DNA from: a virus
Lineage: Duplodnaviria > Heunggongvirae > Uroviricota > Caudoviricetes
DNA: 8,419 nucleotides
IMG/VR virus record: IMGVR_UViG_2671181188_000016
Reading direction: 5' to 3' (one strand)
In this document: piece after piece, positions 1 to 8,419 of the stretch
Layout of the letters: each line of letters starts with the position of its first letter
Numbering within the stretch: position 1 is the first letter of the stretch
Notes under the pieces: model-generated
Told to the model about the DNA's origin: nothing
Databases searched by the model: none
Seen by the model: only the letters and a program-made list of their open reading frames with translations
Position numbers and translations under genes: made by a program

Positions 1-1224
1 ATGAGCAGGGCAATTCATAGACTTAGCGACACTCTTTTACGAAAATTAAGCGGATCACCAACCACAAAAAGCACCTTTTTTAATGATGGTGGCAACCTTA
101 GCGTAAGGCATTCAACCAATGGCCTGTTAACCTGGTATTTCACTTACAGGTCCGGAACTGGTAGGCAGATATCACCTGAACGTCTGAGGCTGGGAAATTA
201 TCCAGATTTGAGCCTGAAAGCAGCCAGGGAAAAAGCGTCGCAATGTCGCGCATGGCTGGCTGAGGGGAAAAATCCGCGCTATGAACTTAATCATGCTGTA
301 CAGGACGCGTTAGCCCCCGTGACGGTTAAGGAAGCGCTCACTTACTGGCTTGAATCGTACGCAAAGGAAAAGCGCACTGACTACGAATCACTGAAAAGCC
401 GGATCAATAAACACATAATTAGCCAGATTGGAGCTATGCCACTGGAAAAATGCGAGCTACGCCACTGGCTGGCCTGTTTTGACCAGCTTGCTAAGCGTAA
501 TCCGGTATCAGCCGGATTTTTGCTACAGGTATGCAAACAGGCGCTTAAGTACTGCCGAAAACGACGATACGCAATCAGCAACGTTCTTGATGATATGGTT
601 GTCGGTGATGTTGGGAAAAAAGCAGAAATAAGCGAGCGCGTACTAACAAACAAGGAGCTTGGGGAATTACTACGCGCCCTTGATGAAAAAATTTACCCAC
701 CGTACTACAGCGCCCTGATTCGCCTCCTGATTGTCTTCGGATGTCGTACCACTGAGCTAAGACGCTCTGAGGTCCAGGAATGGGATTTTAAAGAAATGCT
801 CTGGACCGTGCCGAAAGAACACAGCAAAACGAAGGTAGCAATATTCAGGCCAATACCGGAAGCGATCTTGCCGTTTGTCATGAAGCTGGTGGAGCAGAAC
901 AGGCACACGGGCTTATTGCTCGGAGAACTGAAAGGGCAATCATCCGTATCAGAGTACGGAAGAACGGCACACAGACGCATTAATCAAGCCCCCTGGACGT
1001 TGCACGACATCCGGCACACGTTTACAACGATGCTGAACGATTTAGGCGTGGAACCGCATGTTGTGGAGCAGCTTACCGCGCACCAGTTGCCAGGAATGCA
1101 ACGAGTCTATAATCACTCCCGTTATCTTGATGCAAAACGTGACGCTCTTAATCTATGGGTTGAGCGCCTCGATGTGCTGGCTGGAAATCATGAAAATATT
1201 GTTATGCTGAAGGTGGCCAAATGA
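1..1224 (+). CDS. int: Tyrosine site-specific integrase (P4-type phage integrase family), 407 aa; window starts at its ATG
   Basis: Long ORF from track. C-terminal catalytic-domain motifs typical of tyrosine recombinases: conserved Arg in LIVFGCRTTELRR, HDIRHTF (His-x-x-Arg box), and AHQLPGMQRVYNHSRY with the presumptive nucleophile Tyr. Stop TGA 1222-1224. Internal ORFs on both strands are shadows. Confidence 0.9.
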   Translation: MSRAIHRLSDTLLRKLSGSPTTKSTFFNDGGNLSVRHSTNGLLTWYFTYRSGTGRQISPERLRLGNYPDLSLKAAREKASQCRAWLAEGKNPRYELNHAVQDALAPVTVKEALTYWLESYAKEKRTDYESLKSRINKHIISQIGAMPLEKCELRHWLACFDQLAKRNPVSAGFLLQVCKQALKYCRKRRYAISNVLDDMVVGDVGKKAEISERVLTNKELGELLRALDEKIYPPYYSALIRLLIVFGCRTTELRRSEVQEWDFKEMLWTVPKEHSKTKVAIFRPIPEAILPFVMKLVEQNRHTGLLLGELKGQSSVSEYGRTAHRRINQAPWTLHDIRHTFTTMLNDLGVEPHVVEQLTAHQLPGMQRVYNHSRYLDAKRDALNLWVERLDVLAGNHENIVMLKVAK

Positions 1225-1994
1225 AATTACCTAAAAGACTCTATTATCCGTTACCTGAAGCGGCAGAAAAGTTAGGCTGTGCAATAAAAGATCTTTATCA
1301 TTACGCATATATAGGTGCTCTTAATATTTCTGTATATATACCAAAAATTGATGCTAAAAAATTCAATTTTTCATTATGTCATTTTATCAATGGTTGTAAT
1401 GAGGAAGAATTAATAAAATATCCTTTCAATGATGAATCTGCTGTTTTTGGAAGTAATTTTACAGTTGGTTTAACTGGTGACACTGAATTTTTAGATAGTG
1501 CCATTATTGGTCCTGTAGGGAATTCTATCAAATGTTATTATGTTAGCAGCTTATCAGGGTTTTATTATACTCCGGCATATGTTTTTGCTGATGTCGAATT
1601 TAGCATGAGACAATATATAAAATGTTCTCATCTTACGAATAAGTATGGTGATGATAATCTCATGTATGTTTTTTGTAAGGGTGGTTATGAATTTGATGTT
1701 AACTATTTGTGTGTGATGGCTAGTGATTTAGATAATATAAAAAATACGGGAGACTTCCCGAAGATAACAGAAGATAGCCCAAAAGCATCGTCAAAAAGGA
1801 ATGAGGTTATTTACTCTTTAATTAAACTTATTCCAGAAATGGGTGATGTAGACCTGGACACGGAATCATTACCTAAAATAGCAGATTTAATTGATTCTAT
1901 AGCTGCATCCAGAGGGATAGAATTTCCAAAAACACATTGGCAGACATGGCAAAAGTATTTGGGGCGTGAATCTCAACAAAAACGTAAAAAGTGA
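1221..1994 (+). CDS. Hypothetical 257-aa protein; AT-rich cargo gene start-overlapping int; N-terminus resembles an excisionase/AlpA-like HTH; C-terminal ~200 aa unrecognised
   Basis: ATG at 1221 overlaps the int stop (ATGA); SD-like AAGGTGG about 6 nt upstream. A 257-codon uninterrupted ORF in strongly AT-rich DNA (by eye about one third G+C versus about half in flanking genes) is unlikely by chance. N-terminal LYYPLPEAAEKLGCAIKDLYHYAYIG looks HTH-like. No Walker, nuclease or other catalytic motif recognised. Confidence 0.7.
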   Translation: MKLPKRLYYPLPEAAEKLGCAIKDLYHYAYIGALNISVYIPKIDAKKFNFSLCHFINGCNEEELIKYPFNDESAVFGSNFTVGLTGDTEFLDSAIIGPVGNSIKCYYVSSLSGFYYTPAYVFADVEFSMRQYIKCSHLTNKYGDDNLMYVFCKGGYEFDVNYLCVMASDLDNIKNTGDFPKITEDSPKASSKRNEVIYSLIKLIPEMGDVDLDTESLPKIADLIDSIAASRGIEFPKTHWQTWQKYLGRESQQKRKK

Positions 1995-2023
1995 TATCAC
2001 GTGCTGGTAGTGTGATATCACAC
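1991..2023. promoter_or_regulatory. Tandem palindromic operator-like sites: GTGATATCAC (1991-2000) and GTGTGATATCACAC (2010-2023), centres 21 bp apart
   Basis: Two perfect palindromes read directly from the sequence, spaced two helical turns apart, between the stop of the cargo ORF (which the first palindrome overlaps) and the alpA start. Candidate -10 TAGAAT at 2045-2050 downstream. Confidence 0.45.
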
Positions 2024-2050
2024 AAACGGCGTTTTACTACCGCCTAGAAT

Positions 2051-2085
2051 CGTCCTCGTTCGGCAACGTTCGAGGACGTTTTTTT
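2051..2085 (+). terminator. Intrinsic terminator / attenuator hairpin immediately abutting the alpA ATG
   Basis: Stem CGTCCTCG (2051-2058) pairs with CGAGGACG (2071-2078), 12-nt loop, followed by a run of 7 T (2079-2085). The alpA ATG is at 2086, with no SD between. Confidence 0.6.
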
Positions 2086-2310
2086 ATGAATCAAAATACA
2101 CAATTTCAATCACTATCAGATCGCGTAATCCGTGAGGATGAATGCCGTAAGTTAACAGGAGTGTGCCGCACTACACGCTACGAACTGGAGAAAAAAGGGA
2201 ATTTCCCGTCACGCCGTAATCTGGGTGGTCGTTCAGTAGGTTGGCTGCTTTCCGAGGTTATGGAATGGGTTAAAAGCCGGGATCGTATTAATTCAGGTAA
2301 GGCAGCGTAG
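2086..2310 (+). CDS. alpA: AlpA-family (prophage CP4-57-type) transcriptional regulator / excisionase-like HTH protein, 74 aa
   Basis: Sequence RKLTGVCRTTRYELEKKGNFPSRRNLGGRSVGWLLSEVMEWVKSR matches the AlpA signature (HTH followed by FP...LG.RSVGW..E..EW). Position downstream of int is typical of satellites and cryptic prophages. Confidence 0.85.
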   Translation: MNQNTQFQSLSDRVIREDECRKLTGVCRTTRYELEKKGNFPSRRNLGGRSVGWLLSEVMEWVKSRDRINSGKAA

Positions 2311-2335
2311 GGGGAACATATGACACATAAAACAA

Positions 2336-2355
2336 AGGCGACCTGTGGCGGTCGC
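2336..2355 (-). terminator. Possible minus-strand terminator hairpin between convergent alpA and the RHH-like gene
   Basis: GGCGACC (2336-2342) and GGTCGCC (2349-2355) are inverted repeats with a 6-nt loop. On the minus strand the hairpin is followed by TTTGTTTTAT (plus 2326-2335). No T-run on the plus strand. Confidence 0.3.
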
Positions 2356-2444
2356 CAATGGGAAAACACTAAACATAAGCCCGAACATCATAGCGATTTG
2401 CTGTCTGGTGGGCAATGTGCTCAGTGTGCTGGCTTGCTGGTGGA

Positions 2445-2624
2445 CTATTCCTGCTCTTTGGCCTTGCGGCGCTGGCGGCGTTTGATCTCGCCTTCAAGTG
2501 CCGAAACGATAAATTGCCCAGTGCTTTCGCCTTCTTCCTTTAAATTTTCTACGGCGTCAGCTATTGCATGGGGGACTCGTGCCTCAAGTTTTTTGGATTT
2601 TCCATTAACTGCTTTCGTTGCCAT
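2445..2624 (-). CDS. Small ribbon-helix-helix-like DNA-binding protein, 59 aa from the internal ATG (longest ORF extends to 2807); candidate repressor/regulator
   Basis: Minus-strand ORF; the ATG at plus 2622-2624 has a good SD (AAGGAA, about 7 nt spacing), whereas the longer 120-aa form has a hydrophobic, shadow-like N-extension. KKLEARVPHAIADAVENLKEEGESTGQFIVSALEGEI fits a beta-strand plus two helices as in RHH proteins; basic C-tail. Divergent from a promoter carrying direct repeats. Confidence 0.5.
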   Translation of the reverse strand: MATKAVNGKSKKLEARVPHAIADAVENLKEEGESTGQFIVSALEGEIKRRQRRKAKEQE

Positions 2625-2645
2625 ATCTGATTTCCTTGTTATTAG

Positions 2646-2727
2646 GTGGCTGACAGTATACACACAAGAAAATGGAAAAACACTATTGACGTGGCTGACA
2701 CCTGTTACTAGTATAGTGGCTGACACC
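2646..2727. promoter_or_regulatory. Divergent promoter/operator region: rightward sigma70-like promoter (-35 TTGACG 2686-2691, 17-bp spacer, -10 TAGTAT 2709-2714) within three direct repeats GTGGCTGACA at 2646-2655, 2691-2700 and 2716-2725
   Basis: Near-consensus -35/-10 with 17-bp spacing read from the sequence. The 10-bp repeat occurs three times (copies 2 and 3 extend to GTGGCTGACACC): copy 2 overlaps -35/spacer, copy 3 the predicted start site, copy 1 a leftward -10-like TATACT (plus 2655-2660) upstream of the RHH gene. Confidence 0.5.
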
Positions 2728-2743
2728 TTTATTGAGGTAATCG

Positions 2744-2791
2744 ATGAAAAGACAAAGCCCGCAGGTGCTACCAACACCAACGGGCTTCTAA
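2744..2791 (+). CDS. Possible 15-aa leader peptide (MKRQSPQVLPTPTGF) just downstream of the rightward promoter
   Basis: ATG 2744 preceded by GAGGT with about 5 nt spacing; stop TAA 2789-2791. Too short to call with confidence. Confidence 0.2.
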   Translation: MKRQSPQVLPTPTGF

Positions 2792-2823
2792 CAACCAACG
2801 ATAGCAACAGTATCGAGGTAGCT

Positions 2824-3027
2824 ATGAGAAATCATACCACACACCCGCAAGGGCGGGACTCGCACAACCTGAATAAATACATCTGGCGTTTTCTGGCCCT
2901 GAGTGCCGGAGAATCTCAAATCATCCACGTAACCGCCTGGACGGAACGCGAAGCGCGTAGCCGTTGCCCGTCAGGTTGTGTTGCTGTATTTGTCGCCCGT
3001 ATTCGTCAGGGGGTGTGCCGTGCTTAA
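2824..3027 (+). CDS. Hypothetical small protein, 67 aa; uncertain, may be untranslated leader
   Basis: Downstream part of track ORF 2320..3027; ATG 2824 with GAGGT about 6 nt upstream. Arg/Cys-rich, not obviously protein-like; the upstream part of the track ORF overlaps the minus-strand RHH gene and the promoter and is rejected. Confidence 0.25.
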   Translation: MRNHTTHPQGRDSHNLNKYIWRFLALSAGESQIIHVTAWTEREARSRCPSGCVAVFVARIRQGVCRA

Positions 3028-3205
3028 AACCTTCCGCGTTTTTTCCCGTGCTGTTAACAAGCGCGGCTATACCGTTGGCATCACGCAGAACGTGAAGGCC
3101 GTTAATATGCAAGCGGCGATTGATTCAGTAATCAGTAATTCCGGTAAAGCAGGTTTATCACATGTAATTATTGCAGCAGTACATGAATTAAAAGGGGGGC
3201 ATTAA
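3020..3205 (+). CDS. Hypothetical small protein, 61 aa from GTG 3020 (track ORF from 2978); stop overlaps the next start
   Basis: ORF track 2978..3205. In-frame GTG at 3020 is preceded by an AGGGGG SD-like element; stop TAA 3203-3205 overlaps the ATG at 3205 (TAATG). Confidence 0.35.
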   Translation: MLKTFRVFSRAVNKRGYTVGITQNVKAVNMQAAIDSVISNSGKAGLSHVIIAAVHELKGGH

Positions 3206-3396
3206 TGAAGGAAATTACATTACACGAAGCCGCTGAACGTGCGCACCAGACAGAAATTATTTGCCGACTTCTTGAGGTGTACCCTAATAAATTAAATGAT
3301 GGTGATATATCCGCATTAGCTGGCCTTCTGGCAAAACTTTCTGGAAGTGTTGCGCTGTGGTTAATTGATGAGAGATTTAAACGCTATGAACAATAA
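3205..3396 (+). CDS. Hypothetical small protein, 63 aa (early operon)
   Basis: ATG 3205 with a G-rich SD (AAAGGGGGG) upstream; co-directional and tightly packed with neighbours. No recognisable domain. Confidence 0.5.
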   Translation: MKEITLHEAAERAHQTEIICRLLEVYPNKLNDGDISALAGLLAKLSGSVALWLIDERFKRYEQ

Positions 3397-3628
3397 CAAA
3401 CGCGTGATTCATGAACTGAATGAACTCACACAAAGCGCAATATCTTACAACAATGCCGTAAGTGAGATTATTAACGTCTGGTTTGAATCGCTGACAAATT
3501 GCGAGCGTGACGAGTCAACGACAAGATTAACCTTTGCCATTTCTGAATTACTGAATATTTCCACCAGCAAAATAGAGAGCATATCAGAGAAGATTAACGG
3601 CTTATCAGGTCACGCTATCGGAGAATAA
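3386..3628 (+). CDS. Hypothetical small protein, about 80 aa (track ORF from 3365; ATG 3386 preferred)
   Basis: Overlaps the preceding ORF's 3' end by 11 nt; GAGAGA SD-like about 9 nt upstream of ATG 3386. No recognisable domain. Confidence 0.5.
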   Translation: MNNNKRVIHELNELTQSAISYNNAVSEIINVWFESLTNCERDESTTRLTFAISELLNISTSKIESISEKINGLSGHAIGE

Positions 3629-3633
3629 AAATA

Positions 3634-3933
3634 ATGAAACTTAAATATTCTGGCTTAACTGCCAGCGGCAAAACTCGCACTAAATTCATGTGCGGGGATA
3701 TTTACCGCGATAAGTACGGCGGCACGGTAATGATTAAGGGCGTGGAGGAACGGCGCGTAACTTACCGCCGTGAAGGCTACGAATATGATTGCGTTATGCC
3801 TGTTTATCAGTTCAACCGTGATTTTTCTCTGGTACAGGCAGCGCCCCGCAGTAAGCCAACCAGCAGGGAGAAAGCACGCGCCAATATTCAGGAAATAAAA
3901 AAGATGCTTAACGTATTCAGGGGTAAAAAATGA
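3634..3933 (+). CDS. Hypothetical 99-aa basic protein immediately upstream of, and stop-start overlapping, the replication gene
   Basis: ATG 3634 with GGAGA about 9 nt upstream; stop TGA 3931-3933 overlaps the ATG 3930 of the next gene (ATGA). Lys/Arg/Tyr-rich. Its position before the primase gene is where P4 carries epsilon, but no sequence identity is claimed. Confidence 0.6.
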   Translation: MKLKYSGLTASGKTRTKFMCGDIYRDKYGGTVMIKGVEERRVTYRREGYEYDCVMPVYQFNRDFSLVQAAPRSKPTSREKARANIQEIKKMLNVFRGKK

Positions 3934-5684
3934 AACTGGCACCGAACGTAAAAAAACAGCCACGCGGAATAAAACACAAAGACACAGAGGTGATTATTTT
4001 CGCGGGTAGTGATGCGTGGGCACATGCAAAACAGTGGCAGGAGCAGGACGGCCCCGCATCCGGCGATAATGTGCCTCCTGTGTGGCTTGGGCCAAATCAG
4101 CTTGCCGAACTTTATGCACTGCAAATTGTTCCTGATGGAAAAAAACGCGTAAGGCTGTACCAGGCAGGAGAACTGGACTTGGTGGAGACCAAAAAGATTG
4201 GTCAGAAGCTGGCGGCGGCAGGTGTACAGGATGCAAATTTTTACCCCGAAGGAATGCACGTTCAGAAGGTGGAGAACTGGCGCGAATATCTTGCCCGTGA
4301 GCGCCAGAATCTTTCTGATGGTCTGGTCGTTGAGCTTCCGGTAAAGCAAAAGGCGCAACTTTCACAGATGGCGGACAGTGAGCGCGCGCAGATGCTTGCT
4401 GGTCGATTTGATGGCGTTTGCGTACATCCTGAAAGTGAAATCGTTCACGTATGGCGCGGCGGGGTATGGTGTCCGGTCAGCACAATGGAACTTAGCCGCG
4501 AAATGGTGGCGATCTATTCAGAGCACAGGGCCACTTTCAGCAAGCGCGTAATCAATAACGCCGTTGAAGCGTTAAAAGTTATTGCCGAACCAATGGGGGA
4601 GCCGTCCGGCGATTTGCTGCCGTTCGCCAATGGTGCGCTTGACCTGAAAACGGGGGAATTTTCCCCGCACACGCCGGAGAACTGGATCACCACGCACAAC
4701 GGCATTGAGTACACGCCACCAGCACCTGGGGAGAACATCCGCGACAACGCGCCAAACTTTCACAAATGGCTTGATCACGCAGCCGGAAAAGACCCGCGCA
4801 AGATGATGCGTATATGTGCCGCGCTGTACATGATTATGGCGAACCGGTACGACTGGCAGATGTTTATTGAGGCCACCGGAGACGGCGGTAGCGGTAAAAG
4901 TACATTCACACACATAGCCAGCCTTCTGGCAGGGAAACAGAACACCGTAAGCGCGGAGATGACATCACTCGATGATGCAGGAGGGCGCGCGCAGGTTGTC
5001 GGGAGTCGTCTTATCGTCCTGGCTGACCAGCCGAAATATACAGGCGAAGGAACGGGCATCAAGAAAATCACGGGCGGCGACCCCGTGGAAATTAACCCGA
5101 AATATGAAAAGCGTTTCACGGCGGTAATCAGGGCGGTGGTGCTGGCGACCAACAACAACCCGATGATATTCACCGAACGGGCCGGAGGCGTGGCACGTCG
5201 TCGGGTTATTTTTCGCTTTGACAATATCGTTAGCGAGGCAGAAAAGGACAAGGATTTGCCGGAGAAGGTCGCGGCTGAAATCCCTGTGATTATCCGCCGC
5301 TTGCTGGCTAATTTTGCTGACCCTGAAAAGGCACGGGCTTTATTACTGGAACAGCGCGACGGTGATGAAGCACTGGCGATAAAGCAACAGACAGATCCGG
5401 TTATTGAGTTTTGCCAGTTCCTGAATTTTCTGGAGGAAGCGCGCGGCCTGATGATGGGTGGCGGTGGCGATTCCGTGAAGTACACGACCAGAAACAGCCT
5501 TTACCGCGTCTATCTGGCGTTTATGGCATACGCAGGAAGAAGCAAGCCGCTAAACGTGGCTGATTTCAGCAAGGCCATGAAGCCAGCGGCGAAAGTTTAC
5601 GGACATGAATATATTACGCGAAAAGTTAAGGGAGTAACGCAGACCAACGCAATTACAACTGATGATTGCGACGCGTTTTTATAA
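3930..5684 (+). CDS. Replication initiator: primase/helicase-type protein with P-loop NTPase domain (P4 alpha / D5-like, SF3 helicase class), 584 aa
   Basis: Walker A motif ATGDGGSGKST and a downstream hydrophobic stretch ending in Asp (RLIVLAD, Walker B-like) read from the translation. Size and position (followed by an iteron array) match satellite pri-rep genes. The numerous minus-strand ORFs inside it are shadows. Confidence 0.85.
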   Translation: MKLAPNVKKQPRGIKHKDTEVIIFAGSDAWAHAKQWQEQDGPASGDNVPPVWLGPNQLAELYALQIVPDGKKRVRLYQAGELDLVETKKIGQKLAAAGVQDANFYPEGMHVQKVENWREYLARERQNLSDGLVVELPVKQKAQLSQMADSERAQMLAGRFDGVCVHPESEIVHVWRGGVWCPVSTMELSREMVAIYSEHRATFSKRVINNAVEALKVIAEPMGEPSGDLLPFANGALDLKTGEFSPHTPENWITTHNGIEYTPPAPGENIRDNAPNFHKWLDHAAGKDPRKMMRICAALYMIMANRYDWQMFIEATGDGGSGKSTFTHIASLLAGKQNTVSAEMTSLDDAGGRAQVVGSRLIVLADQPKYTGEGTGIKKITGGDPVEINPKYEKRFTAVIRAVVLATNNNPMIFTERAGGVARRRVIFRFDNIVSEAEKDKDLPEKVAAEIPVIIRRLLANFADPEKARALLLEQRDGDEALAIKQQTDPVIEFCQFLNFLEEARGLMMGGGGDSVKYTTRNSLYRVYLAFMAYAGRSKPLNVADFSKAMKPAAKVYGHEYITRKVKGVTQTNAITTDDCDAFL

Positions 5685-5692
5685 TTTTAGAC

Positions 5693-5927
5693 AAAAGCCC
5701 TCTACCTCTTCTACCCGAATGAAATAAACGCATATTATTCAATATGATAAGTGGGTAGAGGGGCAGGTAGAAGGCAAATAAAAGCCCTCTACCCCCTCCA
5801 CCTTGATTAAGGTCGTTTGTGAGGGGCGGGTAGAGGATGGGTAGAGGGCCACGAAAAGCCCTCTACCCATCTGAAAGCCGCGCCATTACTGACCTGAAAG
5901 ATGATTAGGTAGAAGAGGTAGAGGAGG
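5693..5927. repeat. Candidate replication origin: iteron array of GCCCTCTACC-type repeats in both orientations around an AT-rich segment
   Basis: Direct copies AAAAGCCCTCTACC at 5693-5706, 5780-5793 and 5854-5867. Inverted copies (GGTAGAGGG...) at 5754-5764, 5829-5838, 5839-5850, plus degenerate GGTAGAAG/GGTAGAGGAGG at 5908-5927. AT-rich stretch 5718-5750 between the first convergent pair. Lies directly 3' of the primase/helicase gene. Confidence 0.65.
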
Positions 5928-5973
5928 TGCACCACAACCTAAAACTTTTTAAACGAGGGGGGTAAAAATAAAA

Positions 5974-6225
5974 ATGCACACATCAGGAAAATTGAACAAT
6001 CAGAAGAAACCACATAACCGCGCCATTGACCTTACAGAGCACTGGCTGAGGGTGGCGATAAAAATCATCGACCGCCACACACGGGAAGGATACGCGAAGG
6101 AGAATCCCGAACTGATAAGCGCATTCATGACCACAGCGGCGGCAAACTTTGCCACGCTGACAGAGCGGGAGATTGCAGAAGCGGAACAGGTAACAACCAT
6201 CAACGTTAAAAGCACTGGAGAATAA
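5974..6225 (+). CDS. Hypothetical 83-aa protein downstream of the origin
   Basis: ORF from track; G-rich SD-like GAGGGGGG upstream with rather long spacing; followed by an intrinsic terminator. No recognised domain. Confidence 0.5.
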   Translation: MHTSGKLNNQKKPHNRAIDLTEHWLRVAIKIIDRHTREGYAKENPELISAFMTTAAANFATLTEREIAEAEQVTTINVKSTGE

Positions 6226-6243
6226 CCGAAGTAGTGAGCACAT

Positions 6244-6267
6244 AGCCGGAGCAATCCGGCTTTTTTT
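6244..6267 (+). terminator. Rho-independent terminator
   Basis: Stem AGCCGGA (6244-6250) pairs with TCCGGCT (6255-6261), loop GCAA, then a run of 7 T (6261-6267). Confidence 0.7.
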
Positions 6268-6355
6268 CGATCTCTCATATCTTAAAAAATGGTTGATTAA
6301 TGATAATCTATCGAAAATACTGATTATGCGATGATAAGTATCAGGAGGAAACAAA

Positions 6356-8419: not shown

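Follow-up and report, generated by a model that had tools for sequence, protein, structure and literature searches.

A low-G+C gene confined to the int-alpA slot of chromosomal satellites and its possible role in the control of alpA

Introduction

Stl and Rpr, the master repressors of SaPIs and Gram-positive PICIs, are produced while the island is at rest, and the variable part of Stl binds a helper-phage protein (PMC6092414). The role of AlpA in Gram-negative PICIs has been described in separate work (PMC6092414 and PMC11773190). AlpA activates its own promoter (PMC6092414) and provides the excision function in the islands studied (PMC6092414; PMC11773190). The helper phage turns on alpA transcription through an inducer that was unidentified in 2018, when no repressor was known (PMC6092414), and no later paper was found that settles how these islands sense their helper. 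Immune systems have also been reported at the 5' or 3' ends of PICIs (PMC11364771).

The window analysed here is a stretch of 8,419 nt from IMG/VR record IMGVR_UViG_2671181188_000016. It holds an E. coli phage satellite of Gram-negative PICI type, with co-oriented int, alpA and D5/P4-type primase genes and no tail or lysis genes; the type is further defined by a length of about 8-17 kb and a fixed chromosomal insertion site. The satellite lies between cspD/yljB and clpS, and its Pfam matches comprise int, AlpA, D5_N/DUF5906/Pox_D5, Terminase_2 and Phage_capsid. A gene between int and alpA, called X below, recalls Stl and Rpr in several respects. It sits beside int, with the genes that set the satellite cycle going on its other side. 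It also appears modular, one part putatively binding DNA and another varying greatly, and its alleles differ between islands. Control of the cycle-starting promoter would have its counterpart in the matching position of X and in operator-like palindromes upstream of alpA that covary with its C-terminal domain. As for the inactivation of Stl by a helper-phage protein, the hypervariable middle domain of X (17% median identity) offers an indirect hint of an equivalent. Neither sequence nor structural homology of X to Stl or Rpr was found.

Position and composition of gene X

Gene X, the plus-strand ORF at 1221-1994, has a product of 257 aa. Its start codon and the stop codon of int overlap in the sequence ATGA (1221-1224), and a Shine-Dalgarno-like AAGGTGG (1210-1216), kept in homologous loci, lies in the last codons of int, which encodes a tyrosine integrase of 407 aa (1..1224, plus strand; Pfam Phage_integrase and Arm-DNA-bind_3). 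At the other end, the TGA stop falls within a perfect palindrome, GTGATATCAC (1991-2000). The G+C content of the gene is 0.323 (GC3 0.213), against 0.48 for the rest of the window. Non-overlapping segments of 774 nt elsewhere average 0.482 (sd 0.034) and never fall below 0.420; of all 774-nt segments in the window, the one with the lowest G+C begins at 1185. These data confirm the sequence-only reading, which had described an unusually AT-rich ORF running from the integrase stop codon to a palindrome; the palindrome proves to be one of two copies of GTGATATCAC.

That reading had also taken the compositional break as a sign of separate acquisition. Gene X did come in on a cassette distinct from the backbone, with homology to the closest relatives breaking at nt 1203 and resuming at nt 2118. 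The low G+C itself, in contrast, is a trait of the X family in every host examined (0.28-0.46 in X against 0.38-0.55 in the flanks; 0.28-0.39 against 0.35-0.54 in isolate and assembly loci alone) and is no mark of one recent acquisition.

A family limited to one slot

An exhaustive phmmer search with X returned 84 representatives and a profile search 29 clusters, none of them a named or annotated relative. The alleles come from E. coli, Klebsiella, Salmonella, Providencia, Pantoea, Yersinia-type and metagenomic satellites. Their backbones differ: some are capsid-forming, with capsid, protease and portal genes, others carry Rha/ProQ/PerC genes, and others a RepA-type helicase. The position does not vary. 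Among loci with enough flank, representing about 23 distinct alleles, an integrase gene stands directly upstream of X in 36/36 and alpA directly downstream in 42/42. No homologue was present in 50,697 phage records, and 72,556 plasmids gave a single match, over 41 N-terminal residues (E 0.008). No relative turned up when GTDB genomes were scanned with a peptide pattern. The X family is found only in chromosomal satellites, and it is a small, undescribed family limited to the int-alpA slot.

An exchangeable cassette upstream of alpA

Comparison by blastn with L014 and L016, the nearest relatives in their backbone, which occupy the same cspD-clpS site, gives 91-94% identity that stops at nt 1203 and restarts at nt 2118. 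The intervening plus-strand cassette (1204..2117) comprises the last 7 codons of int, gene X, twin operator-like palindromes, a -10-like hexamer, a hairpin and the first 11 codons of alpA, and it stands in place of the whole upstream control region of alpA in those relatives. In related satellites the slot is taken by a member of the X family or by a DUF6387 protein unrelated to it, or else holds no gene but a spacer of 420 nt, which bears out the expectation that the slot would be variable. Close relatives with an empty slot or a DUF6387 gene work without X, and integrases 91% identical to that of the window occur among these X-less loci. Since so many close relatives function without it, X is not essential to the satellite life cycle.

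The DUF6387 proteins share with X their position, the ATGA overlap with int, a low G+C (0.32) and the same hairpin ahead of alpA, but they are unrelated in sequence and are not followed by twin palindromes. Where X loci carry the palindromes, a DUF6387 locus reads TTGCTT-17 nt-AAAAAT. The DUF6387 profile (PF19924) matches neither X nor the 9 homologues scanned, whereas the slot protein of L013 scores 1.4e-25, and a distant relationship was rejected on an hhalign probability of 0.2. EcCIMP1_002, which occupies the same slot of a studied PICI, was also rejected as a relative, being a different and much smaller protein (PMC11773190).

Domain structure of the X protein

The predicted protein divides into three structured regions. 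Residues 1-45 (1221..1355, plus strand) adopt an Xis/MerR-type winged-helix fold that is kept across all operator classes and has a variable, acidic putative recognition helix. Residues 46-175 (1356..1745, plus strand) form a hypervariable, acidic, beta-rich middle domain, the proposed sensor part, with few invariant residues (G113, F114, E126, L163). A low-confidence linker at residues 176-186 (1746..1778, plus strand; pLDDT <50 at residues 178-186) leads to the helical C-terminal domain (residues 187-257; 1779..1994, plus strand, stop codon included), which is conserved, has a basic tail and a net charge of +3, is modelled at a pLDDT of about 96 and is proposed to bind the operators. Median pairwise identity among X proteins is 43% for the N-terminal, 17% for the middle and 47% for the C-terminal region. 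A recombination breakpoint falls at about nt 1800, just past the linker, where L005 and L010 go from 40-55% to 96-99% DNA identity with the window.

Recognisable fold is confined to the first ~55 residues, which match excisionases and RDFs (Pukovnik Xis, RdfS, GIsul2 excisionase). The excisionase/AlpA-type N-terminus suggested earlier stands as a fold, without a significant match to the Phage_AlpA (PF05930) or HTH_17 (PF12728) profiles. In contrast to the winged-helix proteins of the AlpA, Vis and excisionase kinds, X lacks a profile match, carries two further domains and has an acidic, variable helix where DNA would be read, while the real alpA lies directly downstream. At 257 aa with three structured regions, it is also unlike the small single-domain Phage_AlpA and HTH_17 proteins (about 55-90 aa).

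The remaining C-terminal region of about 200 aa, which the sequence-only reading could not place, resembles nothing described but is really two domains joined by the linker, and its supposed acidic tail is not acidic: the last 22 residues carry a net charge of +6, and the acidic patch lies at residues 206-235. Searches against Pfam returned no family at E <= 0.1 for X, although the neighbouring alpA scored 3.4e-16 in the same search. NCBIfam and PHROGs gave no usable match, a PDB sequence profile search found nothing, and the middle beta domain and helical C-terminal domain had no structural match in PDB or BFVD. Among the PADLOC-DB 2.0 defence models, only mad1 responded (E 0.015, residues 8-34, within the winged-helix region), and the protein showed no domain of an enzymatic or effector-like kind. 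The earlier view that X belongs to no described family and has no assigned function thus holds across Pfam, NCBIfam, PADLOC, PHROGs, PDB and BFVD.

Twin palindromes that covary with the C-terminal domain

The sequence GTGATATCAC occurs in the window in two copies only, even when one mismatch is allowed (0.12 expected; 1/200 shuffles reached 2). Palindrome 1 (1991..2000) holds the X stop codon, and palindrome 2 (2012..2021) lies 21 nt away, centre to centre, a distance of 20-22 nt in 20/22 scored loci. From the centre of palindrome 2 to the alpA ATG the distance is 65.5-70 nt in classes A-D (18/22 scored loci with the ATG correctly located). A -10-like hexamer, TAGAAT (2045..2050, plus strand), would belong to the alpA promoter; there is no -35 match, and a consensus scan for sigma-70 promoters gave no complete one at this place. 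A hexamer of the nAnAAT type adjoins the hairpin at the equivalent place in most loci. With a start site near 2057, deduced only from this hexamer, palindrome 1 would be centred at about -61.5 and palindrome 2 at about -40.5, the usual place of the -35 box.

At least five operator classes (A-E) can be told apart. Class-A loci, from E. coli, Klebsiella, Salmonella, Providencia, Pantoea and metagenomes, all have the twin palindromes at the X stop, with a diverging spacer; the palindromes remain perfect though the C-terminal domain drops to 33-50% identity and the surrounding DNA becomes unalignable. Other C-terminal domains are accompanied by other twin palindromes at the same place: GGAATATTCC, GGrAATTyCC, AAACTTTCAAAGTTT or CGGAATT-N5-AATTCCG. 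Similarity over the C-terminal 60 aa of X predicts the operator class with an AUC of 1.00; the AUC is 0.56 when the N-terminal 45 aa are compared instead, 0.72 with the AlpA core and 0.73 with Int. A natural swap illustrates the point: L128 and L075 share AlpA at 96% and Int at 92% identity, while their X C-termini are 7% identical and their operators differ. X-less loci with AlpA 86-92% identical have no such palindromes. The operators sit 0-30 nt from the C-terminal coding region or inside it, with overlap in class B, and part of the covariation could therefore be simple linkage.

Two other assignments of the palindromes within the locus were rejected. They are not AlpA sites, because loci with AlpA 86-96% identical lack them or carry another class. 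Nor are they sites of the N-terminal winged helix: X proteins resemble each other in that domain to the same degree whether or not they share an operator class (AUC 0.56), and even class-A members differ from one another at its recognition-helix positions. Sharing with a helper phage was rejected as well, as an exact-match scan of IMG/VR found the twin palindromes in no phage contig of enterobacterial type, and the non-coding matches of that G+C all adjoin X. About 40 matches in that scan belong to one unrelated family of low-G+C phages of 35-60 kb, in iteron arrays. Exact twin GTGATATCAC palindromes occur in unrelated contexts too, iteron arrays and coding repeats among them, and a GTDB scan for the palindromes returned mostly unrelated repeats.

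A proposed regulator of alpA and the alternatives

The reading we favour, with roughly even chances of being right, is that X is a satellite-specific, modular DNA-binding regulator with an exchangeable sensor part that gates the alpA promoter. While the island is at rest, X and the integrase would be produced together, presumably from a shared transcript, and X would sit on the promoter of alpA, whose product turns the island on. The helical C-terminal domain (187-257) would bind the two GTGATATCAC palindromes at a promoter with a good predicted -10 and no -35. The N-terminal winged helix and the hypervariable acidic beta domain (residues 1-175) would together form an exchangeable input module that reads a helper-phage cue and so decides whether alpA fires. 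X could act either as an Stl-like repressor freed by a phage protein or as a conditional activator of the class-II type. Of the three options raised by the sequence-only reading, a novel regulator of island induction fits the evidence best.

An accessory gene for anti-phage defence or helper interference, acting as a single-gene defence or Abi sensor-effector in the accessory hotspot known at the 5' end of PICIs, seems unlikely to us. Such a gene would make the palindromes incidental or a matter of local expression control, and it would suit the variable slot (X, an unrelated DUF6387 protein or nothing), the reported immune systems at PICI ends (PMC11364771) and a set of typical arms-race traits, namely very low G+C, cassette-like exchange between conserved flanks and a hypervariable middle domain. 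Unlike typical defence genes, however, X is never found outside int-X-alpA (36/36 and 42/42 loci), nor in phages, and plasmids hold only the 41-residue match. Few middle-domain residues are invariant, no enzymatic or effector-like domain is present, and the mad1 match is weak and N-terminal. The cassette moreover includes the alpA promoter region, so that X travels with it, and the operator class follows the C-terminal domain. The free-standing defence or abortive-infection cargo proposed earlier is disfavoured on these grounds.

It is less probable still that the palindromes are bound by another factor, be it AlpA or a regulator of the helper phage or host, with X in an unrelated role and the covariation reflecting physical linkage only. 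The proximity of the operators to the C-terminal coding region would ensure their joint inheritance, the C-terminal fold is not recognisably DNA-binding, and AlpA is known to act on its own promoter (PMC6092414). Against this stand the failure of AlpA identity to track operator class, including the 96%-identical pair with different operators, the persistence of perfect class-A palindromes beside diverged C-terminal domains and unalignable DNA, and the distribution of the palindromes in IMG/VR. A role as an Xis-like directionality or integration accessory factor, translationally coupled to int and modulating excision or integration, is very improbable. The excisionase-like N-terminal fold, the 4-nt overlap with int and the invariant adjacency to it all speak for such a factor, but X is four times as large as an Xis and has an acidic, variable helix in the putative recognition position, and AlpA already supplies excision in studied PICIs (PMC6092414; PMC11773190). 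The sole conserved X-linked DNA sites adjoin alpA, 2 kb from the att end, and closely similar integrases work without X.

If X gates alpA, a further and more tentative step, which we regard as possible but rather doubtful, is that it represents the helper-phage sensor missing from the picture of Gram-negative PICIs, for a subset of them. X would then be a counterpart of Stl built from unseen folds, its N-terminal and middle module binding a helper protein and setting specificity, its C-terminal domain switching alpA through class-specific operators. In that case, classes A-E would amount to "immunity groups" of satellites. The immunity modules of temperate phages are similar in that the putative DNA-binding domain of X and its palindromic operators diversify jointly into classes and the cassettes are exchanged between conserved flanks. 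They differ in that X lacks both a CI/Cro-type helix-turn-helix and a pair of divergent promoters, and in that its operators number only two copies and lie downstream of the gene, not upstream. The X family offers a concrete and cheap test of helper sensing in a subset of satellites, and its natural domain-swap alleles, with at least five operator classes, could, should the model prove right, be used as orthogonal parts for switches.

A hairpin in the alpA leader

The alpA gene (2086..2310, plus strand) encodes the satellite master activator of 74 aa (Pfam Phage_AlpA, E 3.4e-16) and is preceded by a hairpin and a T7 run (2051..2085, plus strand). The 5' arm is CGTCCTCG (2051-2058) and the 3' arm CGAGGACG (2071-2078), the latter holding the alpA Shine-Dalgarno GAGGA (2072-2076). 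RNAfold gives -12.4 kcal/mol in the window and -10 to -18 in other loci. Across 11 loci, compensatory changes affect 6/7 stem pairs, pairing holds in 98.7% of cells and none of 500 shuffles equals the covariation score; the U.G wobbles fall on the sense strand. No Rfam family matches the hairpin, and a consensus terminator scan did not flag it, the loop exceeding the limit of that scan.

With the ribosome-binding site inside the hairpin, read-through transcripts from int-X should yield no AlpA, while those from the predicted alpA promoter would begin within the 5' arm and so escape the structure. Fold-back inhibition in IS10, credited to Davis, Simons and Kleckner in 1985, reportedly blocks transposase translation from read-through transcripts. 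The alpA leader has a similar layout, with the Shine-Dalgarno in the 3' arm and the 5' arm upstream of the deduced start site, a geometry by which only transcripts from upstream would sequester the ribosome-binding site. Unlike IS10, the alpA case is argued from geometry only. A leader proof against read-through would be a separate regulatory device, testable alone. In the E. coli versions, the hairpin and T7 run also resemble an intrinsic terminator.

Gene X and its satellite

X (1221-1994, + strand; ORF listing) is a real feature of a PICI-type phage satellite of Escherichia coli, identified as such from the ORF listing and Pfam. The integrase gene int (1-1224, +) lies upstream and alpA (2086-2310, +) downstream, both supported by ORF and Pfam evidence, and alpA is followed by a DUF4222 gene and a D5/P4-type primase gene (3930-5684). 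The window is 100% identical to IMG/VR contig UViG_2534681991_000035 across the stretch compared, and chromosomal islands between cspD/yljB and clpS of E. coli O157:H7, O103:H2, O121 and O145:H28 strains are 98.6% identical to it. Annotation of these islands records X as hypothetical protein WP_000775337.1. At 7487-8419 (L001:15495-17279 in a homologous locus), the island encodes a small terminase and a 310-aa capsid protein. Portal, protease and large terminase genes are absent ahead of the chromosomal clpS in E. coli ERL06-2503. Hence, the island is not a complete capsid-forming PICI like its Klebsiella relatives (L002), which carry genes for a 387-aa capsid protein, a protease and a portal. 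Annotations of RefSeq relatives place an antisense YlcI/YnfO-family gene (2445-2624, -) and an Icd-like cell-division-inhibitor gene (2824-3027, +) downstream of alpA; the long + strand ORF at 2320-3027 in the mechanical listing is unlikely to be a gene.

Through an ATGA overlap, X begins on the int stop codon, behind a conserved Shine-Dalgarno-like AAGGTGG, and its own stop codon falls within the palindrome GTGATATCAC (1991-2000). Both boundaries had been proposed in the sequence-only reading, as had the low G+C content, and all three hold: X has a G+C of 0.323 and a GC3 of 0.213, against a mean of 0.482 (sd 0.034, minimum 0.420) in other 774-nt windows. An identical copy of GTGATATCAC at 2012-2021 is the only other match in the window. 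Low G+C is common to the whole family, reaching 0.28-0.39 (flanks 0.35-0.54) in isolate and assembly loci and up to 0.46 (flanks 0.42-0.55) in IMG/VR loci.

Slot occupancy and modular evolution

The int-alpA slot is fixed in position for X, yet its occupancy is facultative. In all 36 loci with a family member and enough flank, the gene immediately upstream is a same-strand integrase gene, which mostly overlaps X by 4-8 nt, and alpA follows 60-170 nt downstream in 42 of 42. The backbones around this arrangement vary, from full capsid-forming elements with portal and protease genes to elements with Rha, ProQ and PerC genes or with a RepA-type helicase. In some related E. coli satellites, the slot holds a DUF6387 protein unrelated to X, as in E. 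coli A34 (L013:2022-3017; 331 aa, G+C 0.32), equivalent to window 1221-1994. This gene shares the ATGA overlap with int and is likewise followed by the alpA hairpin, but the twin palindromes are absent. The slot therefore takes at least two AT-rich, int-coupled gene families. Other related E. coli satellites have a 420-nt gene-free spacer there, so that the variability check yields X, the DUF6387 protein or an empty slot.

The closest backbone relatives, with the same attachment site and 91-94% DNA identity, are of the empty-slot type. Homology to them ends at nt 1203 and restarts at nt 2118, which indicates that X came in as a cassette and bears out its suspected separate acquisition. The cassette runs from the final codons of int through X and the two palindromes to the eleventh codon of alpA, and so includes the whole putative alpA control region. 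At 412 aa, empty-slot integrases exceed that of the window by 5 aa and end in another C-terminal tail (window 1204-1224 versus L014:2005-2040); the X cassette rewrites the last seven int codons, which thereby provide X with its ribosome-binding site and overlapping start.

Within X, conservation is uneven. Across 51 main-class members, pairwise identity has a median of 43% over residues 1-45, 17% over 46-175 and 47% over 187-250. Charge differs too, with an acidic middle domain (median net charge -9) and a basic C-terminal one. The window shares 40-55% DNA identity with the Salmonella and E. coli loci L005 and L010 over nt 1221-1800 and 96-99% from nt 1801 on through the palindromes. This breakpoint coincides with the boundary between linker and C-terminal domain; the N-terminal and middle parts are thus swapped together, and the C-terminal domain remains linked to the DNA that follows it.

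An undescribed protein family

The C-terminal region of X had been described as matching nothing recognisable, and this stands. Pfam, NCBIfam, PADLOC and PHROGs gave no match except a weak N-terminal mad1 hit (E 0.015), and a PDB sequence profile search was empty. Relatives numbered 84 by exhaustive phmmer (1.84 billion representatives), 19 by word-indexed search (5.8 billion sequences) and 29 by profile search. None has a Pfam domain or more than a hypothetical annotation, and their sources are Escherichia, Salmonella, Klebsiella, Providencia, Yersinia, Pantoea and metagenomes. No match was found by tblastn in 50,697 phage records, and 72,556 plasmids gave one weak 41-residue match. By these searches, X belongs to no known family and represents an undescribed one. 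AlphaFold models (pLDDT 78 overall, 82 for residues 46-257) predict four regions: a winged helix at the N-terminus, a middle domain rich in beta structure, a disordered linker (residues 178-186) and a four-helix C-terminal domain (pLDDT about 96).

Putative twin operators and the C-terminal domain of X

Wherever X has the canonical C-terminal domain (ending in TWxKYLGR), the locus carries two GTGAwwTCAC palindromes, the first at the stop codon, spaced 20-22 nt centre to centre with no conservation between them. Members with other C-terminal domains have different twin palindromes in the equivalent place: TGGAATATTCCA twice, AAACTTTCAAAGTTT or CGGAATT-N5-AATTCCG. In others, TGGAAATTTCCA twice, or GTGGGAATTCCCAC, lies inside the coding 3' end of X; in the TGGAAATTTCCA class, operator and protein tail are thus the same DNA. 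The paired TGGAAATTTCCA copies occur at about 2190-2249 in L128 and at equivalent positions in three further loci (L129, L114 and L127), and encode a repeated EISK-type peptide.

Across 23 loci, similarity over the C-terminal 60 residues of X predicted operator class with an AUC of 1.00 (N-terminal 45 residues 0.56, AlpA core 0.72, Int 0.73), a covariation that carries the caveat of linkage, as coding region and operators are adjacent. Pure linkage is countered by palindromes that remain perfect at 33-50% C-terminal identity, where neighbouring DNA is unalignable. Two loci, L128 and L075, share 96% AlpA and 92% Int identity and only 7% in the X C-terminus, and their operator classes differ. 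Where X is absent, loci whose AlpA is 86-92% identical lack the palindromes too.

The alpA leader

Immediately before a hairpin (2051-2078, +) stands a -10-like hexamer, TAGAAT (2045-2050, +) in the window and nAnAAT in most loci. The 3' arm of this hairpin contains the alpA Shine-Dalgarno sequence. In E. coli loci, a T7 run and the alpA ATG follow. The 7-bp stem is 98.7% paired across 11 loci, with compensatory changes at six of seven pairs and a covariation score that none of the 500 shuffles or slid controls reached; the sense-strand U.G wobbles speak for an RNA structure. Rfam holds no family for it. The hairpin occurs in X loci and the DUF6387 locus and is missing from empty-slot loci.

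The centre of palindrome 2 lies 65.5-70 nt from the alpA ATG across operator classes. A consensus promoter scan returned no complete promoter, and we infer the alpA promoter positions. With a transcription start near nt 2057, about 7 nt past the hexamer, the centres of the palindromes would fall at about -40.5 and -61.5. The window has no -35 hexamer here, whereas the DUF6387 locus has TTGCTT-17 nt-AAAAAT where X loci have palindromes. Such a start would also leave the 5' arm out of promoter-initiated transcripts and retain it in read-through int-X transcripts, which suggests that the leader element at 2045-2089 may silence or terminate the latter only. The geometry resembles fold-back inhibition in IS10, with the Shine-Dalgarno sequence held in a hairpin.

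Proposed role in alpA control

The most economical reading, which stands about an even chance of being right, is that X regulates alpA. Under this model, the resting island would express X along with int, binding of the twin operators would fall to the C-terminal domain, and the exchangeable N-terminal and middle module would serve as input. This logic resembles that of SaPI Stl without homology, and X is probably a master-switch regulator of the satellite with cognate operators. The site positions and the absent -35 would fit a class-II-type activator; a repressor would fit the need to silence alpA while the island rests, as well as the way operator classes have diversified in immunity-like fashion. 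The reading of X as an alpA regulator bears on a gap stated for Gram-negative PICIs, in which a helper phage turns on alpA transcription and no repressor had been reported (PMC6092414). It opens part of that question to direct testing, which lends it moderate to high interest. In EcCIMP1, alpA induction is likewise helper-dependent, yet a different small gene occupies the slot (PMC11773190).

Three other explanations are weakened by these results and less likely. Facultative occupancy of an int-adjacent slot would suit a defence or interference cargo gene, and overlap with int would suit an Xis-like recombination accessory; the operator-class covariation with the C-terminal domain counts against the cargo reading. 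The third is that the twin operators are sites of another factor. Exact twin palindromes do occur elsewhere, such as in coding repeats and in the iteron arrays of a phage group with low G+C, but in enterobacterial-type contigs every non-coding occurrence adjoins X.

The iteron-like arrays consist of (G)TGATATCA(C) repeats beside repeated GTGCCTTATATGTCAATAT motifs in viral contigs of 35-60 kb (G+C 0.39-0.41; L134, L137-L143, L146-L152 and about 30 further IMG/VR loci). These contigs are unrelated to the satellite and were retrieved only through a common 10-mer.

Follow-up and report, generated by a model that had tools for sequence, protein, structure and literature searches.

In the Gram-negative PICIs EcCICFT073 and EcCIMP1, alpA lies co-oriented downstream of int (Fillol-Salom 2018, PMC6092414; PMC11773190). 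The promoter region of PICI alpA is its own; induction comes from helper phages and not from the SOS response, and the gene is needed for excision, replication, and transfer (PMC6092414; PMC11773190). AlpA activates its own promoter in both islands (PMC6092414, PMC11773190), the inducer of alpA is given as unknown (PMC6092414), and no cis elements of either promoter are defined in PMC6092414 or PMC11773190. The Vibrio PICMI satellites have, between int and alpA, a gene termed iolg that overlaps int and without which phage does not induce excision; expression is constitutive for int and iolg and phage induced for alpA (PMC10803314). The iolg genes belong to many unrelated or shuffled families, and the authors propose a role in the excision complex and not in alpA transcription; unlike the locus described here, PICMI iolg has no operators or leader hairpin described for it (PMC10803314). 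At our locus alpA occupies the same place and orientation as in EcCICFT073 and EcCIMP1, and the gene between int and alpA, ORF257, resembles iolg by position, with the int stop codon and the ORF257 start codon overlapping as ATGA (1221 to 1224). A 4-nt overlap with int is likewise seen in most loci that have ORF257 homologues.

In the transposase genes of IS10/Tn10 and IS50/Tn5, transcripts from outside the element fold back, and the ribosome-binding site is trapped in an inverted repeat; transcription from the element's own promoter begins within the repeat and yields translatable RNA. The locus described here appears similar in mechanism and in purpose, as a mobility gene would be shielded from fortuitous upstream transcription. 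It differs in gene family and type of element, in that an intrinsic terminator is usually predicted as well, and in that its internal promoter, with a start placed within the hairpin by geometry, appears to be regulator dependent and to have paired operators.

The island and its int-alpA interval

The window, by which we mean the whole stretch of 8,419 nt of viral DNA that was analyzed (IMG/VR record IMGVR_UViG_2671181188_000016), is a phage satellite of E. coli, of the Gram-negative PICI type, carrying int, ORF257, alpA, pri, terS, and a capsid gene. As in other Gram-negative PICIs, int, alpA (PF05930), and pri are co-oriented, packaging genes are present, the size falls within approximately 8 to 15 kb, and the chromosomal site is fixed. 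In NZ_CP032795, where int is annotated as an integrase, the island lies between cspD/yljB and clpS; it is absent from this site in O157 strain Sakai. A genome-contig search with AlpA returned only four loci, all of them distant and non-enterobacterial. The features of the region are as follows.

1-1224, plus strand: int, a tyrosine recombinase gene with a P4-type arm-binding domain (Pfam PF00589 and PF13356)
1221-1994, plus strand: ORF257, the int-overlapping gene of a candidate regulator
1991-2000, no strand assigned: putative operator site 1, GTGATATCAC, with the ORF257 stop codon TGA (1992-1994) inside it
2010-2023, no strand assigned: putative operator site 2, core GTGATATCAC at 2012-2021, extended to GTGTGATATCACAC
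2045-2050, plus strand: -10-like hexamer TAGAAT, matching TATAAT at five of six positions
2051-2078, plus strand: leader hairpin with arms CGTCCTCG (2051-2058) and CGAGGACG (2071-2078) and an 8-bp stem
2057-2059, plus strand: predicted alpA transcription start, where the 5' arm ends, 7 to 9 nt past the hexamer; placed from geometry only
2072-2076, plus strand: Shine-Dalgarno (SD)-like GAGGA inside the 3' arm, 9 nt before the alpA ATG
2079-2085, plus strand: run of seven T residues (T7), directly abutting the alpA ATG at 2086
2086-2310, plus strand: alpA (PF05930, E = 3e-16), the master activator and excision regulator of Gram-negative PICIs (role, PMC6092414)

Position 2086 is the only in-frame start codon of alpA, and only 91 bp separate the ORF257 stop codon from it. 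The elements named in a preliminary description of this DNA (two palindromes 21 bp apart from center to center, TAGAAT, and a hairpin followed by T7) were all recovered at these coordinates and above chance. Two details required correction, as that description ended T7 one base before the ATG and left alpA with no SD. For comparison, we examined islands that have no gene between int and alpA (L006 to L009). These have a 420-bp AT-rich spacer and a different alpA 5' end and, unlike this island, have neither the twin palindromes nor the GC-rich hairpin.

We propose that this 100-bp interval may be the alpA control region in one subfamily of enterobacterial PICI satellites and that it may have two jobs, insulation of alpA and regulated initiation of its transcription. 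From comparison and folding, alpA would have an activator-type promoter without a -35 element, under the control of an ORF257-family protein, together with a fold-back hairpin that silences read-through from int; we judge the chances for and against this combined model to be about even.

The leader hairpin and the alpA ribosome-binding site

Six of the eight pairs in the hairpin stem are G-C (-19 kcal/mol), and the 12-nt loop contains two inner pairs and a GCAA tetraloop. RNA spanning positions 1985 to 2110 folds at -37.9 kcal/mol (z = -4.9), and none of 200 shuffles folded as well. In the alignment of hairpins from relatives, 7 of 11 pairs have changed on both sides, which was matched by none of 500 shuffles, and 90% of the cells are paired, compared to 33 to 50% in slid controls; in a wider set of leaders, 9 of 12 hairpin pairs have changed on both sides. 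The same position is held by stems as unlike as CCACCTG/CAGGTGG and GCTCCTTAC/GTAAGGAGC, and stem variants with G.U pairs (GCCCTTG/CGAGGGT and GCTCTCG/CGAGGGC) are also present. By these comparisons, the leader hairpin is a real, covarying structure. No match to the Rfam 15 covariance models was found in positions 1991 to 2090 at E <= 1.

The SD-like GAGGA that had been overlooked lies within this structure. In modelled folding, its unpaired probability is 0.00 for RNAs that start at positions 1960 to 2052 and 0.5 to 0.6 for RNAs that start at 2057 to 2062. The hairpin would accordingly silence read-through transcripts, in which GAGGA is completely paired, but not transcripts begun ~7 nt past the hexamer, in which it is about half unpaired; the earlier proposal was that only read-through from int is terminated. 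The inverted repeat thus pairs the ribosome-binding site in modelled upstream-derived transcripts, as in the IS10 and IS50 systems. The 3' arm is nearly always purine-rich and SD-like among relatives, and throughout the leaders examined it is the purine-rich one of the two arms. An SD-like motif (GAGG, AGGA, GGAG, AGGT, or AGGG) is present in 28 of 37 leaders, with CGAGAGC in the 3' arm of the remaining nine; L188 has AAGGAG 5 nt from the ATG. The SD-to-ATG distance of 8 to 10 nt is on the long side. The last base of the 5' arm is G in all 37 leaders and is followed by AA or TT.

In this island, the GC-rich stem-loop is followed directly by a U-tract, and the hairpin with T7 is, as predicted from the sequence, a canonical intrinsic terminator for read-through from int-ORF257. 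This arrangement does not hold across the family, since a run of at least four consecutive T residues follows the stem in only 27 of 37 distinct leaders (~70%) and is missing from the other 10. Because the T run is found in only this fraction of leaders, SD sequestration, rather than termination alone, is the candidate for the conserved role, which appears to be a block to read-through by SD sequestration, usually with termination in addition.

The insulating job would operate as follows. Translational coupling would join int and ORF257 in one operon directed toward alpA, and transcripts derived from upstream would carry the complete hairpin (2051 to 2078), which would bury GAGGA; in this island, the U7 that follows the hairpin would terminate transcription too. 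AlpA triggers excision and runaway replication, so silencing of read-through would keep alpA off.

Two other explanations for the leader were considered and rejected. An attenuator model fails on inspection, as site 2 and the 5' arm of the hairpin are not complementary. An N-terminal extension of alpA or an upstream open reading frame is suggested by an ATG 36 nt upstream that is in frame in many relatives, but this ATG is not conserved, being missing here and in L092 and followed by an interrupting stop in L087, and the variation around it is compensatory and not synonymous.

Geometry of the putative promoter and the twin palindromes

The hexamer that occupies the position of TAGAAT in the 37 leaders has the consensus (A/T)AAAAT, with its last three positions being A in 32, A in 30, and T in 31 leaders; in L101 it is TACAAT. 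It is -10-like in all lineages. Since the hexamer also takes part in stem pairing, as a 5' extension with an A-rich 5' side and a U-rich 3' side, its conservation is partly explained by this pairing, and one compensatory change in the extension (AAAGT/ACTTT) is seen in L151. However, the hexamer is kept in L094 although the downstream tail there cannot pair with it. We found no -35 hexamer 16 to 18 bp upstream, where ACAAAC, CAAACG, and CACAAA match TTGACA at two, zero, and one of six positions, respectively, and no conserved -35 in any lineage compared. The missing -35 fits an activator-dependent promoter and rules out a canonical one. A generic consensus scan reported neither a promoter nor a hairpin in the interval; it missed the promoter because there is no -35 hexamer and the hairpin because the loop exceeds 8 nt.

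In the proposed regulated initiation, TAGAAT, which abuts the stem, would be the -10 element of a promoter without a -35, and RNA polymerase would start at about 2057 to 2059, at the end of the 5' arm; in such transcripts the hairpin could not form and the SD would be free. The promoter would depend on a dimeric DNA-binding protein on twin operators near -41 and -62, on the same helix face. For an assumed start at 2057 or 2058, the palindrome centers (1995.5 and 2016.5) lie at -40.5 or -41.5 and at -61.5 or -62.5, and the value in other lineages is -39.5 or -40.5. Measured from the end of site 2, the hairpin is 28 to 29 nt away and the ATG 62 to 64 nt away in more than 12 lineages, although the sequence in between defies alignment, and the spacing between site 2 and the hexamer varies by no more than 1 bp. 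In L159 and L178, where the hairpin loop is 7 nt longer, the sites shift with the hexamer and not with the ATG. This near-constant spacing to hexamer and hairpin across unalignable lineages strengthens the earlier reading of the palindromes as an operator pair, and the comparison supports the view that they behave as one at fixed promoter-type positions.

Two dyad sites about two helical turns apart are likewise found at lambda cI OR1/OR2 with PRM and at class I/II CRP promoters, where the promoter-proximal site is centered near -41/-42 and contacts a poorly matching -35 region. Neither the sites nor the proteins are related to those of these systems. The half-sites TGTGA and TCACA are separated here by N2 and not by the N6 of CRP sites, and the lambda half-site TATCAC is arranged differently.

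GTGATATCAC with up to one mismatch is expected 0.12 times per window and was observed twice, both times exactly, with no further copies elsewhere in the window or in the island extended by 8 kb of flanking DNA. We located the sites of relatives by protein homology and not by motif, and GTGAWWTCAC is kept at site 1 in every full-length ORF257 homologue locus examined. The extension of site 2 to a 14-bp palindrome is confined to this lineage, as the outer G is missing in L022 and L083. A full-text search of the literature for GTGATATCAC returned cloning primers only. Arrays of GTGATATCA serve as repeated sites in unrelated phage contigs. Resemblance to LacI or lambda operators was rejected on spacing, and integrase arm sites were rejected because the palindromes lie ~2 kb from attL and have no further copies. 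The GTGGCTGACA repeats were rejected as a common AlpA box, being confined to the variable region of this island.

Because each site is a palindrome, their direct repetition also makes an inverted repeat, and by folding the two sites can pair as a 10-bp RNA stem. The palindromes might therefore act as RNA: the int-ORF257 mRNA would carry this stem and its 11-nt loop at the 3' end as a stabilizer, a processing site, or a structure coupled to translation termination, and the downstream hairpin would be a plain operon terminator. The minimum free energy fold does pair 1991 to 2000 with 2012 to 2021, and many lineages show overlap between the first site and the stop codon. In L093/L173 (GTGAAATCAC and GTGATTTCAC, AA versus TT) and in L187 (GGAAATACCC and GAGTATTTCC), the sites stay complementary to each other while self-symmetry is lost, so that these pairs also fit an RNA stem or a symmetric tetramer. 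In contrast, site 2 of L094 (and L177) has undergone a symmetric double change to GCGATATCGC, and site 1 of the Klebsiella lineage is GTGAATTCAC (versus GTGATATCCC or ..CTA); in both cases, self-symmetry is kept and inter-site complementarity is lost. In addition, the sites of a second palindrome class described below (GGAA class) are 9 and 10 nt long. Whereas the downstream hairpin covaries freely, the palindromes retain their sequence. Their position is set relative to the hexamer and hairpin and not to the stop codon, as they lie within the open reading frame in L179, L187, and L188 and after it elsewhere, and the leaders that have no T run argue against a plain terminator. We consider a role of the palindromes as RNA improbable.

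It is less probable still that the interval has no regulatory function, with an ordinary intrinsic terminator after ORF257, chance palindromes, and alpA driven from elsewhere. A hairpin with T7 behind a gene is most commonly read as a terminator, and the consensus scan found no promoter here. However, exact twin 10-mers are expected only ~0.1 times per window, the 91 bp in front of alpA leave no room for another promoter, and islands of E. coli, Salmonella, Klebsiella, and Providencia share the sites, their spacing, and the hairpin at 30 to 40% protein identity.

The ORF257-family protein as candidate regulator

The ORF257 protein has an N-terminal Xis/AlpA/MerR-like winged helix (residues ~8 to 40), a variable beta-rich middle, and a conserved C-terminal helical domain (residues ~187 to 250). 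Family searches against Pfam, NCBIfam, PADLOC, PHROGs, and PDB sequences returned no match. Where the int-overlapping protein has a different C-terminal domain, the sites at -92/-93 and -72 belong to a second operator class, GGAAWTTCC, and their coordinates coincide with those of the GTGAWWTCAC class. Operator class matches C-terminal domain class in ~21 of 21 lineages, and four natural swaps (L103, L179, L187, and L188), in which an ORF257-like N terminus and middle are joined to a GGAA-class C terminus, all obey this rule. Because the type of palindrome changes with this neighboring gene, ORF257 is a candidate for the missing regulator of satellite induction. The likeliest operator binder would be the ORF257-family protein, probably acting through its conserved C-terminal helical domain, and its variable middle domain may receive a helper-phage signal. 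The preliminary description had suggested as the factor possibly the upstream helix-turn-helix cargo protein or a helper-phage protein, with the N-terminal domain of ORF257 as the part to bind. The N-terminal winged helix of ORF257 bears out that it has a DNA-binding-type domain, whereas operator type follows the C-terminal domain, and ORF257 is probably not cargo, being the positional equivalent of the essential int-overlapping iolg of PICMI (PMC10803314).

No more than ~200 bp separate the operators from the coding sequence of the C-terminal domain, and co-inheritance as one recombination block could mimic their co-variation. The twin sites could accordingly be bound by AlpA, a helper-phage regulator, or a host factor, with the C-terminal association reflecting physical linkage only. 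This reading draws on AlpA autoactivation and helper induction in EcCICFT073 and EcCIMP1 (PMC6092414, PMC11773190) and on the GTGATATCA arrays, by which phage proteins reading the palindrome exist. Nevertheless, AlpA itself was rejected as the palindrome binder, since near-identical proteins serve islands in which the twin sites are missing (identity is 92% for the DUF6387-type islands and 97% for those where int and alpA are direct neighbors). CRP was rejected as well, since site 2 is TGTGA-TA-TCACA (N2) and CRP needs TGTGA-N6-TCACA. The site is found nowhere else in the island, and each of the two operator classes pairs with one C-terminal class across deep divergence and the four domain swaps. 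We therefore regard a binder other than the ORF257-family protein as unlikely.

If the ORF257-family protein is the binder, it could act as an Stl-like repressor on the alpA -35 region, with repression lifted when the middle domain binds a helper-phage protein. Like SaPI Stl, ORF257 would be a satellite-encoded DNA-binding protein whose variable sensing part ties induction to a specific helper phage. The targets of SaPI Stl-type sensors differ from island to island, and the variable middle domain and modular shuffling of ORF257 resemble such sensors. Site 2 also ends where a -35 hexamer would begin, and the ATGA overlap points to constitutive production of the protein with int, so that an activator made in this way would require an additional signal. 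Stl, however, is a divergently transcribed repressor with a cI-type helix-turn-helix, whereas ORF257 is co-oriented with int, has an Xis-like winged helix and an unclassified helical domain, and stands in a geometry that suggests activation, as centers at about -41 and -62 are classic activator positions. No lineage has a recognizable -35, so the promoter would be weak even when derepressed, and deletion of iolg in PICMI, which is likened to ORF257 by position, abolishes excision and does not make it constitutive (PMC10803314). From these comparisons, the ORF257-family protein is favored as an activator over a repressor, and repression seems to us an unlikely alternative.

More broadly, and only tentatively, ORF257 and its relatives may be modular helper-phage sensors of Gram-negative PICIs. 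Each would combine an Xis-like winged helix with a fast-evolving middle that senses the helper and a C terminus that reads the operators, and would turn on an alpA promoter without a -35 whose transcripts escape the fold-back hairpin. GTGAWWTCAC and GGAAWTTCC would be interchangeable specificity cassettes, and PICMI iolg, essential there, may work in this manner too.

In the life cycle of Gram-negative phage satellites, the means by which the helper switches on alpA is given as unknown in PMC6092414 and, for PICMI, in PMC10803314, and the region described here offers concrete parts for this step: an operator pair, a candidate cognate protein with swappable specificity, and a predicted transcription start. 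The leader hairpin would explain how a lethal activator gene can immediately follow an int operon whose transcription is constitutive. If the pairing between protein and operator is true, a gene regarded as "accessory" or "hypothetical" would become part of the core regulatory machinery of these satellites, and its variants would supply orthogonal operator/regulator pairs for engineered PICI-based delivery vehicles.

The island and the alpA leader

The window (8.4 kb) is a phage-inducible chromosomal island (PICI) of the Gram-negative type, which in E. coli ERL06-2503 lies between cspD/yljB and clpS; in O157:H7 Sakai this site is empty, without the island. The start codon of ORF257 and the stop codon of int share the sequence ATGA, so the two genes form one translationally coupled unit reading toward alpA, for which the ATG at 2086 is the sole possible start in this island. 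We found all of the elements of the preliminary description where it had placed them.

Genes and elements of the window
1-1224, int (PF00589, PF13356)
1221-1994, ORF257, between int and alpA
1991-2000 (site 1) and 2012-2021 (site 2), palindrome GTGATATCAC, centres 21 bp apart, the second copy extending to a 14-mer
2045-2050, hexamer TAGAAT
2051-2058 and 2071-2078, hairpin stem CGTCCTCG/CGAGGACG
2072-2076, Shine-Dalgarno (SD)-like GAGGA, inside the 3' arm, 9 nt 5' of the ATG
2079-2085, run of seven T (T7)
2086, alpA ATG
2086-2310, alpA (PF05930)
leftward, ylcI-like gene
3930-5684, D5/primase gene
also present in the window, an icd-like gene, terS, and a capsid-family gene

This arrangement is real and non-random. 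Even with one mismatch allowed, GTGATATCAC is expected 0.12 times per window, and it was seen twice, both times exact, with no further copies in the rest of the island or its flanks. The alpA leader interval also has a far more stable fold than its shuffled versions (z = -4.9). Two details required correction: the T7 run touches the ATG rather than ending one base before it, and the leader, which had been said to have no SD, contains GAGGA, sequestered in the 3' arm.

On the minus strand, 27 nt past the alpA stop, lies a terminator-like hairpin (2337-2356; GGCGACC..GGTCGCC, then a T-rich tail), which probably ends transcription of the leftward ylcI-like gene; it would block antisense transcription into alpA and so leave alpA insulated from either direction. 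In the divergent region that separates the leftward ylcI-like gene from the icd-like operon, three identical copies of GTGGCTGACA in direct repeat (at 2646, 2691, and 2716; region 2646-2725) flank a sigma-70-like promoter, TTGACG-17-TAGTAT (2686-2714). Their confinement to this island and the locus L104 makes them look like operators of a local variable (immunity-like) module rather than AlpA boxes. Dense GGTAGAGG and CCTCTACC iterons in both orientations (5693-5925) lie just 3' of the primase gene, where the replication origin of a PICI would be expected. The AAAGTTAC repeats, which have a ~12-nt period and occur in both orientations, lie upstream of terS and within it (6798-6823 and 7000-7077) and are a possible pac or TerS recognition array.

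Conservation and folding of the hairpin

Relatives were gathered in three motif-independent ways, by DNA similarity among E. coli genomes, by ORF257 protein homology, and by AlpA homology. Of the cells in an alignment of 19 sequences, 90% pair, compared to 33 to 50% with the partner column slid; both sides have changed in 7 of 11 pairs, and 0 of 500 shuffles was as good. Both-side changes occur in 9 of 12 pairs of a wider ungapped set, of which only the compensatory counts are informative because it was picked for having the stem. The stem variants among relatives include CGTCCTCG, GCCCTCG, GCTCCTG, GCTCCCG, CCACCTG, ACCCTTG, and GCTCCTTAC, as well as G.U variants. The AlpA recognition helix is unchanged while the stems vary, which rules out the arms as an AlpA site. 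No Rfam family matched the element.

In the leaders compared (the regions just 5' of the alpA ATG), it is always the 3' arm that is rich in purines, and this arm carries GAGG, AGGAG, AGGTGG, or AAGGAG 5 to 10 nt before the ATG. Of the 37 distinct leaders, 27 have at least four consecutive T after the stem, and the others lack such a run. When window RNAs were folded, GAGGA had an unpaired probability of 0.00 in any RNA starting at or before 2052 and of 0.5 to 0.6 in those starting at 2057-2062. Thus, from the SD pairing and the T-run distribution, the conserved property is that read-through RNA, arriving from int-ORF257, would be untranslatable. Such RNA is predicted to be terminated as well in most islands, including this one, where the hairpin and T7 conform to the definition of a terminator. 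On this comparative evidence the hairpin is conserved as a structure, with termination making up one part of its role, and in function it is similar to the fold-back inhibition of IS10 and IS50.

Across 37 related leaders, the 12-nt hairpin loop (window 2057-2071) is kept as AAC-N6-GAA. The window lineage has the reverse complement, TTCGGCAACGTT, as though the loop had been inverted, and this creates CGWWC-N5-CGWWC, a direct repeat whose copies are one helical turn apart and which is unique in the window; the loop-flanking AA/AA or TT/TT never turns into pairable AA/TT. The loop motif could function as RNA, or a protein could bind it at the predicted start. Many relatives (L086, L089, L091, L084, L088, L094, and others) also have an in-frame ATG 36 nt 5' of the alpA ATG (MLSN..), built from the hexamer AAT and the first stem G, whose reading frame a stop codon interrupts in L087 and which neither the window nor L092 has. 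The ATG could mark a short uORF or else a longer N terminus of AlpA, translation of which would melt the hairpin.

The twin palindromes and predicted promoter geometry

Two GTGAWWTCAC sites are present at every full-length ORF257 homologue locus, separated by 11 nt except in one Klebsiella lineage (10 nt) and in Providencia (12 nt). Spacing is rigid: in the lineages compared, site 2 keeps its distance to the hexamer and hairpin to within 1 bp and lies 62 to 64 nt from the ATG. The 22 to 23 nt between site 2 and the hexamer are unalignable across lineages, and this heavy substitution without indels argues for selection on length. The hexamer adjoining the stem is -10-like everywhere (TAGAAT, TACAAT, CAGAAT, CAAAAT, CAATAT, TTAAAT, AATAAT), with A, A, and T at its last three positions in 32, 30, and 31 of 37 leaders, respectively, and a G lies 7 nt 3' of it in 37 of 37. 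We found no conserved -35 among the compared leaders, so this is not a canonical sigma-70 promoter. If transcription starts at the G, the site centres would fall at about -40/-41 and -61/-62, an arrangement like that of the lambda cI operators at PRM and of class I/II activators, and the palindromes behave as putative promoter-linked operators.

Because each site is palindromic, the two can also base-pair with each other as RNA to make a stem, and variation in the sites is informative but mixed. In L093/L173 (centre AA versus TT) and L187, the two sites stay mirror images of each other, as expected of a stem. Against this, self-symmetry is kept or lost independently of the partner site in L094/L177, where site 2 is GCGATATCGC, a symmetric double change, and in the Klebsiella lineage, where site 1 is GTGAATTCAC and site 2 is half-degenerate. 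The motif is also sequence-conserved, whereas the hairpin covaries freely, and the sites hold their position with respect to the hexamer, not the stop codon, lying inside the ORF in L179, L187, and L188. We read the palindromes as DNA, two-fold symmetric overall, that a protein recognises, and consider a role as an RNA stem improbable.

The element is not a CRP site, and a literature search for the palindrome motif gave no match. In an unrelated contig (L035, 2165-2195), GTGATATCAC-N11-GTGATATCAC is followed by CGCTTTTTATTTTT, a twin palindrome built like an intrinsic terminator. Arrays of the same palindrome, GTGATATCA(C/T), with an 11- to 12-bp period lie beside promoter-like sequences in unrelated phage contigs (gut-metagenome, ~55 kb, L025, L027-L081; high-GC, L054, L056, L066-L068), near which phmmer detected no ORF257 homologue. 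A separate or unrecognised phage regulator family appears to read the palindrome too.

Operator class, ORF257, and alpA induction

AlpA is unlikely to be the binder, because near-identical AlpA proteins occur in islands lacking the sites (92% identical in DUF6387-type islands and 97% in islands where no gene separates int from alpA). In an AlpA-centred sample, we found a second operator class, GGAAWTTCC/GGAAnTTTCC, at -92/-93 and -72 from the ATG, coordinates matching those of the GTGA class; in L159 and L178, which have 7 nt more in the hairpin loop, the sites move with the hexamer. The int-overlapping protein of GGAA-operator islands has a related N-terminal domain and another C-terminal domain (..IKALL..YG..G-I-x-L-P-S-G-K-T-I-x-x-W-L-K), the two C-terminal classes being weakly similar (hhalign E ~1e-3). 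Four natural chimeras (L103, L179, L187, and L188, the last two fetched as a test of the prediction) join an ORF257-like N terminus and middle to a GGAA-class C terminus, and 4 of 4 have GGAA-class sites at -93 and -72, with site 2 degenerate in L103 and the inner halves of both sites diverged in L187. Together with the class comparison, the chimeras show that operator class follows C-terminal domain class in ~21/21 lineages, an association that physical linkage may underlie, as this domain is encoded immediately 5' of the sites. Operator specificity thus tracks the C-terminal domain, not the N-terminal HTH to which it had been assigned, and ORF257, previously taken for cargo, is more likely a regulator.

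The AF2 model of ORF257 (pLDDT 78) has three parts, including a beta-rich, variable middle and a C-terminal helical domain with no significant structural match. Its family is modest, with 390 clusters at 50% identity, and modular, since many clusters match the N-terminal, N-terminal plus middle, or C-terminal part alone; all members are annotated as hypothetical. The DUF6387-type islands (L004, L005, L117, L151, L156, L161, L180, L185), in which int and alpA flank a gene for a DUF6387 protein, keep the hexamer and hairpin and have neither operator class; some have other palindromes at other distances (CCTCTAGAGG, TCACCG-N3-CGGTGA, ATCAGTG-N19-CACTGAT), and their alpA control may be organised differently.

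We propose that TAGAAT would be the -10 of an activator-dependent alpA promoter, that an ORF257-family protein would occupy the operators, and that a helper-phage signal would act through this protein; alpA transcripts would begin where the 5' arm ends and thereby avoid the hairpin. We give this full mechanism, assembled from sequence comparisons, an even chance of being correct. The main alternative is repression in the manner of Stl, the SaPI master repressor, but the missing -35, the -41/-62 geometry, and the need for iolg, the positional equivalent of ORF257, in phage-induced excision of the Vibrio PICMI satellites (PMC10803314) favour activation. The switch of the preliminary description is therefore largely borne out by comparative evidence, with changes to the SD, the role of ORF257, and the seat of specificity.

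In PICMI, the phage-induced gene is alpA (PMC10803314), and PICI alpA has its own helper-induced, autoactivated promoter (PMC6092414, PMC11773190). A literature search found no account of alpA promoter cis elements or of the ORF257 protein family. The parts are of known kinds, and the control module that they form is undescribed; it sits at the induction step of Gram-negative satellites.

What the first reader, a model, noticed from the sequence alone, without database searches (positions are those of the whole stretch)
2445..2727. Divergent RHH-like regulator and strong rightward promoter embedded in three GTGGCTGACA repeats: candidate immunity switch
A near-consensus promoter (TTGACG-17-TAGTAT) that would drive the early/replication operon is overlapped at -35, spacer and start site by two of three identical 10-12 bp direct repeats; the third overlaps a leftward -10-like element in front of a 59-aa RHH-like protein. 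Direct-repeat operators overlapping promoters are typical of RHH repressors. A dedicated repressor-type switch between alpA and the replication module is not the organisation I recall for enterobacterial PICIs, which are usually described as AlpA-activated, so this could be a distinct regulatory solution.
Basis: partly seen in the sequence, partly recalled or inferred. Interest (0 to 1): 0.6.

Follow-up and report, generated by a model that had tools for sequence, protein, structure and literature searches.

The report
Overlooked repressor switch in phage satellites
A tiny unstudied DNA-binding protein, three matching binding sites over two back-to-back promoters and a small antisense RNA form a conserved on/off switch in front of the replication genes of E. 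coli phage-satellite islands, including the textbook one, where no repressor has been described.

Summary
GTGGCTGACA occurs three times (2646, 2691, 2716) and nowhere else in the window. TTGACG-17-TAGTAT is at 2686-2714. The 59-aa minus-strand ORF (2624..2445) belongs to the uncharacterised YlcI/YnfO family, and its model matches ribbon-helix-helix (RHH) repressors.

In 55-57 of 59 related loci from many Enterobacterales genera the same three sites sit at the same positions. Each is TG-N5-CA inside (A/G)GTG-N5-CAC(C)T. The N5 core falls into about 20 classes, matches within a locus, and follows the protein's beta-strand rather than AlpA, integrase or primase.

Most likely mechanism (inferred, not shown): an RHH immunity repressor shuts the rightward promoter of the icd-like-to-primase operon through O2 and O3, and limits its own promoter through O1.

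Beyond the finding, the leader (about 2823 to 2746, minus strand) appears to encode a covarying SymR-like antisense RNA over the icd-like ribosome-binding site.

The prototype Gram-negative PICI EcCICFT073 carries the same module, so this is an overlooked part of ordinary PICIs, not a distinct organisation. It is a new member of a known kind and resembles P22 immI.

Binding, repression and induction remain untested.

The parts
2445..2624 (-). Gene for the 59-aa YlcI/YnfO-family ribbon-helix-helix protein, the putative repressor. The ATG is at 2624-2622 and the stop at 2447-2445.
2633..2637 (-). Shine-Dalgarno sequence AAGGA of the RHH gene.
   Evidence: Read directly from the sequence.
2337..2356 (-). 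Intrinsic terminator of the RHH gene (GGCGACCGCCACAGGTCGCC followed by TTTGTTTTAT). It lies between the convergent alpA and RHH genes.
   Evidence: Terminator scan.
2644..2658 (+). Operator O1, AGGTG-GCTGA-CAGTA (core 2646-2655). It overlaps the -10 and start region of the leftward promoter and is the putative autoregulation site.
   Evidence: Located. The site sits about 21 nt upstream of the ATG in 55 loci, and the O1-O2 spacing is 45 nt in 45 of 55 loci.
2655..2660 (-). Leftward -10 element TATACT of the RHH gene promoter. No recognisable -35 was found.
   Evidence: G/A-TATACT or TATAAT abuts O1 in about 45 of 55 loci. No promoter test has been done.
2686..2714 (+). Rightward promoter P_R, TTGACG-17-TAGTAT.
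   Evidence: Found. The hexamers and the 17-nt spacer are conserved across loci.
2689..2703 (+). Operator O2, ACGTG-GCTGA-CACCT (core 2691-2700). It shares a base with the -35 and fills the spacer.
2714..2728 (+). Operator O3, TAGTG-GCTGA-CACCT (core 2716-2725). It begins right after the -10 and covers the transcription start region.
   Evidence: O3 is inverted in 25 of 55 relatives and lies 22-36 nt from O2.
2746..2823 (-). Putative SymR-like cis-antisense RNA of about 78 nt. Its 5' part is complementary to the icd-like Shine-Dalgarno sequence (2815-2818). Its 3' part is a terminator hairpin (2755-2787) followed by a U-run.
   Evidence: In alignment A2 of 48 loci, 96.7% of cells are paired on this strand (143 G-U) against 83.3% on the sense strand. 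15 of 22 pairs covary, and 0 of 500 shuffles reach the observed values. The minimum free energy is -32.6 kcal/mol, z -4.25. The SymR model matches relatives end to end below its threshold. The window copy itself gives no Rfam hit.
2831..2839 (-). Putative extended -10 (TGgTATGAT) of the antisense RNA, 7 nt before the inferred start at 2823.
   Evidence: Read from the sequence. TAnnnT lies 7 nt before the start in nearly all loci, the same geometry as K-12 symR (TAGAAT-N7-AGTCAT).
2824..3027 (+). Icd-like protein gene, the first gene of the repressed operon.
   Evidence: NCBIfam NF033153, E 1.4e-17.
3021..5684 (+). The rest of the operon: small ORFs, the RgdR-like DUF4222 gene (3634-3933) and the P4-type primase (3930-5684). 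No strong + strand terminator-like site lies between P_R and 6244-6261; a weak one (3 G-C pairs) lies at 5648-5670, inside the end of the primase gene.

Best explanation
The 59-aa protein is a ribbon-helix-helix repressor of the uncharacterised YlcI/YnfO family.

Proposed binding. Dimers bind three 11-15 bp pseudo-palindromic operators, (A/G)GTG-N5-CAC(C)T. The variable middle of the beta-ribbon (residues about 11-15) would read the variable N5 core. Invariant residues (N7, K9, S10, R16) would read the invariant TG/CA flanks.

Proposed regulation. O2 and O3 bracket the -35/spacer and the -10/start of the rightward promoter. They keep the icd-like, RgdR-like and primase operon silent while the island is integrated. 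O1 sits on the -10/start of the repressor's own promoter and gives negative autoregulation.

Second layer. A constitutive SymR-like antisense RNA of about 78 nt pairs with the leader and ribosome-binding site of the icd-like gene and damps leaky expression.

Immunity groups. Different islands carry different operator/repressor specificities, so co-resident islands would not cross-repress.

What is shown: the sequence features, the predicted fold, the conservation and the covariation. What is inferred: binding, repression, autoregulation, dimer stoichiometry, and how AlpA or the helper phage overcomes repression.
For: Fold:
- AF2 model with pLDDT 87.8.
- The G32-E33-S34-T35 turn is nearly invariant.
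- Sub-threshold Pfam hits cluster in RHH families: CB_ParB_C, PSK_trans_fac and RHH_1.

Operators:
- Three identical sites, found only in the intergenic region.
- 57 of 59 loci keep three matching sites.
- T1, G2, C8 and A9 are invariant and N5 is variable.
- Summed mismatches over the two further sites (O2 and O3) have a median of 1 within a locus and 6 between classes.

The specificity follows this protein:
- Pairs of loci with identical residues 8-17 differ at 0.26 operator positions on average. Pairs with 3 or more residue differences differ at 3.56.
- The partial Mantel correlation is r 0.56.
- The window and Xenorhabdus islands share the operator GCTGA and the strand KSKKLEARV, although their AlpA is about 40% identical, integrase about 50% and primase about 52%.
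- Loci with the closest AlpA (63-67% identity) have other operators.

Promoters:
- The -35, the spacer and the -10 of P_R, and the TATACT next to O1, are conserved.
- No strong + strand terminator-like site lies before 6244; a weak one (3 G-C pairs) lies at 5648-5670.

Antisense RNA.

EcCICFT073 has the same module.
Against: - There is no experimental datum for binding, repression or transcription.
- Pfam gives no significant RHH hit for the window protein, and Foldseek against the PDB was not significant.
- The structure model is a monomer of an obligate-dimer fold.
- The leftward promoter has no recognisable -35.
- The P_R match alone is no better than chance in this window.
- The covariation statistics are inflated by shared ancestry of the loci.
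- One operator core (TCCGA) goes with two different beta-strands, so the recognition code is not one-to-one.
- Published work on EcCICFT073 explains induction through the activator AlpA alone. AlpA over-expression suffices for excision and replication (PMC6092414), so any repression must be bypassable.
- The window's antisense RNA is not detected by Rfam.
Confidence: 0.72

Rival explanations
1. The module is a self-contained stabilisation or toxin-control cassette rather than the life-cycle switch. The RHH protein and the SymR-like RNA would only keep the toxic Icd-like protein down, as SymR does for SymE. The replication genes would be expressed by AlpA-dependent transcription from upstream, so AlpA would remain the only life-cycle regulator.
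For: The leader and antisense RNA are homologous to the SymE/SymR type I toxin-antitoxin locus. Icd-family proteins are annotated as cell-division inhibitors. Published data show that AlpA is necessary, and when over-expressed sufficient, for EcCICFT073 induction.
Against: No strong + strand terminator-like site separates the icd-like gene from the primase (only a weak one at 5648-5670, inside the end of the primase gene), and the genes overlap or abut. P_R is therefore the nearest promoter of the whole replication operon. About 20 heteroimmune specificity classes are typical of life-cycle immunity regions. The RHH gene is monocistronic with its own terminator, unlike type II antitoxins.
Confidence: 0.17
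2. The repeats are bound by another factor, such as AlpA, the primase/initiator (as iterons of an origin) or a host protein. The RHH protein would then have a different target.
For: AlpA is a DNA-binding activator encoded 130 bp away. PICI and P4 replication proteins bind repeated sequences (established knowledge). O1 lies about 70 bp upstream of the P_R start, a position that could suit an activator.
Against: The operator class does not follow AlpA, integrase or primase identity, but does follow the RHH beta-strand. Sites over the spacer and the start are repressor positions. The sites occur only between the two divergent genes. PICI origins are normally found after the pri-rep gene (PMC6092414).
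Confidence: 0.06
3. The repeats are a chance event or a recent local duplication with no function, and the small ORF is not expressed.
For: The 22-nt units at 2682-2703 and 2707-2728 are 82% identical and look like a tandem duplication.
Against: Only 3 of 200,000 shuffles reproduce three copies of a 10-mer. The architecture is conserved in 55 or more loci from Escherichia, Xenorhabdus, Pectobacterium, Yersinia, Serratia, Proteus and others, with concerted change of all three sites. The protein has invariant residues across the family.
Confidence: 0.01

Closest known systems
Phage P22 immI region (Mnt and Arc RHH repressors, the Pant/Pmnt divergent promoters, sar antisense RNA). This comparison rests on my own knowledge of the literature.
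   Same: Small RHH repressor genes lie divergent from a regulated operon. Operators overlap back-to-back promoters, the repressors autoregulate, and a small antisense RNA of about 70 nt acts on a ribosome-binding site in the operon.
   Different: No sequence homology was detected. The operon here has no antirepressor gene; it carries icd-like and replication genes. There is one repressor with three sites instead of two repressors with one operator each. The host element is a phage satellite that also depends on the activator AlpA.
Phage P1/P7 immI (c4 antisense RNA - icd - ant) and the P4 CI RNA immunity system.
   Same: An icd-family gene is first in a repressed operon, and an RNA blocks its translation. 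Related RNAs (Rfam C4, isrK) are reported in some Gram-negative PICIs (PMC10111431).
   Different: No C4 or isrK match was found here. The RNA here is cis-antisense (SymR type), not a processed sense-strand RNA acting in trans. The transcriptional repressor is an RHH protein with local operators, not C1.
E. coli K-12 SymE/SymR type I toxin-antitoxin locus.
   Same: The SymR covariance model aligns end to end with the antisense strand of the leader in relatives (40.4 bits). Shared features are the 5' end opposite the start codon, the anti-SD loop, the UUGUGxUUAG linker, the GUGUUGG-containing terminator loop, and a -10 element 7 nt before the start. The N-termini are similar (MTDTHS against MADTQS).
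   Different: The score is below Rfam's threshold of 61 bits, and the window copy is not detected at all. symE is controlled by a LexA box where the islands carry O2 and O3. The body of SymE is unrelated to the short Icd-like protein.
Stl/Rpr master repressors of Gram-positive PICIs (SaPIs).
   Same: The repressor gene is divergent from the excision/replication operon of a phage-inducible island, in the same map position between int and pri.
   Different: The proteins are unrelated (Stl is a large HTH protein). The gene is not co-oriented with int. De-repression by a helper-phage protein is unknown here. Gram-negative PICIs additionally require AlpA.
Omega (pSM19035), CopG and other RHH regulators that bind arrays of short repeats.
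   Different: The site is an 11-15 bp pseudo-palindrome with a 5-bp variable core, not a 7-bp heptad. There are three separated sites, not a contiguous array.

Membership tests
Ribbon-helix-helix (MetJ/Arc) DNA-binding superfamily | Beta-alpha-alpha topology in about 45 residues | tested here: met
Ribbon-helix-helix (MetJ/Arc) DNA-binding superfamily | Conserved G-x-S/T/N turn that places the N-terminus of helix B on the DNA backbone | tested here: met
   G32, E33, S34 and T35 are invariant or nearly invariant in 34 homologues.
Ribbon-helix-helix (MetJ/Arc) DNA-binding superfamily | Significant sequence-profile match to curated RHH families | tested here: inconclusive
   The window protein gives no Pfam hit at E <= 1. 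Among 34 homologues only sub-threshold hits appear, concentrated in RHH families: CB_ParB_C in 5, PSK_trans_fac in 3 and RHH_1 in 1. A profile search of PDB sequences found nothing, and Foldseek was not significant.
Ribbon-helix-helix (MetJ/Arc) DNA-binding superfamily | Obligate dimer whose antiparallel beta-ribbon enters the major groove of repeated sites | not testable with these tools
   Only a monomer could be modelled. Indirect support comes from the operator core covarying with strand residues 8-17.
YlcI/YnfO family (NCBIfam NF041551) | HMM score above the curated cut-off | tested here: met
   61.9 bits against a cut-off of 30, over residues 9-50. K-12 YlcI itself is only 22% identical and lacks the three-site upstream layout.
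Gram-negative PICI (EcCICFT073 type) | int and alpA at one end, a P4-type primase, packaging or capsid genes, about 9-15 kb, inserted at a chromosomal site | tested here: met
   Domains were found. An identical island lies between yljB/cspD and clpS in E. coli ERL06-2503. The gene order matches EcCICFT073. Helper-dependent induction was not tested.
PICI master repressor (Stl/Rpr type) | Repressor whose loss de-represses the island and which is inactivated by a helper-phage protein | not testable with these tools
   There are no genetic data. Only the map position (divergent from the replication operon) agrees.
SymR antisense RNA (Rfam RF01809) | Covariance-model score at or above the gathering threshold of 61 bits | tested here: not met
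   The window gives no hit at E <= 10. Relatives score 28-40 bits, matched end to end. The RNA works like SymR and is probably homologous to it, but it is not a member by Rfam's criterion.
SymR antisense RNA (Rfam RF01809) | Cis-antisense to the SD/start of the downstream gene, two hairpins, intrinsic terminator | tested here: met
   The structure is 96.7% paired on the antisense strand and 15 of 22 pairs covary. The U-run is present only on that strand. The promoter geometry matches that of K-12 symR. Transcription has not been shown.
C4 / P4 CI immunity RNA (Rfam C4, isrK) | Covariance-model match | tested here: not met
   No match was found in the window or in 11 related loci at E <= 1.

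The most novel reading that the evidence does not exclude
The YlcI/YnfO-family RHH protein is the missing master repressor of Gram-negative PICIs, the functional counterpart of Stl. It would hold the replication operon off in every EcCICFT073-type island. AlpA or helper-driven transcription would have to defeat it, for example by reading through the convergent repressor gene. Its roughly 20 operator/beta-strand classes would define heteroimmunity groups that decide which islands can coexist or cross-silence. The chromosomal symE-symR locus would be a domesticated remnant of the same cassette.
Probability: 0.35. Interest if true: 0.8.

Novelty: new member of a known kind. Interest (0 to 1): 0.66.

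Why it matters
[quoted passage not shown] I found no paper in the searchable library that gives YlcI/YnfO proteins a function.

If this small protein represses the replication operon, three things follow:
- The Gram-negative islands would have a repressor layer after all.
- Its removal becomes a direct test in EcCICFT073.
- AlpA's role would need re-reading as overcoming repression.

The operon under this promoter also contains the RgdR-family regulator, which influences type III secretion in EHEC. The switch may therefore bear on virulence gene expression.

The natural set of about 20 operator/beta-strand pairs is a ready-made dataset for RHH recognition rules and for orthogonal synthetic repressors.

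Tried and rejected
- Pfam on the window protein and a profile search of PDB sequences found nothing.
- Rfam on the whole window and on 2640-2960 gave no C4, isrK or SymR hit for the window copy.
- I considered the 15-codon ORF in the leader (2744-2791). Its frame and peptide are not conserved in EcCICFT073. The structure and the U-run favour the opposite strand, so I rejected it as a leader peptide.
- I looked for the three-site layout upstream of K-12 ylcI in DLP12 and did not find it. That region is the cos/nohD region.
- I considered that a helper-phage YlcI homologue might poison the repressor by forming heterodimers. No homologue is detectable in 50,697 phage records by tblastn, and K-12 YlcI is only 22% identical. 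The idea is unsupported.
- I considered that the GGTG-N7-CACC inside the leader hairpin is a fourth operator. Its centre does not follow the operator class, and the bases pair as an RNA stem, so I rejected it.
- I looked for further operator copies elsewhere in the island and found none.
- I could not identify a convincing -35 for the leftward promoter.

Full report
**What the window is.** The window is nearly a whole island of about 9 kb of the Gram-negative PICI type. Its genes, in order, are:
- integrase (1-1224);
- an unknown ORF (1221-1994);
- AlpA (2086-2310; Pfam Phage_AlpA, E 3e-16);
- a 59-aa minus-strand gene (2624..2445);
- an Icd-like gene (2824-3027);
- small ORFs;
- a DUF4222 gene (3634-3933);
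- a P4-type primase (3930-5684);
- a small-terminase-like gene;
- a capsid gene.

An identical copy lies between yljB/cspD and clpS in E. coli ERL06-2503.

**Checking the observation.**
- GTGGCTGACA occurs at 2646, 2691 and 2716. It occurs nowhere else in the window, even with mismatches allowed.
- Three copies of any 10-mer arose in 3 of 200,000 shuffles of the 119-nt intergenic region.
- TTGACG-17-TAGTAT is at 2686-2714. A 9/12 match is no rarer than chance in this window: 12 were found against 12.4 expected. The promoter therefore rests on conservation, described below.
- O2 shares the last base of the -35 and fills the spacer. O3 starts 2 nt after the -10. O1 abuts a leftward TATACT (2660->2655).

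**The protein.**
- NCBIfam places it in the YlcI/YnfO family (61.9 bits against a cut-off of 30). This family has no assigned function, and I found no paper that gives it one.
- Pfam finds nothing for the window protein. Among 34 homologues, the sub-threshold hits cluster in RHH families.
- An AlphaFold2 model built on 34 homologues has mean pLDDT 87.8. It shows an extended N-terminal segment and helices at 19-28 and 35-58.
- Foldseek against the PDB was not significant.
- The G32-E33-S34-T35 turn, the hallmark between the two RHH helices, is nearly invariant.
- The family is small. It has 89 representatives at 50% identity among 1.84 billion proteins and is absent from 50,697 phage records.

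**Comparative evidence.** This is the core of the case. A scan of one genome per species returned 66 loci from Escherichia, Xenorhabdus, Pectobacterium, Yersinia, Serratia, Proteus, Morganella, Dickeya, Kosakonia and others. Most are the same kind of element: AlpA was found nearby in 43 loci, integrase in 41 and primase in 22.

In 57 of 59 evaluable loci, three matching sites lie upstream of the gene. Among 55 clean cases:
- O1 starts about 21 nt from the ATG.
- O1 is followed by (G/A)TATACT or TATAAT on the gene's strand in about 45 loci.
- O2 starts 45 nt further on in 45 loci and abuts TTGA(C/A/G)G in 48.
- A TAnnnT follows O2 after 17 nt in 45 loci.
- O3 lies 22-36 nt beyond O2.

Within the sites, T1, G2, C8 and A9 are invariant and G0 and C10 nearly so. 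The five central bases vary. The full site reads (A/G)GTG-N5-CAC(C)T, a pseudo-palindrome, and O3 is inverted in 25 of 55 loci. The sites are therefore better described as symmetric dimer sites than as direct repeats.

**The three sites change together, and with the protein.**
- There are about 20 N5 classes.
- Summed mismatches over the two further sites (O2 and O3) have a median of 1 within a locus and 6 between classes.
- Each class goes with one or a few versions of residues 8-17. Examples are KSKKLEARV with GCTGA, KSKRFDVRV with TCCGA or TCGGA, KSQMTTVRI with TATTT, KSQQLNARF with CGATT and KSLQVSVRL with GTGTT. EcCICFT073's KSQALKARV goes with GGCCA.
- Pairs of loci identical in residues 8-17 differ at 0.26 operator positions on average. 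Pairs with three or more differences differ at 3.56.
- The partial correlation of operator distance with strand distance, given the rest of the protein, is 0.56. The reverse is 0.29. These figures are inflated by shared descent.

The decisive cases are discordant ones. The window and Xenorhabdus islands share both the operator and the strand, while their AlpA is about 40% identical, integrase about 50% and primase about 52%. The loci whose AlpA is closest to the window's (63-67% identity) have other operators. This argues against AlpA or the primase as the binding factor.

The pattern fits one dimer per site. Variable residues near the dyad of the beta-ribbon would face the variable core, and invariant S10 and R16 would face the invariant TG/CA flanks. 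Residue 14 tends to follow the central base: Asn goes with A, and Lys with a C:G pair. This structural reading is inference.

**Mechanism.**
- Sites over the spacer and over the start of P_R are repressor positions. A site on the -10/start of the gene's own promoter is an autoregulatory position.
- No strong + strand terminator-like site lies between P_R and 6244-6261; a weak one (3 G-C pairs) lies at 5648-5670, inside the end of the primase gene. The genes overlap or abut. P_R is therefore the proximal promoter of the icd-like, RgdR-like and primase operon.
- The repressor gene is monocistronic and ends at a good terminator (2356->2337). This argues against a type II antitoxin arrangement.

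**A second layer, outside the finding's coordinates.** The leader is conserved at the DNA level even where the repressor region has diverged.
- The SymR covariance model aligns end to end with the strand opposite the leader in several relatives. The score is 40.4 bits (E 1.7e-6 in a 300-nt search, 4e-4 in 68 kb), below Rfam's threshold of 61.
- The window copy is not detected.
- In an alignment of 48 loci the consensus fold has two hairpins. 96.7% of cells are paired on the antisense strand, including 143 G-U pairs, against 83.3% on the sense strand.
- 15 of 22 pairs change on both sides. 0 of 500 shuffles reach any observed measure. Slid controls give 32-44% pairing.
- A U-run follows the second hairpin only on the antisense strand: 5.1 against 1.4 T in the 10 nt after the hairpin.
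- The window RNA folds at -32.6 kcal/mol with z -4.25.
- A TAnnnT lies exactly 7 nt before the inferred 5' end in nearly all loci, as in K-12 symR (TAGAAT-N7-AGTCAT). In the window it is an extended -10, TGgTATGAT, at 2839->2831.
- The RNA would pair with the Shine-Dalgarno sequence of the icd-like gene, and in most relatives with its start codon too.
- Transcription of this RNA has not been shown.

**Comparison with what is known.**
- The prototype Gram-negative PICI EcCICFT073 has the same module. It was added only in the RefSeq re-annotation as C_RS30120 and C_RS30125. Its operators are GGTGGGGGACAG, GTGGGCCACAC and GTGGGCCACAC.
- At least 492 of 5426 complete E. coli genomes have a copy detectable at the DNA level, with up to four per genome.
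[quoted passage not shown] It shows that AlpA activates its own expression and the island's genes, and is needed for induction and transfer. Later papers list YlcI/YnfO only as an accessory gene, or discuss immunity RNAs of the C4/isrK type.
My literature search covers open-access papers and bioRxiv only.
- By logic, the closest known system is the P22 immI region: RHH repressors, overlapping divergent promoters and the sar antisense RNA. Next is P1 immI (c4-icd-ant). These comparisons rest on my own knowledge. No sequence homology to them was found, and no antirepressor gene is present.

**What remains open.**
- Published data show that over-expressed AlpA alone induces EcCICFT073. AlpA-dependent transcription must therefore bypass or defeat this repressor.
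- One possibility is read-through from alpA across the convergent repressor gene into the operon. P. aeruginosa AlpA is an antiterminator (listed). This is speculation.
- A rival view is that the cassette only restrains the Icd-like protein and is not the life-cycle switch. It keeps appreciable weight.

**Verdict.** This is a new, uncharacterised family filling a known regulatory role, not a new kind of system. It makes an open question in satellite biology directly testable.

Noticed in passing
window 2746-2823 (minus strand), promoter about 2831-2839: The leader of the icd-like gene appears to encode a SymR-like cis-antisense RNA. It has a covarying two-hairpin structure, G-U pairs and a U-run only on the minus strand, and sub-threshold end-to-end SymR matches in relatives.
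   Followed up: yes
L070 (E. coli K-12 4579499-4579911) compared with window 2745-2850: The chromosomal symE-symR locus looks like a relative of this cassette. SymR aligns with the antisense leader, the -10 to start geometry is the same, and the N-termini are similar (MTDTHS against MADTQS). A LexA box sits where the islands carry O2 and O3.
   Followed up: partly
window 3634-3933: The DUF4222 protein is 85% identical to the CFT073 DUF4222 protein C_RS06980, the 99-aa protein with RGD at residues 20-22 that fits the published description of C1493, the RgdR regulator of type III secretion. The window copy has CGD instead of RGD at residues 20-22 (R20C), a change reported in the inactive ED1a variant. 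The gene lies in the operon behind the repressed promoter.
   Followed up: partly
L020, L022, L026, L049, L062 (between int and alpA): The Rfam int-alpA RNA motif (RF02996) is present above threshold in related islands but not in the window. The window instead has a 257-aa ORF of unknown function between int and alpA.
   Followed up: no
window 2445-2490 (residues 46-55 of the 59-aa protein): The C-terminal motif EIKRRQR(R/K)K is the most conserved part of the family. It resembles an arginine-rich RNA- or DNA-binding motif, and its role is unknown.
   Followed up: no
related loci, e.g. L037, L045, L057: O3 is inverted relative to O2 in 25 of 55 loci, and the O2-O3 spacing varies from 22 to 36 nt. 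The O1-O2 spacing is fixed at 45 +/- 1 nt. This suggests constraints from the two back-to-back promoters, or looping between O1 and O2.
   Followed up: partly
L005, L006, L015 (Xenorhabdus): A few loci have lost O3 or the whole promoter region by deletion but keep the repressor gene. They may be decaying islands.
   Followed up: no
window 2744-2791: A 15-codon ORF (MKRQSPQVLPTPTGF) lies in the leader. Its frame and peptide are not conserved in EcCICFT073, so it is probably not a leader peptide.
   Followed up: yes
window 2337-2356: A GC-rich hairpin lies between the convergent alpA and repressor genes. It is a good terminator only for the minus strand, so rightward transcription from alpA may read through it.
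   Followed up: no

Follow-up and report, generated by a model that had tools for sequence, protein, structure and literature searches.

A probable minus-strand antisense RNA across the start of an Icd-like gene in an EcCICFT073-type phage-inducible chromosomal island

Layout of the island and its early region

The window, i.e. the whole stretch of 8,419 nucleotides analysed here (IMG/VR record IMGVR_UViG_2671181188_000016), is a phage-inducible chromosomal island (PICI) of the EcCICFT073 type from E. coli O157:H7. As in Gram-negative PICIs generally, int, alpA, a P4-type primase-helicase gene and terS follow one another in this order within an element of about 8-10 kb, which occupies a fixed chromosomal site, here between cspD/yljB and clpS. 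The layout is the same in CFT073, and the order int, alpA, divergent small genes, icd-like gene, small ORFs, DUF4222, P4-type primase and terS is common to both islands. The alpA product of EcCICFT073 is an activator whose expression is induced by the helper phage, and the global repressor in elements of this type has been described as unclear (PMC6092414).

The features of the early region are collected in Table 1. The early promoter assumed in an earlier, sequence-only reading of this DNA was located by a consensus scan. The three exact repeats of GTGGCTGACA are presumed to be operators, and analogous repeats, GTGGGCCACACCT, are found in CFT073. The divergent ylcI-family gene (median dN/dS 0.27) has a plausible -10 of its own, TATACT (2660-2655), and a Shine-Dalgarno (SD) sequence adjoining an operator repeat; the -10 is identical in CFT073. 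Its product is presumably the repressor of the early promoter.

Table 1. Coordinates of genes and of predicted or candidate features in the early region of the window
Feature	Position	Strand	Basis or remarks
alpA (Phage_AlpA family regulator/excisionase)	2086-2310	+	Pfam PF05930 at 3.4e-16
Eta-like ORF, 235 codons	2320-3027	+	own SD GGGGGA; begins 10 nt after the alpA stop
Terminator of the ylcI-family gene	2337-2356	-	terminator scan
Divergent small gene, YlcI/YnfO family	2445-2624	-	NCBIfam NF041551 at 4.2e-17
Three exact direct repeats, GTGGCTGACA	2646-2655, 2691-2700, 2716-2725		overlap the divergent promoters; presumed operators
Early promoter, sigma-70-like	2686-2714	+	consensus scan, TTGACG-17-TAGTAT; inferred start near 2721-2722
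Mini-ORF, 15 codons, MKRQSPQVLPTPTGF	2744-2791	+	SD GAGGT 5 nt upstream; non-conserved
Candidate cis-antisense small RNA, ~80 nt	2747-2825	-	fold, covariation, strand asymmetry
Candidate terminator hairpin of this RNA	2754-2788	-	covarying two-part stem, apical GGUG/CACC; U-rich tail GUCUUUUC
5' domain of this RNA	2791-2822	-	covariation; hairpin CGAUA-7 nt-UAUCG (2799-2815) inside outer stem GCUACC/GGUUGU
icd-like gene, 67 aa, P4 Kil/Icd family	2824-3027	+	NF033153; SD GAGGT at 2815-2819
Predicted extended -10 without -35, TGGTATGAT	2831-2839	-	conservation pattern; own reading of the sequence
61-aa gene, GTG start	3020-3205	+	phrog_3672; RefSeq CDS WP_000920689.1; 8-nt overlap with the end of icd

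The sequence-only reading had regarded 2722-3205 as a poorly coding leader with weak ORFs of odd composition. Approximately 380 of these 484 bases belong to two genes, both of which match protein families and are annotated as CDS in RefSeq. The product of the icd-like gene scores 63.5 bits against NCBIfam NF033153 (host cell division inhibitor Icd-like; cut-off 25), to which P4 Kil aligns with 76.1 bits, and it matches phrog_6196 at 1.6e-31. As pairwise BLASTP of the window Icd against P4 Kil returned no alignment, the homology of the two proteins is shown via the NF033153 profile and intermediates (loci L004 and L063). The 61-aa gene matches phrog_3672 over its full length (1-61/61, 6.6e-27). 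Values of dN/dS were 0.25-0.56 for icd (median 0.42, 74 comparisons with homologues) and 0.18-0.26 for the 61-aa gene (2 comparisons). Both frames are thus under purifying selection, which the sequence-only reading had itself named among the findings that would speak against its proposal, and the leader is therefore confined to approximately 2722-2823: the segment consists of a 5' UTR of about 100 nt, an Icd/Kil-family gene and a conserved 61-aa gene. Toxicity of the Icd-like protein is assumed by analogy with P4 Kil, for which cell killing is summarised in PMC10111431. A CCC-GCAA-GGG hairpin is formed by icd codons 7-10, and its GNRA loop is retained in the three variants of this hairpin.

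The icd frame is also the in-frame end of the 235-codon ORF, which passes antisense through ylcI and the promoter/operator region. This reproduces the P4 eta/kil arrangement, in which a long ORF after alpA runs in frame with a kil-type gene and contains the early promoter. In homologous loci the icd frame was free of stops over positions -600 to -95 in 65 of 96 cases, compared with an average of about 10 stops in each of the other two frames; the remaining 31 loci carry upstream stops, so the frame is not open in every family. The open frame was found across several unrelated divergent-gene families, which were defined by clustering the divergent proteins (single-linkage clustering of the upstream regions gave one mosaic cluster). 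A start motif, MT(H/D)KTKA, occurs in 18 distinct loci, and in 15 of them it shares the frame of icd, with no stop before the icd ATG. The equivalent ORF of CFT073 encodes 428 aa, again in frame with icd. A Pfam search of the long ORFs gave no match, and in PHROGs the matches were confined to the Icd part and, in CFT073, a weak Ant-like stretch.

A covarying RNA element on the minus strand

A candidate antisense RNA was recognized on the minus strand of the 5' UTR. Its complementarity extends over the icd SD, the first two AUG bases (2824-2825, with 2826 outside) and the entire 5' UTR downstream of approximately 2747, and its predicted fold has an energy of -32.6 kcal/mol (z = -4.34). Homologues were gathered by exact-word DNA scans of IMG/VR with 17-19-nt anchors adjoining or inside the region, which proved far richer than an Icd-protein search of genome contigs (just 3 loci). 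Comparison across homologous elements, proposed in the sequence-only reading as a check on RNA-based control, bears out a conserved structure. Standard pairs fill 99.3% of the pair cells across 89 distinct homologues, and compensatory changes are seen at 8 pairs, with the restriction that the sequences are anchored, related and mosaic, so that conservation is partly by ascertainment and these and the following counts are not independent events. None of 500 shuffles reached the observed values, and slid controls were paired to 30-64%. Conserved secondary structure with covariation is thus found on the strand proposed for a cis-antisense RNA. The same nucleotides are also under constraint from the icd/eta reading frame and from the icd SD.

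The 5' domain varies in a manner that preserves pairing. The inner stem occurs as CGUUA/UAACG in 20 sequences (AU to UA), most homologues have GGUGGU instead of GGUUGU in the outer stem, and the 7-nt loop is hypervariable, with 25 sequences among the 89 homologues. The 3' domain resembles an intrinsic terminator, i.e. a GC-rich hairpin followed by a U-tract, albeit an interrupted one; the hairpin was not listed by the consensus terminator scan because its stem is interrupted. T accounts for a fraction of 0.50 of the 10 nt that follow the stem on its 3' side on the minus strand, compared with 0.10 for the plus strand. In loci of the L035 type the entire hairpin has been swapped for an unrelated sequence that still pairs. 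A covariance model of the element, denoted R1, scored 83.7 bits in the window and 87.4 bits in CFT073, and 51.7 bits in a relative from Shigella that had not been used for training, where TATGAT upstream and the U-tract were found again. In CFT073 the candidate RNA maps to 1380766-1380853 of NC_004431, and in O157 strain 7.1_Anguil to 2374913-2374998 of NZ_CP076232, on the minus strand in either case. The R1 element is present in a single copy per element and on the minus strand only; a search of P4 gave no match.

The assignment to the minus strand rests on three comparisons made in 81 homologues. The minus-strand RNA was the more stable in 81 of 81 (-36.7 vs -22.5 kcal/mol), canonical pairs made up 97.7% of the cells on the minus strand vs 87.5% on the plus strand, and G·U cells numbered 181 vs 15.

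These data bear directly on the proposal that the plus-strand leader regulates, either by mini-ORF translation controlling an attenuator or by processing into an immunity RNA like the P4 CI RNA. The plus-strand leader (2722-2835) does have a significant fold of its own (-32.6 kcal/mol, z = -4.94), in which a 5' ACCUU pairs with the icd SD. The 15-codon mini-ORF with its strong SD, pointed out in the sequence-only reading, is indeed present, and in relatives such as L063 this module is closely followed by C4 and isrK. However, each of the 181 minus-strand G·U cells reads as an A·C mismatch in the plus-strand RNA, whose hairpin also lacks a U-tract, and no plus-strand intrinsic terminator was found in 2722-3205, in agreement with the sequence-only reading, which had seen no clean terminator there; on account of the missing U-tract and the mismatches, a plus-strand attenuator is rejected. 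The 87 distinct homologous leaders include only 4 with an ATG-started ORF of 15 codons and an SD-like sequence, each belonging to the window's own GTGGCTGACA operator family. Restricted as it is to a single operator family, the mini-ORF is probably fortuitous, and the suggested control by a leader peptide is rejected.

Likewise, C4 (RF01695, clan CL00128), isrK/seqA (RF01394) and c4-a1b1 (RF03163) gave no match anywhere in the window at E<=10, whereas P4, searched with the identical tool, scored 74.9, 60.8 and 44.1 bits for C4, isrK and c4-a1b1, respectively. A C4 RNA is cut out of the sense leader and acts on complementary sites to either side of it, whereas the covariation and the G·U asymmetry point here to the opposite strand. 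Among 12 relatives scanned with Rfam at the gathering threshold the leader matched no family; the matches obtained were C4 and isrK in L063, tRNA and int-alpA RNA in L051, and nothing else. In L063, this leader module is separated from the kil body by inserted isrK (69 bits) and C4 (72.6 bits). The parallel to P4 drawn in the sequence-only reading consequently holds for position, as the leader lies where P4 has its RNA immunity region, and fails for the RNA families themselves. RNA-based control remains the best reading of the leader, provided that the RNA is placed on the opposite strand and not taken as a sense CI RNA or attenuator. Control by the UTR depends neither on a leader peptide nor on a P4-type CI RNA, and we regard regulation by the plus-strand leader as most unlikely.

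A related proposal keeps the structure on the sense transcript, where it would act within icd mRNA by shielding the 5' UTR against decay, or by setting the rate of translation through partial occlusion of the SD, with no antisense transcript. The plus-strand fold is compatible with this, as are the position of hairpin 2, which adjoins the SD (2811-2819), and the retained GNRA loop in codons 7-10. The comparison of strands is contrary to it, in terms of both stability and G·U cells, and R1 scores 84 bits on the minus strand vs 13.5 bits on the plus strand, where only the hairpin is matched. A role confined to icd mRNA therefore appears very unlikely to us.

The predicted promoter of the minus-strand RNA, TGGTATGAT, is the reverse complement of ATCATACCA, i.e. 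of icd codons 3-6, and was not listed by the consensus promoter scan, which required a -35. The pattern TAnnnT was retained in all homologues examined: hexamer positions 1, 2 and 6 are invariant, whereas positions 3 to 5 and the n of TGn vary. The full TGnTAnnnT was retained in all examined homologues except a few with a P4-like N-terminus, and in a second set the upstream TG was invariant in 29 of 32 homologues (the 29 of the THPQGR type). Seven variants of the hexamer were found; they differ at the n positions only, and each alters an icd amino acid, none being synonymous. The same holds for icd codons 3-11, where all variable sites are non-synonymous and third positions never vary.

This pattern is relevant to the view that the segment has no RNA function and is conserved through the coding of the Icd N-terminus or the eta-like C-terminus, combined with a recombination joint of mosaic islands. 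Such an account would draw on the icd frame, open through the region in most loci, and on the phrog_6196 match, which reaches 25 residues upstream of the icd ATG and rises from 109 to 144 bits when these residues are included. The hits in E. coli genomes fit as well: they are mosaic, with this stretch as their most widely common part. Yet variation that is solely non-synonymous is the opposite of purifying selection at the protein level, the stems covary while variation in the loops is free and changes encoded residues, and the G·U strand asymmetry is left unexplained. Conservation through coding and recombination alone is hence, in our judgement, quite unlikely.

Alternatively, the minus-strand hairpin and U-tail could do no more than terminate, either as an insulator or as an attenuator within a long leader of ylcI, keeping antisense transcription out of the divergent promoter region, with no separate small RNA. 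In the direction of minus-strand transcription the hairpin indeed comes shortly before the ylcI promoter region, read-through would enter ylcI, and face-to-face promoters are a feature of P2- and 186-type switches. This proposal does not explain the covarying 5' hairpin, the invariant 5' segment complementary to SD and AUG, or the selectively kept TGnTAnnnT located 6-8 nt upstream of that segment; moreover, ylcI owns the plausible -10 and SD described above. We therefore consider the insulator unlikely as the whole function of the element.

The module is widespread, with matches in 1248 of 5426 complete E. coli genomes and coverage of at least 80% in 686. In terms of existing annotation, no RNA is recorded at the module in the window or in the matching E. 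coli genomes, no Rfam 15 family matched the window at E<=10, and the module had no match in curated phage records. The words "antisense" and "Icd" have 0 occurrences in PMC6092414 and PMC11773190. In PMC10111431 "antisense" occurs 0 times, and "icd", in every passage listed, denotes the isocitrate dehydrogenase integration site. A search of the literature on Icd-like proteins, on PICIs and antisense RNA and on type I systems found no description of the candidate RNA.

Proposed control of icd translation

In combination, structure, strand and promoter pattern suggest that a conserved, previously unannotated antisense RNA from the minus strand probably keeps the cell-division-inhibitor gene silent. 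In the scheme that we consider reasonably probable, the leader and the first icd codons would serve as template for a minus-strand small RNA that blocks icd translation, and translation of the eta-like ORF would bypass the block. The RNA would start near 2825, from the -35-less extended -10 embedded in icd codons 3-6, and end near 2747 at the two-part GC-rich hairpin and U-rich tail. Through full complementarity to the ribosome-binding site of icd and to the initial two bases of its start codon, the RNA would prevent ribosomes from initiating on messages that arise from the proximal early promoter. First contact would probably be made loop to loop at the hypervariable 7-nt loop, an inferred kissing interaction that could confer specificity on each island. 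By analogy with P4, the untranslated icd message may then be degraded or terminated by Rho; the composition profile of the leader and 5' icd has only a mild skew of C over G (-0.05 to -0.23), and a Rho-loading site there would be hypothetical. In the quiescent island, icd and the downstream replication genes would thus be kept off, alongside the action of the presumed YlcI-family repressor at the three GTGGCTGACA repeats.

Upon induction, the helper phage would switch on alpA, and upstream transcription would bring ribosomes through the 235-codon ORF into icd. This route would bypass the antisense block because elongating ribosomes need no icd ribosome-binding site. As summarised in PMC10111431, translation of P4 eta from PLL similarly bypasses the CI immunity that acts on kil. 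If real, the antisense RNA would add an RNA layer to PICI induction and extend the eta/kil bypass logic of P4 to PICIs without a CI RNA. It would also account for the promoter-like, and not protein-like, evolution of the first codons in Icd-like genes, and it calls for caution in annotation, since the called N-terminus of Icd-like proteins would overlap a candidate regulatory RNA gene.

A tentative extension, which we consider doubtful, is that the minus-strand RNA is the long-sought immunity factor of Gram-negative PICIs, i.e. a constitutive cis-antisense RNA imposing quiescence through the icd block and polarity on the replication genes, with its loop setting island-specific immunity. Several PICIs could then reside in one cell without cross-repression, and the module would be an alternative, and sometimes an addition, to the P4 CI RNA cassette.

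Relation to P4 and to known antisense systems

The P4 immunity region (PLE, seqA, CI RNA, seqC and kil nested in eta, with PLL upstream) occupies the same position, between the alpA/vis homologue and the replication genes. Its first gene is of the same type, P4 Kil and the window ORF both matching NF033153, and the nested architecture is shared, with a long ORF directly after alpA/vis that ends as kil. Control of kil translation and its bypass by upstream translation, summarised for P4 in PMC10111431, are proposed here. The two regions differ in that the window is without CI/C4, isrK and seqA, a divergent YlcI-family gene and operator repeats replacing the sense-strand RNA cassette, and in that its predicted RNA lies on the opposite strand with a putative promoter and terminator of its own, whereas that of P4 is processed from the sense leader. 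The Kil-type proteins have also diverged beyond BLASTP alignment and are connected by profile and intermediates (L004, L063). Eta-like genes, and C4/isrK RNAs in several PICIs, have already been noted in PMC10111431, the source of the term "Bro zone".

The candidate RNA resembles SymR in its length of about 80 nt, in the placement of its predicted promoter within the beginning of the coding sequence that it targets, in its full complementarity to the SD and the first two AUG bases and in its target, a small protein here assumed to be growth-inhibiting. In SymR/SymE of E. coli, as in type I toxin-antitoxin pairs (general definition in PMC8594479 and PMC8309996), a cis-encoded antisense RNA lies over the start of the toxin gene. 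The 67-aa Icd-like protein, in contrast to the hydrophobic membrane peptides of type I systems, has by inspection no hydrophobic stretch of about 20 residues, and icd is the first cistron of a mobile-island operon and not a stand-alone module. SymE and RalR are themselves exceptions to the rule of hydrophobic membrane peptides, and the missing membrane-peptide character therefore lowers the case for type I membership and not the analogy.

Stems that are conserved and a recognition loop that varies between related elements are traits that the stem-loop candidate RNA has in common with CopA/CopT and RNAI/RNAII, whereas its target would be the translation start of a killer gene and early operon and not a replication primer or rep leader. 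CopA/CopT of R1 and RNAI/RNAII of ColE1 are antisense-RNA systems of copy-number control and incompatibility.

EcCICFT073 carries the same RNA module together with its own long ORF in frame with icd, and the module is thus directly testable in a model island.

Coding content of the island

The window sequence is identical to a chromosome segment of E. coli O157:H7 strain 7.1_Anguil, in which the island sits between cspD/yljB and clpS. In gene order the island follows the plan of Gram-negative phage-inducible chromosomal islands (PICIs) and matches the model island EcCICFT073 (locus L161).

Features of the island in order along the window
Feature	Position (strand)	Details
Integrase, then unknown ORF		head of the island
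Two perfect GTGATATCAC palindromes	within 1991-2085	21 bp apart
Strong hairpin after the palindromes	2050-2079	-19 kcal/mol, z = -3.35; U7 tail ends exactly at alpA ATG; alpA SD (GAGGA) in 3' arm
alpA	2086-2310 (+)	PF05930
Long ORF ending in icd	2320-3027 (+)	235 codons, icd being the last 67; starts 10 nt after alpA stop, behind GGGGGA SD
ylcI (YlcI/YnfO family)	2445-2624 (-)	divergent; NF041551; AAGGA SD 6 nt before ATG
TATACT	2655-2660 (-)	adjoins first operator repeat; conserved in L161 (2374-2379); likely ylcI promoter, back to back with early promoter
Candidate antisense RNA	~2825 to 2747 (-)	~80 nt
Conserved hairpin 1	2754-2788	two-part stem
Conserved hairpin 2	2799-2815	CGATA-7 nt-TATCG
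icd (Icd-like gene)	2824-3027 (+)	
Predicted antisense promoter	2839-2831 (-)	TGGTATGAT
Hairpin CCC-GCAA-GGG	2844-2853 (+)	icd codons 7-10
Small ORF	3020-3205	
Four small ORFs, then DUF4222		follow icd, counting ORF 3020-3205
P4-family primase, small ORFs		
Iteron field	5693-5925	directly downstream of primase gene
AAAAGTTACAC, twice, and (A)AAGTTAC words	6800-6822 and 7015-7075	repeats just upstream of terS start, words within terS ORF
terS, capsid-like gene		end of the island

The sequence-only reading had taken 2722-3205 for a poorly coding leader, possibly with a leader peptide or an RNA like the P4 CI RNA, and was partly right. It placed the promoter, the mini-ORF and both overlapping ORFs correctly, and RNA control at the P4-equivalent position is still the best reading; it erred over the coding status of 2824-3205, the leader peptide and the strand. 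ORF 2824-3027 scores 63.5 bits against NCBIfam NF033153 (host cell division inhibitor Icd-like; cut-off 25) and matches phrog_6196 at 1.6e-31, a phrog_3672 match spans the full length of ORF 3020-3205, and both ORFs are CDSs in RefSeq. Against homologues in the fetched loci, Nei-Gojobori dN/dS was 0.25-0.56 over 74 comparisons of icd and 0.18-0.26 over 2 comparisons of ORF 3020-3205, to be compared with ~0.18 for the neighbouring gene and 0.27 for ylcI. Both ORFs are under purifying selection, a result that the sequence-only reading had itself listed as counting against it. The true untranslated leader is ~2722-2823. Of 87 distinct leaders, just 4 keep the 15-codon mini-ORF with an ATG and an SD-like sequence; these 4 belong to the window's GTGGCTGACA type, and the mini-ORF is regarded as fortuitous. 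The region consists of an ordinary pair of small genes after a well-supported candidate cis-antisense RNA gene.

A candidate structured minus-strand RNA over the icd start

Homologues were sampled by exact anchors adjoining the region. Searching IMG/VR for exact copies of a 17-mer from icd codons 7-12 brought up >120 contigs, including 113 true homologues, and a divergent SD/ATG word used in a second search added 33 more distant ones; the sequences being related and mosaic, these counts do not represent independent events. The upstream promoter/operator regions are of many unrelated types, and common to all homologues is the stretch from the first hairpin to approximately codon 18 of icd. The stems of both hairpins change by compensatory substitution: the whole first hairpin is swapped for an unrelated, still pairing sequence in one family, the second reads CGTTA/TAACG in 20 sequences, and the 7-nt loop takes 25 different sequences in 89 homologues. 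In the 89-sequence alignment, standard pairs make up 99.3% of pair cells, with double changes at 8 of 20 pairs. None of 500 shuffles reached any observed measure, and sliding the partners lowered pairing to 30-64%. The RNA was assigned to the minus strand because wobble pairs decide the strand; the 81-sequence alignment holds 181 G·U cells when read as minus-strand RNA versus 15 as plus-strand RNA, with canonical pairing at 97.7% versus 87.5%. Likewise, the free energy is lower on the minus strand in 81/81 homologues (means -36.7 vs -22.5 kcal/mol). The candidate RNA of the window folds at -32.6 kcal/mol (z = -4.34).

In the minus-strand direction, a U-rich tail (GUCUUUUC in the window), its U-tract interrupted, comes after the first hairpin, and the T fraction 3' of the hairpin is 0.50, versus 0.10 on the plus strand. 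The first hairpin therefore looks like an intrinsic terminator of the minus-strand transcript, an assignment that is our own reading, as the consensus scan, which needs a short loop, did not return it.

The predicted antisense promoter precedes, by 6-8 bases, the stretch that can pair with the icd AUG. Eight of its nine positions fit the extended -10 consensus TGnTATAAT, and it has no -35; the consensus scan, which requires a -35, did not list it, and this assignment is also ours. Over all homologues the hexamer takes the forms TATGAT, TATAAT, TATTAT, TAATAT, TACTAT, TATGCT and TAAGAT. Conservation was read from the second set, where the anchor lies outside the site. There, plus-strand positions 8, 12 and 13 (hexamer 6, 2, 1) are invariant in 32/32 homologues, as are positions 15 and 16 (the TG) in all 29 of the THPQGR type. 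Variation is confined to positions 9, 10, 11 and 14 (hexamer 5, 4, 3 and the n), where all changes alter Icd residues (N/D/E, H/I/L/S, T/I), and no third codon position at the site varies. Judged from the alignment, the site varies as a promoter would, and not as a protein-coding stretch under purifying selection should. The hairpin in icd codons 7-10 has the loop variants GCAA, GGAA and GAAA in relatives, all GNRA tetraloops (residues Q, E, K); on the minus strand its palindrome lies over the -35 region of the predicted promoter.

A covariance model built from the homologue alignment (R1) gave the window 83.7 bits. It also scored two loci that were not part of its training set, EcCICFT073 (87.4 bits) and a Shigella locus with a different icd start region (51.7 bits); the latter again has TATGAT, without the TG, together with an anti-SD/anti-AUG segment and a terminator with UUUGCUUUUUG. 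R1 found no match in P4, nor in an E. albertii element that carries the CI cassette instead, and other loci have one minus-strand copy per element, with the exception of L012. This locus has two copies 790 nt apart (9683-9768, 94.5 bits; 10475-10554, 52.5 bits). After the upstream copy comes an ATG (MAGTQHTQTHPKF...), the start of a long ORF that continues in frame into the second copy. By BLAST, 1248 of the 5426 complete E. coli genomes carry the 98-nt module, 686 of them with at least 80% of it covered; an Icd-like CDS is the sole annotated feature under the matches, and curated phage records gave none.

Comparison with P4

P4 Kil (65 aa; P4 8365-8171, minus strand) matches the same NF033153 model at 76.1 bits, and the window icd is therefore a Kil/Icd homologue; pairwise BLASTP of the window Icd against P4 Kil gave no alignment. 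In P4, the Rfam search recovered C4 (the CI RNA, 74.9 bits), isrK (seqA region, 60.8) and c4-a1b1 (44.1), all between the early promoter and kil. With this control clearly positive, the same search found nothing on either strand of the window at E<=10; the island lacks RNA immunity of the P4 type. In the related locus L063 (11113-11490 on its minus strand), the promoter-hairpin-hairpin-SD-ATG module and the initial 18 icd codons are the same as here; after them come a second promoter (TTGATC-18-TATGAT), isrK (69 bits), C4 (72.6 bits) and last a kil gene with a P4-like N-terminus. Consequently, the antisense module is separable from the CI cassette, which the window island, unlike L063, does not carry.

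The long ORF ending in icd is the P4 eta/kil arrangement, in which a long ORF likewise follows an alpA homologue and ends as kil. P4 kil is translated from a constitutive internal promoter and subject to immunity. Translation of eta occurs solely from the late promoter further upstream, is coupled to the alpA homologue and prevents termination (Forti et al. 1999 as summarised in PMC10111431). In the window the ORF runs through ylcI in antisense orientation and on across the promoter/operator region. The icd frame lacks stops from -600 to -95 in 65 of 96 homologous loci, the other two frames averaging ~10, and in roughly one locus in three the long ORF is broken. The open frame occurs in several, not all, families with unrelated divergent genes, and of 18 distinct loci that share the MT(H/D)KTKA start, 15 read in frame up to the icd ATG without a stop. 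The CFT073 equivalent has 428 codons (L161 1457-2743), in frame with icd. Its residues 51-81 match an anti-repressor (Ant/Bro-like; phrog_130, 6.4e-05) weakly, which fits the description of eta-like genes as part of a 'Bro network' (PMC10111431). Since eta-like 'Bro zone' genes, as well as C4/isrK RNAs in several PICIs, are already reported (PMC10111431), the eta parallel is not new; that paper and the EcCICFT073 papers, including PMC6092414, do not mention an antisense RNA.

Proposed mechanism and further sequence elements

In the quiescent island, the YlcI-family protein would act as a repressor, holding the divergent promoters via three GTGGCTGACA repeats, and the antisense RNA would pair with any leaky early transcript over the icd SD and AUG, first contact probably being made at the variable loop. 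Initiation at icd, whose product may be toxic, would be blocked and the untranslated message degraded or terminated, possibly by Rho; the leader has just a mild C>G skew. Expression of alpA is helper-induced in EcCICFT073 (PMC6092414). After such induction, upstream transcription would carry ribosomes through the long ORF, and as elongating ribosomes need no icd SD, icd and the replication genes would be expressed. The candidate RNA, if real, joins a known class of cis-antisense regulators.

The hairpin before alpA could, from its predicted fold, terminate int transcription and at the same time mask the translation of alpA; the relative L051 has the int-alpA RNA of Rfam, to which the window gave no match in the Rfam scan. 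The dense iteron field holds AAAAGCCCTCTACC three times and GGTAGAGG(A/G) five times, in both orientations, with a perfect 17-nt inverted pair 192 nt apart, and is probably the replication origin of the island. Near terS, the AAAAGTTACAC repeats and the (A)AAGTTAC words that, by inspection, recur within the ORF may represent a packaging or binding site.

Follow-up and report, generated by a model that had tools for sequence, protein, structure and literature searches.

The satellite DNA analysed here, a stretch of 8,419 nt that is referred to below as the window, carries a dense set of short repeats at positions 5693–5927, immediately after a replication gene. This arrangement raises the question of whether the repeats are the origin at which the element replicates and, if so, whether the protein encoded just upstream is the one that reads them. 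An earlier note on this DNA had proposed an iteron-type origin. The comparisons reported below lead us to regard the segment, with a probability of about 0.88, as a replication origin of the type found in phage-inducible chromosomal islands (PICIs), recognised specifically by its own upstream-encoded initiator-helicase. The earlier proposal is thus upheld: sequence features described for PICI and staphylococcal (SaPI) origins are present, the repeat cores are conserved among 66 unique relatives, the repeats change together with the initiator, and a homologue, EcCICFT073, has been tested experimentally.

Satellite context of the locus

Judged by its gene content, the window is a PICI-type phage satellite. 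Genes encoding an integrase (Int), an AlpA regulator, a DUF4222 protein, the replication initiator Rep, a small-terminase-like protein (TerS) and a capsid protein were identified, all on the + strand (Table 1). An int gene and an alpA regulator were found together with a unidirectional operon and without lysis or tail genes, and the gene order is that of Gram-negative PICIs. The array lies in the intergenic region between rep and an 83-aa ORF. Downstream of alpA, a listed 235-aa ORF (2320–3027) matches phage "transcriptional repressor" families over residues 144–234 (phrog_6196, E-value 2e-42); the annotation of the O157:H7 relative described below shows at this place a YlcI/YnfO gene in antisense and an Icd-like inhibitor of cell division. 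Among the relatives, the DUF4222 gene precedes every initiator type seen (D5-type, DUF927 and RepA-type).

When 5,426 complete E. coli genomes were searched with the origin segment by megablast, 263 of them gave hits, the best being 95.5% identical. This best match belongs to an 8.4-kb island in E. coli O157:H7 (L001, 3445–11817), located between yljB/cspD and clpS. Related satellites occupy up to five places per E. coli genome. The packaging module of the O157:H7 island consists of a small-terminase-like gene and a gene of the capsid family (~307 aa) alone, followed by the chromosomal clpS gene (window counterpart, 6728–8419). This 8.4-kb island may be a reduced or decayed capsid-forming PICI.

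Table 1. Coordinates of genes, origin elements and iteron sites in the window, with the site maps of two relatives
Feature	Position	Strand	Details
Tyrosine integrase gene	1–1224	+	
AlpA regulator gene	2086–2310	+	
DUF4222 gene	3634–3933	+	overlaps the rep start (ATGA)
Rep initiator gene	3930–5684	+	584 aa; Pfam D5_N, DUF5906, Pox_D5
C-terminal winged-helix (predicted origin-binding) domain	5391–5657	+	Rep residues 488–576; match to 1KA8
Rep codons 544 and 547	5559–5561 and 5568–5570	+	residues co-occurring with iteron subtype
Intergenic region with array	between rep and 83-aa ORF		289 bp
All iteron sites	5699(-), 5708(-), AT-rich, 5754(+), 5766(+), 5786(-), 5795(-), 5829(+), 5840(+), 5860(-), 5908(+), 5917(+)	both	
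Left iteron pair	5699–5715	-	GGTAGAGG 5699–5706 and GGTAGAAG 5708–5715; 9 bp apart
AT-rich segment	5716–5751		proposed DNA-unwinding element
Iteron pair	5754–5773	+	GGTAGAGG 5754–5761 and GGTAGAAG 5766–5773; 12 bp apart
Iteron pair	5786–5802	-	GGTAGAGG 5786–5793 and GGTGGAGG 5795–5802
Iteron pair	5829–5847	+	GGTAGAGG 5829–5836 and GGTAGAGG 5840–5847; 11 bp apart
Single iteron	5860–5867	-	GGTAGAGG
Conserved non-iteron block	5872–5895		CTGAAAGCCGCGCCATTACTGACC; inside the array; from the conservation profile
Right-most iteron pair	5908–5924	+	GGTAGAAG 5908–5915 and GGTAGAGG 5917–5924; perfect inverted copy of left pair
83-aa ORF	5974–6225	+	phrog_1231 (function not assigned); right border of the origin-containing intergenic region
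Small-terminase-like gene (terS), then capsid gene	downstream of 83-aa ORF	+	
EcCICFT073 site map	17-, 26-, AT-rich, 72+, 94-, 105-, 114-, 145+, 156+, 178-, 224+, 233+	both	
L019 site map	32-, 42-, AT-rich, 86+, 106-, 117-, 125-, 171+, 181+, 201-, 246+, 254+	both	

Repeat array downstream of rep

The earlier note had spoken of at least three perfect direct copies of a 14-mer, and exact copies of AAAAGCCCTCTACC were indeed located at 5693, 5780 and 5854. Only 0.07 copies would be expected even if up to two mismatches were allowed, and three copies were obtained in none of 200 shuffled sequences. The inverted and degenerate copies quoted in the same place were likewise recovered (GGTAGAGGGCC at 5840 and GGTAGAAGAGGTAGAGGAGG at 5908–5927). 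With at most one mismatch, the octamer GGTAGAGG has 14 matches in the window versus 3.4 expected (0 of 200 shuffles reach 14), and 11 of these fall within 5699–5924. Exact GGTAGA/TCTACC hexamers occur ten times in the 8,419-bp window, all within 5701–5922; in 1000 shuffles of the window there were never more than three per 240 bp. The array can be described as 11 sites in both orientations with the consensus RGGTAGARGR. Sites are spaced 9–12 bp apart within pairs, and groups are separated by 22, 32 and 44–46 bp. The two outermost pairs are perfect inverted copies of each other over 17 nt (5699–5715/5908–5924).

The position of the array, said to follow directly on the initiator gene, was borne out: rep ends at 5684, the first 14-mer begins at 5693, 8 nt further on, and the first octamer begins at 5699, about 14–15 nt past the gene. 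The interval 5718–5750, pointed out before as AT-rich, has a G+C content of 18%, compared with 47% for the whole window. No 36-mer in the intergenic region is poorer in G+C than the one within the slightly longer segment 5716–5751 (25% G+C). The repeats had also been described as arranged around this segment. Oppositely oriented pairs do flank it, with two (-) sites ahead of it and two (+) sites immediately after it, but it is eccentric rather than central, having two sites on its left and nine on its right.

One block within the array is not an iteron. The sequence CTGAAAGCCGCGCCATTACTGACC is conserved to the level of the iterons across the 66 relatives and could be a site for a host factor, or could simply reflect low divergence. 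A 10-mer from this block, CCGCGCCATT, is found again within the 83-aa ORF (6018–6027).

Other elements were searched for in the same region. No DnaA box within two mismatches of TTATCCACA was found in 5650–6000, nor was an IHF consensus, a Fis consensus or a GATC site found in that interval. No Rfam family matched the region at E-values up to 1. The region has a strong predicted single-strand fold (z = -7.5), which is explained by the inverted orientation of iterons and was for this reason not counted in favour of an RNA or hairpin element. A terminator-like hairpin followed by a T-run was seen at 5648–5680 (hairpin 5648–5670), inside the last rep codons and at the place that t-alpha occupies in P4. 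It was discarded as a candidate: it lies within coding sequence, its stem is weak (three GC pairs), and the stem is lost in a Shigella relative (L002).

Conserved domains of the initiator

The Pfam domains of Rep are arranged in the order D5_N, DUF5906 P-loop (SF3 helicase) and a Pox_D5-type C-terminal domain. Residues 193–432 match the SF3 helicase core of the SaPI5 PriRep protein (PDB 7OLA, E-value 1e-14). The C-terminal residues listed in Table 1 match the origin-binding winged-helix domain of the P4 alpha protein (PDB 1KA8, E-value 1e-5). Rep shares 40% amino acid identity with alpha residues 324–756. A search for protein homologues of Rep returned only E. coli and Shigella proteins of 95–98% identity.

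In the N-terminal part of Rep, no primase domain or primase signature is recognisable in residues 1–140; Pfam assigns no domain to this part, which does not correspond to the primase domain of P4 either. Residues 1 to ~160 (3930–4400) are the most variable part among close Rep relatives, with 48–98% identity. The N-terminal ~125–163 aa are 64–80% identical to the N-termini of initiators from the same locus whose bodies are otherwise unrelated, a DUF927 initiator (L021) and AAA_25/RepA-type initiators (L022–L024). This part of the protein looks like an exchangeable adaptor module.

Conservation and exchange of probable origin modules

A total of 93 related loci were gathered from E. coli genomes and IMG/VR, yielding intergenic sequences of which 66 are unique. 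In nearly all of these 66, hexamer cores are located at the same 11 sites and point the same way. Core columns have a mean conservation of 0.908 versus 0.744 for the other array columns (Mann–Whitney p = 2.6e-9, 66 unique sequences), and 33 of 66 core columns are invariant, versus 31 of 170 other columns of the array. Nearly all relatives have the left iteron pair in one place (17-, 26-), and the core columns of the 5829–5847 pair are invariant or nearly so. In one locus, L041, a 38-bp deletion has removed the left pair.

Several loci carry a different initiator between the same neighbours. L021 encodes a DUF927 initiator and has GGGACRAC repeats in its intergenic region, and L022–L024 encode AAA_25/RepA-type helicase initiators accompanied by AAGTGGGG, AAGTGGGC or AAGTGAGG repeats. 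No GGTAGA cluster was found in the intergenic regions of these four loci. The swapped-initiator loci share with the window the DUF4222 gene, the 83-aa ORF and, in L022, TerS. An identical DUF4222 protein (WP_000770163.1) is encoded upstream of both D5-type and RepA-type initiators, and homologues of the 83-aa ORF follow the origin whatever the initiator type, with 74–89% identity across modules. The GGTAGA array itself was found beside SSB/PerC cargo, and the capsid/packaging modules that accompany it are of at least four kinds. One locus accommodates four initiator types, each with repeats of its own. This comparative evidence supports the view that the repeats track the initiator type and not the neighbouring genes.

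A scan of genome contigs with Rep gave three loci, which were used as distant relatives but were too few for statistical work; the statistics were drawn from the E. coli genomes and IMG/VR. Distant D5-type Reps are encoded by vB_KppS-Ant (L019) and a Serratia locus (L003), with 41–54% identity, and a Morganella locus (L004) encodes a 794-aa alpha-like protein with Zn_Ribbon_Prim and Toprim_3 domains. These three loci have TGTTCAC-type repeats: GGTGAACA in L019, which is the exact P4 type I repeat, ACTGTTCAC in L003 and TGTTCAT in L004. Their site order is almost superimposable on that of the window family, (-,-) AT-rich (+)(-,-)(+,+)(-)(+,+). The lowest-GC segment follows the first pair in the window family and in these three loci alike, and relatives whose iterons are unrelated have it in the same place. 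Correspondingly, the iteron classes differ from one another in the third helix of the C-terminal domain.

The experimentally tested relative EcCICFT073

EcCICFT073 (L105) is the island next to phoQ in strain CFT073, with capsid gene c1499 and decoration gene c1500. Its Pri-Rep shares 93.3% identity with the window Rep across all 584 residues. The two islands have the same order of int, alpA, DUF4222, 584-aa Rep, ori and a small ORF. The EcCICFT073 intergenic region (288 bp) contains eleven GGTAGA sites in essentially the positions and orientations of the window, and the shared GGTAGA core is accompanied in both by an AT-rich segment after the first iteron pair, with 19% G+C in EcCICFT073. Iteron positions 7–8 are GG/AG in the window but CA/TA in EcCICFT073, and Rep residues 544 and 547 are A and S in the former but N and G in the latter. 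The sites that come next after the AT-rich segment are 70+ and 82+ in the window but 72+ and 94- in EcCICFT073. Downstream cargo and packaging genes also differ between the two.

A rep-ori fragment of EcCICFT073 maintains a temperature-sensitive plasmid at 44 °C, an ability that is lost when rep is mutated (Fillol-Salom et al., 2018; PMC6092414). Deletion of its ori lowers colony numbers significantly but does not abolish them (PMC6092414). The window array is a new iteron-subtype relative of this experimentally supported origin.

Comparison with known replication origins

Origins of SaPIs contain six to twelve short iterons immediately downstream of rep, with an AT-rich region that is roughly central and has at least two oppositely oriented iterons on each side (PMC9371898). 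SaPI Reps are SF3 helicases that bind the iterons through a C-terminal winged helix and load themselves at such origins (PMC9371898). The window resembles these systems in its 11 short iterons just 3' of rep, oppositely oriented about an AT-rich region, and in an SF3 helicase initiator with a C-terminal winged-helix domain and a related helicase core. It differs from them in iteron length (8–10 bp, compared with penta- or hexanucleotides in SaPIs), in the eccentric rather than roughly central AT-rich region, and in hosts and regulation (AlpA instead of Stl). Sequence similarity between the window Rep and SaPI Rep is confined to the helicase core.

In phage P4, repeat arrays are located at 4291–4590 and 9310–9413, and the two elements, ori and crr, are 4.5 kb apart. 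The crr element lies directly 3' of the alpha gene, just after t-alpha; replication requires it in cis as an enhancer but does not initiate there. It is built of two units of 120 bp, and on the alpha-sense strand the five octamers of each unit run + - - + +. The window array shares with P4 the octamers in both orientations, set ~9 bp apart in pairs directly 3' of the initiator gene, and is the positional equivalent of crr, with a similar inner pattern. The homology of Rep to alpha includes the origin-binding domain. The repeats themselves differ: the P4 type I octamer is TGTTCACC, compared with RGGTAGARGR in the window, although the distant Rep relative L019 has exact TGTTCACC. A short-word blastn comparison of the window origin with P4 ori and crr gave no iteron-level matches and no extended similarity. 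P4 needs two arrays, whereas the window has a single one, and the primase domain of alpha (Zn ribbon and Toprim) is absent from the window Rep.

Iterons of plasmids such as pSC101, R6K, RK2 and P1 are ~17–22 bp long and are mostly tandem direct repeats. Plasmid iteron origins also contain DnaA boxes and use a non-helicase winged-helix Rep that recruits DnaB. The window has in common with them the repeated initiator-binding sites beside an AT-rich unwinding region and an initiator encoded adjacent to these sites. Unlike plasmid origins, it combines 8–10 bp sites in both orientations with a P-loop helicase initiator and no DnaA box, and the likeness is therefore loose. Of the "standard satellite and plasmid origin layout" claimed previously, the satellite half agrees with what was found here for PICI and SaPI elements, but the plasmid half applies in this loose sense only.

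Alternative roles of the array

The P4 comparison suggests that the array might be a cis-acting replication enhancer of the crr kind, bound by Rep, with the true initiation site elsewhere. The place of crr immediately 3' of alpha, the resemblance of its + - - + + order to the inner array, and the 40% identity between Rep and the part of alpha that comprises its helicase and origin-binding domain all fit this idea. However, neither the window nor the O157:H7 island, taken in full and with its flanks, contains a second GGTAGA cluster. The array moreover holds its own AT-rich segment, and an EcCICFT073 construct with only rep and this region still replicated (PMC6092414). Because there is no second cluster and the array has an AT-rich core of its own, we take it to be an origin that suffices by itself, and the enhancer alternative, to which we attach low weight, is very unlikely.

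Transcriptional control is a further candidate. The repeats could serve mainly as an operator or promoter, with Rep or a further protein of the island regulating the operon of the 83-aa ORF, terS and capsid genes. Iteron-binding initiators often autoregulate, which favours this possibility, the downstream genes are on the same strand, and a sigma-70-like match lies in the AT-rich segment (5719–5748). That match, however, is the only one in the promoter scan, with 1.2 expected, and is thus at chance level; loci with another initiator have other repeats but a homologous downstream ORF; and eleven bidirectional sites about an AT-rich core far exceed the needs of an operator. A mainly regulatory array is accordingly very unlikely, and an operator role could accompany the origin function as a secondary one without replacing it. 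Terminase recognition sites can be repeat arrays as well, and the terS-like gene lies only ~0.8 kb downstream, so that a packaging (pac/cos) site for the small terminase of the island also deserves mention. Yet L022, whose TerS is 96% identical to that of the window, carries AAGTGGGGA repeats, no GGTAGA site and a different initiator, which excludes a terminase site, and the GGTAGA array co-occurs with at least four different packaging modules; we regard this role as extremely improbable. The same holds for chance or low-complexity repetition without function. It is suggested by the purine/pyrimidine-rich composition of the motif and by nothing more, whereas the observed counts were reached by no shuffle, and position and orientation are conserved in 66 unique relatives while the spacers diverge, observations that refute it.

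Iteron subtypes and Rep residues 544 and 547

Within the close family, positions 7–8 of all iterons are either mostly RG (also TG and CG) or mostly YA (CA and TA). Among 167 variable Rep columns, the only two that separate these subtypes are residues 544 (A/N) and 547 (S/G). In 70 unique rep-ori combinations, G-type sites occur with 38 of 39 A/S Reps and A-type sites with 31 of 31 N/G Reps, so that the pairing holds in 69 of 70. The exception is L059, apparently a recombinant, in which an A544/S547 Rep is accompanied by YA-type iterons. In a single genome (IMG 2703718778) both subtypes are present, each in an island of its own (L043 and L090).

A single-sequence AlphaFold model of Rep residues 470–584 was used for helix positions only, given its low confidence (pLDDT 59.6). 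In this model residues 544 and 547 are at the start of a helix spanning residues 543–557, which would be the expected recognition helix. The nucleotide association with subtype (r2 ≥ 0.9) starts abruptly at codon 543 and runs through to the ori, and it includes synonymous sites in codons 543, 545, 546, 553 and 572. Since these synonymous sites are equally associated, helix, wing and origin are inherited together as a single haplotype block, and linkage alone can therefore explain the pairing of subtypes and residues. Covariation of the two residues was for this reason set aside as proof of specificity and kept as a hypothesis. That the RG (A544/S547) and YA (N544/G547) types represent a natural specificity switch, in which Rep residues and iteron positions 7–8 changed together, is a tentative idea that we consider possible but rather doubtful.

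Proposed initiation and significance

Family relationships suggest how the origin would work. A helper phage would trigger AlpA-dependent rightward transcription, leading to production of Rep. The C-terminal winged helices of Rep would then bind the eleven iterons; the sites and the domain are present in the sequence, and binding is predicted from them. Most iterons are paired at 9–12 bp, about one helical turn, and their orientations are opposite across the AT-rich segment. By analogy with SaPI Rep and P4 alpha, Rep may form SF3 hexamers, melt 5716–5751 and load itself as the replicative helicase. No DnaA would be needed in this scheme, because DnaA boxes are absent. Replication would amplify the excised island for packaging, and the iteron sequence would serve as an address restricting each Rep to its own origin.

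The finding, although correct, is an ordinary one, since the layout has already been described for such islands; it adds one more E. coli-type satellite origin, in which the published PICI layout holds, and little else to existing knowledge. What is gained is the exact site map, with 11 sites, the consensus RGGTAGARGR and an AT-rich core at 5716–5751. Origin and Rep together make a compact initiator-specific replicon that may be useful for engineered satellites. The site map shared by Reps of 41–93% identity that have different iterons provides a natural data set on how SF3 initiator-helicases read and melt their origins. The RG and YA subtypes make a simple system, differing at two Rep residues, for work on origin specificity and on how related satellites coexist. 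If the specificity switch is real, the two types would be orthogonal replicons, and close satellites could share a cell without cross-initiation or titration.
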